Assembly (NCBI GenBank): GCA_963719785.1 | Contig: CAVRCX010000007.1 | Span: 243,414 to 307,413, forward strand | Direction: 5' to 3' | DNA from: Terriglobia bacterium | Lineage (GTDB): Bacteria; Acidobacteriota; Terriglobia; Bryobacterales; Bryobacteraceae | DNA length: 64,000 bases | Part shown: piece by piece, positions 1 to 64,000 of the stretch | Numbering within the stretch: position 1 is the first letter of the stretch | Layout: each line of letters opens with the position of its first letter | Notes under the pieces: generated by a model | The model's input: only the letters and a program-made list of their open reading frames with translations | Told to the model about the DNA's origin: nothing | The model's database searches: none | Program-made: the position numbers and the translations under genes

Positions 1-3000
1 CAGCCCGTTCCCGGCGGGGTCGAAGCCGTTTGCCCTTGCGGCGGGGGATTTCAATGGGAATGGCATGCCGGGTCTCGCCGTAGCCAACAGCGGAGGCAAT
101 ACGGTGACGCTGCTGCTGAATACGCTGTCCGCACTCAATGTAGAATTCTCTTCGCTGAGCTTGTATGGGGTAGTGGGACAGACGGCAACCGCTTCCATTC
201 CCGTCAGCGTGAGTTCGCCGGTTGCGGGATCCACCTACGCGATTTCATCGAATCAGCCGTGGCTCACGCTCAATCCAGTTTCGAATCCAACAGGCGCTTC
301 GGCAATTGTGCATTTGGCCGCTTCTACGGCTTCACTCGTGGCTGGCGTGTACACGGGAATGGTTCGGTATACCGCGCCGAATTTCTTCGCTGCGGCGACC
401 GGCGTGACTCTGAACGTGGCGGCGCCATCGGGGACTCTCGGACCAGCGGCTGCCAGCCCATTCATGGTGGGAGCCAGTCCGCAATCGGTGACCGCGGGGG
501 ATTTCAATGGCGACGGCGCACCGGATTTGGTCACGGCCAATAGCTCGGATAACACCGTAACCGTGTTGCTGGGCGACGGAGCGGGCGGATTCAGACCGGC
601 CTCGGGGAGTCCGTTTCCAGCGGGAATGAATCCGGTTTCCGTAGCCGTAGCCGATTTTAACGGTGACGGCATTCCGGACATCGTATCCGCCAATACTGGT
701 GGGAACAATGTAACCGTACTGCTCGGCGACGGAGCGGGCGGGTTCATGGCGGCAAACGGCAGCCCCTATGCCGTGGGAAGCGAACCGCTCTCCGTGGCCG
801 CCGGCGACTTCAACGGCGACGGCAATCAGGACCTGGTTGTTGCAAACTATGGGGATCGTAATTTGACCGTGCTGCTGGGCGACGGAGCGGGCGGGTTCAC
901 GCCGGCCGCGCACAGTCCTATTGCGGTGGGATCAAATCCCCGGTCCATCGCGGTGGCCGATTTCAATGGCGACGGCAATCCGGATCTGGTGACCGCAACC
1001 GCCGCGAATGCAGCCGTAGTTCTGCTCGGCAACGGGTCGGGCGAGTTCGCCGTAGCGGGGGTCGCTCCGGTCGGGTTTTTCCCGCAATCGGTGGTCGTGG
1101 CCGACGTGAATGGAGACGGTAAACCGGACATCGTCACCGCAAACTCCGGGAGTAACAGCGTAACCGTTCTTCTGGGCAACGGGTCGGGTGGTTTCTCGGC
1201 GGCGTCGGGCAGCCCGATCACGGTGGGAATGAATCCGCAATCGGTGGTGGTGGCGGACATCAATGGAGACGCGCGACCAGACATCGTTACCGTCAATCTG
1301 AACGACAACACCGTAACGATTCTGCTGGGCAATGGAGGGGGCGGGTTCACGGCGGCGCCCGGCAGTCCGTTCGCGGCGGGCGCGACCCCCTACGCGGTGG
1401 CGGCGGCGGACTTTAACGGCGACGGGCGCGGGGATATCGCCATCACCGACGAAGGTGGAAGCGGAGTTACCGTGCTGCTGGGTGCGGCAGCTACTACCAA
1501 TTCAGTGTTGACCACCGCGGGCGGTCTAACCGTTGCGTACGGAGCTTCTATTCCGCTGACGCTGAAAGTAACGCTGCCGTCCGGAGGCTTTAACGCACCG
1601 GCCGGCATGGCAACCTTTATGGACAGTGGGACGGCGATCGGTAACGCCGCGCAGACGGCAACTCCGTACACGTTCGCCGCCACCGGTTTGGCGGCGGGAA
1701 CTCACTTGTTGACCGCCTTGTACGGTGGCAATTCCGCCAGCAACCCCTCGAGCAGCAACACCGTTTCCATCACGGTCACGCAGGGTAGCCAGACCATCGC
1801 GTTCGGGACTTTGATGACGCAGGCGTTCGGGATCGCTCCATTCGTAATCGTCGCGACGGCGTCTTCGGGTCTGGCGGTGGCTCTCGCTTCGACGACTCCT
1901 GCCGTTTGCGCGGTCGTAGGGACCACGGTAACGCTGGTGAGTGTGGGCAGTTGCGGGATTCAGGCTTCTCAGCCGGGCAATGCCAACTACCTTGCGGCCA
2001 CATCGGTAAGCCAAAGCTTCCTGGTGACGCAGGGGACTCAGATCATCACGTTTCCTGTCCTGCCTAATGTGGCGGACGGGACTGCGCCGTTCATGGCAGT
2101 GGCAACCGCGTCTTCCGGTTTGCCCGTGAGTCTCTCCAGCACCAGTGCGTCGATCTGTTCCGTGTCGGGCGTTACCGTTACTCTGCTGCTGGTGGGCGCC
2201 TGCACGCTGCAGGCTACGCAGGCGGGCAACGCGAACTATCTGGCGGCCCTGGCGGTGAGCCAACACTTCTCAGTGACCGCGCAGATCCAAAGCATCACTT
2301 TTGCGGCATTGGCGGCTCAGACCTTCGGTGGGGCGCCGTTTCCCGTTGCCGCAACGGCAACTTCGGGACTTCCGGTGGCCTTCACTTCGACGACAATGCC
2401 CGTATGCACGGTGTCGGGAACCACGGTGACATTGGCGGGGGCGGGAATGTGTACGATTCGCGCCTCGCAGGCCGGCAACAGCAGTTTCGCGGCGGCCCCG
2501 GCGGTGAGTCAGGGCTTTACAGTAGCGCCCGGAGTCCAGACCATTACGTTCACCGCTCTGTCCGACCGAGCATTCGGGACGGCCCCATTTACGGTCAGCG
2601 CGACCGCTTCGTCCGGAGCCGCCATCAGCTTCGTGTCTACAACGTCCTCCACCTGCACGGTATCGAAGGCCACTGTCACGCTGACGAGCGCGGGCACTTG
2701 CACGATTCAGGCCTCGCAGCCCGGAACCGTCAATTACGCAGTCGCCGCGCAGGTGAACCAGAGCTTCATGGTGACGCCCGGAAGCCAGACGATCGCTTTC
2801 GCCATCTTGCCCGGAAAGGTACTCGGCGTGGCGCCATTTACGGTCAGCGCGACCGCTTCGTCGGGCCTTGCAGTCAGTTTCTCGTCGACTACTTCCACTG
2901 TATGCACGGTGTCCGCCGCGACCGTTTCGCTGGTGCTGGCGGGCACATGCACCATCGAGGCGGATCAGGCGGGGAGCGGTAATTACGCCGCGGCCGCGCC

Positions 3001-4255
3001 CGTCGACCAGAGCTTCACGGTTACGCCCGGAAGCCAGACCATCAAGTTCGGCGTTCTCGCAAACCAGGCACTGGGGACCGCGCCGTTCATGCTGAGCGCC
3101 ACCGCAACATCGGGCCTTCCCGTCAGCTTCGCGACAACCAGCGCCGCGGTTTGCACGGTCGCAGGATCCACCGTGACTCTGCTGAGCGCCGGGACGTGCA
3201 CGATTGCGGCTTCGCAAACGGGTAACACCAACTATGCGCCGGCCACCACGGTGAGCGAGCACTTCACGGTGACGCCCGGCAGCCAGACCATTACCTTCGC
3301 TGCCCTTGCGGACCAGGCATTCGGGACCACTCCATTGACACTTACGGCCACCGCTTCCTCGGGACTTACGGTAAGTTTCGCTGCCATCGGGTTGCCGGTG
3401 TGTACAGTGGCGGGCGCGACGGTAACGCTGGTGAGCGTAGGCGTGTGCTCGGTCCAGGCTTTGCAGGCGGGTAATGCGAACTACGCCGCGGCCACTCCGG
3501 TGGTGCAGACGTTCACGGTCTATTTGGGAGGGGTGGTCATTCAATCGGTGGTGAATGCGGCTTCCTACGCCGCCGTGCCGATTGTCTCGAATGGCTACAC
3601 GACGGCATTTGGGAGTAATTTCTCGACGGTTATGGCGCAGAGCAAGTCGCCGCTTCCGACGATTCTGGCAGGCGCGACAGTGACGGTGACCGATGTAAAT
3701 GGAACGACGCTGCCGGCGTCGCTTTACTATGCCTCTCCGACACAGATCAACTTCGTGGTTCCGGCGGGTCTGGCGCCCGGCAGCGCTGTTGTCACCATTG
3801 CAAATCTGAGCGGGAACAACGGCAGGTTCGCCACCACCATCGCACCGGTTTCGCCGTCGCTTTTCACGGCCAATGCGAGCGGCATGGGTGTGGCCGCCGC
3901 AACGGCCATTGCGTATGTCAAAGGTGCCACTCCAAAGGTGTTGCCGGTCTTCAACTGCACCGGTTCCCCGACGGTCTGCACTGCCGTTCCCCTCAACCTT
4001 GGCACATCCTCAACCAGTGTTTATCTGGTGCTGTTCGGCACCGGCATCAGGGGACGCAGCAGTCTTGCCGGAGTGTCGGCGACGCTGGGCGCGACTGCGC
4101 TGAACGTGACTTATGCGGGCGCGCAAAGCACCTTTCCGGGCCTCGATCAGGTTAATGTGCTGCTGGATCGTTCACTGATCGGACAGGGGCTGCTGCCTTT
4201 GCAACTTACGGTGGATGGCGTGGCGGCGAATCCCGTGACCGTGGATATCAATTGA
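1..4255 (+). CDS. Large secreted or cell-surface protein with about 12 FG-GAP (VCBS-like) beta-propeller repeats, about 9 tandem Ig-like domains and a C-terminal TIGR03437 (Solibacter-type) domain. The 5' end is cut by the window edge.
   Basis: ORF 65..4255 stays open in-frame back to position 1, where the upstream codons spell another DFNGNG FG-GAP motif. It carries many DFNGDGxPDLV...NTVTVLLGDGAGGF repeats, then roughly 90-aa repeats of the form TPGSQTITF...CTVSG..CTIQASQ. The C-terminal IQSVVNAASY... segment resembles the TIGR03437 domain. Confidence 0.8.
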   Translation, partial: SPFPAGSKPFALAAGDFNGNGMPGLAVANSGGNTVTLLLNTLSALNVEFSSLSLYGVVGQTATASIPVSVSSPVAGSTYAISSNQPWLTLNPVSNPTGASAIVHLAASTASLVAGVYTGMVRYTAPNFFAAATGVTLNVAAPSGTLGPAAASPFMVGASPQSVTAGDFNGDGAPDLVTANSSDNTVTVLLGDGAGGFRPASGSPFPAGMNPVSVAVADFNGDGIPDIVSANTGGNNVTVLLGDGAGGFMAANGSPYAVGSEPLSVAAGDFNGDGNQDLVVANYGDRNLTVLLGDGAGGFTPAAHSPIAVGSNPRSIAVADFNGDGNPDLVTATAANAAVVLLGNGSGEFAVAGVAPVGFFPQSVVVADVNGDGKPDIVTANSGSNSVTVLLGNGSGGFSAASGSPITVGMNPQSVVVADINGDARPDIVTVNLNDNTVTILLGNGGGGFTAAPGSPFAAGATPYAVAAADFNGDGRGDIAITDEGGSGVTVLLGAAATTNSVLTTAGGLTVAYGASIPLTLKVTLPSGGFNAPAGMATFMDSGTAIGNAAQTATPYTFAATGLAAGTHLLTALYGGNSASNPSSSNTVSITVTQGSQTIAFGTLMTQAFGIAPFVIVATASSGLAVALASTTPAVCAVVGTTVTLVSVGSCGIQASQPGNANYLAATSVSQSFLVTQGTQIITFPVLPNVADGTAPFMAVATASSGLPVSLSSTSASICSVSGVTVTLLLVGACTLQATQAGNANYLAALAVSQHFSVTAQIQSITFAALAAQTFGGAPFPVAATATSGLPVAFTSTTMPVCTVSGTTVTLAGAGMCTIRASQAGNSSFAAAPAVSQGFTVAPGVQTITFTALSDRAFGTAPFTVSATASSGAAISFVSTTSSTCTVSKATVTLTSAGTCTIQASQPGTVNYAVAAQVNQSFMVTPGSQTIAFAILPGKVLGVAPFTVSATASSGLAVSFSSTTSTVCTVSAATVSLVLAGTCTIEADQAGSGNYAAAAPVDQSFTVTPGSQTIKFGVLANQALGTAPFMLSATATSGLPVSFATTSAAVCTVAGSTVTLLSAGTCTIAASQTGNTNYAPATTVSEHFTVTPGSQTITFAALADQAFGTTPLTLTATASSGLTVSFAAIGLPVCTVAGATVTLVSVGVCSVQALQAGNANYAAATPVVQTFTVYLGGVVIQSVVNAASYAAVPIVSNGYTTAFGSNFSTVMAQSKSPLPTILAGATVTVTDVNGTTLPASLYYASPTQINFVVPAGLAPGSAVVTIANLSGNNGRFATTIAPVSPSLFTANASGMGVAAATAIAYVKGATPKVLPVFNCTGSPTVCTAVPLNLGTSSTSVYLVLFGTGIRGRSSLAGVSATLGATALNVTYAGAQSTFPGLDQVNVLLDRSLIGQGLLPLQLTVDGVAANPVTVDIN
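1500..3520 (+). repeat. Intragenic tandem repeats of about 270 bp, each encoding one Ig-like domain of the surface protein
   Basis: Recurring ...acggtgacgcccggaagccagac... nucleotide units and recurring protein blocks VTPGSQTIxF...SSGLxVSF.STT...CTV.G.TVTL.S.GTCTI.A.Q.GN.NYAAA. Confidence 0.6.
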
Positions 4256-4530
4256 ACGCATTCTGGCAGTCTGAGATGCGGCTCAACATGCCTCCGTCCG
4301 CATAGCCGGTTAATCGCTTCATCAGGCGATCCGTCTTGTTACCCTGGGGGCTTTCGGCCTCTGGTAGATACGCGTACTCCTGAATGCGGGAGTTAGCAAA
4401 AGCGTGCACATCCAGGTCCAACGAGGCGCTCCGATTATCATAACGAATATAGCTTCGGGCGGATCATTTCATGTATTATCGGGAACCTTGGTCGGCCGCG
4501 CGGCAATCTAACGTCGAGGGGAATCATAGC

Positions 4531-5337
4531 GTGTTCATAAAAAACGGTCCGCATTCGACAATCCGGCGCCGGGGGCGAGCCCAACTGATCTCTTCGCTCC
4601 GCGCGCTGCTTCTGCTTGCACCCGCGCTGGTCTTTTCGGCTTTCGCGCAGCAGCAGGCCACGCCGGATCCGGCTGCCGCCCCGCCAGCGCCGCCGGTTCA
4701 GAATGTCGTGCCGCAGCCTCAGGCCGCGACCTCGAACGACCACATGTTCGACCTGATCCCCAATTTTCTGACGCTGGAGAATGCCAGCAACGTCCCTCCC
4801 CTCACCGCAGGCGCAAAGTTCAAAGCGGTTGCGCGAGGCGCGTTCGACTGGGGGGAGTTCGTGTGGATCGCGGGAGTTTCCGGCCTTGGGCAACTGAACA
4901 ACAGCGAGCCGGCATACCACCAGGGTTTGGAGGGCTATGGCAAACGCTACGCGACTAATTTCGGCGACGGCGTCACCGAAAATTTCATGACCAGCGCGAT
5001 CTTTCCCTCAATCCTCAAGCAGGATCCCCGCTTCTATCAGTCAAGTAAAGGCTCGTTCCTGCACCGCGTGGGCTACGCCGCCAGCCGGATTGTGATTACG
5101 CGGAGCGATTCGGGCTCCGCGCAGTTCAATTTCTCGGAGGTTTTAGGGAGCGCCACGGCGGCCGCCATCTCCACCTACAGTTATCATCCGCGTTCGGAGA
5201 AGACGATCTCAAATACAGCCAGCGTCTGGGCCACGGAGGTTGCATATGACGCGCTGTCGTATACCTTTAAGGAGTTCTGGCCGGATATTCGCAAAAAGGT
5301 CTTTCACCAGAAGGCCCCCGCGCCTCCGTCGCACTGA
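4531..5337 (+). CDS. Hypothetical secreted protein
   Basis: ORF 4471..5337. The likely start is the GTG at 4531, preceded by a GAGGGGA Shine-Dalgarno, giving an N-terminus MFIKNGPHSTIRRRGRAQLISSLRALLLLAPALVFSAFAQQ that reads as a signal peptide. No recognisable domain. Confidence 0.4.
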   Translation: MFIKNGPHSTIRRRGRAQLISSLRALLLLAPALVFSAFAQQQATPDPAAAPPAPPVQNVVPQPQAATSNDHMFDLIPNFLTLENASNVPPLTAGAKFKAVARGAFDWGEFVWIAGVSGLGQLNNSEPAYHQGLEGYGKRYATNFGDGVTENFMTSAIFPSILKQDPRFYQSSKGSFLHRVGYAASRIVITRSDSGSAQFNFSEVLGSATAAAISTYSYHPRSEKTISNTASVWATEVAYDALSYTFKEFWPDIRKKVFHQKAPAPPSH

Positions 5338-5362
5338 GCCGCCAACCCGGCGCGCCCCCGAG

Positions 5363-6736
5363 CTATTTGTCAAACGTGATGTTGGAATCGGCGCTGAATT
5401 TCCGGTAATTGCGGAACTCGATCACGTTCCGGCTGCAACCTGAACTGCCCGTGTTGCACGACATGTTAACGCTCTGGGTCGGCAGCAGATATCGTGTGCC
5501 TTCAATGCTCACGTAGCCGTACTCCACCATGGATTCCGCCTTATCGTAGGCGAAATCGCGGGGCAGCCCGAGCGCCTGTTGCTCGATGCGCAGCACGCGC
5601 CGGGTGTCTTTATCGATCCAGATCCTGCCCCTGTATGCCGGCTTGTACTGGCGGCCATTCTCCGACATCAGGATCCAGTGCGAGTGCGGCTGCTCCACGC
5701 TGAGCGTGTAAACCAACGCGGCGCGATTGCCGAGCCGATCTTCGCCATCAGGTTTAAACGCGGCCGCGGTCATCGGCGAAAGGATGTCATCCAGCGTCAC
5801 CTGGAATTCGCCGGTGGACCAGGCCCCGGTGTCCTCCGGGCGCGTCGTGGGGCGCCCGTTGACCTTGATATTGCGGTAATCTTCTTTACCATTCACGGAG
5901 GCGACATCGGCCGTCACCACATCCACGCTCTTCCAGTTGTCCACGTAGCGCGATCCCTGATAGCGGGTAGTAACCTGCTGGACCAGAAAGTTGGGAAGGT
6001 CCGAACTGAACGACCGGGCGGCATCGCGGGCATCGTCGATCACCGAATCCGTGGAAGACACCGAGGAAGCCGAGGATACCGGGTCGTCGGCCTTGGTCCC
6101 GGTGTCTTCTCTATGCAGACTGGGGCGTCCGCCATCGGAGCTGGAACTCCTATCCGGCGCATCCTGACGCCGCAGCGTAGGGTGTCCGTCGTCGGAACTC
6201 GAATCCGGACCCGAATCCTCCCGGTGCAATGTAGGGCGTCCGGTGTCGTTGCTTCCCAAATCGGAAACTGTGCGCGAACTCTCGGCCGATCCGTTGGTGG
6301 AATGGGGGCGCCCGAAATCGTCCGGATCCGGCGTGGAAATGCGCGCTTCATCGACATGCGCTTCGGCCGCCGCGCGTTCCGAGCTGTTGCCGGCGTGGTC
6401 CAGAATTACATGCACGGCCGTTCCTGGATCGTTGGGAAAGACATCGATGGTCACGCGGTCACCGGGATGAGGCTTCCCGCCGTCCTTGCTGCGGAACTCG
6501 GTGCCGGGAGTCACCAGAAATCGCAGCATCTTGTCGGACTTGGTGTGTACCACCACATCCACTTCGCTGATGCTGCGCAGAGTGCCGTCGAGGGACACCA
6601 CGGTAATCTTCCCCGGCGTGTCTTTGGGTTTGCGTTGCGGCAGGTGGATGTTCGGCATAGGGATGCCGACGCCCATGCCCGGATAGTACTGACCGAAAGC
6701 AGGGACCAAAACGATGATCAGCAGCAACAGCCGCAT
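5363..6736 (-). CDS. Hypothetical secreted protein with an internal acidic, Ser-rich tandem-repeat linker
   Basis: N-terminal signal peptide MRLLLLIIVLVPAFGQ. About three tandem 19-aa repeats (GRPTLHREDSGPDSSSDDG / HPTLRRQDAPDRSSSSDGG / RPSLHREDTGTKADD) join an N-terminal domain to a roughly 230-aa C-terminal domain of unknown function. Confidence 0.5.
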   Translation of the reverse strand: MRLLLLIIVLVPAFGQYYPGMGVGIPMPNIHLPQRKPKDTPGKITVVSLDGTLRSISEVDVVVHTKSDKMLRFLVTPGTEFRSKDGGKPHPGDRVTIDVFPNDPGTAVHVILDHAGNSSERAAAEAHVDEARISTPDPDDFGRPHSTNGSAESSRTVSDLGSNDTGRPTLHREDSGPDSSSDDGHPTLRRQDAPDRSSSSDGGRPSLHREDTGTKADDPVSSASSVSSTDSVIDDARDAARSFSSDLPNFLVQQVTTRYQGSRYVDNWKSVDVVTADVASVNGKEDYRNIKVNGRPTTRPEDTGAWSTGEFQVTLDDILSPMTAAAFKPDGEDRLGNRAALVYTLSVEQPHSHWILMSENGRQYKPAYRGRIWIDKDTRRVLRIEQQALGLPRDFAYDKAESMVEYGYVSIEGTRYLLPTQSVNMSCNTGSSGCSRNVIEFRNYRKFSADSNITFDK

Positions 6737-6800
6737 ACGCCTGCGTCAAATATACCAAGGCTGGTGGGGCAGATTTCCGATCTGCCCTCTTTCCGGCCTG

Positions 6801-7022
6801 CTAATGCGCTTTCCTCAGCTCCTCGATCGAGGTCTCACCCAGGCAAAGCCGCTCCGCATCGAGGAAAGTCAGCGGCAGGCCATCCACAAGAAGTTTCGTC
6901 AGTCCCTCGTTGGGCAAAAGATCCACCTGCCCGAACCGTCGTTCCAGACATCGGACAAGCTGCTCCATATTCAGGGGCCGGTCCACGGGATTGAGCGGCC
7001 TGTCAATAGGCAATCGACTCAC
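6801..7022 (-). CDS. Small hypothetical protein (73 aa), possibly a DUF433-like helix-turn-helix protein. Its start and stop overlap the upstream pilin gene.
   Basis: The ORF shares 4 bp with the pilin gene (7019..7022), which implies co-transcription. The C-terminal LPLTFLDAERLCLGETSIEELRKAH is DUF433-like. Weak call. Confidence 0.3.
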   Translation of the reverse strand: MSRLPIDRPLNPVDRPLNMEQLVRCLERRFGQVDLLPNEGLTKLLVDGLPLTFLDAERLCLGETSIEELRKAH

Positions 7023-7558
7023 TGCTGCGGAGCTGGCGCCGGAGCTGGAGAACCAGACGCCGGAGCCGCCTGTTCCTTCTGCGATTCGCCAATCAGAGGA
7101 TCGGCCACGGTGGCCGCTTCCTGGCCATTGTGCTGGTGGATCGACATGCTCTGGTCGGAGAAATAGGTGTGCGTACCGGCCGTGCCGAATTGCAGCGGGA
7201 CCGCCGCCACCGCGTAACCCGTGGCCGTGGGTTGAAGGTTAAACTTAAACCCACCTTTTTCGCCGCTGGCCAGATCGCGGTCGATCAGTTCCGCTCCGCT
7301 GGGGCCCGCCGTGCCGCTGGTGGGAGGTCCCAGTTGCGTCAGCGAGGTCGCATATTGGCCATATTGCGAATAATACTGGGTCTCCGCGGTGTGGATGGTG
7401 GTGATCGCCTTCACGGCCGCCATTTCCTGAGCGTAGGTGCGCGCTTTGGTCAGTTTCGGCAATGCCACCGCCAGAATAATGAGGATGATGGCAATGACTA
7501 TAAGGAGTTCGATCAGCGAAAAACCAGCCTTGCGCCGGCGCTTCAGGTCGGAATACAT
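7019..7558 (-). CDS. Type IV pilin / pseudopilin with prepilin-type N-terminal cleavage/methylation domain
   Basis: MYSDLKRRRKAG/FSLIELLIVIAIILIILAVALP is a canonical class III leader with the G-F cleavage site and a Glu at +5. It sits directly downstream of tsaC on the same strand. Confidence 0.85.
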   Translation of the reverse strand: MYSDLKRRRKAGFSLIELLIVIAIILIILAVALPKLTKARTYAQEMAAVKAITTIHTAETQYYSQYGQYATSLTQLGPPTSGTAGPSGAELIDRDLASGEKGGFKFNLQPTATGYAVAAVPLQFGTAGTHTYFSDQSMSIHQHNGQEAATVADPLIGESQKEQAAPASGSPAPAPAPQQ

Positions 7559-7600
7559 AAAGGTGTCTCTATTTTATGACGATATACGAGGCGTGTGCGT

Positions 7601-8500
7601 TTAGGACGAACTTCCCGGGGTCGAACTGGAGGAAGCCCGGCGCAGGCGGTCGCGAATTCCCGCCCAGTCTGGCGTGTCAGGCGGCGGCTCGATGGCAATC
7701 CAGTCGAAGCCGTGCTCATCCAGTTCGTGAAGCACACGGTAGAGCCGCGCCCCGTAAGCCGCCGCATCGTCCGGCATATTCGACCCATCCAGACGAAAAC
7801 CCCGCCCCGTCCCCGGCGAATCGCCCAGAACGATCCGCGTCCGCGGGCTGTAATGCCTGGGATGCTGCCCCGGAGACTCTGCGCCGCCGCCCACTTCGAC
7901 CGGACCGATCAGCGCTTCAATCTGAGGCCGCGTTATGAATCCAGGCCGCAATATCCGGGGTATCTCGCCGCAGAACGAAATGACCGTGCTCTCGATCCCC
8001 ACCGTACAATCGCCCCCATCGAGGATCATGTCGACCGCATCCCCCAGCCTCTGGCGAACATGTTCCGCCGTGGTCGGGGAAAGCTGCGTAAACCGGTTCG
8101 CGCTGGGTGCCGCAATGGGAATGCCGGCGGCCCGCAACAGATCCAGCGCCAAAGGGTGCGACGGGACGCGAAAGCCGGCGCCAGGCAGGCCCGCGGTAAC
8201 GATATCGGGAATCTCGGCCTTCTTCGGAACGATCAAGGTCAACGGACCTGGCCAGAAACGCTGGGCCAGCGCTTCGGCTTCCGCGGGCCAGACAAGCGCC
8301 AGTTCCCGAGCCATCCCGGCATCGGCGACATGCACGATGACCGGGCTGCTGAACGGCCGCCCCTTAACCTCAAAGATCCGCCGCACGGCCAGGGCGTCGA
8401 GAGCGTTAGCCCCCAGACCATATACCGTTTCGGTTGGGAAAGCGACCAACCCGCCCGACCGAAGCAACCCCGCCGCTCGCTCGATTTCGCGCGCCATATC
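7601..8500 (-). CDS. tsaC: L-threonylcarbamoyladenylate synthase (Sua5/YrdC family, with C-terminal Sua5 domain)
   Basis: The motif GGLVAFPTETVYGLGANALD plus ...APSANRF... and a Sua5 C-terminal domain. The listed ORF reaches 8641, but the start is more likely MAREIERAAGLL at 8500, which leaves a 73-bp gap after the prfB stop. Confidence 0.8.
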   Translation of the reverse strand, partial: DMAREIERAAGLLRSGGLVAFPTETVYGLGANALDALAVRRIFEVKGRPFSSPVIVHVADAGMARELALVWPAEAEALAQRFWPGPLTLIVPKKAEIPDIVTAGLPGAGFRVPSHPLALDLLRAAGIPIAAPSANRFTQLSPTTAEHVRQRLGDAVDMILDGGDCTVGIESTVISFCGEIPRILRPGFITRPQIEALIGPVEVGGGAESPGQHPRHYSPRTRIVLGDSPGTGRGFRLDGSNMPDDAAAYGARLYRVLHELDEHGFDWIAIEPPPDTPDWAGIRDRLRRASSSSTPGSSS

Positions 8501-8573
8501 ACTCAAAATCGCAACCACGTGGGGCGGGTTGCCAACCTGGTTGGCAACCTGCGGCCGATTGGTAATCGGCCTG

Positions 8574-9708
8574 TTAATCCGGAAGCTCATCGCCCGTATC
8601 GTTGGCCGTCTTACCGGTCTTCCGCCAAACCAGATAAGCATGGATCAGCGCTTCCATATCGCCATCCAGAACGCGGTCCACATCGCCGATCGAAAGCTTG
8701 GTCCGATGATCTTTGATCATGCGATACGGGGCCAGCACATAACTCCGAATCTGGCTTCCGAAATTAATCTCCAGCTTTGAAGCCTCGGTCTTGCGCGACT
8801 CCTCCCGCTTCTTCTCGAGCTCCGCCTCATACAGCTTGGCGCGCAGTTGCTTCATCGCGCTGTCGCGATTCTTATGCTGCGACCGCTCATTCTGGCACTG
8901 CACCACGGTATTAGTCGGCAAGTGGGTAATCCGCACCGCCGAATCCGTCATATTGACGTGCTGCCCGCCCGCGCCGCCGGAGCGGAACGTGTCGATGCGA
9001 AGATCTTCCAGCTTGATATCGATCTTGATCTCATCGTCGATCTGCGGATAAACGAACACCGAAGCAAACGAAGTATGGCGCCGGGCGTTGGCATCGAACG
9101 GCGAGATGCGCACCAGCCGATGCACGCCGATTTCCGATTGCAGCATGCCGTAAGCGTTAGGGCCGTTGACCTCAAAAGTGACGGACTTGATTCCCGCGCC
9201 TTCACCCTCCAGCCGGTCCGTGATGACGATGCCGAAGTTATTGCGCTCCGCCCAACGCAGGTACATGCGCATCAGCATCTCCGCCCAGTCCTGCGATTCC
9301 GTCCCACCCGCCCCCGGATGGATCGTCATGATAGCGGGCAGCGAGTCGTTATCGCCCGCCAGCAGCATCTGATCTTCGAGCTTGGTCAGCAGTGCGGAAT
9401 AATTCTTCAGCGCCGGAACGAGTTCGCCTTCCACGGACTCGCCTTCGCGCGCCAGTTCGAAAAGGGTGTCGAGATCGTCCGTCAACGACGCAATGCGCTC
9501 GTTGTTCTCAATGGCTTCCTCAAGCCGTTTGCGGTCCTGCATCGTCTTCTGGCTCTTCGCCGGATCGGACCAGAAGTTCGGCTCGGAAATCAGCTCACCG
9601 ATGCGGTTGAGCTCTATCTTCTTTTTGGGGGCGTCAAAGATAACTCCGCACGGCAGATGCCTGTTCGCGGAGCGGCGAGTATTCGCGTTCCAGTTCTTCG
9701 AGACTCAT
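8574..9708 (-). CDS. prfB: Peptide chain release factor 2, expressed through a programmed +1 ribosomal frameshift
   Basis: The main ORF (8574..9542) holds the GGQ motif (RSGGAGGQHVNMTDSAVRITHLPT) and SPF-like sequence. Upstream in the +1-offset frame is MSLEELEREYSPLREQASAVRSYL, ending at the canonical shift site TAT CTT TGA C (plus-strand complement gtcaaagata at about 9633..9642). A GGAG Shine-Dalgarno-like element lies 3 nt upstream of CTT. Confidence 0.9.
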
Positions 9709-9728
9709 ATGACTTGGTTTCTTTCATT

Positions 9729-10739
9729 TTACAGGATCAACATGCAGTCGCCATACGAAAAGAACCGGTAGCGTTCTTCAACCGCATGCCGGTAAGCGGC
9801 GAGCGCGAACTCCGTGCCGGCCAGAGCGCAGACCAAAAGCAGCAAACTGGTGCGAGGCAGATGGAAATTGGTGAGCATAGCATTCACCCGTTGGAACCGA
9901 TAGCCTGGATAAATGAAGAGGTTGGTCAATCCGTTGCGAAGGCCTGTGGCCGAGGCCGCTTCGATCGTCCGCACGCTGGTAGTTCCAACCGCAATCACAC
10001 GCTTCGCCGCTTCGATTTCACGCCACGACTCTTCCGCAATCGAATAGCGTTCGTAGTGCAGCTGATGATTCTCGAAGTCCTCGCGGTCAATCGGCTGAAA
10101 CGTGCCGAGCCCGACGTGCAAAGTCACGTGAGCGATCGACGCGCCGGATTTTCGCACGTGCTCAATAACGGCGCCGGTGAAATGCAGGCCGGCGGTCGGC
10201 GCCGCCACAGATCCGCGCTCACGAGCAAAGACAGTCTGATACCGCTCGCGATCTTCCACGCGATCGGCGCGCTTGATGTAAGGAGGAAGAGGCATATGAC
10301 CAAGCCGGTCAATCGCCGCATAAACGTCATCGCCGCCAGTCAGGCGAACCGTTCGTTCCCCACGCGCGCCGGAGGCGATAATCTCAGCGGAGAAGTCGTC
10401 GCTGAATCGCACGATGTCGCCAACCCGGAGTTTCCGTCCAGGCCGAACCAAAGCCCGCCACTCCCGAGCATCAGAAGATACCGGCTCAATCAACATTACC
10501 TCGGCATGTGGGACAGGCGCTTCCGCCTGTCCACGCAGCCGGGAAGCCAGCACTCGCGAATCGTTAACCACCAAACAATCGCCCGCGTGAAGAAAACCAG
10601 GCAACTCGCGAAACCAACGATCCTCCCAACGCTGTTCATCCCGATGCACAACCAGCATCCGAGCCCCATCCCGCGCGGCCAAAGGCTCCTGAGCAATCAA
10701 CTCCGCCGGCAGTTCGTAATCGAAATCCGCAAGCCGCAT
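9729..10739 (-). CDS. queA: S-adenosylmethionine:tRNA ribosyltransferase-isomerase
   Basis: MRLADFDYELPAELIAQEPL...GHMPLPPYIKR...TTSVRTIE are hallmarks of QueA. The true start is the Met at aa 28 of the listed ORF. Confidence 0.9.
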   Translation of the reverse strand: MRLADFDYELPAELIAQEPLAARDGARMLVVHRDEQRWEDRWFRELPGFLHAGDCLVVNDSRVLASRLRGQAEAPVPHAEVMLIEPVSSDAREWRALVRPGRKLRVGDIVRFSDDFSAEIIASGARGERTVRLTGGDDVYAAIDRLGHMPLPPYIKRADRVEDRERYQTVFARERGSVAAPTAGLHFTGAVIEHVRKSGASIAHVTLHVGLGTFQPIDREDFENHQLHYERYSIAEESWREIEAAKRVIAVGTTSVRTIEAASATGLRNGLTNLFIYPGYRFQRVNAMLTNFHLPRTSLLLLVCALAGTEFALAAYRHAVEERYRFFSYGDCMLIL

Positions 10740-10743
10740 CAAC

Positions 10744-12519
10744 TCAGGCCTGCTTGGCCTCAAGCTCCGCCCACCGAGCGTATAACCGATCGACCTCAGC
10801 CTGCGCGGAGTCCATCTCATGCACTGCGGCGGTCAAGCGCACCGGATCTGAGACCACCTCCGGCAACTCCAACTGACTCCGTTTCTGGTCGAGCACTTCC
10901 TCCGCACGTTCCACAACCTGCTCGATCTGTTCCCACTCGCGGGCTTCCGTCCACGACAACTTCTTGCGCACAGGGGCGCTCTTGCCTGTCCCCGCCACCG
11001 CTTTCGGAGGCGCCTTTTTCGCCGCATTCGCCTGCTCCCACTGAGCCAGCTCGGCGAAGAACTCCACCTGCCCACGCCCATCCATGGCCATCAGCACAGT
11101 CGACAAACGGTCGAGCAGATAACGATCGTGGGTAACCAGAACAATCGCGCCGGGGAAGTCGGTGAGATTGCTTTCCAGAACCTCGAGCGTCGGAATATCC
11201 AGATCGTTGGTAGGCTCATCAAGCAGCAAAATATCCGCCGGCTGCAGCATCAGGCGAGCGATGTGAACGCGGGCGCGCTCGCCGCCGGAGAGCCGTCCGA
11301 CAGGCAGTTCCAATTGCTCCTGGCGAAACAGAAACCGCGCCGCCCATCCCGCCACGTGCTGTGGCCGATCGCGAAAGATTACCGTGTCACCCTCGGGAGC
11401 CAGCGCCCGCCGCAGAGGCATATCGGGATCGAGCCGATCGCGGTTCTGATCGAAATAAGCCACGCGCAGTCCTTCCGCCCTGCGTATCTCCCCTGTATCC
11501 GGCGCCATCTCGTCGGCGAGCAGACGCAGCAGAGTGGTCTTGCCGCTGCCGTTCGAGCCCAGCACGCCCATCGTCGTTCCGGGTCCGAGCGTGAAGCTCA
11601 CGTTGCTGAAAAGCAGCCGCCCGCCCAGCGTTTTGCCCACGCCCTCGCAGGTAATCAGCCGCTTCGTCAGCCGACCCGTTGCGGAGAAATCGACCAGTGC
11701 CGTGCCCTTCTGATTACGCTCCGTGACATCGGCGAGTTTGCCCTGCAGATCGAACGCATCCTGAATCCGCGCCTTCGATTTCGACGTCCGGGCCTTGGCG
11801 CCGCGCCGCAGCCATTCAATTTCGCGATCCACCAGGTTGGCCAGCGCATCCTGCTCTCGCTGCTGGGCGCGAAGAAATTCCACCCGCTTCTCGAGAAACT
11901 TACTGTAATTCCCGGAAGCCGTGAAAAGCCCCTGCGGATAAGCGCGATTGATCTCGGCGACTCTCGACGACACGTTCTCCAGAAAGTACCGGTCGTGCGT
12001 AATGAAGATCGACGCGAAGGAGGAAGAATTGACCAGCTTCTCCAGCCAGAGAATTCCCTCGACATCCAGATGATTGGTCGGCTCGTCGAGCAGCAGAACA
12101 TCCGGCGCCGATGCCAGCGCAACGGCAATCGCCAGCCGCTTGCGCCACCCGCCCGAGAGCGTTCCGGCAGTCGCGGAGGCGTCTTCAAAACCGACCCGGC
12201 TGATGATTTTCGAGACCTCGATATCGCGATCCTCATGATCGCGCGCGCCGGCTGTAATAATCTCGCGCGCCGTCAGGTCGGGATCGAACACGGGGTCCTG
12301 CACAACCATCGAGAGCCGTACGCCTTTGCGCACGGAGACGGTGCCGGAATCGGCGTCCATGCCACCACCAAGAATCTGCAGGAACGTCGATTTACCGGCG
12401 CCGTTAGGACCGATGATGCCGAGCCGGTCGTCATCGTGCAGACTGAGCGAAATGCCCGTAAACACGGTGCGCGATCCAAACGATTTGCCCAGCGAGTCGC
12501 AGGTGAGGAGGACTGACAT
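10744..12519 (-). CDS. ABC-F family ATPase with two ABC domains and no transmembrane domain (Uup/EttA-like translation factor)
   Basis: Two Walker A motifs (GPNGAGKST and GSNGSGKTT), two LSGG signature motifs (LSGGWRKRLAIA and LSGGERARVHIA), an inter-domain linker and a C-terminal coiled coil (QAEVDRLYARWAELEAKQA). Confidence 0.9.
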   Translation of the reverse strand: MSVLLTCDSLGKSFGSRTVFTGISLSLHDDDRLGIIGPNGAGKSTFLQILGGGMDADSGTVSVRKGVRLSMVVQDPVFDPDLTAREIITAGARDHEDRDIEVSKIISRVGFEDASATAGTLSGGWRKRLAIAVALASAPDVLLLDEPTNHLDVEGILWLEKLVNSSSFASIFITHDRYFLENVSSRVAEINRAYPQGLFTASGNYSKFLEKRVEFLRAQQREQDALANLVDREIEWLRRGAKARTSKSKARIQDAFDLQGKLADVTERNQKGTALVDFSATGRLTKRLITCEGVGKTLGGRLLFSNVSFTLGPGTTMGVLGSNGSGKTTLLRLLADEMAPDTGEIRRAEGLRVAYFDQNRDRLDPDMPLRRALAPEGDTVIFRDRPQHVAGWAARFLFRQEQLELPVGRLSGGERARVHIARLMLQPADILLLDEPTNDLDIPTLEVLESNLTDFPGAIVLVTHDRYLLDRLSTVLMAMDGRGQVEFFAELAQWEQANAAKKAPPKAVAGTGKSAPVRKKLSWTEAREWEQIEQVVERAEEVLDQKRSQLELPEVVSDPVRLTAAVHEMDSAQAEVDRLYARWAELEAKQA

Positions 12520-12521
12520 GG

Positions 12522-13844
12522 TTAATTATGAAGCTCGATTTCAACAGCCGCGGATTCCCGCTCGCCATATACAAGGCTGACCTGTGCGGAGGCCGGTTCC
12601 ATGCCGGCAGGAAGCAATGCGTTGACCTGGCGTGGAGCGTCGCCATGCGCCGGAGCCAGCCAGATCGCGGGCAGATCCGTGCCGTTGAGTCTGATGCGAA
12701 CATCCGCGAGCTCGGTACGCAAAGGGAGTCCCGCCACCCAGACGGATAGCGCACTGTCATCGCCCACGCGAATGCGTTTCGATTCGAAGCTCTTCCCGTC
12801 GGCGACGCGCGTGAGCCGGAGCTCGGGGTCGACGGATGCGTCCCACCATTGCGCATCGATGCCGATGCGCAGTGGCGCACTGAACTCACTCCGTGCCGTA
12901 CGCAGGATGGCATTGTGCCAGCCAGAGCCGAGACCCGGCGGAAGCTTACAAGTGGCCTGCCACCCGCCGCCGCTGCGCGCAACGTGAATCGGCCGCGAAC
13001 CAAATTCCCCGATCTGCGGGAACACGTTATCGCATGTCAGGCTCTCGCTCGCACTGGTGAAGTAGAACGTTAGATAGTCGTCGGCATCGCTCGAAAAGCT
13101 GTGGTCATGCGTAGCGCTGTTATCGATGCAAAGCACCATGGGCGCCGGCTCATCTCCTTCGGCCGCGCGCCACTTGCGATAGCCGGTAACGTGCGCCCGC
13201 TCACCCAGTGCGCTCTCAAAATCCACGCGCGCGAATCCCGCGGTCCGGCAGAACGCCATCAGGCAGGCAGCATTGGGACCCACCCAATTATCCAGCTGTC
13301 CGCGCAACTCAGTGGTCTCGTAGAACTCCATCGCGGGAATCGTGGCCGGATCGGGATCGGTCACAAACGACTCGATACAAGCCAAATCGCGGCACATTCC
13401 GCAAACGTTCTCCAGCGCCAGAAGCGGATGCTTCACGTGATACAGCACGCCCAGAAACAGCACGATATCGAACGTGCCCAGATCCTTCGACGTAACGCGG
13501 CAGATATCGCCGATGTGGTATTCAATGCGCGAGCCCAGCAGCTTCTTCGCTTCGAGCAGCCGCGTATTGCGCGTGGAATCGAGCGCCACAACCTGCGCCC
13601 CGCGCCGCTCCATTTCGAAGCTGAACCATCCGTCCCATGCGCCGATATCGAGCACGCGTTTTCCCGTGAGGTCTTCCGCAATGGGGAACTGGCGGATGCG
13701 CGTGCGCAATTGCCGGATGGTCTGGTGGCCCTCGATGACGCTGCCTCCCGGGAGTTCGATGCTGTGATACCAGCCGAGCTTCGATAGCCGTTCAATCTGG
13801 CGGCGGCTCTCTTCGATGACGCGCGCGTCGCGGGCTTCGCTCAT
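12522..13844 (-). CDS. Class I SAM-dependent methyltransferase (WYHSIELP / DUF1698-like N-terminal domain) carrying a roughly 250-aa C-terminal extension of unknown function
   Basis: WYHSIELPGGSVIEGH...GKRVLDIGAWDGWFSFEMERRGAQVVALD is a Rossmann SAM-binding motif. Its stop and start overlap ttcA (13841..13844) and it sits 3 bp from the ABC-F gene. The C-terminal half (aa 200-440) matched nothing I recognise. Confidence 0.7.
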   Translation of the reverse strand: MSEARDARVIEESRRQIERLSKLGWYHSIELPGGSVIEGHQTIRQLRTRIRQFPIAEDLTGKRVLDIGAWDGWFSFEMERRGAQVVALDSTRNTRLLEAKKLLGSRIEYHIGDICRVTSKDLGTFDIVLFLGVLYHVKHPLLALENVCGMCRDLACIESFVTDPDPATIPAMEFYETTELRGQLDNWVGPNAACLMAFCRTAGFARVDFESALGERAHVTGYRKWRAAEGDEPAPMVLCIDNSATHDHSFSSDADDYLTFYFTSASESLTCDNVFPQIGEFGSRPIHVARSGGGWQATCKLPPGLGSGWHNAILRTARSEFSAPLRIGIDAQWWDASVDPELRLTRVADGKSFESKRIRVGDDSALSVWVAGLPLRTELADVRIRLNGTDLPAIWLAPAHGDAPRQVNALLPAGMEPASAQVSLVYGERESAAVEIELHN

Positions 13845-14644
13845 GCGGGGTGCAGGATCGAAACCAGGTCGGGACTCGCCTCTTCTTCATCCGCAGCTTC
13901 GACTTCGCCATCGGGATCCAGATATCGAGTATCGAGGAGGCGCCCGTGATTGATATTTCCCATGGCGGAGAGGATGTTCTCTTTCAGATGCGGGTGCTCC
14001 AGTTCCCAATCCGCGATAGCTTCGCGAATGCCGCGCCGCACCGTGCCCGTGCGCAGCGAGCAACCGCACGGCACCACGGGAATGCCCTTGCTCTCGACAT
14101 ATCCGCGCGTAATATCTTCATTGACGAAGACCAGCGGCCGGATAAGCCTGTAATCGCGCTGCTTCGAATACGTGACGGCGGGAAGCGAACTGAGCCGGCC
14201 GGTGAACATGATGTTGCGCAGCAGCGATTCGCAGAAATCGTCGGCGGTGTGGCCGAAAGCGATGACGTTGGCGCCCATGCCGCGCGCGATTTGGTAAACG
14301 GCGCGGCGGCGGAAGCGGCTGCACAGATCGCATCCGTGATCGGGTTGCTCCTTCAAAAGCCGGAGCGAAGGATTGTCGGTGTGATACGTCCACTCGATGC
14401 CGAGGCTGCGAATATATTCGCCGACCGCATCGAAGGGGCGAAGGAATTTACCCTGCTCGACAGTGAAGGCGCAGACGGTGAAATCGATCGGGGCTCGTTT
14501 CTGGAGGAGCAGCAGGGCTTCGAGCATGGTGACGGAATCCTTGCCGCCCGAAACCGCCACGGCAATGCGATCGCCGTCGCGGATCATCTTGAAGCGATGG
14601 ATGGCTTCACCGACTTTCCGCAGCAGGGTCTTTTCGAGGTCCAC
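13841..14644 (-). CDS. ttcA: tRNA 2-thiocytidine(32) synthetase TtcA (PP-loop ATPase)
   Basis: PP-loop SGGKDS (AVAVSGGKDSVTMLEAL) and the paired Cys motifs CDLCSRFRR and PCGCSL. Confidence 0.85.
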   Translation of the reverse strand: MDLEKTLLRKVGEAIHRFKMIRDGDRIAVAVSGGKDSVTMLEALLLLQKRAPIDFTVCAFTVEQGKFLRPFDAVGEYIRSLGIEWTYHTDNPSLRLLKEQPDHGCDLCSRFRRRAVYQIARGMGANVIAFGHTADDFCESLLRNIMFTGRLSSLPAVTYSKQRDYRLIRPLVFVNEDITRGYVESKGIPVVPCGCSLRTGTVRRGIREAIADWELEHPHLKENILSAMGNINHGRLLDTRYLDPDGEVEAADEEEASPDLVSILHPA

Positions 14645-14653
14645 GTATTCAGA

Positions 14654-14817
14654 TTAGCGGATCGGCAGTTGATCGTAGGCCGCCATCTCGGGGCGACCCC
14701 AATCTTCCGCAAACGGAGCTAACCGACTGCGCAGATCGGGGGCCTGAGACTCGTCGATCCCGCGTTCACGGAGGTCGACTAGTAAAGCTTCCGTGTCAGA
14801 TACCTTCGACTTCGCCA
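14654..14817 (-). CDS. Small hypothetical protein (54 aa), divergent from higB; possibly an antitoxin-like or addiction-module component
   Basis: MAKSKVSDTEALLVDLRERGIDESQAPDLRSRLAPFAEDWGRPEMAAYDQLPIR. An in-frame ATG with no recognisable domain. Weak call. Confidence 0.25.
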
Positions 14818-14862
14818 TGCGTAATATTGTGACGCACATCTTAAGTAACCGGACTTGGGCGG

Positions 14863-14897
14863 TTGACCTACTATACGGCAATGACGTATAGTAGGGC
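14863..14897 (+). promoter_or_regulatory. higBA promoter (TTGACC, 18-bp spacer, TATAGT) overlapped by a perfect 11-bp inverted repeat that looks like an operator
   Basis: CCTACTATACG-gcaatga-CGTATAGTAGG at about 14867..14895 ends 2 nt before the higB GTG start. The -35 and -10 hexamers sit inside the palindrome arms. Confidence 0.4.
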
Positions 14898-15245
14898 GTG
14901 ATAGCGGAAATCGTGAGCCTGTCGGCGTACGAATCTCAGGTGTCGGCGCTCCTGAACGACTCGGAGCGAATGGCGATGGAATTCTATCTCGCCTGTGCGC
15001 CGGAGGATCATCCGGTCATACCGGGCACGGGCGGTTTTCGTAAGGCACGGTGGGCCCGATCAGGCAAGGGAAAGAGCGGCGGCTTCCGCGTGGTTTATTT
15101 TTTTCTGGCCGAACCGGGGCGGATTTACATGGCTGCAATATATGCCAAATCGCGTGTGGATAGCCTGTCGGCAGCGGATAACAATGTGCTCGCAAAGATT
15201 GCGGCGCAGATTAAAAAAGGGGCAAAGGAAAGGGAACGGTCATGA
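14898..15245 (+). CDS. higB: Type II toxin HigB-2 family (RelE/ParE superfamily, PF09907-like)
   Basis: GTGGFRKARWARSGKGKSGGFRVVYFFLAEPGRIYMAAIYAKSRVDSL aligns closely with Vibrio HigB-2 (GTGGLRKIRVASKGKGKRGGSRIIYYFL...FYLLTIYGKNE..DL). GTG start. It overlaps the downstream HTH gene by 4 bp. Confidence 0.8.
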   Translation: MIAEIVSLSAYESQVSALLNDSERMAMEFYLACAPEDHPVIPGTGGFRKARWARSGKGKSGGFRVVYFFLAEPGRIYMAAIYAKSRVDSLSAADNNVLAKIAAQIKKGAKERERS

Positions 15246-15553
15246 GCGTGCGCAAAGGGCGTACCAAATTCGGCTTGGAACTGGAGGCGAGCGCAAGTGA
15301 AATTCTGGCCCACGTCAAGGGCGAGGTGAAACTGCCGACGCGGCGCATCGTGCTGCCGGACGAGGTGGATGTCAGACGCATCCGGACCAAAGCGCGCATG
15401 TCGCAAGCGGAGTTCGCGCGGGCCTTTTGCATTAATCCGAGAACTCTGCAGGAATGGGAACAGGGGCGCAGAAAACCGGACGCAACTACACGCGCATACC
15501 TGGCGGTGATCGCCAAGAATCGCGAGGCGGTGTTGGATGCCCTGGCGCCATGA
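15242..15553 (+). CDS. higA: HigA-2 family antitoxin (XRE-type helix-turn-helix)
   Basis: MSQAEFARAFCINPRTLQEWEQGRRKPDATTRAYLAVIAKNREAV is a helix-turn-helix with the HigA-2 signature. It lies downstream of the toxin, as in higB2-higA2 operons. Confidence 0.8.
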   Translation: MSVRKGRTKFGLELEASASEILAHVKGEVKLPTRRIVLPDEVDVRRIRTKARMSQAEFARAFCINPRTLQEWEQGRRKPDATTRAYLAVIAKNREAVLDALAP

Positions 15554-15614
15554 CCGATACCGCCGGCTGACACCTACCCTTTCTGAGCTGTCCCTGTCTA
15601 CGATTTTTGGTCAG

Positions 15615-16280
15615 CTAATGATCAGCTCGGGAAACAAGGAGTTGTAAGTCCAGCCGCTGGTCATCTACAAACCCGCCATGAGCCCGAACTTCGTTTACGA
15701 GTGCGCCGCGTTCCACGCCGTACAGCGAGATCAAGGCCGGAAGACAGACCTCAGTGCAACTGGCCTCGAACTTGTGCCGGTCGAAAGTTTGCCGATATTG
15801 GTTTCTTCTTTCCGGAAAAACTAGAAGCAAGCCAAACAGCGCGCGAAGGGCACGCACCCTCACAGATTCGCCGTTAGCAAGGCTCTCCTCGGCATTCTTA
15901 TGCCCACAAAGTTCAGCCAACGGCCCGATGGCCTGCTCCGCCTCGATCCTTGCAGCCAGAAAGATCGCCTCGCCGACAACGTCCTTGTCCTCGAAAGTGC
16001 CTTGACTCGCAAGCCTGTTCAAGAGGATGGCTGCGGCGTCAGCCACCGATCTTTGAAGGTGCCGATGACCCTCGGGAGCATGTAAAGCAACATCTACAAA
16101 TATATCCGCCGGTTTTTCGAATCTTTCAAAACGGGGAAGGGCTGGGTCAATGACACCAGATAGCCTCGATTGAATTACCCTGGCTATATCGTTTGCGCCG
16201 ACGAAAGTTTCTAAATAGCGGCACGTCCTGACCACGCGCATGCGCAGGTTCCAAGGGTCAGGAGCGGAGCCCGGGTTCAT
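15615..16280 (-). CDS. Hypothetical protein (221 aa), predicted all-alpha, no recognisable domain. First gene of a lower-GC two-gene cassette.
   Basis: A long ORF with an ATG start. Its GC is visibly lower (roughly 52-55%) than the flanks (above 60%). A 15-bp gap separates it from the following ORF on the same strand. Confidence 0.5.
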   Translation of the reverse strand: MNPGSAPDPWNLRMRVVRTCRYLETFVGANDIARVIQSRLSGVIDPALPRFERFEKPADIFVDVALHAPEGHRHLQRSVADAAAILLNRLASQGTFEDKDVVGEAIFLAARIEAEQAIGPLAELCGHKNAEESLANGESVRVRALRALFGLLLVFPERRNQYRQTFDRHKFEASCTEVCLPALISLYGVERGALVNEVRAHGGFVDDQRLDLQLLVSRADH

Positions 16281-16295
16281 AGCGTTCCTGCATAT

Positions 16296-17198
16296 TCAAA
16301 TTTCCTGATTCCTCAGGAGTCCTACCAGACTCATCTCTTGTGGAGGGCCCGTTGTGGCGTCAAGCACGCGAAGGCCGATCTGACGACCTTCTCCAATCGA
16401 TACGCCCACCGACGCGTGGACGGCTTCCGGCACACCAAGTTTCCCATACGCCTCTGAAATGTCGACGGTCCGGCCGGGAGTGGGTCCGCCGCCTTCCTCA
16501 GATTTTTTGGTGAAGATCCAGCTTCCCTCCGGTCCGTCCTGCCACGCATCAAGGACCGTCGGAGCCTTAATTGGAACCCCTTTCTCGGCCAGGTAGGCCG
16601 CGCTGTAGCGCACCTCAACGAGCCTATAGCCACTTTGAACCAAGCTCCTTAATCCCAAGCGATCGCGCACGCGGTCGGAAGATGTTTCGCCGCTAAGAGC
16701 GTCGTCGGTAATCCAGAAGGGCCGACCCTCCCTTCCTAGCCTTTTACCCTCAATGTCGTCGCCCGTGCATTTTCCGGCCTGAATCAGCTCGGCAATTCTC
16801 TGCAGCAATCGATCGCCTCCTAATGGAAGGCGAAGTCCGAATCCCACGAAGCGATCAAGTCGTTCAAAATGGCAGACGTCTCCGCCCCAAGCCACCTCCT
16901 GTCCAGGCAGGGCGAACATTTTCTGGTGAGGACCGCGCAGTACGCTCTTTATCAACCGGTAAGGTTCGCTGACTAACTCTCGAAACGAGATGATGTCTGT
17001 TAGGAACTCCGCCCAAACATCTGGATTTATATCGTTACGCGAGCATTCTCGATAAATGTTACGGCGGATCAACAGGGCGTCGTCTCCGACAAAGGCCGCA
17101 CACCACGATTCGAACGTGAATCGAAAGCGGTGGCTCAGCGTTTTTTGCCAATACACTTCGAATTGATTCGGACTTTCCGCTACGGCCCCGCCGCTCAT
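16296..17198 (-). CDS. Hypothetical protein (300 aa), no recognisable domain. Second gene of the lower-GC two-gene cassette.
   Basis: A long ORF with an ATG start and the same low-GC signature. It sits 67 bp downstream of the OPT transporter gene on the same strand. Confidence 0.5.
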   Translation of the reverse strand: MSGGAVAESPNQFEVYWQKTLSHRFRFTFESWCAAFVGDDALLIRRNIYRECSRNDINPDVWAEFLTDIISFRELVSEPYRLIKSVLRGPHQKMFALPGQEVAWGGDVCHFERLDRFVGFGLRLPLGGDRLLQRIAELIQAGKCTGDDIEGKRLGREGRPFWITDDALSGETSSDRVRDRLGLRSLVQSGYRLVEVRYSAAYLAEKGVPIKAPTVLDAWQDGPEGSWIFTKKSEEGGGPTPGRTVDISEAYGKLGVPEAVHASVGVSIGEGRQIGLRVLDATTGPPQEMSLVGLLRNQEI

Positions 17199-17265
17199 GA
17201 GTCTGGGTTAGTCTACCACGATCACGACAGCAAATCGGGCCCTACAGGACTGTTATTGCCCAGCC

Positions 17266-19305
17266 TTACACGATAACCGCGGGCGGAGCCGGATCCTCGG
17301 GCCTTCCCGCATTCTTCAGCGGCACCTGCACCAGCACAAGCGCCAGCACGGCCAGCGCGACCAGCCCCACCATGTAAGAAGGATTGGCCATCATCTGCGG
17401 CACCTTGATGTCCTTATAGTTGAACCAGGCGATCACCAGCCCCATCAGCGCCTCGCCCGCGATCATTCCTGATGCCGCGAGCACCCCCACGCTTTCCACC
17501 CGCGCCCGCTGCGCTTCGTTATATCCGCGCTGCCGCGCCATCGCGTCCGAAACCCAGCGCACCATGCCGCCGATGAATATCGCAAACGTGGTCCCAATGG
17601 GCAGATACATGCCGATGGCCACCAGCATCGGACTCTTCACGCCGATCATGATCATAGCCACGCCCATCATGATTCCCACGATGATCAGCGGCCACGCCAT
17701 ATCGCCGCCGACGATGCCCTGCGCGAGCGACGCCATCAGTCCCGCCTGCGGAGCGGAAAGTTTAGGATCGCCGAAACCGATTCCGCCCGTGTTGATATTG
17801 CCCTGGTGCAGCGCGAGAAGCGGGAAATACATCACCGCGCTCGCCACTACCACGGCAATCAGTTCCACGATCTGGATGCTGCGCGGCGTGCCTCCAATGA
17901 TGTAGCCGACTTTGAAATCCTGTAGCAGTTCGCCCGCCACTGCGCTCGAAACGCAGACCACCGCCGCCACTCCGAGAACCGCGATGACGCCGCCCGTTCC
18001 CGAAACTCCCAGCGCCACCATCAGCAGCGCGGCGATGATCACGGTGGAGAGAGTCAGTCCCGAAATCGGATTGTTCGACGATCCTATAACGCCCACCAGG
18101 TAGCCAGAAACCGTGGCGAAGCAGAAACCCACAATCAGCATCACCAACGCGGCGACAAGGGCTGGCACGATTCCTCCCGACAGATATTTGTAGAGCGCGA
18201 TCATAGCCACGAAGACGAGGAAAATGCCCATCAGAACTACGCGCGAACTCATATAACGTTCGGTCCGAACGGTGGTCTCGGGCGGAGCGGCGCCGGTCTT
18301 CAGTTCATGGAACGCGCGCACCAATCCGCCCAGCAGCGCCTTGCGCATCTTGAAGAGCGTGTAGCACGCGCCGGTGAGCATGCCGCCGACGGCGATGGGT
18401 CGCACGATGAATCTCCAGACCGCATTGGCCATGGTCAGCCACGACTCATCGGTGGCATTGGCCGGCAGGAAGCTCTGCAGTTGGGGACCCAGGAAGTAGA
18501 TCAGCAGCGGGACGAGCAGCCCCCAGGCGATCAGGCTCCCGGAGAAGTTGAGCGCCGCGAGCGCCGGCCCGATCACATAGCCGACCCCGACATACGCGGG
18601 GCTGATGGTCGGGCCCGAGAACACGGTAACGCCGCCGGTGGCCAGTCTGTTGGTGGATCCCGGAGCGCCCAGCCGCAGCATCGTGCGTCCCAGTTTGCCC
18701 ACGGGAAGGAACCAGTCCTGATCGGTTGCGAACACGCCGAACGCGCTGGCGAGGAAGATGGCGGCGGCGAGACCCATGTTGTAGAAGAGATACTTGGCTG
18801 CCTCTGCGCCCACCTGACCCGCCTTGTGGATCTGGGACGCGGCCACGGATTCTGGGAACGGGAGCGTGGGATCTTCCACCAGCACGCGCCGGATCAGCGA
18901 GACGAACAGCACGCCGAGGATGCTGCCGGTCATCATCAGAGCGGTTGATTTCCAGTACGCCGTGCCGGGCGAAAAATCGAGCCACGAACGCGAGATTACG
19001 AATGCCGGGATAGTAAACACCGCGCCCGCCGCTACCGATTCGCCGATGGATCCGGCCGTTCGCGCGATGTTCTCTTCGAGGATCGATCCTTTGAAGATGC
19101 GCAGCACCGCCATGCCGATAACAGCAGCGGGATAAGTAGCCGCGATGGTCTGGCCCGCTTTGAGGCCGAGGTAGGCGTTGGCGGCGCCGAGGACCACGCA
19201 CATCACGAGGCCGAGCAGCACCGCGCGGAGCGTGAACTCCTTCATCTGAACATTGGGCGGAACGAACGGCTTGTGCTCGTGAGGGGGCGTCATGTGGTCG
19301 CTCAA
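17266..19305 (-). CDS. OPT family oligopeptide transporter
   Basis: 679 aa, polytopic. MKEFTLRAVLLGLVMCVVLGAANAYLGLKAGQTIAATYPAAVIGMAVLRI and ...GSSNNPISG... are typical of OPT/YGL114w bacterial members. Confidence 0.9.
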   Translation of the reverse strand: MSDHMTPPHEHKPFVPPNVQMKEFTLRAVLLGLVMCVVLGAANAYLGLKAGQTIAATYPAAVIGMAVLRIFKGSILEENIARTAGSIGESVAAGAVFTIPAFVISRSWLDFSPGTAYWKSTALMMTGSILGVLFVSLIRRVLVEDPTLPFPESVAASQIHKAGQVGAEAAKYLFYNMGLAAAIFLASAFGVFATDQDWFLPVGKLGRTMLRLGAPGSTNRLATGGVTVFSGPTISPAYVGVGYVIGPALAALNFSGSLIAWGLLVPLLIYFLGPQLQSFLPANATDESWLTMANAVWRFIVRPIAVGGMLTGACYTLFKMRKALLGGLVRAFHELKTGAAPPETTVRTERYMSSRVVLMGIFLVFVAMIALYKYLSGGIVPALVAALVMLIVGFCFATVSGYLVGVIGSSNNPISGLTLSTVIIAALLMVALGVSGTGGVIAVLGVAAVVCVSSAVAGELLQDFKVGYIIGGTPRSIQIVELIAVVVASAVMYFPLLALHQGNINTGGIGFGDPKLSAPQAGLMASLAQGIVGGDMAWPLIIVGIMMGVAMIMIGVKSPMLVAIGMYLPIGTTFAIFIGGMVRWVSDAMARQRGYNEAQRARVESVGVLAASGMIAGEALMGLVIAWFNYKDIKVPQMMANPSYMVGLVALAVLALVLVQVPLKNAGRPEDPAPPAVIV

Positions 19306-19751
19306 GAAAGCCGCGCTTTCACTTTTTCGCTGAGCGCTTTACCGTCGATGGTCTTGCCCGTAAGCTTCGCCTGCACGGCCTTGATCACCAGGCCCATCTG
19401 TTTGGCCGAGGTGGCGCCGGTCTCCTGAATGGCCGCATCGAGCGCCGTCTGAACCTCTTCATCGCTGGCCGCCGCCGGCAGGTAGCTTTCGATGATCTTG
19501 CGCTCGGCTTCTTCTTTGAGCGCCAGTTCCTCGCGTCCGCCCTTGCGGAACATTTCGGCGGCGTCGATGCGCTGCTTGACCAGGCTCTTGAGCACGGCCT
19601 GCTCGCCCGCGTCGTCCAGAGGCTTCGACGGATCGACCACATTAGCCTTCTGTAAGGCGGTTTTTATCATGCGTATAGCGCTTAAACGCAGCTCTTCTTT
19701 GGCCTTCATGGCGGCCACAAGGTCCTTTTGTAACTGCTCTGATACAGGCAT
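19302..19751 (-). CDS. yqeY: GatB/YqeY domain-containing protein
   Basis: The C-terminal 149 aa of the long antisense ORF 19302..20873 (MPVSEQLQKDLVAAMKAKEELRLSAIRMIKTALQKANV...AIQETGATSAKQMGLVIKAVQAKLTGKTIDGKALSEKVKARLS) match the YqeY family. The rest of that ORF is antisense to serC and is rejected. Confidence 0.8.
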   Translation of the reverse strand: MPVSEQLQKDLVAAMKAKEELRLSAIRMIKTALQKANVVDPSKPLDDAGEQAVLKSLVKQRIDAAEMFRKGGREELALKEEAERKIIESYLPAAASDEEVQTALDAAIQETGATSAKQMGLVIKAVQAKLTGKTIDGKALSEKVKARLS

Positions 19752-19784
19752 GGTTTGATATTCTAAAGACTCTACTTCCTTCCC

Positions 19785-20954
19785 ATGTACATTCGCAAGC
19801 AACGTTTGCTTACACCCGGTCCTACGCCTCTTTACCCACCCGCGCTGCACGCCATGATGGCGTCCGATATCCATCATCGGACAGAGGAATTCCGCAACGT
19901 TTATAAGTCCGCACTGGCGGACCTGAAAGAAGTTTACGGCACGCAGGGCGACGTGCTCTGTTTCGCGGCATCGGGCACCGGCGCCATGGATGCTTCCGTG
20001 TCGAATCTCTTCTCGAAGGGCGACAAAGTGGTGGTGTGCACGGCCGGTAAATTCGGCGAGCGCTGGGCTGAGATCGCCAAAGCTTACGGACTGGATGCCA
20101 ACGTTCTCAAAGTCGAGTACGGCGAAGTGGTCACGCCGGATCGGATTGAGGCGGCTCTGAAGGCTGAGCCGGGGACGAAGGGCGTTTTCATACAGGCGTC
20201 GGAGACTTCCACGGGCGCGGAGCACGACGTGAAGACCATTGCCGAAATCGTGAAGAAAACCGATGCGATCTTCGTGGTGGATGCGATTACCGGGCTCGGC
20301 ACCATGCCGCTCGATATCGATGGCTGGGGGCTCGACGTCGTGATCGGCGGGTCGCAGAAAGCCTTCATGATTCCGCCCGGCCTTGCCTTCATGTCGGTGA
20401 GCGCCAAGGCCTGGAAGCATGCCGATAAGGCCGATCTGCCGCATTACTACTTCAATCTGAAGAAAGAAAAGAAGAGCGGCGATGGGGGCGAATCGAGCTG
20501 GACGCCAGCCACTTCGCTGATTCTGGCGTTGGGCGAGGCGCTGAAGTACATCAAGAAGGTGGGGATGGCGCATCTGATTGAGAACGCGCAGCTGCTGGCG
20601 CGCGCCACGCGTGAGGCCACCGGCGAACTGGGGCTGGAGCTTTTCGCCAAACGTCCGGGCAGTTCGGTGACCGCGGTCAAAGCGCCGGCGGGGATAGACT
20701 CGGGCGCTATCGTGAAGGGCTTCAAGGAGCGCTTCGGCGCCATCATCGCTAACGGCCAGGGCAGCATGAAGGGGCAGATCTTCCGCATGGCGCATCTGGG
20801 CTACTTCGATTTTGCCGACATGTTCGGCGTCATCGCGGGACTGGAGATTATCCTGCGCGCCAATGGGCACCATGTGGAACTGGGCAAGGGAGTCGCGGCG
20901 GTGCAGCGAGTCTATGAGGCCGCCAAAGCGGCGCCGAAGCTGGCAGCGGCCTGA
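19785..20954 (+). CDS. serC: Class V pyridoxal-phosphate-dependent aminotransferase (serine-pyruvate / phosphoserine aminotransferase type). Probably the phosphoserine aminotransferase partner of serA.
   Basis: LLTPGPTPL...GGSQKAFMIPPGLAF... is the class V aminotransferase-fold Lys region. It sits immediately upstream of serA on the same strand. Confidence 0.75.
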   Translation: MYIRKQRLLTPGPTPLYPPALHAMMASDIHHRTEEFRNVYKSALADLKEVYGTQGDVLCFAASGTGAMDASVSNLFSKGDKVVVCTAGKFGERWAEIAKAYGLDANVLKVEYGEVVTPDRIEAALKAEPGTKGVFIQASETSTGAEHDVKTIAEIVKKTDAIFVVDAITGLGTMPLDIDGWGLDVVIGGSQKAFMIPPGLAFMSVSAKAWKHADKADLPHYYFNLKKEKKSGDGGESSWTPATSLILALGEALKYIKKVGMAHLIENAQLLARATREATGELGLELFAKRPGSSVTAVKAPAGIDSGAIVKGFKERFGAIIANGQGSMKGQIFRMAHLGYFDFADMFGVIAGLEIILRANGHHVELGKGVAAVQRVYEAAKAAPKLAAA

Positions 20955-20959
20955 ATCAG

Positions 20960-22531
20960 ATGAATGTCCTGATCGCTGAGCCGATGGCTCAGGCCGGCAT
21001 CGAGTTGTTCCAGGCGCAGCCCGGCTGGAACGTCATCGTCTCCAATCCGAAAGAGTACGCGAAGCATCTGGCCGACGCCGACGCGCTGGTGGTGCGCAGT
21101 GCCGTACAGGTGACACCGGATGTCTTGAAACAAGCACCGAAGCTGCGTGTCATCGGGCGGGCAGGCGTGGGTGTCGATAATGTCGACCTCGCGGCGGCTA
21201 CGGCGGCGGGCGTTCTGGTAATGAATACGCCGGGCGGAAATGCCGTTTCGGTGGCTGAGCACACCATCGCGCTGATGCTTTCCATGGCGCGGTCTATTCC
21301 TCAGGCGAGCGCGTCAACCAAAGCCGGCAAATGGGAGAAGAAGAAATTCCTCGGCAGTGAATTGCGCGGCAAGACCTTGGGCATCGTGGGACTGGGCAGC
21401 ATTGGGCGCGAGGTCGTGAAGCGCGCGCGGGCATTTGAGATGCGTGCGATTGCGCACGATCCGTATGTGACACCGCAGATCGGCAAGGACGTCGGAGTGG
21501 AATTGGTCGGCCTGCACGAGCTTTACCGGCGCAGCGATTACATCACGGTGCACGTTTCGCTGACTCCTGAGACCGACAACCTGCTCAACAAAGAAGCCTT
21601 CGCGCAGATGAAAAAGGGCGTGCGCATTGTGAATTGCGCGCGGGGCGAACTGCTCGATGAGGGGGCGTTGAAGGCGGCCATCGAATCAGGCAAAGTGGCG
21701 GGCGCGGCGCTCGACGTATTCGCCAATGAGCCGACGGATGCGTCGTTTCCCTTGTTCAGCCTCGATTCGGTGCTGGCCACTCCGCACATCGGCGGGGCCA
21801 CTGAAGAAGCGCAGGAGATTGTGGGCGTGCGGATCGCCGAGCAGTTGGTTGAATTCCTGCGCAATGGCGTGGCGATTAACGCGGTGAACATGCCATCGCT
21901 GTCGCCGGATCAGTATCAGGCGGCCGCACCGTTTATCGATCTGGCCGAGCGTCTGGGCAATTTCGCGGCGCATCTGGTAACCGGCAACCCGACCACCGTT
22001 CGGCTGACGTATCTGGGGAAAGTTGCGGATATGAACACCAGCCTGCTGCGCAACGCGGGTCTGGCGGGAGTGCTGAACCGCTCGGCATCGCGTGCCAACG
22101 TGGTGAACGCCATGCAGATTGCCGCCGAGCGCGGCTGGAATGTGGCCGAAGTGCATGACAAGAGGTCGGCGCAATCCGACACCATCCGCCTGGAAGTTGA
22201 AACCGAGATTAGTATTACGACCGTAGAAGGCGCGGTCGTTCTGGACAAACCCCGGCTCATGCACGTGGATGGCATCTATTGCGAGGCGCCTCTCGCGGGG
22301 GAACTGGTTTTCCTTAAAAATATGGACGTTCCGGGCGTGATCGGCCACGTCGGCTCGGTGCTTGGATCGAACCGGATCAATATTGCCAATTTTTCGCTGG
22401 GGCGCCGCGATTCAGGCCCCCCCGAGGCCGTCGCCGTGATTGCCACCGACACGCTGGTACCCCAGCATGTACTGGATCAGCTGATGGCGAACCCGGCGAT
22501 TAAGCTGGCCCGGTCGGTGGCTATTGCCTGA
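20960..22531 (+). CDS. serA: D-3-phosphoglycerate dehydrogenase with C-terminal ASB/ACT regulatory domains
   Basis: NAD-binding GIVGLGSIGREVVKRA, the catalytic RGE/H region (CARGELLDEGAL...TPHIGGAT), and a long C-terminal ACT domain. 523 aa. Confidence 0.9.
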   Translation: MNVLIAEPMAQAGIELFQAQPGWNVIVSNPKEYAKHLADADALVVRSAVQVTPDVLKQAPKLRVIGRAGVGVDNVDLAAATAAGVLVMNTPGGNAVSVAEHTIALMLSMARSIPQASASTKAGKWEKKKFLGSELRGKTLGIVGLGSIGREVVKRARAFEMRAIAHDPYVTPQIGKDVGVELVGLHELYRRSDYITVHVSLTPETDNLLNKEAFAQMKKGVRIVNCARGELLDEGALKAAIESGKVAGAALDVFANEPTDASFPLFSLDSVLATPHIGGATEEAQEIVGVRIAEQLVEFLRNGVAINAVNMPSLSPDQYQAAAPFIDLAERLGNFAAHLVTGNPTTVRLTYLGKVADMNTSLLRNAGLAGVLNRSASRANVVNAMQIAAERGWNVAEVHDKRSAQSDTIRLEVETEISITTVEGAVVLDKPRLMHVDGIYCEAPLAGELVFLKNMDVPGVIGHVGSVLGSNRINIANFSLGRRDSGPPEAVAVIATDTLVPQHVLDQLMANPAIKLARSVAIA

Positions 22532-22678
22532 TCAGATCTCGCAGCCGGGATGCTCGCAGCCACAAGAGATTTCGGTGGTGTCTTTTGCCCCTTCGCAATA
22601 GGAACTACAGTACTTCTCATCCTTCGCGACCAGACACATACATGATTCGTGGGCACACTTCTTCTGTTCATCGGCCAT
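22532..22678 (-). CDS. Candidate bacterial metallothionein-like small Cys-rich protein (48 aa), missing from the ORF track
   Basis: Translation: MADEQKKCAHESCMCLVAKDEKYCSSYCEGAKDTTEISCGCEHPGCEI. That is 9 Cys and 2 His in 48 aa, in C-x-C / C-x2-C / GC-x-HPGC arrangements reminiscent of SmtA/BmtA. It lies convergent with serA, with its stop adjacent to the serA stop. Confidence 0.4.
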   Translation of the reverse strand: MADEQKKCAHESCMCLVAKDEKYCSSYCEGAKDTTEISCGCEHPGCEI

Positions 22679-22759
22679 GGCGTTTCACCTCGGAGGCATA
22701 CTAGCACGTAAAAGGCCGTTGCCTTGGGTATCGCCGCGATTTATCAATGAAACAGCCGG

Positions 22760-23782
22760 ATGCTAGAGTCGTTAGTGGAACAAACCTTGAACAACAGCCC
22801 TCACGCAGTGATTCCCGCGGGGAGCCGGGCCGCCGTATCCGGTGCGGCAGGTTTCATTGGTTCGCATCTTTGCGATCGTTTGCTGGCTGACGGGTGCGAA
22901 GTGATTGCCCTCGACAATCTGCTTACAGGGTCGTTGCGCAATATCGCGCACCTGGAAGGCAACAGGCGCTTTCACTTCCTTCTGCATGACGTGACGAGGC
23001 CGGTCGAAATCAGCGGTTCGGTGGATTTCGTTTTGCACCTGGCATCGCCCGCCAGTCCGAAGGATTACCTCGAGCATCCCATCGAAACGCTGGACGTCGG
23101 GTCGCTCGGGACGCGCCAGATGCTGGAATTGGCACAGCGAAATAACGCAAAATTTCTGTTGACGTCGACTTCCGAATCGTATGGAGATCCTTCGGTGCAC
23201 CCGCAGGTGGAAACGTACTGGGGGAACGTGAATCCCGTGGGCCCGCGGTCCTGTTATGACGAGAGCAAACGATTCGCCGAGGCGCTCACCATGGCTTACC
23301 ACCGGGCGCGCGGCGTGCGCAGCAGCATTGCCCGGATCTTCAATACCTACGGACCTCGTATGAAGCTCAATGACGGCCGCGTGGTCCCGGCGTTTATGGA
23401 CCAGGCGTTGCGCGGTGAGCCCATTACGATCTTCGGGGATGGATCGCAGACGCGCAGCTTTTGTTACGTCAGCGATCTGGTGGATGGTTTGTGCCGGCTT
23501 CTTCTTTCCGAGGAGGCGATGCCGGTGAATATTGGCAATCCGCGAGAGATGACCATTCTTGAGTTCGCGGAGGTTATTACGGAGCTGACGGGCAACAAGG
23601 CTGGCATCGTGCACCGCGATTTGCCGGAAGACGACCCGAAGCAGCGCCAGCCGGATATCGCCAAGGCCAGGCGGTTGCTGGGTTGGGAGCCGAAGGTCAC
23701 GCTGGAGGAGGGGCTTCGCCATACAGTCGAATACTTCCGCCCGCTGGCGCTGAAGGCGTCGCCGGAAGCTCAGCCGGTCTAG
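22760..23782 (+). CDS. UDP-glucuronate decarboxylase (UDP-xylose synthase); NAD-dependent epimerase/dehydratase family
   Basis: [15 protein letters not shown] (Rossmann), ...YDESKRFAE... (the YxxxK catalytic motif) and ...FNTYGPRM... are typical of UXS/ArnA-type decarboxylases. Confidence 0.85.
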
Positions 23783-23788
23783 CACCGC

Positions 23789-24076
23789 ATGAAGAGGCTG
23801 TTAATCGAAGTGGCGATCGCCCTGGCAGTTTTGGCGATCGTGGTTTACGGCTTCGACTATGGCTCGGTGAAATGGCGTCAGCACGGCAACGTCAAAGTGT
23901 TCGGCGACATGCGGGTCGATCACCTCTACACGTCGACCAACAAGTGGAACGAAGTGGAATGGAGCCGAAGCAGCCCCACCACGGAACGCTGCCTCTATTC
24001 ACTGCTTCCGCATTTTGGATATCCCCCGTGCTGGTATCTGAAGCGCCACCCCATCCAGATCACTAACACCGATTAA
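23789..24076 (+). CDS. Hypothetical small membrane protein (95 aa)
   Basis: An N-terminal transmembrane helix LLIEVAIALAVLAIVVYGF. It starts 6 bp after the UXS gene. No recognisable domain. Confidence 0.35.
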   Translation: MKRLLIEVAIALAVLAIVVYGFDYGSVKWRQHGNVKVFGDMRVDHLYTSTNKWNEVEWSRSSPTTERCLYSLLPHFGYPPCWYLKRHPIQITNTD

Positions 24077-24428
24077 TCGGCTTTTTACGTGTCGCCGATT
24101 ACTCATTCAATGTGGGACAGGCGGAAGCGCGTCTCCGATTAGGATCACAGGCGAATCCTGCAGCGAATTCAGGAATTGCCACGATTGATGCTTCGTCTGT
24201 GACAGTGCCGGCCAGCCGCGGGGCCACATAATGTAAGGCGCGTCGGCACGATCAGCTCGGGCGCGCCGCCGAGAAACTCCATCGAGCGGATTGGCCGCCG
24301 ATCCAGTGCTCCAGTTCCGGCCACCGTATGCGTCACGGTCACCGTGACCCCGCTGGCGATCACGTAAGTCCAAGGCATCTGCCAGGATATCGGCCCTTCC
24401 ACCGTCACGCTCGAATGCGCCGTATGGG

Positions 24429-24842
24429 CTAAAACTCGATCACGTTCAGGTTCGGAATCATGCGAAAGTGCCGGAGATTCCGCGTACCGATCCCATAGCC
24501 CAGGTGAAGGGCGGTTACTCCGATGAGCAGGTCCTCGAACGGGATCGACAGCCCGGCCCGTTTCGCGTCGGCGTCGATTTTCGCCGCAAGCTGGCCCATC
24601 TCCTTTGTGAACGGTTCCACAGGAATGGCGAGGAAGCCGGTATCGAGGTACGCCCGCCGCTGCCGTGCCAGTGCCTGAGTATTGGCGCGATGCAGACCGT
24701 GTTCCAGTTCGATCACGGTAATCGACGAGATGACGACCTCGGTTTCTCCGTGCTTCTGTTCGAGTTCCAGCAACATAGCGCTGACCGGTTTGGCGCCACG
24801 CTCGGCGGCGATCAGAACGCTAGAGTCGAGGACTAACCCCAT
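24429..24842 (-). CDS. vapC: PIN-domain toxin VapC
   Basis: MGLVLDSSVLIAAERG... with the conserved acidic residues (D6, E42-like and the ...IGVTAL... region). It sits 4 bp downstream of the antitoxin gene. The true start is at aa 42 of the listed ORF. Confidence 0.8.
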   Translation of the reverse strand: MGLVLDSSVLIAAERGAKPVSAMLLELEQKHGETEVVISSITVIELEHGLHRANTQALARQRRAYLDTGFLAIPVEPFTKEMGQLAAKIDADAKRAGLSIPFEDLLIGVTALHLGYGIGTRNLRHFRMIPNLNVIEF

Positions 24843-25120
24843 GCCGGCGGCTGGAAGGGCGCACGACGGAAATCGATGGCAGCCTGCACGTCTCTGGCGA
24901 AATCCTGATCGGGAACCGGCGCGCAGCCCAACTCCTCTTCGTGCGCCTTCGCCAGATCGATGCACTCCGAGAGCTTCCGTCCCGGACCCGGCGTCGGCGT
25001 CTTGATGACAGCCACAGGGCGATGATCCTGCTCGACGATCACCTCATCGCCTTCCCCCACTCGCGCCAGCACGGCACGAGGGTCGCTGGCGAGCTCGGCT
25101 TCTGTAATACGGACCGTCAT
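24833..25120 (-). CDS. vapB: Phd/YefM-family antitoxin (VapB-type partner of VapC)
   Basis: MTVRITEAELASDPRAVLARVGEGDEVIVEQDHRPVAVIKTP matches the YefM/Phd N-terminal fold pattern. The likely start is the second Met. Confidence 0.7.
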   Translation of the reverse strand: MTVRITEAELASDPRAVLARVGEGDEVIVEQDHRPVAVIKTPTPGPGRKLSECIDLAKAHEEELGCAPVPDQDFARDVQAAIDFRRAPFQPPAWG

Positions 25121-26327
25121 CCTGTCTTCGATCATAGCGCTTATGGCAGAGAACTTTGCAGAGGATTTCGTTTGTCTGCGCGGTCGGCGTCTTGGATCGG
25201 ACCGCTGGCCCGAACTTCCGCTTCAGCATGGAGAACGTGGACTCCACGTTCGACCGCTTGTGGTAGTGCGCCAGAAACTCATCCCGCTTGAAGTGGTAGA
25301 AGCGCCACATCTTCGTCCAAATTTCCGCGCCCTGAGCTTTATTGGTCGATTTGAAGGAAATGAACGGTACTGCACCGACTTGCTCAATTGCGCCGAAATT
25401 CATGTTGCTGACGTAACCTTTGTCTGCCGAAACTTCGGCGATGTTGAAGCGTTCTGCTGTTCTTCGCACCAGGGACGGCAAATACGGACAATCGTTAGAA
25501 TCGCCGTCGCTGATCGTAACGCTGCTTATGACGTTGGTTTTCACGCCCGTAATGACGTGTGCCTTGCGCCACATCCGACCCGTTCGCTTCTTGCCGTGCT
25601 TCTCATCAAACCAGCGGACGAACGTGCACGTAGAGAACCCGGAGCTGTCAACTGCGAAGTCCGTCTCGACGGCCTTCAGCGGGCTTGCACTTTCTTCGAT
25701 CATCTTTCTCAGGACCGGCGTCAGCCTCGGATCTCCCAAGTAATTGAAGATCGAATTGTAGTGCGGCGCGGATTCGATGTGGCCTTTCTCTTCGCACTCA
25801 TGAATATCGGTCGAGGCGCGGCGTCCGCTCATCGTGCTGTAGACCTTCATTGTGGCCGCAAAGATCACGTCAGCGAGTGGAAGGCGCGGACGCCCGCGCT
25901 TCTGTTCTGGTTGCATAACACCTTCGCACAGAGCCTTCAGGAGTCGCTCGACCGTCGCCTTTTCTGTGACCTGAGCGGCGTTGTACGCTGGCCAGTTCTG
26001 CTGGTAGGTGACGCGCATAGTGCGCGTCTCGGTCGTCGTGCCGTCTGCGTTCGTCTCACGCTTTATCGTGAATTCGACCGCGTAAATGTGCTTGCAGCGC
26101 TCTTGGTGGGCCTCGTAATCAGGGCACGAACAAGTCGGCCTTTCCCCTGCAACAGCGACGGTGTATTTTCGACCGCCGACGGTTTGGGATGGGACTGTCC
26201 AGATGTTTCCGTTTTTCGCCAGCCGCGTTGTTGCGGCGATCATCAATCCGCGCTGTTCTCTTCCGTTTTCCATTTCAGTCCTGTTGCTTTCTTCAGGCTG
26301 AAACGACAGAATGGAAGTGGAGAGCAA
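25044..26327 (-). CDS. IS transposase with an N-terminal SWIM-type zinc finger and a DDE_Tnp_1 (IS4/IS5 superfamily) catalytic domain. Its C-terminal 30 or so aa read through the IS end into vapB DNA.
   Basis: CSCPDYEAHQERCKHIYAV is a SWIM zinc finger of the CxCxnCxH type. ...DKGYVS...NVESTFSMLKRKFG... is the DDE_Tnp_1 C-terminal signature. The ORF tail (KRYDRRQDDGPYYRSRARQRP...) overlaps the vapB 5' region by about 90 nt. Confidence 0.85.
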   Translation of the reverse strand: MLSTSILSFQPEESNRTEMENGREQRGLMIAATTRLAKNGNIWTVPSQTVGGRKYTVAVAGERPTCSCPDYEAHQERCKHIYAVEFTIKRETNADGTTTETRTMRVTYQQNWPAYNAAQVTEKATVERLLKALCEGVMQPEQKRGRPRLPLADVIFAATMKVYSTMSGRRASTDIHECEEKGHIESAPHYNSIFNYLGDPRLTPVLRKMIEESASPLKAVETDFAVDSSGFSTCTFVRWFDEKHGKKRTGRMWRKAHVITGVKTNVISSVTISDGDSNDCPYLPSLVRRTAERFNIAEVSADKGYVSNMNFGAIEQVGAVPFISFKSTNKAQGAEIWTKMWRFYHFKRDEFLAHYHKRSNVESTFSMLKRKFGPAVRSKTPTAQTNEILCKVLCHKRYDRRQDDGPYYRSRARQRPSCRAGASGGRR

Positions 26328-26395
26328 ATCCCTTCCTCTGGCTTCGGCCTGAGGTTGAACCCCGCTGATAGCGTCAACTATTGGCGGGGTGTATC
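25140..26395 (-). mobile_element. Insertion sequence of about 1.25 kb (IS4/IS5-superfamily-like) inserted immediately upstream of vapBC. Boundaries are approximate.
   Basis: A single transposase gene. Imperfect terminal inverted repeats are found only weakly, around GCAGAGGATTT at about 25160 and AAATCCCTTCCTCTGGC at about 26372. The left boundary is inferred from where the transposase ORF runs into vapB. Confidence 0.45.
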
Positions 26396-26401
26396 GTTGT
26401 A

Positions 26402-26477
26402 TGGAGCGCTGGGACGGATTCGAACCGTCGTCTCACAGCTTTCCGGGCCAGGCGACTTACCTCTTGTCCACCAGCGC
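26402..26477 (-). pseudogene. tRNA-like element (76 nt) that is probably a degenerate tRNA or a tRNA-derived integration-site remnant. It has a perfect acceptor stem, T-arm and CCA but no foldable anticodon arm.
   Basis: The reverse complement reads GCGCTGG-TG-GACAAGAGGTAAGTCG-CCTGGCCCGGAAAGCTGT-GAGAC-GACGGTTCGAATCCGTC-CCAGCGC-T-CCA. It has a 7-bp acceptor stem, a 5-bp T-stem with a consensus GTTCGAATC loop, and an encoded CCA, but the D-stem and anticodon stem are poor. It abuts the IS right end. Confidence 0.45.
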
Positions 26478-26486
26478 TCAAAATCA

Positions 26487-26987
26487 TCAACCAGCGTTAC
26501 TTTTGTCGCTAAGGGTTTCCACGTCAAGTTCAACTTCGTCCGTTTCTATCCCTTCATCCCAGCGAAGATCGTTGTCGTTCCACGGGACATAGTCGTTGAT
26601 CGCGTACAGTTTCCCGCGATTGTCCTCACGGATAGCCGCTACCCGTTTCAGAATCGCGTGGAGAACCGCGCCTGGATTCGTGTAGCCGCTCATATCGATG
26701 CCTATGCGCGAAAGCATGTCGCGGAATTCCGGTATCGTGACCCACCTGTTTGCCTTCGTCAAAACATCCCGACAAATCTGCGTAAGTCCGGCGTCAACGA
26801 GAACTTTACCTGGGTCTTGTTCGATCAGCGGAACGATTGCCTTAAGGAACTCATTGAGACTTCCCATCCGACTCTCGATCCATTCAAGCCTTTCCGTAAT
26901 CTTTCCTCTCTCGTTGCCCAGTTGGGCGAGTTCCGACTGCGCGGCCCTGTAGGATTCCTCGTGGGGATTCTTATAAGTTATGGCCAT
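26487..26987 (-). CDS. Hypothetical protein (166 aa) with an N-terminal coiled coil, in a low-GC region
   Basis: ATG start. It ends 10 bp before the tRNA-like element. GC is roughly 50-52%. No recognisable domain. Confidence 0.45.
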   Translation of the reverse strand: MAITYKNPHEESYRAAQSELAQLGNERGKITERLEWIESRMGSLNEFLKAIVPLIEQDPGKVLVDAGLTQICRDVLTKANRWVTIPEFRDMLSRIGIDMSGYTNPGAVLHAILKRVAAIREDNRGKLYAINDYVPWNDNDLRWDEGIETDEVELDVETLSDKSNAG

Positions 26988-27003
26988 GTAGGTACTTTAC
27001 AGT

Positions 27004-27213
27004 ATGTCTAAACCAAAGTCAAGAGTTCCAGATATTATTTTAGACAGATTGCAAAACAGCGATCTGACGTGGGATGCCGTCATCCGCGAGGCCGAGTTCG
27101 AAATCAACTCAGCACGGCAACGAATTTCAGACCTGAAATATTCAATCGAAGTATTTCGTAAGCGGAAACATGCTGGAGATCCATATCCGGCGGGGAAGGG
27201 GACTGGAGCCTAA
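27004..27213 (+). CDS. Hypothetical small protein (69 aa), divergent from the preceding gene
   Basis: MSKPKSRVPDIILDRLQNSDLTWDAVIREAEFEINSARQRISDLKYSIEVFRKRKHAGDPYP. Low GC. Weak call. Confidence 0.3.
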   Translation: MSKPKSRVPDIILDRLQNSDLTWDAVIREAEFEINSARQRISDLKYSIEVFRKRKHAGDPYPAGKGTGA

Positions 27214-27279
27214 TGTGTGGATTTTTGGGGCAAACCGATGACTTTATGGGCAACCGATCATTCTTAGGCAAAGCCCCCC

Positions 27280-27324
27280 TTGACAACCATCACAAATTGC
27301 AATACTGTAATCACAGATTGCAAT
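27280..27324 (+). promoter_or_regulatory. Sigma-70-like promoter (TTGACA, 17-bp spacer, TACTGT) with two copies of the perfect palindrome ATTGCAAT, 21 bp centre to centre. This looks like an autoregulatory operator for the downstream XRE regulator.
   Basis: ccTTGACAaccatcacaaATTGCAATACTGTaatcacagATTGCAATatg. Palindrome 1 overlaps the -10 hexamer and palindrome 2 abuts the ATG. Confidence 0.45.
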
Positions 27325-27801
27325 ATGCGTTTGGGTGAAAAGATTCGTTATCTGCGGGAGGTGGAGGGCGCGCTGCGTGGCCTTGATCGCGCCATGACCC
27401 AGCAAGAGGTCGTCCGGGCCATCAAGAAAGACCTGAAAAAGCCGCTCTCGCAGTCGTATCTTTCGCAGATTGAAAGCGGCGCGCGGCCGCATCTGACTAA
27501 CACCAGCCGCATGCTGCTGGCGAAATTCTTCAAAGTCCACCCAGGCTATCTGGTGGACGATCCGGAGGGTTATTCGACCGAGCTGCTTTCCGACGTGGGC
27601 GCGCTCGAAGACAAGCTGGATCTGTGGCTGGTCAGCGGCGCGGAGCGGTTTCGCAACGATCCGGAGGTCTGCGCGGCATTACTGGCCGTGGCCAAACATC
27701 CGGATTCGCGACGCTGCCTGGTAGTGCTGAATTTGATTCTCGAAAATCCGGGGCTGGCGGACCGGCTGTTCGAAGTCCTGCGGCCAAAGGAAATTCTATG
27801 A
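27325..27801 (+). CDS. XRE-family helix-turn-helix transcriptional regulator with a C-terminal domain of unknown function
   Basis: MRLGEKIRYLREVEGALRGLDRAMTQQEVVRAIKKDLKKPLSQSYLSQIESGARPHLT is a helix-turn-helix (HTH_3/XRE) domain. The true start is at aa 16 of the listed ORF. Its stop overlaps the NfeD-like gene start (ATGA). Confidence 0.75.
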   Translation: MRLGEKIRYLREVEGALRGLDRAMTQQEVVRAIKKDLKKPLSQSYLSQIESGARPHLTNTSRMLLAKFFKVHPGYLVDDPEGYSTELLSDVGALEDKLDLWLVSGAERFRNDPEVCAALLAVAKHPDSRRCLVVLNLILENPGLADRLFEVLRPKEIL

Positions 27802-28364
27802 CGTGGGAGACGTTTTTTCTCGGCTGTTTCGCGTTTGGTTTCGTGCTGAGCCTGATTGCATTTGTGGCGGGATCCGCTCATCTGCATTTGCACATGCACC
27901 ATGGGGCGCATATCGCCCACGGGCATGGCGCGGGGCACGGGGGCGGCGGAGTCTCGAAGTTCAACTTCGGAACCATCGCCGCGTTTCTCACATGGTTCGG
28001 CGGGGCCGGTTACGTTCTGAGCAGTTGGGGCCGGATTGGTCTGTTTCTGGTGCTGGTAATTGCGGCCATCACCGGAATCGCGGGCGCGGCGGTGATCTTT
28101 CTTTTCGCCGCCAAGGTGCTGGCTCCGGGCGACAAGGCGCTCGATCCGGAAGATTACCGGATGATCGGCGCGCTGGGCAAAGTTTCGAGCCCGGTGCGGG
28201 CCAACGGGACGGGCGAAATGATTTTTGTGCAACAAGGCCGGCGCGCGGGTGTGCCCATTCGCAGTGAAAATGGCCAGCCGATCGCGGCCGGTAAAGAAGT
28301 CGTGGTGACGCGCTACGAGCAGGGCATCGCCTATGTGCGCGAGTGGGATGAGATGACCGCCTGA
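27798..28364 (+). CDS. NfeD-like membrane protein (OB-fold C-terminus) with a His-rich loop
   Basis: Two or three transmembrane helices, a His-rich stretch HLHLHMHHGAHIAHGHGAGHGGGG, and a C-terminal beta-rich segment ...EMIFVQQGRRAGVPIRSENGQPIAAGKEVVVTRYEQGIAYVREWDE typical of NfeD short-form partners of SPFH proteins. AAGGAAA Shine-Dalgarno upstream. Confidence 0.75.
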   Translation: MTWETFFLGCFAFGFVLSLIAFVAGSAHLHLHMHHGAHIAHGHGAGHGGGGVSKFNFGTIAAFLTWFGGAGYVLSSWGRIGLFLVLVIAAITGIAGAAVIFLFAAKVLAPGDKALDPEDYRMIGALGKVSSPVRANGTGEMIFVQQGRRAGVPIRSENGQPIAAGKEVVVTRYEQGIAYVREWDEMTA

Positions 28365-28383
28365 GTGCGGCTAAAGAGGAGCT

Positions 28384-29808
28384 ATGAATCCGATTCAGAT
28401 TGTAATTGTCGTAGCGCTGATGGCGCTGGCGCTGATGTTCCTGATCGGCGTGTTTGCGCGGCTGTTTCGCAAGGCTGGCCCGCATCAGGCGCTGATCGTC
28501 TATGGTTTTCGCGGCACGCGAGTGATCAAGGGCCGCGGCACGGTGATATTTCCCATGATGGAAAATTGCCGCGAATTGTCGCTCGAACTGATGTCGTTCG
28601 ACGTCGCGCCCCAACAGGATCTCTACACCATGCAGGGTGTCGCGGTTACGGTGGAGGCGGTAGCGCAGATCAAGGTGAAGTCCGATCCGGAATCGATCCA
28701 GACGGCGGCGGAGCAGTTTCTGACTAAGTCGGATCAGAATCGCGAGGCGCTGATCCGCCTGGTGATGGAAGGACATTTGCGGGGCATTATCGGCCAGCTT
28801 ACGGTGGAACAGATTGTGAAAGAGCCGGAGATGGTGGGCGATCGGATGCGCAATACATGCGCGGGCGACATGACCAAGATGGGCCTTGAGGTGATCTCAT
28901 TCACCATCAAGGAAGTTCGCGATAAGAACGAATACATCGCCAACATGGGACGGCCCGATATCGCCAGGGTCAAACGCGATGCCGACGTGGCGACCGCCGA
29001 AGCGGAACGCGACACAGCCATCAAACGCGCGCATGCCTTGCGCGAAGCCGCTATCTCGAAGGCGCAGGCGGATCAGGAGCGTGTGCTGGCGGAAACGCTG
29101 TCGTTGGCCAAGCAATCGGAAGCGCAGCGCGATCTGGATGTCAAGAAAGCCGAATTCCTGGAATCGGTGAAGCGGCAGCAGGCGCAGGCCGATAAGTCGT
29201 ATGAGATCCAGACCAACGTCATGCAGCAGCAGGTGGTGGCCGAACAGGTCAAGATCATGCAGATCGAAAAGGAGCATGAAATCCTCGTGCAGGACGCGGA
29301 AATTCAGCGGCGCGAACGCGAGCTGATCGCAACGGTGTTGAAGGGCGCGGAGATCGAACGGCGTCGCATCGAGACACTGGCTTCGGCCGAAAAGCAGAGA
29401 CAGATCTCCGTTGCCGAGGGTCAGGCGGCGGCGACGCGCATGCAGGGCGAAGCGGAAGCGGAAATCACTTTCAAGAAGGGCGACGCCGAGGCGCGCGCCA
29501 TGAACGTGAAAGCGGAGGCTTATCAGGAATACAACCAGGCGGCGGTTATCGACAAGCTCATCAGCAGCATGCCGGAGATTGTGAGAGCGCTGGCGGCGCC
29601 GCTGCAAAACGTCGATAAGATCACCATCGTGTCGACTGGCGGGGATACGGCGGGGATGAATAAGTTAACCGGCGATCTGACTAAGATGGCGGCGCAGGTT
29701 CCGGCACTGTTCGAAACGCTGTCGGGAATGCAGATGTCGGAGTTATTCGCACGAGTCAAGGGCATTGGCGAAAAATCACCGAAGCCCGGGGAAGAAAGTA
29801 AGTCATAA
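28384..29808 (+). CDS. Flotillin-like SPFH / band-7 protein (FloT/YqiK-like)
   Basis: An N-terminal transmembrane helix, an SPFH domain, then a long Glu/Ala/Gln-rich coiled-coil flotillin region (...AEAERDTAIKRAHALREAAISKAQADQERVLAE...). AAGAGGAG Shine-Dalgarno upstream. Confidence 0.9.
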   Translation: MNPIQIVIVVALMALALMFLIGVFARLFRKAGPHQALIVYGFRGTRVIKGRGTVIFPMMENCRELSLELMSFDVAPQQDLYTMQGVAVTVEAVAQIKVKSDPESIQTAAEQFLTKSDQNREALIRLVMEGHLRGIIGQLTVEQIVKEPEMVGDRMRNTCAGDMTKMGLEVISFTIKEVRDKNEYIANMGRPDIARVKRDADVATAEAERDTAIKRAHALREAAISKAQADQERVLAETLSLAKQSEAQRDLDVKKAEFLESVKRQQAQADKSYEIQTNVMQQQVVAEQVKIMQIEKEHEILVQDAEIQRRERELIATVLKGAEIERRRIETLASAEKQRQISVAEGQAAATRMQGEAEAEITFKKGDAEARAMNVKAEAYQEYNQAAVIDKLISSMPEIVRALAAPLQNVDKITIVSTGGDTAGMNKLTGDLTKMAAQVPALFETLSGMQMSELFARVKGIGEKSPKPGEESKS

Positions 29809-29820
29809 GGGAGTACGAAC

Positions 29821-30483
29821 ATGGCACTACTGGAAAGAGTCGGCACGCTGCTGCGCGCCAATCTGAACGACATTATCGACCGGGCGGAAGAGCCCGAGAA
29901 GATGATTAAGCAAGTGATTCTGGATATGGAGAATCAGTTGATGCAGGTCAAGACGCAGGTGGCGATCAGTATTGCCGATCTTCACCTGCTGGAGCGGCGG
30001 TCGAGCGAAAATCTGCAGAAGCGCGATGAGTGGATGCGGAAGGCGGAACTGGCGGTAGCGAAGCAGCAGGACGATCTGGCGCGTATCGCCATTGAGCGAT
30101 CGCTCGAATCGAAGAAGCTGGCGGCGAGTTTCGATGAGCAGATCGCCGATCAGAAACAGCAGGCGGAAAATCTGAAGACGGCGCTTCATAAGCTCGATGG
30201 GAAGCTGGCAGAGGCGCGGGCCAAGAGCGAATTGCTTTTGGCGAAGCACCGGCGGGCGCGGGCGGCGGTGCGCGCGGCAGACGCGCATGAAGGCATCAAT
30301 GAGAATGCGGTTTCGTCGGCGTGGGATCGGATGAATCAGAAAGTGAACCGGGCCGATGCGGTGAGCCAGGCGCGCACGGAGTTGTTGGGGGATAACGTGG
30401 ACGATCAGTTTGCGGCGCTCGAGAAGCACGATGAGGTGGAGCGGCTTTTGGCTGGGCTGAAATCGAAAAAAGAGGTAGCGTAA
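29821..30483 (+). CDS. pspA: PspA/IM30 family protein (phage shock protein A-like)
   Basis: MALLERVGTLLRANLNDIIDRAEEPEKMIKQVILDMENQLMQVKTQVA is the canonical PspA N-terminus. It is coiled coil throughout. Confidence 0.9.
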   Translation: MALLERVGTLLRANLNDIIDRAEEPEKMIKQVILDMENQLMQVKTQVAISIADLHLLERRSSENLQKRDEWMRKAELAVAKQQDDLARIAIERSLESKKLAASFDEQIADQKQQAENLKTALHKLDGKLAEARAKSELLLAKHRRARAAVRAADAHEGINENAVSSAWDRMNQKVNRADAVSQARTELLGDNVDDQFAALEKHDEVERLLAGLKSKKEVA

Positions 30484-30536
30484 CGCGGCGGCTGTCCATC
30501 GTGTTTGCAGTGATCGCCATGTTGGCGTCGGCGCAG

Positions 30537-31412
30537 TTATTGCTTCACCACTAAACGGAGGAACGCGTCGGCGGCATAACTTACCGCGCGGCGTGAAGGC
30601 TGCACGAGGTAGATCTTGCGCTCCACCTCGACTTCGGGCACGCGTACTGCGACCAGGCGTTTTTCGGCGATCTCCTGCTCGACGCACATGCGCGGGAGGA
30701 AGGCGACGCCGGCGTCCTGCTCCACCATCCAGCGAATGGTCTCAACGGTGGGCATTTCGACATCCATGTTGAGAGGGATGCCGCGTTCCTGGAAGGCGCG
30801 GATGACAATTTCGCGGTAGGGCGAGAGGACGTTGTGGGCGATGAAAATCTCTTCGCCGAGTTCCGTGATCGGCACCTCGTGGCGCGCAGCGAGGCGATGC
30901 TGGGGCGACACGACGAAGGCCAGGGAATCGGAATAGATGACGTTCGAGAGGATCCGTTCGTCGCGCGGCTCGTAGCTGATGACGCCGAGTTCAAGATTTC
31001 CGTCGATCAGTTCGTCGGGAATGCGGCTGGAGAAACTGCGCTTGATCTGCACCTTGACGCGCGGATAGAGGCGGCGGTAATGCTCGATGTGGCGCAACAG
31101 ATATAAGGCCGTGGATTCATTGGCGCCGATGACGAGTCGTCCTGCCGAGTGGTCCCGCAGCTCCGCGATAGAGTTCTGCAATTCGGCTTCGAGATTCTGA
31201 AAACGGCGCGCGAATTCGAGCACGGTGCGGCCGGCATCGGTGAGCAGAACATCTTTGGCGGAACGATCGAGCAGGCGCTCACCCAGTTCGCTCTCGAGGC
31301 GCTGCAGGGCGAGAGAAACGGCCGGCTGCGTACGAGCGAGCTTTTCCGCGGCGCGGGAAAAACTGCGCTCGTTGGCAACCGTCATGAATACGCGGAGGGT
31401 GCTTAACTCCAT
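30537..31412 (-). CDS. LysR-family transcriptional regulator
   Basis: N-terminal helix-turn-helix LSTLRVFMTVANERSFSRAAEKLARTQPAVSLALQRLE plus a LysR substrate-binding domain. Confidence 0.9.
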   Translation of the reverse strand: MELSTLRVFMTVANERSFSRAAEKLARTQPAVSLALQRLESELGERLLDRSAKDVLLTDAGRTVLEFARRFQNLEAELQNSIAELRDHSAGRLVIGANESTALYLLRHIEHYRRLYPRVKVQIKRSFSSRIPDELIDGNLELGVISYEPRDERILSNVIYSDSLAFVVSPQHRLAARHEVPITELGEEIFIAHNVLSPYREIVIRAFQERGIPLNMDVEMPTVETIRWMVEQDAGVAFLPRMCVEQEIAEKRLVAVRVPEVEVERKIYLVQPSRRAVSYAADAFLRLVVKQ

Positions 31413-31441
31413 TCATTGATGATAGGCGCTCCAGGGTAATG

Positions 31442-32560
31442 TTACTTACCCCGGAGCGTCACCGTACGCGAGAGTAACTCGTCGAATCCGCCGACCACGG
31501 TGAACTTCTCCACCTTGTCGGCGATCTTCTCGAGGGTCTCGAGTTCCTTCATCCGAACCAACAGAGGGTTATCCTCCATCAGCTTCGCCGTGTTCAGAAG
31601 CGACCGCGTGGCGGCCGTCTCTTCGCGCCGGCGGATCAGGTTGGCCTGCGCCTGCTTTTCCGCCGTCACTACCTGGTTGAGGATGTCCCGGATATCGCCG
31701 GGCAGGATGATGTCCTTGAGAGCGATCGCGCCCACGCGAACACCATACAACTCCATCTCGCGGCGCACTTCAGCCGACACCAGTTCATCGATGTCGGCCT
31801 TCTCCGCGAGCACCTCTTCAAGGGTGCGCTTGCCGAGCGTCTGCCGCACCGCGATCTGCAGGGTGCGGTACAGGTGCTCGCTCACGTCCTTCACGGTGGA
31901 GCGCGCGGTCGAGACATTGACAATCTCGTACACGCCTACCACATTTACGCGAATGGTGACCTTATCTTTCGTCAGGATCTCCTGACCTGTCACCTCTACC
32001 GTTTGCCGGCGCATCTCGACGATCTCGATGCGAGGCGTCGCCAGCACGTTCCAGTAGCCGAACGTACCGGCGCCGATTTCCCCCGTCAGCCGCCCATCGA
32101 GATACACCAGGCCGCGCTTACCTTCATCCACCACGGCGAAGGTTACGCCGGACTCCCGGCCGAGGCGGGCCAGCGCGGGCAACATGCGCGCGGGCACCTC
32201 GGGAGTGTCGCCCACTTCAATCAGATCGAAGGCGATGGAAACGGCCCCGCGCCAGTAGAGCGCACGGGTGCTGGGCGCGACCACGCGGAGCAACTTACCA
32301 TCCGCGTAGACCGCGGCCACATGAGTGGGGGAGGTCTCGATGACGGTGAAGTAACGGGCCGCCAGTTCGGGCCGCTCCGTTACGATGAAATCCGCCCAGT
32401 CGCTCGAGAATACCAATGACTTGATGTTGTGCCGCTCCAGCTGGATGTCGCGCCCCAACACGAACAGCCAGTACTTGCCGGGCGCCATGATATCGGCAAA
32501 ACGCTTGTTTCGAATGAGCAATACACGCTCGTTGTCTCCAACTAATACACGCCGCAGCAT
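31442..32560 (-). CDS. SPFH / band-7 (stomatin/prohibitin-like) domain protein with an N-terminal extension
   Basis: A central SPFH domain (...VTIRVNVVGVYEIVN...) and a C-terminal coiled coil. It is the second SPFH-family protein within 4 kb. Confidence 0.8.
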   Translation of the reverse strand: MLRRVLVGDNERVLLIRNKRFADIMAPGKYWLFVLGRDIQLERHNIKSLVFSSDWADFIVTERPELAARYFTVIETSPTHVAAVYADGKLLRVVAPSTRALYWRGAVSIAFDLIEVGDTPEVPARMLPALARLGRESGVTFAVVDEGKRGLVYLDGRLTGEIGAGTFGYWNVLATPRIEIVEMRRQTVEVTGQEILTKDKVTIRVNVVGVYEIVNVSTARSTVKDVSEHLYRTLQIAVRQTLGKRTLEEVLAEKADIDELVSAEVRREMELYGVRVGAIALKDIILPGDIRDILNQVVTAEKQAQANLIRRREETAATRSLLNTAKLMEDNPLLVRMKELETLEKIADKVEKFTVVGGFDELLSRTVTLRGK

Positions 32561-32765
32561 ATGTTTGTACCTCCTTTGTTTCGTTTGAATGACTTGAATG
32601 AAATGAGTTACCCGGACTCCACTCCCCGACAGTACGGCGGGCTTTACCTGTGGACAGACTTAGACAACAAGGCTGCCCAGATGGGCAAAGCGCAGGGCCG
32701 CAAAGGCGCTGCTGCTTATCGAAAAGCTATAAGTGGCTGGAATGAGGCCCGGGTTTCCCGGGTTG

Positions 32766-32837
32766 GTTAGACAGCAGGATTCGAACCCGCGACTGTCAGC
32801 GTGTCAGGCTGATGCTCTACCACTGAGCTATATCCAC
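32766..32837 (-). tRNA. tRNA-Val(GAC)-like gene with a degenerate acceptor stem (G1-A72 mismatch and two G-U pairs). Possibly a pseudogene.
   Basis: The reverse complement reads GTGGATA-TA-GCTC-AGTGGTA-GAGC-A-TCAGC-CTGACAC-GCTGA-CAGTC-GCGGG-TTCGAAT-CCTGC-TGTCTAA-C, followed by CA. The D-arm, the anticodon arm (anticodon GAC) and the T-arm are canonical. It lies in the 440-bp gap between the SPFH gene and the GH28-like pseudogene. Confidence 0.45.
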
Positions 32838-33001
32838 TTATGTGGGGGATCTGAAAGACGCCGCAGGCCGCCGGCATACGGTTCCTCAGAGAGGCCGCAC
32901 CAGAGAGGCATTTCGAACCTCGAATATAGGCGATCATTGGTCATTTCCTCCAGCTTTACCAAGCTAACCCACCGGAGAGTGGTGGTGCAAGAAAAATTTT
33001 C

Positions 33002-33700
33002 TTAATGGTTACTTCGGCGCGGTAAGCGGGTTTTCGTTGATGGTGACGTTGGCGAAGGTCCAGTTTTCCGTATTCTGAATGGTGCCGAGAACCTTCCTTC
33101 GATGTCTATGTTACGGAAATCGAAATTGCGTAACGTTGCCTCGGGATAGGCACTTACTCCGAATGCCTGACGCGCCCCTTTAGCAGTTACATCCGAAATG
33201 CGTATGTTGCGAAAATGCGGGAGCCCTTGTTGAGGCGGAACCGGCGCGGCCAGTACTTTCCAGTAGTCCGGTACATCTTTCATGCCTTCGGGAATCTTCG
33301 CGTAGCTGAATGTGGGCGCATTTTCCAGTAGCGGTCCCACCAGTGCTTGCCGTCGACGTCGATGATTCCTTTGCCGGAGATTTTGACGTCCGTTTGTGCA
33401 TAGACGTTGGTCAGCGCAGCGGGCCATTTCATTTCGATCCTGGAGATCCGCGTCTGCATCACCGGGTAGGCCGATTGATCCTGTGCCCCGAGGATTTTAA
33501 AGCCTTCGTCGAGGCGGAGGCGGGTGTGGGACTTCAGGAACAGCGAACCGGTCAGATAGGTGCCACGTTTTGAAAACCACCGTGCCATCCTTAGCCCGAG
33601 CTGCCGCGTCGATGGCTTTCTGGATTGCCGCGATATCGATGGTCTTGCCGTCTCCTTTGGCTCCGTGGTCCGCGGCCTGGAGCTCGGCTGCCCTGTAGGC
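33002..33700 (-). pseudogene. Decayed glycoside hydrolase family 28 / pectate-lyase-fold gene (right-handed beta-helix), broken by at least three frameshifts, an internal deletion and an N-terminal truncation
   Basis: Fragments sit in three frames: ...HGAKGDGKTIDIAAIQKAIDAAARAKDGTVVF (33497+ frame), ...GTYLTGSLFLKSHTRLRLDEGFKILGAQDQSAYP...GKGIIDVDGKHWWD (33280..33588) and ...FRNIRISDVTAKGARQAFGV...FRNIDIEG (33002..33427). The total span of about 700 bp is far shorter than a 450-aa GH28. Confidence 0.45.
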
Positions 33701-33734
33701 CTGAAGCACCGGCCAAATCGGAAATCTGCCCCGC

Positions 33735-34421
33735 CTAGCTCGGAGGAAGTTTGTCGAGTTCCTGTTTGGCCCAGAGGCGATCGGGATCGAGCTGCAGGGA
33801 TTTCTTAAATGCTTCGCGCGCCTGCGGAACCTGGTGCTGCTTCGAGTACGCGATACCCATCCAGAGATAGGCCTCGGCCGATTTCGGATCCAGCCGGATG
33901 GCTTCCTGATAGTCCTTGATAGCGTTATCGGGACCGCCGCCGAAGCTGGCCGGCAGGTAATAGAAACCGACGCCATGCGCCACGCGGGCACTGGCCGATT
34001 TGGGGTCCATCTGGATGGCTTGTTCAAGGGCGTCTTTGGCACGCTTTCCATAGGCGAGCGCACCCATGATCGGATTAGCCGGGATAACCTGACCGCACAG
34101 CGTACCGAGCACGCGGAAGTAGTCGGCATTTTTCCCGTTGAGCGCGATGGCTTTGTCGGCGTCCTTGACACCCGCTTCGGCCGCCTTTTCTGAGGCGGCC
34201 TTGTCACGCAGCTCGTAAGTCACTTCCGCAATGTAGGAATACGCGATGGCGGCGCGATACCACTTGTCGGCGTCGTTCGGCGATTTCTCGGCATCGGCCT
34301 GGAGGCTGGCCGCCGCCTTCTCAAGCCCGGCGCGGTCCTGGCGATCGCGCAATTTCTCCAGTCCGATTTCGCCCCCTGCCAGCAAGCCCGACAATAACAA
34401 TCCCGTTAACAAAGTTCGCAT
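33735..34421 (-). CDS. Secreted TPR-repeat protein
   Basis: Signal peptide MRTLLTGLLLSGLLAGG. Tandem TPR-like helices (...AEAYLWMGIAYSKQHQVPQAREAFKKSLQLDPD...). Confidence 0.7.
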   Translation of the reverse strand: MRTLLTGLLLSGLLAGGEIGLEKLRDRQDRAGLEKAAASLQADAEKSPNDADKWYRAAIAYSYIAEVTYELRDKAASEKAAEAGVKDADKAIALNGKNADYFRVLGTLCGQVIPANPIMGALAYGKRAKDALEQAIQMDPKSASARVAHGVGFYYLPASFGGGPDNAIKDYQEAIRLDPKSAEAYLWMGIAYSKQHQVPQAREAFKKSLQLDPDRLWAKQELDKLPPS

Positions 34422-34423
34422 AA

Positions 34424-35629
34424 TTACAATGCCGCCACGCGACGCTGCACAAATAGAAAATACAATCCCAGAGTCAGCAGCGCAACGCCGTTAATCGAGA
34501 GGACGACGGGAGCCGTGAGCATGGGTACAAGATATCCCGTCAGAATGCTGCCGAACGGCATGCCGCCCCGGAAAGCCACGTTGTAGACGCTCATCACGCG
34601 GCCGCGCATTTCGTTAGCTGTGATCAATTGCACAAGTGAGCTGATCATGGCGAAGGCACACATGAGGACCGCGCCGGAGAAGAACAGAAGAACACAGCTG
34701 AGGGCGATGGATTTCGAGAGCGCGAAAGCGGTGATGCCCGCACCCAGCGCCACCAGCATCGAAAGCGCCAGCCGGCCTTTGTTGGGGATGTTGCCGATGG
34801 CGGCTACGCCCAGTGCGCCGGTGATCGATCCGAGGCCCGATGCGGCAAGGAAAAGCGTGTACGTCATCTCGTCCTTGTGAAATACGTTGCCGGTGAAAAC
34901 GGGAAGGAACGTGATCATGGGAATGGCCAGCGCGGTCATGCAGAATGCAATGACGATGAGGGTTTCCATGGCTCCCTGGGTGCGGATGAAGCGAATGCCC
35001 TGCTTCATGCTGGTCATGATCGATTCGCCGGTTTTGGCGGGTTTGAAGTTAATGTTGAGGCGCAGCAGGGAGATGATGACGGCGACGAAGGAGAGCGCGT
35101 TCAAGGCGAAACACCAGGCCGATCCGGCGTACTTGAGCGCCAGCCCGCCCAGCACGGGGCCGATGATACGGGCCAGATTGAACTGGATGGAATTGAGCGC
35201 GATTGCGTTGGGGAGATCTTCTTTTTCAACCAGGCTGGGCACCAGCGCCGAGTAGGCGGGTCCGCCGAAAGATTGGGCCGTTCCTACGACGAATGAAGAC
35301 ACCAGGATATGCCAGATGCGGATGTGCCCGGTGCCAATCAGGATGGCGAGGGTCAGGGCGGAAGTCATCTGCACCAGCTGCGATCCGATGAGCAGATGGC
35401 GGCGGTCCATACGGTCGGCAATCACGCCGCCGAAGAGCGAGAAAAGGAAAATGGGGATGTCCCCGAGGAAGGCATCGAGTCCCAGCAAAAAGGGCGATTT
35501 GGTGATCTCAAAAACCAGCCAGTTCTGCGCGATTTCCTGCATCCAGGTGCCGATGCTCGAAGTGCAGGCGCCGACCCACAGGAGCCGGAAGTCGCGGTAA
35601 TGGAAGGCCTTGAAGACGCGTCGCAGCAC
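34424..35629 (-). CDS. MFS transporter (EntS/enterobactin-exporter-like subfamily)
   Basis: 12 predicted transmembrane helices. FRLLWVGACTSSIGTWMQEIAQNWLV... and GGVIADRMDRR are MFS signatures. Confidence 0.85.
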   Translation of the reverse strand: MLRRVFKAFHYRDFRLLWVGACTSSIGTWMQEIAQNWLVFEITKSPFLLGLDAFLGDIPIFLFSLFGGVIADRMDRRHLLIGSQLVQMTSALTLAILIGTGHIRIWHILVSSFVVGTAQSFGGPAYSALVPSLVEKEDLPNAIALNSIQFNLARIIGPVLGGLALKYAGSAWCFALNALSFVAVIISLLRLNINFKPAKTGESIMTSMKQGIRFIRTQGAMETLIVIAFCMTALAIPMITFLPVFTGNVFHKDEMTYTLFLAASGLGSITGALGVAAIGNIPNKGRLALSMLVALGAGITAFALSKSIALSCVLLFFSGAVLMCAFAMISSLVQLITANEMRGRVMSVYNVAFRGGMPFGSILTGYLVPMLTAPVVLSINGVALLTLGLYFLFVQRRVAAL

Positions 35630-35646
35630 GATCGTTTTGGCGATCG

Positions 35647-36033
35647 CTACGGAAGCGGTTTTTCGCGCTGAATCAGATGGAGCAGGTTGCCATCGCGGTC
35701 GTTGAAGAAGACCAGGCGGTTGCCCATGGTTTCGAAAGGCTCGCCGACGAAATGGACGCCCTGGGCTTTCAGTTGCTGGTGGGCGGCGTCGAAATCGTCA
35801 CTGGCTATAGCGAGATGACGGATGCCTCCGTCTTTGTTGTTGGCGACGGTTTGCGGCGCGGCCAGCGGCCTCTCGGCGGGAATGATTTCGAGCATGGTGC
35901 CGTTGGGCGCCTTCACGAAATAATTGCCGGCGTAGGTGAAGTTGATGTGGAAGCCGAGGTGGTCGACGTACCACTCGGCAAGCTTCTGCGGATCGGGAGA
36001 AGAGATGGCGGTGTGCTCAAGGCCCTGGAACAT
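35647..36033 (-). CDS. VOC family (glyoxalase/bleomycin-resistance/dioxygenase fold) protein
   Basis: MFQGLEHTAISSPDPQKLAEWYVDHLGF...GIRHLAIASDDFDAAHQQLKAQGVHFVGEP. The true start is the Met at aa 56 of the listed ORF. Confidence 0.75.
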   Translation of the reverse strand: MFQGLEHTAISSPDPQKLAEWYVDHLGFHINFTYAGNYFVKAPNGTMLEIIPAERPLAAPQTVANNKDGGIRHLAIASDDFDAAHQQLKAQGVHFVGEPFETMGNRLVFFNDRDGNLLHLIQREKPLP

Positions 36034-36064
36034 AAGCAACGATTGTATCGCGGGCGGGTCGCGG

Positions 36065-36877
36065 CTAGCGGTCAAGGGACTCGATGGCGGCTTTGGTGTC
36101 GCGCAGCATCTTCTCGACAGCGTCATGAGTGCGTTTGGTTCCCCACCATGAGAAGCCCGTGACGTTGGGGCGCGAGAGGGAAATACTGTCGGCTGCAAGA
36201 TCGAGGCCGCCGTTGCTTTCGCGGGCGAACCAGTAGGTGTTGGTCCTCCACAGGAAGCCGTGATCGTCGCCTTCGGGATAAGTGCCCCCGGCCGGATTCT
36301 TGGCGTCGCGCCATTCTTTGATGCTCTCGGCGGTCGATCGCGTGGTCCAGCGGTTCTTGTCGAGCCTGCGGTAATGCACGTCGTAAAGCGTGTCGTAAGT
36401 GACGCTGATCCAGAGCGTGGTTTGCACGAGCAGAAGCTTGGCTTTGTAGTGGAGATCGTCCGGAGTGCTGTCCGGCTCTTTGATACCGCTGGACGCTCCG
36501 AGATCGGGTTTGAAGTATTTCGGATAGTTGGGATAATCCTGCATGATGCGGCTGATGGCGTCGATGGTGCCGCCTTTTACATGGATGGCGCCGGAGAAAT
36601 GATGGATGCTGCCATTGGCGACGTCCTCGTTTTCGCGCGGCTCGACCACAGTCTTGCCGGACTCGAAGGCCTCATGCTTACCGCAGCATTCGTTATCGAT
36701 CCAAAGCTTGCCGGAAGCGGCGAATTGCGCGGGCGCACCCTTTTCGAAATTGGCGATGTAATCCTCGAATGCCTTCAAGGTCAGGTTATCGAGATGAAGA
36801 GTCGGCAGGATGGAGGCGTGTAACGTGACGCAAAAAACTATGATAGCGGCGCACGCCTGCGCCAGGGAAAACCGCAT
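36065..36877 (-). CDS. Hypothetical secreted protein (270 aa)
   Basis: Signal peptide MRFSLAQACAAIIVFCVTLHA. No recognisable domain. It is divergent from the Tat-exported enolase-superfamily gene. Confidence 0.5.
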   Translation of the reverse strand: MRFSLAQACAAIIVFCVTLHASILPTLHLDNLTLKAFEDYIANFEKGAPAQFAASGKLWIDNECCGKHEAFESGKTVVEPRENEDVANGSIHHFSGAIHVKGGTIDAISRIMQDYPNYPKYFKPDLGASSGIKEPDSTPDDLHYKAKLLLVQTTLWISVTYDTLYDVHYRRLDKNRWTTRSTAESIKEWRDAKNPAGGTYPEGDDHGFLWRTNTYWFARESNGGLDLAADSISLSRPNVTGFSWWGTKRTHDAVEKMLRDTKAAIESLDR

Positions 36878-36914
36878 CTTTTAACTATAGCGGGTGCGAT
36901 AGAATTCGATTCAA

Positions 36915-38189
36915 ATGCCGAACATGCATCGCCGGAATTTCCTGGGGACTTCTGCCGCGGCCGCGGGTGGATTTCTGTTTTCGGGTGAGCACTGGAAAGC
37001 TGCCGCCGCGCTCAAGAACAAGGTGAAGATCACCGACGTGAAGTGCATGATCGTGCGCGGCACGTGGGACTGGAACCTGATCAAGGTCGAGACCGATCAG
37101 CCCGGACTATATGGCATCGGCGAGGCGTATTGGGGGCCGGGTGTGAAGGACCTGGTGCTCAATCAACTGAAGCAGTTCATCATTGGCGAAGATCCGCTGA
37201 ACGTGGACAAGCTCTACACGAAGATGCTGATGCGCAGCGCGGGTGCCGGGGCGATCGCCGGAGTTACAGTATCGGCGGCGAGCGGGATTGAAATCGCTCT
37301 GTGGGATCTGGCGGGGCGCATACTCGAAACGCCGGTGTGTAATCTGCTGGGCGGGAGGTTTCGCGACAGGGTGCGCTTCTACCGGACGAATTCGAAGCCT
37401 GCCGCGCATGTGGAAGACATGCAGTCGTGGAAAGATCAGGTGGCTGCTTCGCGCGCCGAGAAGTGGGGCTGGACGGCGTTTAAGTTTCAGGGCGACGGCA
37501 TTCCGCCTAACGCCGATCCGGGATTTCTGGAGCCTGGCCACGACCCTTACGCACGCAATCTGACGGCGAAGGATATTCGGCGCATTGTGAATGCGATGGA
37601 TACCGTGCGCGAGGCGCTGGGTCCGGATATCGATTTTGCCATCGAATGCCACTGGCGCTATGACGTACGTGATGTGATCACGCTGGCGAATGCGCTGGAA
37701 CACGTGAAGCCGATGTGGCTGGAAGATCCGGTGCCGCCCGACAATATCGAGGCCATGGCGCGGGTGACTCATGCGGTGAACGTGCCGGTCTGCACGGGCG
37801 AGAATCTGTATACGCGACAGGGGTTCAGGCCTCTGATCGAGCAGCAGGCAACTTCGGGAGTACATATCGACATTCCAAAATCGGGCGGATTACTGGAAGC
37901 CAAGCGCATTTCGGATCTGGCCGAGATGTATTACATCTGGACGGCGGCGCATAATCCGGCCAGCCCGCTGGGGACGATCGCGAGCGTGCATGCGGCGGCT
38001 TCAATGCGCGAGTTTCGGGTGCATGAGTTGGCGAATTATATCGACTGGTGGCCGGATCTGGTGATCAAAGAGGGGCCGTTCTGGGAGAAGGGGTATTTCA
38101 CCATTCAGGACAAGCCGGGGTACGGGGTGGAGATTAATCCGGATGTGGCGCGGGCGCATCTGGCGCCGGGCGAAGTGTGGTGGGGTTGA
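36915..38189 (+). CDS. Enolase-superfamily enzyme (mandelate racemase / muconate lactonising enzyme, dehydratase-like) with a twin-arginine signal peptide
   Basis: The Tat motif RRNFLGTSAAAAGG. MR/MLE signatures ...KVKITDVKCMIV...GIGEAYWG... and the metal-ligand region ...IDFAIECHWRYDV...WLEDPV... Confidence 0.8.
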   Translation: MPNMHRRNFLGTSAAAAGGFLFSGEHWKAAAALKNKVKITDVKCMIVRGTWDWNLIKVETDQPGLYGIGEAYWGPGVKDLVLNQLKQFIIGEDPLNVDKLYTKMLMRSAGAGAIAGVTVSAASGIEIALWDLAGRILETPVCNLLGGRFRDRVRFYRTNSKPAAHVEDMQSWKDQVAASRAEKWGWTAFKFQGDGIPPNADPGFLEPGHDPYARNLTAKDIRRIVNAMDTVREALGPDIDFAIECHWRYDVRDVITLANALEHVKPMWLEDPVPPDNIEAMARVTHAVNVPVCTGENLYTRQGFRPLIEQQATSGVHIDIPKSGGLLEAKRISDLAEMYYIWTAAHNPASPLGTIASVHAAASMREFRVHELANYIDWWPDLVIKEGPFWEKGYFTIQDKPGYGVEINPDVARAHLAPGEVWWG

Positions 38190-38686
38190 TGCACGTCTCG
38201 CTCGCCGAATACCTTCACACGAGCTACCGGCCGGATTGCGATTATCTGGAAGGCGTGCTGTTGGAACGGAATGTGGGCGAATGGGACCATGGCCGGCTCC
38301 AGGTTCTGTTGGGCAGTTTTCTTCTGGACAGGGAAAGCCAGTGGGGAATTCTTGTGGTGCCTTCGCAGCGCGTTCAGGTGGCCGCGCAGCGCGTTCGGGT
38401 TCCCGACCTTACAGTTTTGAAAGGCGCACGTCCGGCTGGGGGAATCGTTACAGAGCCTCCGTTCCTGTGTATCGAAATTCTGTCGCCGGCCGATCGGGTG
38501 GAGGAGATGCAGGAGAGAATCGACGACTATCTTCGCTTTGGCGTGCAGTACGTCTGGGTGACCGATCCTCGCACGCGCCATGGGCACATTTACACGACCG
38601 CGGGAATTCACGGCGTGAGAGAAGGCGTCTTCACAACCAAAGATCCGGACATATCGGTAAGGCTATCGGAGTTCGAATCGTGGTGA
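38189..38686 (+). CDS. Uma2-family endonuclease (DUF820, restriction-endonuclease-like fold)
   Basis: MHVSLAEYLHTSYRPDCDYLEGVLLERNVGEWDHGRLQ...PPFLCIEILSPADRVEEMQERIDDYLRFGVQYVWVTDP carries the Uma2 E-xK core. Its ATG overlaps the preceding TGA. Confidence 0.75.
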   Translation: MHVSLAEYLHTSYRPDCDYLEGVLLERNVGEWDHGRLQVLLGSFLLDRESQWGILVVPSQRVQVAAQRVRVPDLTVLKGARPAGGIVTEPPFLCIEILSPADRVEEMQERIDDYLRFGVQYVWVTDPRTRHGHIYTTAGIHGVREGVFTTKDPDISVRLSEFESW

Positions 38687-38712
38687 GTGGGTCTAAGTTC
38701 AGCCATGGGTGG

Positions 38713-38952
38713 ATGTCCGATACGCATCCCGAAGCGCTCCGCGTTTTTCTGGAGATTCAGGGACGGATGACCGCGGAACAAAAGCTGCGCCGCATCGTCG
38801 AAATGTTCGAGACAATCACAGCGGCGCAGATGGCCGAGGTCCGGCGTTTGCATCCTGAAGCGGACGATCGGGAGGTTTTCCTGCGCGTCACTGCGCGGCG
38901 GCTGGGGCCCGAGATCATGAAGAAGGTTTACGGATGGCCGTCGGGTGTTTGA
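38713..38952 (+). CDS. Small hypothetical protein (79 aa) overlapping the downstream nucleotidyltransferase gene by 8 bp. Candidate cognate or antitoxin-like partner.
   Basis: MSDTHPEALRVFLEIQGRMTAEQKLRRIVEMFETITAAQMAEVRRLHPEADDREVFLRVTARRLGPEIMKKVYGWP. Predicted helical. Translationally coupled to the nucleotidyltransferase. Confidence 0.4.
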   Translation: MSDTHPEALRVFLEIQGRMTAEQKLRRIVEMFETITAAQMAEVRRLHPEADDREVFLRVTARRLGPEIMKKVYGWPSGV

Positions 38953-39523
38953 AGCAGTAGCCGGCTTGCTGCAGGCCCTTGACGAACTGGGAATCCGCTA
39001 TTATGCGGGCGGTTCGGTGGCCAGTTCGATTCACGGAATTGCGCGTTATACCCAGGACGTCGATATCGTGGCCGAACTGCGGCCGGAACAGACGCATGGT
39101 CTGGCTGCCAGGCTCGGTTCCGCCTTCTACGCCGACGAAGGGCAGATGCGGGATGCGCTTCGCTTCGGTCGCTCATTCAACGTGATCCACTTCGCCAGCG
39201 GATTCAAGATCGATATTTTTCCTATGCAAAAGGACGCGTTCCACGCCGGTGAATTGTCCCGTTCGGAGCGGAAGGTGTGGCACATGGACGCGGAGAGCAG
39301 CGTCGAGATCGTCGCTGCCAGCGCGGAGGATACCATTCTGGAGAAGCTTATCTGGTACAAGCGGGGCGGTGGGATTTCGGATCGCCAGTGGAGCGATGTG
39401 CTGGGTGTCGTCGCCAGCCGCCCGGTAGATTGGGCGTATCTGCGGGAGTGGGCGCCTACTCTGGGTGTGGCCGAATTGCTGGAGCGGGTCTTCGCGGAAG
39501 TGCGTCCTATTTTGCCCGAATGA
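38945..39523 (+). CDS. Nucleotidyltransferase-fold protein (AbiEii / minimal-nucleotidyltransferase-like)
   Basis: [21 protein letters not shown] matches the hG[GS]...[DE]hDh motif of the polymerase-beta nucleotidyltransferase superfamily and the GG[ST]AL..HG..R.S.D.D pattern of AbiEii. Confidence 0.6.
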
Positions 39524-40109
39524 GCGACAGGAACTCGTCGCGCGTTTCTTTGTTTTTTCGGAAGGCTCCCAGCATGGCGCTCGTGACGGTGCCGGAATGC
39601 TGTTTTTCCACTCCCCGCATCATCATGCAGAAATGCTGCGCTTCGGCCACCACGGCCACGCCCTGAGGGTCGAGCGTTTCCTGGATGCACTCGGCGATCT
39701 GCTGCGTCATGCGCTCCTGAATCTGCAGGCGGCGCGCGAACGCGTCTACGATGCGGGGCAGTTTGCTTAGCCCGATTACGTGATCCCTGGCGATGTAGGC
39801 GATGTGCACTTTGCCGTAGAAGGGCAGCATGTGGTGCTCGCACAGGCTGAAGAATTCGATGTCCTTAACGATCACCATTTCGTCGTACTTCACGGCGAAG
39901 ACGGCATCGTTGACGATCTTCTTGATGTCCGTCGTGTACCCGCTGGTGAGAAATCGCAGCGCCTTCTCGACGCGATCCGGTGTGCGCAGGAGGCCGTCGC
40001 GTTTGGGATCCTCCCCGAGGGCCTCGATGACGCCCTCGATGAGGGGCGCGAACGGCTTGTCGGCCGGTTTCGGCGAGATCATCTTTACGACGGCGCGCTT
40101 TCTATTCAT
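39507..40109 (-). CDS. folE: GTP cyclohydrolase I
   Basis: ...[52 protein letters not shown]... with the CEHH zinc motif. The true start is the Met at aa 88 of the listed ORF. Confidence 0.9.
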
Positions 40110-40557
40110 AGTCCGATAACTCACAGATGTTACGGTCGGTCTCGTGGATGCGAACCTTTTCGAGCTCGGGTCCGGGGTTACTGAACACGCTGGGCCAGAC
40201 GGACCGCAAGCGGCGGTCCACTTCAGTCGCCAGGTTCTCGGTGGTGGGGACGGCTTCCCGGAACGCATCCACCTCGGCATTGAGGTCCCGGTAGCGGAAG
40301 GGCGCAAGGAACTGATCCTCCGCAAGTTGATCCAGTGCAAAGAGATCCACCACACGCCCGGTGACGGCATCCACTGGTCCGCGAACGGTCAGTTCCACCT
40401 CGTAGTTATGCCCGTGGCCATGCGGATTGTCGCATTTTCCGTACAACGCGCGATTTTCCGCATCGCTAAGCGCCGGCGAGTGCAGGCGGTGGGACGCCGG
40501 AAACGTATAGCGTTTGGTCAGGCGAACCCTCACTTCCCACCCCGATACTCGGCGCAC
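40102..40557 (-). CDS. queD: 6-carboxy-5,6,7,8-tetrahydropterin synthase / 6-pyruvoyl-tetrahydropterin synthase family (QueD-like), paralog 1
   Basis: ...[42 protein letters not shown]... with the CxxxHGH catalytic motif. It overlaps the folE start. Confidence 0.8.
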
Positions 40558-40946
40558 AGGTCGCTGGTTTCATGGACGCGCACGGAGTAAAGGCGGGCGC
40601 TCCCCGTCAAGTCGATTATCGGTTCGATGCGATCCCAGATATCGATCGCGATGTTCTCTACAGTAGGAACGATGCGGTCGAAGGGCGCGACTTCGCGGTT
40701 CAGTAGCCGGTGATCGTAGACGTTCAGAACTTTTTCTTCAAGGATGTCCTTGAGACGTTTCAGATCGAGAATCATGCCGGTCACGGGATCCGGCCGGCCT
40801 TCGATGGCCACTTCCACCACGTAATTATGGCCGTGCCCCAGCGGGTTGGCAGCCGCTCCGTAGACGCGTTCGTTCTCGGCCGCGGAGAGTTGGGGCGAGC
40901 GGCAGATGTGCGACGCGGAAAACCCGACCTTCTTGGAAATAATCAT
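40530..40946 (-). CDS. 6-pyruvoyl-tetrahydropterin synthase family protein, paralog 2
   Basis: ...FSASHICRSPQLSAAENERVYGAAANPLGHGHNYVVEVAIEG... It sits in tandem with paralog 1 and overlaps it. Confidence 0.8.
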   Translation of the reverse strand: MIISKKVGFSASHICRSPQLSAAENERVYGAAANPLGHGHNYVVEVAIEGRPDPVTGMILDLKRLKDILEEKVLNVYDHRLLNREVAPFDRIVPTVENIAIDIWDRIEPIIDLTGSARLYSVRVHETSDLCAEYRGGK

Positions 40947-40996
40947 GGAAGAGATTGTGGTGACGCTCCGTCCGATAGAATTATAGGAAACAGCAC

Positions 40997-41524
40997 ATGA
41001 CCTCCCGCCGCAGCATTTTCGATATGATCCCGCAGGCCATCCTTGCCCTTATGATGGTGGCGTTTGGCGTGGCCCTTTATACATCGCTCCACGAGACTGT
41101 CGTCAACGCGGGCGACAAGGCCCCCAACTTCAGTATCGTCGCCGATAACGGCAAGCAGATCACGGCGCGCGAATTCGGCGGCAAACTGCTGCTGCTTAAT
41201 TTCTGGGCCACATGGTGCCCTCCCTGCATCGAGGAGCTTCCGGGGTTGAACGAGATGGCGCGGGAGCTGGGCCCAAAGGGGCTGGTGATTCTGGGCGTCA
41301 GCGTGGATAAGGACGAGAATGTTTACAAACAGTTCCTCGCGAGGAACCCCATGTCGTTCCTGACGGCGCACGATCCGGCGGAGAAGATCAATCTCAGCTA
41401 CGGCACGATACAGTATCCGGAGAGCTATCTGATCGACCGGAACGGCAAGGTGATCGAGAAATATATTTCGTCGCAGGCCTGGGCGTCGCCCCAGATGATC
41501 CAACATGTCCAGTCCCTCCTTTGA
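40997..41524 (+). CDS. TlpA-like thiol:disulfide oxidoreductase (thioredoxin fold, membrane-anchored)
   Basis: An N-terminal transmembrane helix and the WCPPC active site (LLLNFWATWCPPCIEELP). Confidence 0.85.
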   Translation: MTSRRSIFDMIPQAILALMMVAFGVALYTSLHETVVNAGDKAPNFSIVADNGKQITAREFGGKLLLLNFWATWCPPCIEELPGLNEMARELGPKGLVILGVSVDKDENVYKQFLARNPMSFLTAHDPAEKINLSYGTIQYPESYLIDRNGKVIEKYISSQAWASPQMIQHVQSLL

Positions 41525-42989
41525 AGTTGCGGTTGAACCCGAACTGTTCGAACACCACACGGTGCCGGCGGCGGTAAAGAAACGCATCGCCGCGATCGTC
41601 GGCCCGAAGGGCTATCTCGACCGGCCCGAAGACATGTCGCTCTACGAATACGATGGCAGCGTGGATAAGGCGCGGCCCGCCATGGTGGTGTTTCCGCGCA
41701 CGACTGAGGATGTGGCGGCGATCGTTAAGATCACCGCCGAAAATGGCATTCCTATCGTGGGGCGCGGGGCCGGCACCGGATTGAGTGGAGGCGCCATTCC
41801 GCGGGCGGGCGGCGTCACCATCGGCTTTGCACGCATGAACCGGATTCTCGAGATCGATCTCGAGAACGAGCGCATGGTCGTCCAGCCGGGGGTGGTGAAT
41901 CTCGATATGTCGCTGGCGGTGCAGGGCCTGGGGTATTTCTTTGCGCCCGACCCATCGAGCCAGCGCGCCTGCACCATTGGCGGCAACGTTTCCGAGAACT
42001 CAGGCGGACCGCACACGCTGGCGTACGGGGTGACAACGAACCATGTGCTGGGTCTGGAATTCGTTTTGCCGGATGGCACCGTTCACACCACTGGCGGCAA
42101 AGAGCCGGATAGCCCCGGGTACGATCTGGTTGGCTTGTTGACGGGCTCCGAGGGCACCATGGTGCTGGTGACCAAGGTCATCGTGCGGCTGATGCGGCAG
42201 CCGGAAAAGATTAAGACCATCCTGGCGATTTACAACGACGCTTCGGATGCCGCGGATACGGTGGCCGAGGTTACCGCGCGGGCGATTACGCCGGTGGCCG
42301 TGGAGATGCTGGATGGCACTATGCTGCGCATGGTGGAGGAAGCCACGCATGCCGGCTATCCCATGGATGCCGCCGCCGTGCTGCTGATTGAGCTTGAAGG
42401 GCTGGTGGAAGCGGTTGAGGAGCAGACCGAGCAAATTCGCCAGGCTTGCGAGGGCTGCGGCGCGCGGGAGTTTCGTGTCGCGCAGACGGCTGAAGAGCGC
42501 GATCTGCTGTGGAAGGGCCGCAAAAACGCTTTCGGTGCGGTAGGACGCGTGAGTCCGTCGTACTACGTGCAGGACGGCGTGGTGCCGCGTACCCAGGTAG
42601 CGCCGACTCTGCGCTTCATCGCGGAGGTTTCGAAAAAGCACAATCTGGGGATCAGCAATATATTCCACGCGGGCGACGGGAATATGCATCCGATTATTCT
42701 GTTCAATTCGCACGTGCCGGGAGAGTTGGAGCGGGCGAAGGCGGCGGGCGAAGACATTCTGGCGTATTGCATCTCGGTGGGCGGGTCGATAACCGGAGAG
42801 CATGGCGTCGGCATGGAGAAAAACGAGATGATGGCCAAGCTTTTTTCGGCCGATTCGCTGGATTATATCGGGCGGTTTAAGACTTTTTTCGATCCGGCGG
42901 GATTGCTGAATCCGGGTAAGGTGCTGCCCACGGGGCGCGGATGCCTGGAGATACGGCAGGGTCCTTTGCGGCCCGCGAATACGATGTAG
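41505..42989 (+). CDS. FAD-linked oxidase (GlcD / D-lactate dehydrogenase-like)
   Basis: An FAD_binding_4 domain (...VVFPRTTEDVAAIVKITAENGIPIVGRGAGTGLSGGA...) and a C-terminal FAD-oxidase domain. Confidence 0.85.
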   Translation: MSSPSFEVAVEPELFEHHTVPAAVKKRIAAIVGPKGYLDRPEDMSLYEYDGSVDKARPAMVVFPRTTEDVAAIVKITAENGIPIVGRGAGTGLSGGAIPRAGGVTIGFARMNRILEIDLENERMVVQPGVVNLDMSLAVQGLGYFFAPDPSSQRACTIGGNVSENSGGPHTLAYGVTTNHVLGLEFVLPDGTVHTTGGKEPDSPGYDLVGLLTGSEGTMVLVTKVIVRLMRQPEKIKTILAIYNDASDAADTVAEVTARAITPVAVEMLDGTMLRMVEEATHAGYPMDAAAVLLIELEGLVEAVEEQTEQIRQACEGCGAREFRVAQTAEERDLLWKGRKNAFGAVGRVSPSYYVQDGVVPRTQVAPTLRFIAEVSKKHNLGISNIFHAGDGNMHPIILFNSHVPGELERAKAAGEDILAYCISVGGSITGEHGVGMEKNEMMAKLFSADSLDYIGRFKTFFDPAGLLNPGKVLPTGRGCLEIRQGPLRPANTM

Positions 42990-42996
42990 GTGTCCT

Positions 42997-43419
42997 ATGC
43001 GCGGACCCCTCTGCCTGGCCCTGTATCTGACCCTGGCTTCAACCTTGCCTGGGCGGGAAGCCGGCCTCGAGGCTCGATCCAGCGAGGGGGCTCGATCCAG
43101 CCGGGAGGCTCGATGGCGCGAGGATATAGATGCGTTCGTCCGGGGCCTTTCCGCGGAGGGAACAACCGTCGACCTGGAGCGCGGCATCTCCAGCCGTGGG
43201 CAGAAAGATTTCGGCAAACTCTACCCCAGGGAGAAATTCGACCCGGCCATCGCCTCGCTGAAGCAGAATCTTCCGACCCTGAGCGATGCCGAAATCGTGC
43301 TTCGTCTCACTCAAAACTGGTTGTTCGATATACATCCAAGTACTTTGGCGGATCGACGGACATGGATGCTCCCTCGCTCATGCCCGACATTGCGGCACCG
43401 CTGGCGCTGGGCGATTTAA
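42997..43419 (+). CDS. Hypothetical protein (140 aa), possibly secreted
   Basis: The ORF between glcD-like and ubiA-like has a hydrophobic N-terminus MRGPLCLALYLTLASTL. No recognisable domain. Weak call. Confidence 0.3.
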   Translation: MRGPLCLALYLTLASTLPGREAGLEARSSEGARSSREARWREDIDAFVRGLSAEGTTVDLERGISSRGQKDFGKLYPREKFDPAIASLKQNLPTLSDAEIVLRLTQNWLFDIHPSTLADRRTWMLPRSCPTLRHRWRWAI

Positions 43420-43523
43420 TGGCAGGGCGCGACCCGGCACTCAGCGCCGTGCTCGAAGCCAAATAGACCTTGCTGGATAGTCTTCGGTAAAATAGTGATT
43501 TCCCTCCGCTGTCCACAGGAGCC

Positions 43524-44408
43524 ATGTTCATAAAACGCCTGCGATTGACACTCGAGATGATTCGCTTCGAGCACTCCGTGTTCGCGCTGCCGTTTGCGCT
43601 GACCGGGGCGCTGCTGGCGTTTCGGGAGAGCGGAAGATCGGTCGCACAGGGTGGCTGGACTTTGCTCTGGATCGTCGTGGCGATGGTCGGGGCACGCTCG
43701 GCGGCGATGGCATTTAACCGGCTCGTCGACGCCGAGATCGACTCGAGAAATCCACGTACGCGCGGCCGCCACATTCCCGCCGGCCTTTTATCGCGCGGTT
43801 TCGGTTGGGGATTTACCGTCGCATCGATCGCCCTGTTTCTCTTCGCAGCGTGGGAATTGAACACGCTCTGTTTCCGTCTGGCTCCACTGGCGCTGGCGGT
43901 GGTGCTGGCTTATTCGTTTACGAAACGCTTCACACATTTTTCGCACCTGGTGCTGGGGTTCGCGCTGGGAATCGCACCGGCGGCCGCGTGGATTGCCGTG
44001 CGTGGATCGCTCGATCCACGCATTTTGTGGCTGACCGCCGCAGTGACGTTTTGGACTGCCGGTTTCGACATCATCTATTCCTGCCAGGATTATGAGTTCG
44101 ATTGCGAAGCCGAATTATTCAGCATTCCGCGCGCCTGTGGGATCGGCAAGGCGCTGACCATCGCGCGGGTGTTGCATGTCTTGATGATTATTTCTTTGCT
44201 GATCCTCGTGAATCAGTTGCAACTCGGCGTCCTGGCGTTGGCGGGCGTCGCAGCCGTGGCGGCGCTGCTCATTTACGAGCACACCCTGGTGAGAGCCAGC
44301 GACCTGTCGCGCGTCAATGCCGCGTTTTTTACCATGAACGGCTGGGTCAGCGTGTTATTCTTCGTTTTCTGGGCCGCCGATATATACCTGCATCGTCAAC
44401 CCGTATGA
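43524..44408 (+). CDS. UbiA-family prenyltransferase (MqnP / 4-hydroxybenzoate polyprenyltransferase-like)
   Basis: Polytopic. NRLVDAEIDSRNPRTRGRHIP is the first Asp-rich UbiA motif and ...DIIYSCQDYEFDCEAELFSIP... is the second. Its stop overlaps the radical-SAM gene start. Confidence 0.8.
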   Translation: MFIKRLRLTLEMIRFEHSVFALPFALTGALLAFRESGRSVAQGGWTLLWIVVAMVGARSAAMAFNRLVDAEIDSRNPRTRGRHIPAGLLSRGFGWGFTVASIALFLFAAWELNTLCFRLAPLALAVVLAYSFTKRFTHFSHLVLGFALGIAPAAAWIAVRGSLDPRILWLTAAVTFWTAGFDIIYSCQDYEFDCEAELFSIPRACGIGKALTIARVLHVLMIISLLILVNQLQLGVLALAGVAAVAALLIYEHTLVRASDLSRVNAAFFTMNGWVSVLFFVFWAADIYLHRQPV

Positions 44409-45529
44409 GTTCACCCGCGCAGTTCGAAGACCGGCGATTGTGGCCTATCCGCGAGAAGGTGGAGGCGGGCGAGCGTTTGTCGTATGACGACGGGCTGTCG
44501 TTGTATCGCTCGAACGATCTGCTGGCGCTGGGTTACATGGCCAATATGGTGCGCGAGCGCATGCACGGCGATGTGACGTACTTCAACGTCAACCGGCACA
44601 TTAATCCCACCGATGTCTGCGTGGCCAGCTGCCGGCTGTGCGCATTCGGTAAACAGAAGCGCGATCCGAATTCTTATACCATGACGCTCGATCAGGTGTG
44701 GGAAACGGCGGGCAAGGGCTGGAACGAGGCCATCACCGAGTTCCACATTGTGGGTGGTCTGCATCCGGAATTGAACCTTGAATGGTTCTGCCAGATGCTG
44801 AGTGGCCTGAAGGAGCGGTTTCCCGGGGTTCATCTGAAGGCTTTCACCATGGTGGAGATCGGGTATTTCGCGCGGCGTGAAAAGATGACGGTGCGCGACG
44901 TTCTCGTCCGGCTGCGGGATGCCGGGATGGATTCGCTGCCGGGTGGTGGCGCGGAAGTATTCTCCGAGCGTGTACGCCGGATCATCTGCGACCACAAACT
45001 TACAGGTGACGAGTGGCTGGAGACGGCCCGTACGGCGCATGAACTGGGTCTCAGTTCGAATTGCACGATGCTTTACGGCCACATCGAAAACGAAGAGGAT
45101 CGCACCGATCATCTGGTGAAGCTGCGTGCACTGCAGGACCAGACTCACGGCTTCGTAACATTTATCCCACTGGCGTTCCATCCGGATAATACGGCGCTGT
45201 CGCATATTCCGAAGACCACGGGGTTCGACGATCTGAAGAACATTGCCGTGGCCCGGTTGATGCTGGATAACGTGCCGCACATCAAAGCGTACTGGGTGAT
45301 GATGACCCCGAAGATCGCGCAGATTGCGCTGCGCTTTGGTGCCAACGATATCGACGGCACGGTGGTGGAAGAGAAGATTTACCACGACGCGGGATCGACG
45401 GTTACGCAATCGCTGCGGCGCGGCGAGTTGCTGCGGCTGATCAAACTGGCGGGGCGCACTCCGGTGGAACGCGATACGCTGTACCGGCCGGTGCAGCGCA
45501 CCGAGACGGCGTTTACCGTGCTGGTGTAG
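44405..45529 (+). CDS. Radical-SAM enzyme of the futalosine menaquinone pathway (MqnC or MqnE-like)
   Basis: The CxxxCxxC motif in NPTDVCVASCRLCAF, ...HIVGGLHPEL... and a C-terminal TIM-barrel extension. The true start is MSSPAQFED, inside the listed ORF 44102..45529. Confidence 0.8.
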   Translation: MSSPAQFEDRRLWPIREKVEAGERLSYDDGLSLYRSNDLLALGYMANMVRERMHGDVTYFNVNRHINPTDVCVASCRLCAFGKQKRDPNSYTMTLDQVWETAGKGWNEAITEFHIVGGLHPELNLEWFCQMLSGLKERFPGVHLKAFTMVEIGYFARREKMTVRDVLVRLRDAGMDSLPGGGAEVFSERVRRIICDHKLTGDEWLETARTAHELGLSSNCTMLYGHIENEEDRTDHLVKLRALQDQTHGFVTFIPLAFHPDNTALSHIPKTTGFDDLKNIAVARLMLDNVPHIKAYWVMMTPKIAQIALRFGANDIDGTVVEEKIYHDAGSTVTQSLRRGELLRLIKLAGRTPVERDTLYRPVQRTETAFTVLV

Positions 45530-45596
45530 CGCGGCCGTATAAAATCCGAAATCGCGTTCGCGTTTAGGGACGATCGTACAACTGAGCCGCGAATAC

Positions 45597-45953
45597 GTGT
45601 CCATAAGTTGGTATCCTGACGGCATGGGCTGTGGCTCCGGCGTTAACCCCAATCAGTTTGCTCCCGTTCCCGAAGGAGCGCATAAGGTATTTTGCGTCAA
45701 GTTCCAAAGGGACATGGAGGGCCTGCAGGAAGTTCCCTTCGAAGGCCACCCGCTGGGCCAGCGCATCTACGACAACGTTTCGAAGGAAGCGTGGAAGTTG
45801 TGGGTTGAGCACATGAAGATGTTGATGAACGAATACCGGCTCAATCTGGGAACGCAGGAATCGCAGGAATTTATCATCCAGCAGATGGAGCAATATTTCT
45901 TTGGCGAAGGCGCCGCTCTGCCGCCGGATTACGTGCCTCCGCGACAAAAATAG
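45597..45953 (+). CDS. yggX: Oxidative-damage protection / Fe(II)-trafficking protein YggX family
   Basis: KVFCVKFQRDMEGLQEVPFEGHPLGQRIYDNVSKEAWKLWVEHMKMLMNEYRLNL is collinear with E. coli YggX. The start may be the internal MGCGSG. Confidence 0.75.
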   Translation: MSISWYPDGMGCGSGVNPNQFAPVPEGAHKVFCVKFQRDMEGLQEVPFEGHPLGQRIYDNVSKEAWKLWVEHMKMLMNEYRLNLGTQESQEFIIQQMEQYFFGEGAALPPDYVPPRQK

Positions 45954-45965
45954 ACAAGCAATACT

Positions 45966-47573
45966 ATGGCAGATCGCAAAGCTTTGATCATCGGGGCTGG
46001 CCCCGCTGGGCTGACTGCTGCCTTCGAACTGGTAAAACGCACCTCCATCCAGCCCGTAGTGCTCGAGAAGAGCGATTCCATGGGGGGAATCTCCCGCACC
46101 GTCCGCTACAAAGACAACCGCATGGACATCGGCGGACACCGGTTCTTCTCGAAGTCCGACCGCGTGATGAACTGGTGGATGCAGGTAATGCCTGTCGAAG
46201 CCTCCGCCAACGGCAACGGCAACCACAACATCTCTTATCAGGGAAAGAACCGCGACGTGGCGGCGCCGGCGGAGGGTCCGAATCCGCAGCGCGACGATCG
46301 TGTGATGCTGATCCGCAATCGTAGGTCGCGGATTTATTTTCTGCGGCAGTTTTTCGACTATCCGATTCAGCTCAGCGCGCAGACGCTCAAGGGGCTCGGG
46401 TTGCTGCGCACCGCGAAGATAGGCGCCAGCTATGCGAAGACCATGGTGCGGCAGCAGAAGCCGGAAAAAACTCTGGAGCAATTTCTCATCAATCGCTTCG
46501 GCAAAGAGCTCTACCTCACGTTCTTCAAGTCGTATACCGAAAAGGTGTGGGGCGTGCCCTGCAACCAGATCAGCGCGGAATGGGGCGCGCAGCGGATCAA
46601 GGGGCTCTCCATCACTAAGGCCATCGGGCACTTTCTGAAGCAGCGTTTCGCGAAGAAACCCGCGTCGGGAAACTCGCCCGACATTTCGCAAAAGGGCACC
46701 GAGACTTCCCTCATCGAGAAATTCCTGTATCCCAAGCTGGGGCCCGGGCAGCTTTGGGAATACGTTGCCGAAGATGTGAAGGCCAAAGGCGGCGTGGTGA
46801 AGACCGGGTGGAACGTGGAGAAGCTCTATACGGACGGCTTCCACATAACTGCGGCCGAAGCGGTCAATGCGGCGACCGGCGAACGGGAAACCATCAAGGC
46901 GGATTATTTCTTTTCCACCATGCCGATCAAGGAACTGATGCGCTGCCTGCAGGCGCCGGTTCCCGCCAACGTGCTGCAGGTCAGCGACGGCCTGATCTAT
47001 CGCGATTTCATAACCGTCGGTGTGCTGTTGAAAAAACTGAAGATCAAGGAAGATTCGCCGCATGGATCGAAGCTTCTGGCGGATAACTGGATCTATATTC
47101 AGGAGCCGGACGTGGTAGTGGGGCGGATGCAGATTTTCAATAACTGGAGCCCGTACCTGGTGGGCAATCCGGAAAACGTCTGGATCGGCCTCGAGTACTT
47201 CTGTTACGAGACGGACGAGATCTGGAAGAAGCCCGACGCGGAAATGATCGAGTTCGCGAAGGATGAGATGGAGAAGATCGGCATCATCGAGCGGGCGGAC
47301 GTGCTGGATGCCTGCGTGATTCGCGTGCCCAAGACCTATCCGGCTTACTTCGGGGCGTATGAGCGGTTTGACGAGATCAAGGATTACGTGAGCCAGTTCG
47401 ATAACCTGTTTCTGGTGGGGCGTAACGGCATGCACAAGTACAACAACCAGGACCACTCGATGCTGACGGCGATGACGGCGGTCGACAACATTATTGAGGG
47501 CCGGGTCGATATGAGCAACATCTGGGCGCTGAACACCGAGATGGAGTACCACGAGAGCAAAGACGCGAAATAG
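45966..47573 (+). CDS. FAD/NAD(P)-binding oxidoreductase (amine-oxidase / UDP-galactopyranose-mutase-like superfamily)
   Basis: The N-terminal dinucleotide fold [18 protein letters not shown]...GGISRT...GGHRFF. 535 aa. Confidence 0.8.
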
Positions 47574-47600
47574 GCGAATTTGGTATGGTGGTAAAGGCCC

Positions 47601-47690
47601 GGTGAGGTGCGAGAGCGGTTGAATCGGGCGGTCTCGAAAACCGTTGAACCTTCACGGGTTCCGTGGGTTCGAATCCCACCCTCACCGCCA
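47601..47690 (+). tRNA. tRNA-Ser (anticodon CGA), CCA encoded
   Basis: GGTGAGG-TG-CGAGAGCGGTTGAATCG-GGCGGT-CTCGAAA-ACCGTT-GAACCTTCACGGGTTC (long variable arm)-CGTGGGTTCGAATCCCAC-CCTCACC-G-CCA. It folds as a class II cloverleaf. Confidence 0.9.
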
Positions 47691-47711
47691 GATTATCCCG
47701 TTTGTTTCCCA

Positions 47712-48482
47712 TTAGTTAAGCGCCTCTCGTTTTTTGTGTACCTCTGGCGTCCCCTTCGTTGACGCGAGAACAAGCCTGTCCTTCCCCCACGTTCGCATGA
47801 CATCGGCTTCCAGTTGCTCCTGCCGTGCCAGCACCCACGGGGCGTAATGTTTCTCCGTAATCTTGACCGAACTGTAACCCAGCAGCACCGAGACCCGTTC
47901 GAGGGGCACCCCGGCCAGCAGCAATTCCACCGCGAACGTATCGCGGAACCGGTGCGCGTGTCCGCGCTGCACCCCGGCAAGCCGGAACAGGCTGGCGAGA
48001 TACCGCATGTAGTCGCGCGCCGCGCCGTCCTTCTCCGAAGTGCCGGACCAGAAATAGTAATGTTCATTGTTGCGTTCGACGGCATCGAGCGCGGTGGTGA
48101 CGAATTCGGGCAGGGGGCAATAAACCGGCGTGCCGGTCTTCGCTGTGTAGAGAAACAGTTTGTTCCCCGTGACGCGATCACGCGAAAGGCAAACCGCGTC
48201 ACCGATCCGCAGACCGCTGTAACGCAGCAGCAGGACCAGCGCCCGGAGACGCCTGCCGTTCCACTGGCGCACGCGACCGTAGGAATCGGGGTACTGATCG
48301 CAGGCCGCAAGGATATTCGTTACCTCCTCCTGGCTGAACGGCATCGTGGGGGTAGGCTTCACTTTTGGATTCTTGATCTTTGTGGCCGGGTTATCTGCAA
48401 CCCACTTCGACTCGACGGCGAAGCGATAGAACGCCCGCAGCCGTTCCAGGAGAGATCGAGTAAATGACACAACCGCAAGCAT
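47712..48482 (-). CDS. Tyrosine site-specific recombinase (phage-type integrase) with an intact catalytic domain. The N-terminal arm and core-binding region are truncated.
   Basis: R...HxxR...Y catalytic residues (...RYSGLRIGDAVCLSRD..., ...GHAHRFRDTFA..., ...LGYSSVKITEKHY...). At only 256 aa it lacks the roughly 120 N-terminal residues. It begins 22 bp from the tRNA-Ser 3' end. Confidence 0.85.
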   Translation of the reverse strand: MLAVVSFTRSLLERLRAFYRFAVESKWVADNPATKIKNPKVKPTPTMPFSQEEVTNILAACDQYPDSYGRVRQWNGRRLRALVLLLRYSGLRIGDAVCLSRDRVTGNKLFLYTAKTGTPVYCPLPEFVTTALDAVERNNEHYYFWSGTSEKDGAARDYMRYLASLFRLAGVQRGHAHRFRDTFAVELLLAGVPLERVSVLLGYSSVKITEKHYAPWVLARQEQLEADVMRTWGKDRLVLASTKGTPEVHKKREALN

Positions 48483-48889
48483 CTATTAACACAACTATGT
48501 TCCTTAAGAATTCTCGGAAGGCAAGTGTCACGCTCGCTACGCTGCTCTTGGGCGGCGTCTCGACTGCCGCAGCAATGGACATTTGTTGGGCCGGGTATGA
48601 CCCGCCGCGAGATATGTTCTGTAAGACATCTGCTCACGTCCAGAGCGGCGCCGGTTCGGCAAATAGCGCGTGGCAAACAGTCGCAAACGATCCGCACCCC
48701 GGCTACCAACTCGTGACGGCTGCATTTTGGTTACAGGGGCCCCATCCTTGTCAGGGCACGGAATCGAGCCTGAAAGTCGGCGGAAAGGCGGTCGGGTCAG
48801 GCCGCTGGGCGGAGTGCGTCGAGGACAAACGCGACACCGAAAAGGTTTTCAGATCGGGAATATTAGCAGCGCTCCGCGTGTTCACGTAG
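48464..48889 (+). CDS. Hypothetical secreted Cys-containing protein (141 aa)
   Basis: A hydrophobic signal-like segment SVTLATLLLGGVSTAAAMD and 6 Cys. It lies within the island. Weak call. Confidence 0.35.
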   Translation: MTQPQASINTTMFLKNSRKASVTLATLLLGGVSTAAAMDICWAGYDPPRDMFCKTSAHVQSGAGSANSAWQTVANDPHPGYQLVTAAFWLQGPHPCQGTESSLKVGGKAVGSGRWAECVEDKRDTEKVFRSGILAALRVFT

Positions 48890-49192
48890 TGCGGTCAGAT
48901 CTGTGAAGGGGCATCGAGTTTGAAACATTCCCAGATCATCCCATTCGCGTGTATGACGCACAAGGCCGGAGCGACCGGCCTGGGTGCGGGTGATTAAAGC
49001 CGGAGCGCAGCATAAACGTTCGGCTTCGTAAGGCGCGGATTTCCGTGCGAGTTCATTATGCACCCGCCGGGAGTGGATTTGCCGTGTCAGTGTATAAATC
49101 CGATAGCTCCGCTGGGGCTCGGCGTCGGCGAGAGTGCCAGCCCCGAGATATGATTGCCAGTTAGCTACACAACCCACAACGGGAACCACTGA

Positions 49193-49543
49193 ATGACAGA
49201 AGGCTTCACCGGCATCATCGATCAACTGGAACGGCAGAAAGCAGCTATCGAACGGGCGCTCACAGCGCTGGGGGAGATTGGGGGAGGTGCTGCACCGATC
49301 AAGGCAACGACGGCCACACCGACCACGGCGGGAACACCGGGCCGAAAGAAACGCAGCCCTGCCGTCAGGAAGCGAATGCGGGAAGCTTCGCCCATGGCAA
49401 GCGGGCCGCATGGTACATGCAGTACCAAGGTGTCGGGGTGGGGCCGATTATTTGTCTCATTTCGGATAGCCTTGGGTTATGCACTGGTGGATACTTCTCA
49501 TCATCATTCCCTGCGGGCTGGCGGTCGCGTTCTGGGCGGCTGA
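49193..49543 (+). CDS. Hypothetical protein (116 aa). The N-terminal 35 aa are coiled-coil-like and the rest is low complexity.
   Basis: MTEGFTGIIDQLERQKAAIERALTALGEIGGG... The remainder is Pro/Thr/Arg-rich and may be non-coding. Weak call. Confidence 0.25.
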   Translation: MTEGFTGIIDQLERQKAAIERALTALGEIGGGAAPIKATTATPTTAGTPGRKKRSPAVRKRMREASPMASGPHGTCSTKVSGWGRLFVSFRIALGYALVDTSHHHSLRAGGRVLGG

Positions 49544-49703
49544 AATCCTGCTCGTACGGGGCTGGCACAACTTTGAATAGTCGGCACCGCACGGATGCCC
49601 CCTGAACCGCGTGCTCCGCTGCAAGGGGCGGCGATTGGCGCGTAGTTTTCCGGAAGAAACTCGGGCGCGGTCCTTCCGACACCGCGCCCTGAGAGGAGGA
49701 GCG

Positions 49704-49738
49704 GAGCTGGGAGAACTCAGATCCAGCTCTTCTTCTTA
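49704..49738 (+). terminator. Candidate intrinsic terminator (7-bp GC stem followed by a T-rich tract)
   Basis: GAGCTGG-gagaactcagat-CCAGCTC-TTCTTCTT, downstream of the island small ORFs. Confidence 0.35.
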
Positions 49739-50180
49739 GCGCATCGTCTGGACATAGCGAAATTCCACCCTGTTTCTGCTGCCGTACTGCGGGCCCGCCG
49801 CACTCGGATTGGATATAAGTACTGATAGCGAAGAAATCCGCATTACGCCGGTGGGCCGTCAAACGGGCGGCGGCGGTGAAGAAGACGGGGCGAAAACAGC
49901 GCGTGGGGAAGAAAGCGGCCTGAGCGGCTTGCCCGGAGGGTCACGGGTTGAACCCAGGGTTCCGCGCCTAAGTGATCGAGGCGTTTGCTTGTGCCCGGCC
50001 CTGTCGGCGCTGAATAGATCCGCCAGCGAGACATAGAGGGCGTCGCCAGTTTCACTTGTAGCTTTTCGGCGATGCGCTGCAAAAAGCTTGGTCACAATCG
50101 ACGCGACTGGCCTTATACTACGGGATGTCGGGAGGCCAAGACGCGAAATCCCGATCAAAACGTATACTGAGGAGACAATA

Positions 50181-50792
50181 GTGCCCCCATCGCTATCGCG
50201 CGTTCTGCTCCTGGTCTTCGCCTTCACACTCACTGCAACCGCTGTTTCGGCAGGGCCCATCGTCTACACGATGACGGCAACCGCGACCGGCACTCTGGGG
50301 ACGACAGCATTCACCGGCGCGGCAATCACCGTGACCTCAGTTGCCGATACCAGCGGAGCGTTCGTCGCCAGCGGTACCACTCCCGACCTGAACTGGGAAA
50401 ATATCGCGTCCAGCTCCACCATCACCATTGCTGGAATTGGCACGGAGACGTTTACCGACCAAACTTTCTGGGTGGACCCCAATGGCGCTGGCGACATAAT
50501 CTTCGGCGATGTCGACGGGGGCGCATTCTTCGGCGGAATCCTCGGGCTGACGCAACTTTTCGTGGGCTTGCAAACCTACAATCTGCAATCCGCCTTCGGC
50601 CCGGTATCGTCCCCCTTCGACTTCGAGACCGGTGCGTTCAACGCCTTCCAGAACATCAATACCAGCGGAGGCCTCCTGAGTCTGGTGGCAACCAACGACA
50701 CGTTTACCGCCACCACCCCGGAGCCCGCGTCTTTCTTGTTAGGGGGGTTGGGGTTGGTGGGCTTGCTGGCCCTCCGCCGCGCCTGTCAATGA
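50181..50792 (+). CDS. PEP-CTERM sorting-domain protein (exosortase substrate)
   Basis: Signal peptide VPPSLSRVLLLVFAFTLTATAVSAGP, with a GTG start and a GAGGAG Shine-Dalgarno. The C-terminal TPEPASFLLGGLGLVGLLALRR is a PEP motif followed by a transmembrane helix and basic tail. Confidence 0.75.
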   Translation: MPPSLSRVLLLVFAFTLTATAVSAGPIVYTMTATATGTLGTTAFTGAAITVTSVADTSGAFVASGTTPDLNWENIASSSTITIAGIGTETFTDQTFWVDPNGAGDIIFGDVDGGAFFGGILGLTQLFVGLQTYNLQSAFGPVSSPFDFETGAFNAFQNINTSGGLLSLVATNDTFTATTPEPASFLLGGLGLVGLLALRRACQ

Positions 50793-51398
50793 CCAACTGG
50801 GTCAACAAAATTTGTTCAATTTCCGGGTCCGGCGTTAGATGATTTCCCATGCCCGAGTCAAGGGGCTGGATCTTCTTGCTGGTCCGTTTGCGGGGCGGTT
50901 GCCGGTTTGCGTGATCCCGGCGCTTCCTGCGCCCAGGGGGCCACAACACCTTGGCACGGCTGCCAACGACCGCGAAAGATAGAGTACGAGGACCTCATCG
51001 CTTAATATTGCCGACCCAATCGTATCCAGGCACCTCCAGACCTTTACCAGGTCCGTGATTAGTGGAGCGAAACGACACTACCGGGTCTACAAGCGCGCCA
51101 CTAAAGCGTACGCGTTCCTTGATTTGGCGATAACTTACTTGGTCCACGTGCAGGTAGTACAATTCGTCCATGCCTGGGCCGAATCGGGCGGAACGGAGGA
51201 AAGCACTTCAGGAGGCGTATAGGCTGGCGCATACGGACCACATACCGCGTCCGCCATCGACACCAGGCGTCCCATCTTTACTGGCTCAGAGTGTTGTGCA
51301 AATCGACTCCGTTTACCCTATGTTTAGCGTTGAGAGACCCCAAACGGGAATGGGGGCAGTGCGGCCCGTAAGATCAGCGGGCTTCCCTCGATTTCCAT

Positions 51399-52385
51399 TT
51401 ACTCTCCCGGGTTCTCCAGTTTCACGGAAATCGGCGGCATCCCGACAATCTGATAGGTGCCAGAAGCAATTCCGATCCCCGCGCTCTTCAACCCGTTCAG
51501 AATTTCCCGGCTGAGTTTGTCTTTCAACTGGCGAATGTCATGGTCGCGCGTAATGAAGCGGACAGAAAGCTCCACCCAATTGTCCGTCAACCGAACGAAA
51601 ACCTGCGGCTCAAACTGGCTGCGGAGCACAAAATACCGGCGTTCCAGTTCCTTCAGCGCTTCATCCCCGATCTCGGCGAAGCGCAGGGTGTGCTTGCGAA
51701 CGGCGTCGAGGATGATCGTTTCGGCCCGCGCCATATCCGCCTCGTACGTGATCGGTATCAACATCTCCTCCCATATAAAAGGAAACTCGCGGGTGTAGTT
51801 GTAAACCGGCGTTTCAAAGATTTTGTCATTAGTGAGAGTGACCATGCGTCCGGTATATTGGCGTGCTCGTACCCACATCGCGGGATCGGCATTCTGCACC
51901 GCGGGAGGTTGACCCATCTCCATGATCGTTGTCTGAATAAATCCCAGTTCGATCACATCCCCCCGCACGCCGCCCATCACGATCCTGTCTCCCACGTTGA
52001 AAGTCTTGCCTCGCAGGATCACAAGATAGGCGGCCAGCGAAGTAATCACCCGTTGTAAGGCAAACGCGAGGCCGGCCGTTACCAGACCGAAAGCCGTAGC
52101 CAGCCTCGCCGGATCGTCAAACCAAATCGAGCAGAGGCCGACCAGGAGGAACGCGGCGCTGAATACATGCACCCCCTGCCGGGCCCAGAACGCAACACGC
52201 TGTGAACGCTGTTTGAGAATCACGCTTACCAGCGCGCCGAGTCCCCAGGCCACAAGCCAGACCAGTGCAATGAAGGCAATCGTGAACAGGAATATCCGGC
52301 CGTTCGCCCCGTTGACGCCCACCAGCTTGACGCCGAACAGTTGAACCGCGCCGTTCGGTCCCGTCAGTTGAACAATTCGACGCAT
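51399..52385 (-). CDS. Mechanosensitive ion channel (MscS family)
   Basis: Three transmembrane helices followed by ...GDRIVMGGVRGDVIELGFIQTTIMEMGQ..., the conserved MscS beta-domain. Confidence 0.85.
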   Translation of the reverse strand: MRRIVQLTGPNGAVQLFGVKLVGVNGANGRIFLFTIAFIALVWLVAWGLGALVSVILKQRSQRVAFWARQGVHVFSAAFLLVGLCSIWFDDPARLATAFGLVTAGLAFALQRVITSLAAYLVILRGKTFNVGDRIVMGGVRGDVIELGFIQTTIMEMGQPPAVQNADPAMWVRARQYTGRMVTLTNDKIFETPVYNYTREFPFIWEEMLIPITYEADMARAETIILDAVRKHTLRFAEIGDEALKELERRYFVLRSQFEPQVFVRLTDNWVELSVRFITRDHDIRQLKDKLSREILNGLKSAGIGIASGTYQIVGMPPISVKLENPGE

Positions 52386-52396
52386 GTTCTTCGGTC

Positions 52397-54187
52397 CTAC
52401 CTAAAGCAGTAAACACAAATCAGTCCGAAACAAGCAATGCCAAACGTTAAAAAAGCAACATAATCTCCCGGGTGTCCGCTATGTATGCGATGCAGCAAAG
52501 CCGCTGGTCTCGCCCCGATGTTCGAAAGCTCTCGCAACCGGGGACTGAAGAGATGCGCGCCCGCCAGCGCCAAAGCCCCAATAACGGTGAACAAGCCGGT
52601 GGATGTGCGCGGCGGGATCCGCGCGGGCGCGCGTGGAGCGGCGAGCGGCTCTCCCTCGAGCACCCGGGCCGCATAGCCATTCGTATTCTCGAAATTCCCA
52701 GCGGCCGTAATCGCAGCGCTTCGAAGTGCCGGGATAAGACCCAGCAGCAGACCGGCGGAGACCAACACAGCGGACGGCAGAAACATGGAGGCAGGTGTGC
52801 GCTGATGGCCACGCTGCGTTTCCGGCTTCTCCTCGTGCTTTGGGGCACTCCCCCGGTCCCCCCTCGAACCCCATCCGAAGAAGATCCGGCCTCCCGCCCG
52901 TAGTGCGGCGGCGGAAGTCACGACGGCCGCAAACATTGCAATCCATCGCACCCAGGCCAAAGCGGTCCCGTGGGCCGCGGCATCCATCAAGCCGTCCCCC
53001 GCCGCCAGACCTGAGAACGGAGGCCCGGCCAGTCCTGCTGCCCCCGCCATCCAGACAACGGCGGTCCATCGCTCCCGACGCCCTTTATCCCCCAGATCGT
53101 TTTCATTGACGCTTTCGAAACGGTGCAACAGAATGCCCGCGACCAGGAACAGCCCGGCCTTAACCAGCCCGTGTCCCAGAACGTAAAGCGCCGAACCCGC
53201 CAGGCCTTCCGGGGTGAACAGACCGATGCCGATCGCCATAAGGCCCGCGTGGCTGATGGTGGAAAACGCCAGCAGACGTTTAATATTGCGCTGTAAGTAG
53301 CACATGACCGCACCGGCAAAAGCTGTAATCACACCCACAGCAACAAACAGTCTGGACATCCCGGCCAGGTGCGGATGCATTGTGTTGGCGAAAACGGCCC
53401 ACCAGATTCTCGCCAGCGCGAAAAGACCCATCTGAACCATCACCCCCGAGAACAGGATGCAGACCGGAGTAGGCGCGACAGCGTGAGCATCCGCCAGCCA
53501 GAAATGGAACGGAACCACCGCAGCCTTCACCAGATAACCGCAGATCAGGAATCCAAACGCGGTCAGGACAAGAGAATCCACTGGTCCCTCGGCGAGCGCC
53601 CGACCCATCTGCGCCATATTCAAAGCCCCTGTCCGGGCATAAAGCAGCGCAATGCCGGTGAGGACGAAGTAAGCCGCAATTGTGTTGGTGACAGCGAAAT
53701 TCAAAGCGCCCTGCAAGCTGCCTGGATCATCCGTTTTGTAAGCGCATAACGCGAACGCCGCGGCGCTCATCAGTTCGAAGAAAACGAACATATTGAATAA
53801 ATCGCCGGTCAGGCAAAATCCACACATCGCAGCGAGAAAGCTCATCAGCAACGCATGGAAATGGTTACCGGCGGTATCGAAATATTCGGACGAAAATACC
53901 AGCGCCGCCAGGGTCAGCAAGCTGGCCAGGGCTGCGAGCCCGGCTCCAATCGGCTCGATCGTGAATGAGATGCCCAATGCCACACCGTGCCGGGGACGCC
54001 AGTTCCCGAACCAGTAAACGATTGGTTGTGCCGCCGAAGCGCGCAAGAGAAGGGAGTTGACGATGAGCGTGGCCAGCGTTGCAGTCAGTGCGATCCATTG
54101 CGACACACGCTGCGAAATGGCTTTCGCCAGCGCCGCCAGGAGCGCCGCCGTTAAGAGCGGAATGATAACCGGACAAACCGGAAGCAT
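52397..54187 (-). CDS. mnhD: Na+(K+)/H+ antiporter subunit D (MrpD/MnhD; NuoL/M/N-like proton-pumping subunit)
   Basis: 596 aa, polytopic, with NuoL/MrpD signatures (...WLADAHAVAPTPVCILFSGVMVQMGLFALAR..., ...STISHAGLMAIGIGL...). Confidence 0.85.
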   Translation of the reverse strand: MLPVCPVIIPLLTAALLAALAKAISQRVSQWIALTATLATLIVNSLLLRASAAQPIVYWFGNWRPRHGVALGISFTIEPIGAGLAALASLLTLAALVFSSEYFDTAGNHFHALLMSFLAAMCGFCLTGDLFNMFVFFELMSAAAFALCAYKTDDPGSLQGALNFAVTNTIAAYFVLTGIALLYARTGALNMAQMGRALAEGPVDSLVLTAFGFLICGYLVKAAVVPFHFWLADAHAVAPTPVCILFSGVMVQMGLFALARIWWAVFANTMHPHLAGMSRLFVAVGVITAFAGAVMCYLQRNIKRLLAFSTISHAGLMAIGIGLFTPEGLAGSALYVLGHGLVKAGLFLVAGILLHRFESVNENDLGDKGRRERWTAVVWMAGAAGLAGPPFSGLAAGDGLMDAAAHGTALAWVRWIAMFAAVVTSAAALRAGGRIFFGWGSRGDRGSAPKHEEKPETQRGHQRTPASMFLPSAVLVSAGLLLGLIPALRSAAITAAGNFENTNGYAARVLEGEPLAAPRAPARIPPRTSTGLFTVIGALALAGAHLFSPRLRELSNIGARPAALLHRIHSGHPGDYVAFLTFGIACFGLICVYCFR

Positions 54188-54188
54188 C

Positions 54189-54533
54189 TTATCCCGAGAC
54201 TTTACTGAGACGGTCCGGATTCAGTGTTCCGTGACCCTTGTGAATCTGGACCGCCAGTCCAAGCAGGATCGCGATAACCGTCACTTCGACCACAATGTCA
54301 GTCAGCATCAAAGCCTGCACGATCGGATCGACAGCCGGCGTGTTGGCTGGGATGTCGACGAAGACGGGCGCCACCCGCCCCACCCTGTAGCCGATCGCAA
54401 GCAGCAGAACATAGCTCGAAGATTGAATTACCCCGATACAGATCACCAGATGAATCAGGTTACGGCTGGTGATGACGCCCCAGAGCCCTGCAAGGAACAG
54501 CCAGGCCGCAACGGCATAAGGCAAGTGATTCAC
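54189..54533 (-). CDS. mnhC: Na+/H+ antiporter subunit C (MrpC/MnhC; NuoK-like)
   Basis: Roughly 114 aa with three transmembrane helices. LPYAVAAWLFLAGLWGVITSRNLIHLVICIGVIQSS is the MnhC/NuoK pattern. The start is probably the internal GTG (VNHLPY); the listed ORF extends to 54596. Confidence 0.7.
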   Translation of the reverse strand: MNHLPYAVAAWLFLAGLWGVITSRNLIHLVICIGVIQSSSYVLLLAIGYRVGRVAPVFVDIPANTPAVDPIVQALMLTDIVVEVTVIAILLGLAVQIHKGHGTLNPDRLSKVSG

Positions 54534-55282
54534 TGTTCCTTCTCTTCCACCAGTTCCTCCAGGTAGGCCAACACGGCCAACGCCAACCCCCCGCAAACTT
54601 CAAGGCCGACGCCGAGATCGATCAGCGCCACGATGCCTCCGGAAGTGATACTGCCGCTTTTTCCCAGTGGCAGGAAATTCTGCAGAAACAAACCTCCCGC
54701 TCCTGCGCAGGCCGCCCCGATCAGGATGTATGCGGCAGCGCCGAGCGCTTCCCCGACCTCCACCAGGCGTTGAGGTACCGCGCGCCGGAACTGGTTGTAT
54801 TCGGCGCAGAGATAAAGCAGCAGAAGCGCGGTCGCGAGAATCACTCCACCCTGGAATCCCCCGCCGGGCGAAACTTGCCCATGGGTCACGATGTAGATGC
54901 CGAACAAAAACGTCGGTGCCACCAGCAGCATCGCCATCACCCTCACGGCGTCGCTCACCGCAGGCACGATGCGCCCGTCGATCCTGTCTTCGTGGTCTCC
55001 TGCCGATTCGTCGTTCTGACGCCGCATCAGCAGCAGAACACCCACCACGGACGCGAAGAGAATGAACTCTTCACCGAGGGTATCGAAGCCGCGAACATTA
55101 AAGTTCACAGCCGAGACAGCATCGGTTATGTGGAGTTCCGGCACGGTCAACGCATTCACCATGTCACCGTATTCGCTGTGAACGCGGCCCGCTGGCTCAA
55201 GCTGGCTATAAGCAAGGAAGAAAGAGACCGCCAGCGCGGCTGCCGAGACAAGAAAAAAGATTCTGCGGAATCCTCTCGTCAA
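54530..55282 (-). CDS. mnhB: Na+/H+ antiporter subunit B (MrpB/MnhB; DUF4040 plus MnhB domains)
   Basis: 250 aa, polytopic. ...GFDTLGEEFILFASVVGVLLL... is MnhB-like. Confidence 0.8.
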   Translation of the reverse strand: MTRGFRRIFFLVSAAALAVSFFLAYSQLEPAGRVHSEYGDMVNALTVPELHITDAVSAVNFNVRGFDTLGEEFILFASVVGVLLLMRRQNDESAGDHEDRIDGRIVPAVSDAVRVMAMLLVAPTFLFGIYIVTHGQVSPGGGFQGGVILATALLLLYLCAEYNQFRRAVPQRLVEVGEALGAAAYILIGAACAGAGGLFLQNFLPLGKSGSITSGGIVALIDLGVGLEVCGGLALAVLAYLEELVEEKEQ

Positions 55283-55530
55283 GTCCTGGGCCCCTGTTTT
55301 CTCACCCGCGCGAGAGCCAGCAGAATCATCAGCGGTAGTGCAATCGCTCCCACCACGATTTGGGAGAGCCCGACATCGGGCGCCTGAAAAATCAGGAACA
55401 TGATACCGAGCAGCAACCCATAGAAACTCACGACGATGGCTTGAGACGCAGGGTCGCGAGTGAGCACCACGGCAGTAGCCGCCACGGCCACAAACACAAG
55501 AATGCCGTTCTGCAGCATGTGCTCGCTCAT
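55279..55530 (-). CDS. Small Mrp/Mnh membrane subunit (MrpB N-domain / DUF4040-like, 83 aa)
   Basis: Three transmembrane helices. Its start and stop overlap both neighbouring mnh genes. Confidence 0.6.
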   Translation of the reverse strand: MSEHMLQNGILVFVAVAATAVVLTRDPASQAIVVSFYGLLLGIMFLIFQAPDVGLSQIVVGAIALPLMILLALARVRKQGPRT

Positions 55531-55865
55531 TCCAGTCCCCTCACGCGTCGAAAATTCTCATCGGCTCGCGGGGTTAGCTGCTGTTTCCGTCGAATACGGG
55601 CGGCGCGGGCAGTCGCATGCGAGAGCACTGGGCTCGAAAAGAAAAGCAGCAGAGCAATCAGAATGGCTTTCGCGCCCGCCTGCGACAAGCCCTCTTGCAC
55701 GACTACCGCCGCCGGTATCGCAATCGCTCCGATCACCGACCCCGGAGCAAGATAATGAATCTGTTCATAAACATCGTCACTCATAACAAGGCCCATGGAG
55801 GTCAGGGCAAATCCCGCGATGCCAAATCCCAGCAAGACGGCAACTGCAATGTCACGACCCGTCAT
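55527..55865 (-). CDS. mnhG: Na+/H+ antiporter subunit G (MrpG/MnhG)
   Basis: 112 aa with three transmembrane helices. The gene overlaps its neighbours in the mnh cluster. Confidence 0.7.
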   Translation of the reverse strand: MTGRDIAVAVLLGFGIAGFALTSMGLVMSDDVYEQIHYLAPGSVIGAIAIPAAVVVQEGLSQAGAKAILIALLLFFSSPVLSHATARAARIRRKQQLTPRADENFRRVRGLE

Positions 55866-56107
55866 AGCCAGCGCTCAAGAAACCGTGCAAACACTAAGCC
55901 TGCTCCGAATGAAAGCAGAGCCAGGGTCAAAGACAAGTCCACAAACGGGACTCGCCGGTCAGCCTCGGCGAGGCACAGCAGCACGATCACGCAAATGGAA
56001 CTGGCGCCTTCAAGTGCCACCAGACGGCTGACGATATCCCCCCGGATGCAGCGAACAAAGGGTCCCGCAAGGCAAATAAGCAGCGCGATGGCGGTCCAAT
56101 TCCACAT
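55862..56107 (-). CDS. mnhF: Na+/H+ antiporter subunit F (MrpF/MnhF)
   Basis: 81 aa with three transmembrane helices. ...RCIRGDIVSRLVALEG... resembles the MnhF GxxxDR region. Confidence 0.7.
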   Translation of the reverse strand: MWNWTAIALLICLAGPFVRCIRGDIVSRLVALEGASSICVIVLLCLAEADRRVPFVDLSLTLALLSFGAGLVFARFLERWL

Positions 56108-56111
56108 TCCT

Positions 56112-56597
56112 TCATTCCTCGAGGTTTCTGGTCAGCGGGGGTAAAGTTGTTGCGTTGAGTTGGTGAACCAGCAGGTCTGGATCGGTCACGTCGATGTCGA
56201 CAATGATTGAATTCGGCGCCGTACTCAGGAACAGAACCGCCAGAGCGCGCTGTGCAGCCCCGCGGCAATTGGTGCCTGTGTGGAAACTCCCGAGCAGAAA
56301 CTCACTCTGAACCGGGCGCCGCAAAACGTGCCCGACTAGATTCCGTAACAGATACCCCATGTCCCCGACAATCATTCCCGGAAGCCGCCGTGCTTGAGCG
56401 AGCCAGCGCAGCCGGGGTTCGAAGCACAACGGAACCGCTCTCAGGCCTGCATGCAGCACGAGGACCGACAGTGCCGCGCCGGCCGCGCCAGCCAGCAACT
56501 CGCTCATTGGCAATTGAAAGACGAAGAGCAGCCACATCAATGTCAGCACGGACCACTGAAGCATCATGCCGGTTGAGCTTTGCACATTCGCGACCAT
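56112..56597 (-). CDS. mnhE: Na+/H+ antiporter subunit E (MrpE/MnhE)
   Basis: Two N-terminal transmembrane helices and a cytoplasmic domain. First gene of the cluster. The true start is MVANVQ, the Met at aa 31 of the listed ORF. Confidence 0.7.
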   Translation of the reverse strand: MVANVQSSTGMMLQWSVLTLMWLLFVFQLPMSELLAGAAGAALSVLVLHAGLRAVPLCFEPRLRWLAQARRLPGMIVGDMGYLLRNLVGHVLRRPVQSEFLLGSFHTGTNCRGAAQRALAVLFLSTAPNSIIVDIDVTDPDLLVHQLNATTLPPLTRNLEE

Positions 56598-56646
56598 TGA
56601 CCCTGGTCGCACACCAGTTGACTCGCAACTATGCGGACCAACACAC

Positions 56647-57201
56647 CTACCGGTACCAGTCCTGATCGTGGTGGTACCGATACCCATTCTGCTGGTAATC
56701 GGGGTCGGACCACGTCGCCACGTGCAACGGCTGGTTAAGCCGAAAATTCAGGATTGAGCCGTCGGGAACACGAACATGTTCACCTCTTGGTTCGACCTGT
56801 TCGCCATTTGCTCCGGCGATGGCCCCGAGAATTGAGCCAACCACGCCATTACCGCGATCATAGTCGGTTTGCGGCATGGTGTACTGAGGACCGGTTGTAT
56901 CGAGAACGTATCGTTGGCCGTTGACAGTGATCGATTCCAGATCGATCGTGTATTGGCCAGGCCCGATCTGTCGTACGATCAACTCGGCAGGCGATCCACG
57001 CGGGATGACAAGATCTCCATCGCGGCCCGTAACATCCTGCGCGACGTGAGCGGGATAGATACGGCCCCGATCCCAATGCGCCACGTCAATCGTTTGATCG
57101 GGGCGTATCTGGAGGTTCACGCCTGGAGGAATAAACGCCGCCGCCGCAGGAAAATAGCAACACGCCAAAATTGCGGGAATGATCACAAATGACCTGGACA
57201 T
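56647..57201 (-). CDS. Hypothetical secreted protein (184 aa)
   Basis: Signal peptide MSRSFVIIPAILACCYFPAAAA. No recognisable domain. It lies upstream of the mnh cluster on the same strand. Confidence 0.45.
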   Translation of the reverse strand: MSRSFVIIPAILACCYFPAAAAFIPPGVNLQIRPDQTIDVAHWDRGRIYPAHVAQDVTGRDGDLVIPRGSPAELIVRQIGPGQYTIDLESITVNGQRYVLDTTGPQYTMPQTDYDRGNGVVGSILGAIAGANGEQVEPRGEHVRVPDGSILNFRLNQPLHVATWSDPDYQQNGYRYHHDQDWYR

Positions 57202-57356
57202 TATTTCGTACCTCTCTTAAGACCGGGGCAATTTGCGTTCCATCTGATGCACGGAGCGAGGCATACTGGCCGGTTGGGATGAACCGGGACGCGTACAACT
57301 CCGACCGGCGCGGGGGTACGATAAGCGGTGGGATTCTCCGCTGCGAGTAACGTTAC

Positions 57357-58859
57357 TTACATCCGCCAGTTGATCGCGAATGTGAGGCGGTTCTCGTGCT
57401 TCACAAGGTCGGGCACGAAGGTGCCAGGCGTCCCCTGCCATCCATCCGGCGATGTGGTCCCGCCGGGACCCGCAAAGTACGGAACATCCGAATGGCGGCT
57501 GATGAATTCAAAGCGGAACGCCAGAAAATCCGTGGGCATGACGTCGAAGGTCGAAGTCACATCCCACAGCTTCAGACTGTACTGATCGCCCGTGGTCAGG
57601 AACCCTTCCGGCGTCGGAGGCAGGGCCAGATAGCGACCCGGATTGGTCACCGCCTCGGCGCGCACCGTCCATGCCAGGTGGTCGCGATCGAACCAGATGC
57701 GGTTGGCCAGGGACGATCCCAGCATATACTCCTTGCGGCCCGGGAACGGGTTTACTCCGCCCCATTGCGCTCCGTAGTGGCTATTCAGGCTGAAGGCCAT
57801 TTTCGAGATCAACACCGACTGAGGAAGGTTATAGTAGCGCAGCAGAACGCTGTCGTCGTGGTGGAAACGTTTCCGGCCCGGCTGGTCTTTGGTATCGGTG
57901 CCATAGTAAAAATTAGCCACAAAACCAAGATATTCGCGGGGCCGCCAGTAGTTCGACAAGCCCACGGAACTGTTCTTGTTCCACTTGCCATAACTCTGCC
58001 ACCCATTCATCACCCAGGGCTCAATCTTGATCTTGTTAGTCGGAAAGAGCTGAACCCGCGCGCCGGAGAAATAGAAAGGCGTCATGTCGGAGAGAAAAGA
58101 ACGGTTGTAATTCCAGTTCTCCGCCAGCAGGTAACTCTCAAGGCCGATGTAAGAGTAGAAGTAGCCGGCCTCAACGTTGATCCCGTAAAGTTTGTCGAAG
58201 TGGTAACCCGCCACGGCCTCGCCAATGTACTTGTTGTTGGCGATGGACAGGTTGCGGCCCCGATTCACAGTCTGGTCCAGATCCTGAGTCACGGCGATTT
58301 GATTCCCGGCCTGAAGGGTAATCTTGCCGATCACGTTCTTATAGTTCGTGTCAAGGCCGATGGTCGCGTTGTTGATTTGCCATTCGGTGTCGCGACCCAC
58401 CGCCCCGCTCCCGACAATCGTGTCGTCTTTCGGATGATTGAAAGAGTAGCCATAGTAAGTATCGAGATAAAGGTTGACAGTCGCGAAAGAATTGGAGAGT
58501 GGCTGGGACTTCTGGCGGCTCTGTCCATTCATCCAGGTGAAATCGCCAAATGCAAAAGGCGCCGGATTCGGCGTTGCTTCCTCAGCCACTGACGCCCCCC
58601 CGGGACTGGCCTGCGCGACCGGACCGGCCGGCGGTGCCGCGCCAACAACGGGACTGGCCGGGGCCGGAGTTGCCGGCGAAAACGCGTCCAGTCTCGACTC
58701 CAATCCGGCCAGACGTGCTTTCAGTTCCCTGACTTCTTCCCGCAGCGCCTGGACTTCATTCGCAGCCGCGGTTTGCGCAGGGAGCGGAGATGGCAACACG
58801 GAAAACAGAATGACGATCGCCGGCAGTCGCCGTGAGATGGAAACAGTTTGCTTCGACAT
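57357..58859 (-). CDS. Outer-membrane beta-barrel porin-like protein with an N-terminal periplasmic coiled coil
   Basis: A signal peptide, then a coiled coil (NEVQALREEVRELKARLAGLESRL), a Pro/Ala linker, and about 380 aa of alternating amphipathic beta-strands rich in aromatic residues. The C-terminal ...RLTFAINWRM ends in an aromatic residue plus Met. Confidence 0.7.
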   Translation of the reverse strand: MSKQTVSISRRLPAIVILFSVLPSPLPAQTAAANEVQALREEVRELKARLAGLESRLDAFSPATPAPASPVVGAAPPAGPVAQASPGGASVAEEATPNPAPFAFGDFTWMNGQSRQKSQPLSNSFATVNLYLDTYYGYSFNHPKDDTIVGSGAVGRDTEWQINNATIGLDTNYKNVIGKITLQAGNQIAVTQDLDQTVNRGRNLSIANNKYIGEAVAGYHFDKLYGINVEAGYFYSYIGLESYLLAENWNYNRSFLSDMTPFYFSGARVQLFPTNKIKIEPWVMNGWQSYGKWNKNSSVGLSNYWRPREYLGFVANFYYGTDTKDQPGRKRFHHDDSVLLRYYNLPQSVLISKMAFSLNSHYGAQWGGVNPFPGRKEYMLGSSLANRIWFDRDHLAWTVRAEAVTNPGRYLALPPTPEGFLTTGDQYSLKLWDVTSTFDVMPTDFLAFRFEFISRHSDVPYFAGPGGTTSPDGWQGTPGTFVPDLVKHENRLTFAINWRM

Positions 58860-58946
58860 TCATATAGACTATCTGAATCGGCTCGATCAAAAAAATCGAT
58901 TCGGCGCTTGGCCTTCACGGCTCCGGCACCGCCCCATGGCACGAAC

Positions 58947-59189
58947 TTAGGCCGGATTTCGACCATGCAACCAAAGCTCTCGAGTAATAGACGCAACAGC
59001 CTCTGATAAGCTCAAAACTTTACAATTCATTGGGATTTTGCCTGAAAGTGACAGCCCGCGTTGACCAATTACGCCGACACGCTCGTCAGCTTCATCTGGG
59101 ACGTTGATCGCGTCCAGGTCGTAGTTGAATCGCGCGGCGTGTTCATCGCGGATTCCGCGGATTTCTTCAACTATAGGATCATTCACCAT
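58947..59189 (-). CDS. Small hypothetical protein, paralog A (80 aa). Its conserved N-terminal 28 aa are shared with the divergent paralog B.
   Basis: MVNDPIVEEIRGIRDEHAARFNYDLDAI... The C-terminal half has diverged and runs into the porin upstream region. Confidence 0.4.
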   Translation of the reverse strand: MVNDPIVEEIRGIRDEHAARFNYDLDAINVPDEADERVGVIGQRGLSLSGKIPMNCKVLSLSEAVASITRELWLHGRNPA

Positions 59190-59271
59190 GTTTCCAGTCT
59201 CCCATCAACTGCTCCGGCGAGCACCTTGTTCGGGTGCACCTCTCCGGAACAATTAATGGGAGACTGAAAAC
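59190..59271 (+). repeat. Core of a roughly 280-bp imperfect palindrome. The 16-bp inverted repeats GTTTCCAGTCTCCCAT / ATGGGAGACTGAAAAC flank an 82-bp spacer between the two divergent paralogous ORFs.
   Basis: The arms extend into both coding regions. The first ~90 nt of each ORF are about 70% identical as reverse complements. Confidence 0.5.
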
Positions 59272-59475
59272 ATGGTGGACCCGATCATTGAGGAAATCCG
59301 GAAAATCAGGGAAGATCACGCTGCCCACTTTGACTACGACGTCAACGCGATTGCCGACGATCTGAAGAGGCGTCAGGACGAACGCGGCACGCCTGGGGTT
59401 TCCTTCCCTCCTAAACGAGTCTCGGGCGCCAAAGGTGCCGCGGATGCACCTCCCGCGCTGAACAAGGCATCCTGA
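59272..59475 (+). CDS. Small hypothetical protein, paralog B (67 aa)
   Basis: MVDPIIEEIRKIREDHAAHFDYDVNAIADDLKRRQDERGTPGVSFPPKRV... I know this small-protein family only as hypothetical. Confidence 0.45.
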   Translation: MVDPIIEEIRKIREDHAAHFDYDVNAIADDLKRRQDERGTPGVSFPPKRVSGAKGAADAPPALNKAS

Positions 59476-59594
59476 ACCGACCTCATGGTCGATTGCCGCA
59501 GCAAACCGGGAAGTCCGCCGTCAGGCGCTTACCCTCCCTCCCCGTCGCTCCGTGCGCGCCCTTCAGGAGATAATCGAATCAGGACCGCACAGCC

Positions 59595-59855
59595 ATGACC
59601 ATTGAAATCCGTCAACCCGAACTGGAAGCCCTCATTCTGGAAAAAATGGAGAGCGGCGCCTTTCAGACCGTCGATGAGCTGCTCATGACGGTCTTGAAAT
59701 CTACCCGATCGGACCTGCTGGAAGAAGAACTCCATCGCCGGCGCTTGTTCGATTGGCTCGAAAAAGCCGGGCCGGGCTGGAATCTGGAGCGTCATCCGGA
59801 GTTGGCCTCCGGTGCCGCCCACTGGGTTGACGAGCTTCGCCGAGGCCACCGGTGA
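59595..59855 (+). CDS. ParD-like (COG3609-type) antitoxin. It is an orphan, and its 3' end runs into an IS21 fragment.
   Basis: [36 protein letters not shown] matches the ParD pattern (...L..FI...V.SGRY.SASEVVR..LRLL). No ParE follows; the truncated istA starts at 59812. Confidence 0.5.
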
Positions 59856-60843
59856 CGAGCAGTTGGCGAATTGGATCAGCGCACACGTGCGTGCTTTCGA
59901 GTTCTACCAGGGTGTTCCGAAACTGGTGGTGCCCGACAACACTAAGACCGGCGTGACGAAAGCCTGCCGTTACGATCCCGATCTGAACCCCACGTATCAG
60001 GAGATGGCCATGCATTACGGCGTGGGCGTGGTTCCAGCGCGTCCCTACAAGCCGCGCGACAAGGCCAAGGTCGAGTCTGGTGTGCTGCTGGCCGAGCGTT
60101 GGATCATAGCGGCACTGCGCCATCGGAAGTTCTTCTCAGTCGAGGAACTGAACCATGCTATCCGTGAACTGCGCGACCGCATAAATCAGAGGCCGTTCCG
60201 TAAGCGCGAAGGCTCCCGTGCATCGCAGTTCGCGGCTCTCGACAAGCCTGCGCTGAATGCTCTGCCTGCCGAGCGGTTCGATCTCAGCCAATGGTCTCGC
60301 GCACGAGTCAACATCGACTACCACATCTCGTTCGACACTAACTATTACAGCCTGCCGTACAACCTCGTGCAGGAACTGGTGGAAGTGCGGTCAACGCCGA
60401 CCACCGTCGAGCTTTTCCACAAGGGCCAGCGTGTCGCTTCGCATCTGCGTGCGCGTGGTCATGGGCACACCGTGACCATCGCCGAACATCGCCCACGATC
60501 CCATCAGGAACATCTGGAATGGACCCCCTCACGTATGGTGCACTGGGCGGAGTCCATCGGCCCTCACACAGCGCGTCTGTTCGAACGCATCCTTGCCGAC
60601 AAGCCACACCCGGAGATGGGCTATCGCGGTTGCCTGGGCATCATCCGGCTGGCCGGGCGGTACTCGCCAGTTCGCATGGAGGCCGCCGCCGAACGAGCGC
60701 TGTTAACCGGAGCGTGCCGCTATCAGAGCGTAAAGTCGATCCTGAAGAATGCACTCGACCAGCAGCCGCTTGGGACGCCGACATTACCGCCAAGCCCACC
60801 GTCACCGCACGACAACATCCGCGGTGCCGAGTACTTCGAATAG
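59812..60843 (+). pseudogene. istA: IS21-family transposase IstA, truncated at the 5' end (missing the N-terminal helix-turn-helix and the first half of the DDE domain)
   Basis: ...[40 protein letters not shown]... corresponds to the middle of IstA (...W...AF.FFGGVP...VDN.K...). Only about 340 of the expected roughly 500 aa are present. Confidence 0.8.
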
Positions 60844-60854
60844 GAGCCATCGAC

Positions 60855-61598
60855 ATGCTGGAACAACCAATGATCGAAAAGCTCCTGAGTATGCGGTTGC
60901 AGGGAATGGCGGATGCGCTCAAAGCACAGGAACAGGACCCTGGGGTGCGGGAGTTGAGTTTCATCGAGCGCCTGTCCTTATTAGTGGATCAGCAATGGAA
61001 CTGGCGCGAGAACCAAGCGCTGGCGCGTCGATTGAAGACCGCCAAGCTCCGCCACAATGCCTGTATCGAAGATATCGACTACCGCGCGGCGCGGGGTCTG
61101 GAAAAGACTGTCATTCGCGGACTGGCGAAGGATTCGCAGTGGGTCCAGAACCACGAGAATCTTTTCGTTATCGGACCGACAGGCGTTGGGAAAAGTTATA
61201 TCGCCTGCGCTCTGGCTCAGAAAGCGTGCCGCGATGGATACTCGGCGTTCTACACACGGGCGGCTGCGCTGTTCCGCGACCTGGCGCTGGCTCGTGCCGA
61301 CGGAAGCTTTCGCAATCTGCTCGCACGGTTGAGCCGGGTTGATGTGTTGGTGATCGACGACTGGGCAATGGCGCCGCTGTCGGAGCCCGAACGTCGTGAC
61401 TTCTGGGAAATTTGCGAAGATCGGTATCAGGTCCGCTCGCTAGTTCTCACGTCACAGTTGCCCGTGACCCGCTGGCACGAACAGATCGGCGATCCGACGG
61501 TGGCTGATGGCATCCTCGACCGGCTAGTTCACAACGCTCACCGTGTCGAGATGCGTGGAGACTCGATGCGCAAAAATCGCGGAAAGACGAGCGCATAG
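60855..61598 (+). CDS. istB: IS21-family helper ATPase IstB
   Basis: Walker A GPTGVGKSY, DnaA/IstB-like AAA+ motifs and ...VDVLVIDDW... (Walker B). It starts 12 bp after the istA stop. Confidence 0.85.
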   Translation: MLEQPMIEKLLSMRLQGMADALKAQEQDPGVRELSFIERLSLLVDQQWNWRENQALARRLKTAKLRHNACIEDIDYRAARGLEKTVIRGLAKDSQWVQNHENLFVIGPTGVGKSYIACALAQKACRDGYSAFYTRAAALFRDLALARADGSFRNLLARLSRVDVLVIDDWAMAPLSEPERRDFWEICEDRYQVRSLVLTSQLPVTRWHEQIGDPTVADGILDRLVHNAHRVEMRGDSMRKNRGKTSA

Positions 61599-61672
61599 CC
61601 AGACGCCGCCCGCGTCCCTCCGTGCCGCGTCAGAAGAATTCCCTGCAAGTCCCATTCCCGCCGATTGAGCAG

Positions 61673-62110
61673 TTACTTAGGAGGATCAAAGTACAGGTCG
61701 AAACCGATGTTGAGGTGTCGATCCGTCAGCAATTTGGAGACTTCAGCCGAAATTCCGAAGCCGCGGTTGGAAGAAGCCATGAAAATGCCGCAGAAGACAT
61801 CCACTTTAAATGTGCTTGTTAGAGTAGCCCACAGATTGGCGTCAGATGGCAGTCGAGCCAACAGCATTTTGACACCGTCTTCTACGTCGTCTCGTTCGTC
61901 GCAGTCTTTCGACTCGATCGTCAACGACCAGCGGCCCTTGGTGGCAATCCGACTGCCGTCGCCCATGGAAACCGGAAGGCCCTTCCGCTCTGCCACTGTT
62001 GGGGCACAGCCGAAAAGGGCCGAAATTTGATCGGGATCAAGTTCTTCACCGTAAATGCGCAGCGTGATCTTAAACCTGTCAACCGGTCCGCCGAACCACA
62101 GTGTGCCTTC
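61673..62110 (-). CDS. DUF4279 domain protein (possibly 5'-incomplete), sandwiched between the two IS21 copies
   Basis: ...ITLRIYGEELDPDQISALFGCAPTVAERKGLP...GRWSLTIESKD...MLLARLPSDANLWATLTSTFKVDVFCGIFMASSNRGFGISAEVSKLLTDRHLNIGFDLYFD matches the DUF4279 architecture. No in-frame ATG precedes the domain. The listed ORF (to 62401) has a low-complexity Arg-rich N-terminus that is probably not translated. Confidence 0.55.
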   Translation of the reverse strand, partial: EGTLWFGGPVDRFKITLRIYGEELDPDQISALFGCAPTVAERKGLPVSMGDGSRIATKGRWSLTIESKDCDERDDVEDGVKMLLARLPSDANLWATLTSTFKVDVFCGIFMASSNRGFGISAEVSKLLTDRHLNIGFDLYFDPPK

Positions 62111-62403
62111 GGGTGCACCCTCAGGAGGCCTGCGCGATATTTTGTGAGTCGGTGGCACCAGGCCAGTATAAGGCAAGATCCACTCCCGTTCCCATGATCG
62201 GTATCGAGTCGCTTTGATGACAAGCCAAGAAGCCGTACCAGGCTTCGGGCCGAGCGCTCTTCGCGCTCGGGGTGACTGCGTGCTGAGGCGGGGACAAGGG
62301 CTGCGCCCCTTTCCCCGCGCCCCTTTCTCCGCTAGCGGCGCTCTTCCTCCGCTTCGCTTCGGATAAGTTTCTCTTGACGAAGCCGAACACTTTTTGCACA
62401 ATT

Positions 62404-62475
62404 GAAATGCCAGCGTCGCTACGCTCCGATGGTGTTCGGATTCATCCCGGAATGCCGTTCGGATTCCTGTCGGAA
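62404..62475 (+). repeat. Three degenerate tandem repeats of about 23 bp (GTTCGGATTCnnnnCGGAATGnn). This is probably the multi-repeat terminal region of an IS21-family element (IstA binding sites).
   Basis: GTTCGGATTCATCCCGGAATGCC / GTTCGGATTCCTGTCGGAATGAGC / GTTCAGCTTCACCGGAATCC. IS21-family termini characteristically carry multiple direct repeats inside their terminal inverted repeats. Confidence 0.35.
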
Positions 62476-62892
62476 TGAGCGTTCAGCTTCACCGGAATCC
62501 CCAACAACCCAGAAATCACGGAAGTTGTCACCCGGCTAATGCGCAATCAGGTATACGCGAATATTCAGCACGACGCTTAATCTCGCAGCACTGGAGCTTT
62601 AATAGAGGGCGAAGTGGCCGAAGTGTCAATACCGGTTGAAAATTCCCCATTCTGCCGGTTGAAAAGTAGTCCACCTGGCGGAGATGAAGGTTTACAGTTT
62701 CAGCCGGCGGGTCGAAAATGGAACCGGCTGGTGAAGCGGAGGTGGGCTCTGGTGGAGACCAACCCGCCAAGGAATAACTGGCCGCAAACTCATCAAGACG
62801 ATGGGATCGGGGGTGAAGCCGACAAGGGCCTCGCCTCCGCTCTGAAGCAAAGAACACATCGGATTGATAGATTTGCCGATGCCTCAAAAAAC

Positions 62893-63717
62893 TCATAACG
62901 AATGGTGCCGTTTGCCGCGACCGGTCGGGGCGGCAGCAGAAGATTCTGGCTGTTGTTGATCCGGAAGCGGAATCAGCCCGGCTTTGCGGCGTTCTTTCAG
63001 CCGGTAGCTTTCGCCGCGGATGTTCACCGTCGTTGAATGATGGAGCAGGCGGTCGAGGATCGCAGTCGCGATGATCGGGTCGCCGAAGATCGAGCCCCAT
63101 TCGCCGTAGCTCTTGTTGGAAGTGAGAATGATGCTTCCTCGTTCGTAACGGGCGCTGATCAGCTGGAAGAAAATCGTCGCGCCCAGATCGTCGAGCGGCA
63201 GATATCCCATCTCGTCGATGATGAGGACTTTCGGGGCGAGATAGATTCGCAACCGGCGATCCAGCCGTCCTTCGCGGTAAGCTCGCCCCAGATCCGTCAC
63301 CAGATCGTGAGCGGTCATGAAGTACGCGGCCTGTCCGGACTGAATCGACGTTTCCGCCAGGGCCACGGCCAGATGAGTTTTTCCGACGCCGGGCGGTCCC
63401 AGCAGGATCACATTGGAAGCTTCATGCACGAACCGCAGCGTGCGCAGTTCGCGGATCTGCCGCTCGTCGATCGATGGCTGAAAACCAAAATCGAACTGGT
63501 CGAACGTTTTCACGTATGGCAGGTGTGCCAGTTGCAGTCGCGTCTTCAGGTACCGTTGTTTTCGCGCGTCCGCTTCCGCGCTCATGACTTCGAGCAGGAA
63601 GTCCGCATAAGACGGTTCTTTCTTTGAAGCGGCTTCGAGCAAAGCTTCCAGACGGGCATCGATGGCAGTCAGATTCAGTCCGGTCAGCGTGGTTCGCAAA
63701 CGATCGAGGGGAGTCAT
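62893..63717 (-). CDS. istB: IS21-family helper ATPase IstB (copy 2)
   Basis: Walker A GPPGVGKTH, ...VLIIDEMGY... Walker B, and an IstB C-terminus. Confidence 0.85.
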   Translation of the reverse strand: MTPLDRLRTTLTGLNLTAIDARLEALLEAASKKEPSYADFLLEVMSAEADARKQRYLKTRLQLAHLPYVKTFDQFDFGFQPSIDERQIRELRTLRFVHEASNVILLGPPGVGKTHLAVALAETSIQSGQAAYFMTAHDLVTDLGRAYREGRLDRRLRIYLAPKVLIIDEMGYLPLDDLGATIFFQLISARYERGSIILTSNKSYGEWGSIFGDPIIATAILDRLLHHSTTVNIRGESYRLKERRKAGLIPLPDQQQPESSAAAPTGRGKRHHSL

Positions 63718-64000
63718 CGGCGGCCTCCGATGGCGAGGCTTTCATATGCGGCCAGAGGTCGACGCTCCACGACAGGTGCGCTCTGCTCGATATGGATCAG
63801 GGTCTTGCCGTGCTGATTGCTTCCCAGCGGTATGCCCGCATGGTGATCGGTGAGCGTGATCACCTGATGATGTCGCACTGCCTGCACATGCACCGCAATG
63901 CGGTCGGCGCCGTAGCGGACTTCGACGTAACGGCCGTGATCGCGCACCCAGACCTCTTTGCCCGCGTACTGCCACGGCACCGAGTATCGGCTGCCGTGCC
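63714..64000 (-). CDS. istA: IS21-family transposase IstA (copy 2), C-terminal part only. The gene continues past the window end.
   Basis: ...GKEVWVRDHGRYVEVRYGADRIAVH... is typical of an IstA C-terminus. Its stop overlaps the istB start. Confidence 0.8.
   Translation of the reverse strand, partial: HGSRYSVPWQYAGKEVWVRDHGRYVEVRYGADRIAVHVQAVRHHQVITLTDHHAGIPLGSNQHGKTLIHIEQSAPVVERRPLAAYESLAIGGRR

Follow-up and report, generated by a model that had tools for sequence, protein, structure and literature searches.

A conserved regulator-NfeD-flotillin-PspA cassette of Terriglobia with paired promoter palindromes and a histidine-rich NfeD loop

Operons that link PspA to proteins of membrane microdomains have been described computationally in several settings, and the cassette considered here is best read against them. 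In Acidobacteriota, Popp et al. (2022, mSystems; PMC9239133) reported PspA operons with band 7/FloT proteins, NfeD and HTH regulators in a predicted network, and found a band 7_Flot neighbour for 11 of the 19 acidobacterial PspAs. That network is like our cassette in phylum and domain set, but it was condensed at the domain level from 19 PspAs and gives no operator sites, regulator subtype, His-rich loop or experiments, whereas we document a fixed XRE-NfeD-Flot-PspA order, two operators and the loop across 80 species. Among Proteobacteria, Ravi et al. (2024; PMC11237479) described operons of CesT/Tir-PspA, TM-band-7-flotillin and YqiJ/YuaF genes (e.g., the P. aeruginosa bac cluster, PA3732-PA3729), in which PspA is linked, as in the cassette, with a flotillin and with an NfeD of the 3-TM YqiJ/YuaF type. 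Unlike the cassette, these operons have the gene of a CesT/Tir-like chaperone (DUF2170) in first place, in some cases joined by an AAA+ ATPase or phospholipase D; they carry a putative sigma-54 site, have no XRE-type first gene and follow another gene order. The same study found short flotillin plus YqiJ/YuaF pairs to be widespread (PMC11237479), and we likewise see such pairs in Chloroflexota. An initial reading of the DNA made without database searches (hereafter, the sequence-only reading) had held that the combination looks undescribed; the two studies overturn this, and the cassette adds a good example to a known kind of operon whose architecture was described computationally in 2022.

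Other relatives share parts of the arrangement. In B. subtilis, the membrane-stress genes under sigma-W include FloA, FloT and pspA-ydjGHI, with YdjI localising PspA to the membrane (PMC8581546), and yuaFGI is sigma-W dependent (PMC2636767). An NfeD2-flotillin operon, yuaF-floT(yuaG)-yuaI, and a PspA-SPFH operon, pspA-ydjGHI, are co-induced by membrane stress, and YuaF is the best structural match of the NfeD analysed here; however, an ECF sigma factor there controls two distinct operons, whereas the cassette is one operon with a dedicated HTH protein, and YdjI lacks a membrane anchor while YdjG/H are unrelated to NfeD. Actinobacteria carry a ClgR-like HTH beside PspA, and a feedback loop linking PspA with its regulator has been put forward for M. 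tuberculosis (PMC11237479). Its clgR-pspA-pspM-pspN operon begins, as the cassette does, with a small XRE-like (cHTH) regulator, but has no flotillin or NfeD, just as the cassette has no PspM or PspN; ClgR is likened here by gene position and type, the closest solved relative of the cassette HTH being EspR, not ClgR. Finally, the yqiJ-yqiK operon of E. coli has neither a regulator nor PspA.

The window, i.e., the whole 64,000-nucleotide stretch that was analysed (contig CAVRCX010000007.1 of the Terriglobia bacterium assembly GCA_963719785.1, positions 243,414 to 307,413), contains the four genes on one strand (Table 1), with the tight, partly overlapping spacing that the sequence-only reading had described. 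The regulator and NfeD genes share an ATGA overlap (junction -4), and gaps of 19 nt and 12 nt separate NfeD from flotillin and flotillin from pspA. The strong Shine-Dalgarno sites also claimed are present ahead of flotillin (AAAGAGGAG) and pspA (AAGGGAG), but the regulator gene has none, an operator lying directly 5' of its ATG. No terminator was detected after pspA by a consensus promoter/terminator scan, and neither the cassette nor its conserved neighbours include PspF, PspB or PspC.

Table 1. Positions of the cassette genes, promoter elements and downstream neighbours in the window
Feature	Position	Strand	Remarks
-35 hexamer TTGACA	27280..27285	+	read from sequence
Operator O1 ATCACAAATTGCAAT	27289..27303	+	pattern match; imperfect 7-1-7 palindrome in the -35/-10 spacer
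Putative -10 TACTGT	27303..27308	+	read from sequence; weak; 17-nt spacer
Operator O2 ATCACAGATTGCAAT	27310..27324	+	pattern match; spans expected transcription start, adjoins ATG
Four-gene cassette	27325..30483	+	regulator, NfeD, flotillin, PspA
Regulator, 158 aa	27325..27801	+	XRE/EspR-like HTH ~1-80; all-helical C-terminal domain ~81-158
NfeD2-type (YuaF/YqiJ-like) membrane protein, 188 aa	27798..28364	+	hydrophobic N-terminal region and C-terminal OB-fold
His-rich loop HLHLHMHHGAHIAHGHGAGHGGGG	27879..27950	+	residues 28-51, between NfeD hydrophobic segments 1 and 2
Flotillin (SPFH2, FloT/YqiK type), 474 aa	28384..29808	+	Band_7 99.3 bits, Flot 39.5 bits, above cut-offs
PspA/IM30 (bacterial ESCRT-III), 220 aa	29821..30483	+	PspA_IM30 (PF04012) 113.9 bits, cut-off 33.9
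LysR gene	30537..31412		convergent; downstream of pspA
Second SPFH gene	31442..32560		downstream of LysR

Two of the four identities proposed from the sequence alone, flotillin and PspA/IM30, stand well over the Pfam cut-offs. Because the Pfam scores of the other two proteins lie under the curated cut-offs, their assignment to the XRE and NfeD families needed extra evidence, which was supplied by an EspR profile match and by NfeD fold matches, respectively. The regulator scores 17.8 bits against HTH_3 (PF01381; gathering score 23) and 16.9 bits against HTH_31 (gathering score 27), with a precomputed PF01381 match on a few close homologs. Its profile matches the HTH of M. tuberculosis EspR (PDB 3qwg, 3qf3, 4ndw), the best sequence match, over residues 25-80 (E=8e-5), so that a divergent XRE-like HTH fold is likely on sequence grounds. 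EspR and the cassette regulator share the YLSQ(I/L)xSG recognition-helix region and the FF(K/R)(V/I)...Y...DD tail, and both combine an N-terminal HTH with a C-terminal helical domain; only the HTH aligns, however, and beyond residue 80 the profile shows nothing similar to EspR. EspR itself is a global nucleoid-associated regulator of ESX-1, with no link to Psp or flotillin genes. The C-terminal domain, put at about 100 aa by the sequence-only reading, measures ~80 aa and is very strongly conserved; Pfam and NCBIfam recognise no sensor domain in the regulator, and dimerisation or partner binding is the more likely role. For the regulator, AF2 with an alignment of 24 sequences gave a model (mean pLDDT 49.7) that was too poor for a fold search and was set aside.

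The NfeD protein scores 16.1 bits against PF01957 (gathering score 29.1), and its profile reaches only E=0.076 against YuaF. Its AF2 model, however, contains a beta-barrel at residues ~120-185 (pLDDT 83-91), for which the five best Foldseek matches, i.e., YuaF (6.8e-6), YbbJ (9.4e-5), 3cp0, MTH693 and PH1510-C, are all NfeD-type or NfeD-like OB domains (the fourth, MTH693, was deposited as an unannotated protein); model and matches together identify the C-terminal OB-fold of the NfeD family. Precomputed PF25842 (NfeD_TM) annotations occur on a 98%-identical homolog (P0121) and on all of at least 120 homologs among the matches listed; one 50%-identity representative (P0359) served to seed a homolog search. 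By the definition of Hinderhofer et al. (2009), the protein belongs to the NfeD2 (YuaF/YqiJ) subtype: There are three N-terminal hydrophobic segments (~5-27, 59-77 and 82-105, that at 59-77 only moderately hydrophobic), and the flotillin gene comes next in every locus. The AF2 model draws segments 2 and 3 as a single helix, and the protein aligns over its full length with E. coli YqiJ (23% identity).

The flotillin begins with a hydrophobic anchor (IVIVVALMALALMFLIGVF) and aligns along its length with E. coli YqiK (24% identity, E=6e-19); it falls within the SPFH2 flotillins of FloT/YqiK type, at 323.9 bits against a FloT equivalog model whose cut-off is 700. Residues 3-217 of PspA span profile positions 2-218 of 220, making it a full-length member of PF04012, and its scores against TIGR02977 (129.7 bits, equivalog cut-off 242.95) and NF007974 (91.4 bits, cut-off 336) mark it, by sequence comparison, as a member of the family that falls short of ortholog-level similarity to E. 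coli PspA or LiaH.

The four genes are conserved together, as the sequence-only reading had proposed to check: The order XRE-NfeD-Flot-PspA on one strand is found in 71 of the 71 loci with enough DNA, the remaining 11 related loci being interrupted by contig ends and standing outside this count. The regulator, which has more than 8000 homologs, was found in no fewer than 584 species genomes, and the 80 of these that were inspected all belong to Terriglobia. Across those 80 species, which represent two orders, it is 70-99% identical; together with the flotillin, it is the best conserved of the four proteins (70-99% identity). Median junctions across related loci are -4, 33 and 48 nt, and some Terriglobales have intergenic gaps of up to 277-1093 nt, so that internal promoters are possible there. 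Flanking genes vary from locus to locus. The LysR gene and second SPFH gene said to follow the cassette are indeed present, but they are lineage-specific and lie outside the conserved module (LysR in only 5 close loci, the second SPFH gene only in L005).

The mobile DNA near the cassette, with a PIN toxin and an IS directly upstream in the window, raises the question of an anti-phage (abortive-infection-like) cassette with an XRE-type switch on a mobile island, the more so as XRE regulators often come first in defence or prophage modules and PspA takes its name from induction by a phage secretin. Yet PADLOC gives no match for any of the four proteins, on which we reject an identity as a known defence system, and the upstream PIN and IS genes belong to a 3.2-kb insertion that is absent from the nearest relative and hence do not form part of the cassette's context. 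Vertical conservation in at least 584 species and in varied chromosomal contexts is, furthermore, unlike that of patchy defence islands, leaving a defence function very improbable.

Two 15-bp palindromes with the consensus AT-YRCA-N3-TGYR-AT were found in 76 of 83 distinct promoters; their spacing is exactly 21 bp (two helical turns) in 75 of these 76, and O2 directly adjoins the ATG in 51. O1, kept in 76 of the 83, has invariant positions A1, T2, C5, G11, A14 and T15, and in the window its end coincides with the first base of the -10. At a distance of 2-4 nt upstream of O1, most of the 76 related promoters have a hexamer that agrees with TTGACA at 5-6 of 6 positions, and the -10 of relatives reads TATAGT, TATTGT or TATGAT; because the -10 of the window matches only three of six consensus positions, its + strand promoter was not called by a consensus promoter scan. 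Within 0.99 Mb of related loci, the operator motif gave 155 matches at cassette promoters against 2 (weak) elsewhere, and pattern matching in the 64-kb window found copies at the promoter sites only, with none elsewhere or inside the cassette. In the literature searched, we found no description of this paired-operator arrangement. Given that both of these conserved palindromes fall on the core promoter, the autoregulation suggested by the sequence-only reading is plausible in the form of autorepression by the first gene product, the putative pairing of regulator and operators being drawn from their position.

Negative autoregulation by a first-gene repressor would, on its own, suffice to explain the operators, and the cassette could then be a housekeeping microdomain operon in which homeostatic autorepression buffers expression and no stress signal is read. 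Its near-universal occurrence in the clade, its setting among housekeeping genes and the lack of a recognised sensor domain in the regulator all accord with such a role. We nevertheless consider it unlikely: All characterised PspA systems and the flotillin operons of B. subtilis are stress-induced (PMC8581546, PMC11237479), and the very strong conservation of the regulator's C-terminal domain suggests that it does more than dimerise. Homology and gene context point instead to a role in the envelope-stress response, and the membrane-stress role first suggested fits the known NfeD-flotillin pairs and PspA. We think it probable that the cassette is the Terriglobia version of a phage-shock-protein type membrane-maintenance operon, with one sigma-70-type promoter repressed by the product of its first gene.

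The His-rich loop of NfeD, which the sequence-only reading had picked out with 12 His in 24 aa, is present, but a direct count gives 9 His in these 24 residues, and these are all the His residues of the protein. The loop is disordered in the AF2 model and probably lies in the cytoplasm next to the membrane, although the moderate hydrophobicity of segment 2 and its fusion with segment 3 in the model make this placement uncertain. Orthologs have a median of 8 His in 30 aa, with at least 5 His in 75 of 79, and their loops keep this composition (26.5% His, repeated H-x-H, no Cys) over lengths of 14-54 aa; the loop recurs in Chloroflexota NfeD-flotillin pairs, as GHDIHxD repeats, and a milder His/Asp-rich loop (5 His and 3 Asp) occupies the same position in E. 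coli YqiJ. Orthologs and Chloroflexota pairs thus rule out the possibility, which the sequence-only reading had allowed for, that the loop is lineage-specific noise. A literature search on NfeD plus 'histidine-rich' returned no papers, and no description of the conserved loop was found in the literature searched.

Such a loop might suggest a metal-homeostasis or metal-sensing module, in which it would bind Zn, Ni, Cu or Fe, the regulator would read the metal, and flotillin and PspA would protect the membrane. The recurring H-x-H with its composition kept despite variation in length, the Chloroflexota repeats, which are typical of metal ligands, and the residues retained in YqiJ are all compatible with this. 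We regard it as doubtful, however, since the loops lack Cys, the cassette includes no metal transporter or metallochaperone, none of the variable flanking genes is metal-related, and neither a metal-binding motif nor a match to a metal-sensor family could be recognised in the regulator (Pfam, NCBIfam, profile). Because the His-rich loop also occurs in NfeD-flotillin pairs that have no regulator or PspA, it is a property of the NfeD2-flotillin unit and not of this operon's signalling.

Under the membrane-maintenance model that we favour, two dimers of the EspR-like HTH protein would bind O1 and O2 cooperatively and occlude RNA polymerase, and the nearly leaderless regulator cistron, with no Shine-Dalgarno site, would keep regulator levels low. 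NfeD2, with its OB-fold in the cytoplasm, and flotillin may form an SPFH cage or microdomain at the inner face of the cytoplasmic membrane, by analogy with QmcA-YbbJ and FloT-YuaF; PspA, an ESCRT-III-like polymer, may be recruited to this cage, as it is by the SPFH protein YdjI in B. subtilis, and there seal or remodel damaged, proton-leaky membrane. The most speculative steps concern induction, which might proceed by partner switching as in PspA-PspF and PspA-ClgR: As long as the cell is unstressed, PspA (or NfeD/flotillin) would keep the regulator repressing through its conserved C-terminal domain, and the movement of PspA to stressed membrane would relieve repression. Equally speculative is that the His-rich loop titrates protons or a divalent metal at the membrane surface. 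A further proposal goes beyond this: The juxtamembrane His loops, present in many copies inside a flotillin cage, would sense proton leak (local pH) or a divalent metal, and their charge state would steer PspA recruitment and, by way of the EspR-like repressor and its conserved C-terminal domain, the de-repression of the operon. We consider this improbable as it stands.

Few soil bacteria are more abundant than Terriglobia, and to our knowledge experiments have revealed almost nothing about the upkeep of their membranes in acidic soils. The cassette reveals no new kind of system, but it is one of the most conserved small operons of Terriglobia, and it comes with testable handles: Its promoter is defined and has two operators, there is a candidate repressor, cultured strains carry it (Silvibacterium bohemicum S15, Acidobacteriaceae KBS 83), and its conserved His-rich loop is a general and unremarked feature of YqiJ/YuaF-type NfeD proteins. 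It therefore offers a convenient system for learning how flotillin/NfeD cages and ESCRT-III-like PspA cooperate. Were the improbable pH- or metal-sensing proposal true, Psp signalling would here follow a logic other than that of PspF/PspBC, LiaFSR or ClgR, and one adapted to acidophilic bacteria of soil, which have a large pH gradient across the membrane.

The cassette is real and well conserved, and its kind has already been described in silico. When the four window proteins were used in tblastn searches, the order regulator-NfeD-flotillin-PspA on a single strand was recovered in 71 of 71 loci with enough DNA (a count that sets aside 11 other loci, which end at contig ends), bearing out the co-conservation that the sequence-only reading had proposed to look for elsewhere. 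The 80 loci kept belong to Terriglobia (Bryobacterales and Terriglobales), save one bin that bears the label Binatia. Carriers that are cultured or named include Silvibacterium bohemicum S15 and Acidobacteriaceae KBS 83, along with a Granulicella sp. MAG; the closest relative, at 99% identity, comes from a Bryobacteraceae MAG. Databases contain more than 8000 homologs of the regulator, the best 120 of which are 82–98% identical and fall within Acidobacteriota, Terriglobia, Bryobacteraceae, and a survey that took a single genome for each GTDB species finds it encoded in at least 584 genomes. Identity to the window proteins is 70–99% for the regulator, 65–98% for flotillin, 46–95% for PspA and 39–90% for NfeD; the median junctions are −4, 33 and 48 nt, with a few Terriglobales gaps as large as 277–1093 nt, and the flanking genes vary by lineage. 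Several long-read MAG loci (L006, L061, L067 and L081) contain truncated or frame-shifted matches to flotillin, PspA or NfeD (e.g., in-frame stops in the NfeD of L061, and a PspA in L006 of which only residues 1–112 match), which probably reflect faulty assembly and not pseudogenes.

Features of the cassette, its promoter and its surroundings, with the NfeD-flotillin pairs of two Chloroflexota loci
Feature	Position	Strand	Remarks
Inserted block	24077-27275		3.2 kb
PIN toxin	24429-24965	-	within block
Phd/YefM-like ORF	24833-25135	-	within block
IS transposase	25044-26327	-	within block; DDE_Tnp_1 + SWIM
Unannotated ORF	26487-26987	-	within block
Unannotated ORF	27004-27213	+	within block
-35 TTGACA	27280-27285	+	followed by ACC, then O1
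O1 ATCACAAATTGCAAT	27289-27303	+	putative operator; overlaps -10
-10 TACTGT	27303-27308	+	followed by A, then O2
O2 ATCACAGATTGCAAT	27310-27324	+	putative operator; directly before ATG
Regulator ORF	27325-27801	+	158 aa
NfeD ORF	27798-28364	+	188 aa
Flotillin ORF	28384-29808	+	474 aa
PspA ORF	29821-30483	+	220 aa
LysR regulator	30537-31412	-	291 aa; convergent to pspA
SPFH/Band_7 protein	31442-32560	-	372 aa; long N-terminal extension; convergent to pspA
NfeD-flotillin pair	L085 5001-7189		directly downstream of dnaX-ybaB; regulator and PspA absent
NfeD-flotillin pair	L087 5001-7453		directly downstream of dnaX-ybaB; regulator and PspA absent

The LysR regulator and second SPFH protein, said to follow immediately, do lie where described, but outside the conserved module: LysR adjoins the cassette in five close loci only, and the SPFH gene does so in the nearest relative alone. 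With adjacency restricted to close relatives, both were rejected as module members. In loci L001–L003, a PEMT/ICMT methyltransferase and a 45-aa ORF stand between pspA and LysR. On the upstream side, the inserted block is missing from the closest relative, whose locus (L005) joins 6907 to 6952, and it stops some 5 nt before the cassette −35, leaving promoter and operators intact. That the cassette forms part of a defence island is unlikely: PADLOC matches none of the four proteins, the cassette is inherited vertically, and the PIN and IS DNA beside it belongs to this insertion.

Two putative operators can be read with the promoter elements upstream of the regulator ATG, each an imperfect 7-1-7 palindrome. 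Two such sites are present in 76 of 83 distinct related promoters, with invariant positions A1, T2, C5, G11, A14 and T15 and an O1-O2 start-to-start distance of exactly 21 bp in 75 of the 76. The motif occurs 155 times at cassette promoters vs. 2 times outside them in 0.99 Mb of related sequence, and within the 64-kb window it is confined to the cassette promoter; no description of such sites was found in the literature searched. Sites within the promoter spacer and across the start point form a classic layout for repression. Because O1 and O2 lie two helical turns apart, their arrangement suggests that two dimers bind cooperatively, and we infer from position that the operators are bound by the product of the first gene, which would repress its own operon.

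O2 terminates at the ATG in 51 of the 76 promoters, an arrangement seen in most Bryobacterales. In that the ATG directly follows O2, the leader of the window's regulator is expected to be only about 10 nt long; some Terriglobales (e.g., locus L020) have instead a longer leader with AAGGAG. The regulator and NfeD genes share an ATGA overlap, and gaps of 19 nt (containing AAAGAGGAG) and 12 nt (containing AAGGGAG) precede flotillin and pspA, respectively. The tight or overlapping junctions first described are therefore present, whereas the strong Shine-Dalgarno sites do not extend to the regulator gene, which has none and whose ATG is reached by the conserved DNA site. To judge from these signals, the regulator is probably translated poorly relative to flotillin and PspA.

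The regulator itself falls under the Pfam HTH_3 cut-off (17.8 vs. 23 bits), and a 24-sequence profile built on it hits the EspR HTH of M. tuberculosis over residues 25–80 (E = 8e-5). Its remaining ~80 residues, rather than the ~100-aa C-terminal domain originally proposed, are predicted to be helical and gave no matches; its AlphaFold2 model (pLDDT 49.7) is too poor for use. The flotillin exceeds the Pfam cut-offs for Band_7 (99.3 bits) and Flot (39.5 bits), scores 323.9 bits against the FloT model, under its equivalog cut-off, and aligns lengthwise with E. coli YqiK (24% identity, E = 6e-19). PspA covers the entire PspA_IM30 profile (113.9 bits) and falls short of the equivalog cut-offs set for E. 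coli PspA and LiaH.

The NfeD protein is under the Pfam NfeD threshold (16.1 vs. 29.1 bits), and its profile match to YuaF in the PDB is sub-threshold (E = 0.076). Because precomputed PF25842 (NfeD_TM) annotations occur on 120 of 120 NfeD homologs listed (one of them 98% identical), the C-terminal beta-barrel of the AlphaFold2 model is predicted with confidence (pLDDT 83–91), the best Foldseek matches are the NfeD OB domains of YuaF, YbbJ (QmcA-YbbJ complex), 3cp0 and PH1510-C, and E. coli YqiJ aligns over the full length, this protein is, by the definition of Hinderhofer et al. 2009 (PMC2636767), an NfeD2 protein of the YuaF/YqiJ type that partners an SPFH2 flotillin. Some cluster representatives, P0241 (501 aa), P0267 (509 aa) and P0376 (645 aa), join the NfeD region to several hundred extra N- or C-terminal residues, and could be either genuine fusions or artefacts of gene calling.

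A His-rich NfeD loop was reported with 12 histidines in 24 residues; the loop is present, but a direct count of HLHLHMHHGAHIAHGHGAGHGGGG gives 9. Measured between hydrophobic segments 1 and 2 in 79 orthologs, the loop is 14–54 aa long (median 30) with 2–13 histidines (median 8), consists overall of 26.5% His and 17.6% Gly, lacks Cys, and has the core H-LHLPHLHxHHGxHxPH. At least five histidines occur in 75 of the 79, the rest of the protein having a median of one. An NfeD profile searched against 1.84 billion cluster representatives recovered 1817 clusters (697 at E ≤ 1e-10), and among the best 150 of these, 90 of 126 full-length proteins have at least five histidines within 30 aa past the first segment. 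A distant Chloroflexota branch has a His/Asp-rich loop with GHDIHxD repeats, and E. coli YqiJ a weaker version (5 His and 3 Asp). Because of this recurrence among orthologs, in the cluster survey, in the Chloroflexota pairs and in YqiJ, the loop is a conserved trait of a broad NfeD2 subfamily and not specific to the cassette operon; its dismissal as lineage-specific noise is rejected. A literature search combining NfeD with ‘histidine-rich’ found no paper. The loop is disordered in the AlphaFold2 model. Three membrane segments and an OB domain on the cytoplasmic side would place it in the cytoplasm, although segment 2 has only moderate hydrophobicity.

The combination had been thought to look undescribed. 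The four-gene architecture has, however, already been published at the level of domains, described in silico, given the reports of Popp et al. and Ravi et al. and other known PspA and flotillin systems. For Acidobacteriota, Popp et al. 2022 (PMC9239133) describe operons that combine PspA with band 7/FloT proteins, NfeD and HTH regulators, a band 7_Flot neighbour being found for 11 of 19 PspAs. Ravi et al. 2024 (PMC11237479) describe operons joining PspA to a TM-band-7-flotillin and YqiJ/YuaF, and note that flotillin + YqiJ/YuaF pairs alone are more widespread. Comparable elements include floT (yuaFGI) and pspA-ydjGHI of B. subtilis, both sigma-W stress operons (PMC8581546, PMC2636767), the SPFH protein YdjI, which brings PspA to the membrane (PMC8581546), and the M. 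tuberculosis pspA operon, headed by the small HTH protein ClgR (PMC11237479).

To the gene content, strict synteny and operator architecture observed here a tentative mechanism can be added. Going by their families, NfeD2 and flotillin would assemble as a membrane-attached SPFH structure and PspA would polymerise on damaged membrane. More speculatively, and by analogy with PspA-PspF and PspA-ClgR, we favour a signal that would reach the presumptive autorepressor through PspA-type partner switching at the highly conserved C-terminal domain, and a His loop that would respond to protons or metal near the surface of the membrane. Metal sensing is possible for the loop; as an account of the operon as a whole it is weak, because in Chloroflexota the loop occurs where both regulator and PspA are absent, and the cassette has no linked metal genes. 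We consider it less probable that the operon serves purely homeostatic housekeeping. New here are the operators, an HTH resembling that of EspR, a regulator cistron with almost no leader and a His loop shared across the family, details that leave the category of the system unchanged and render it experimentally tractable.
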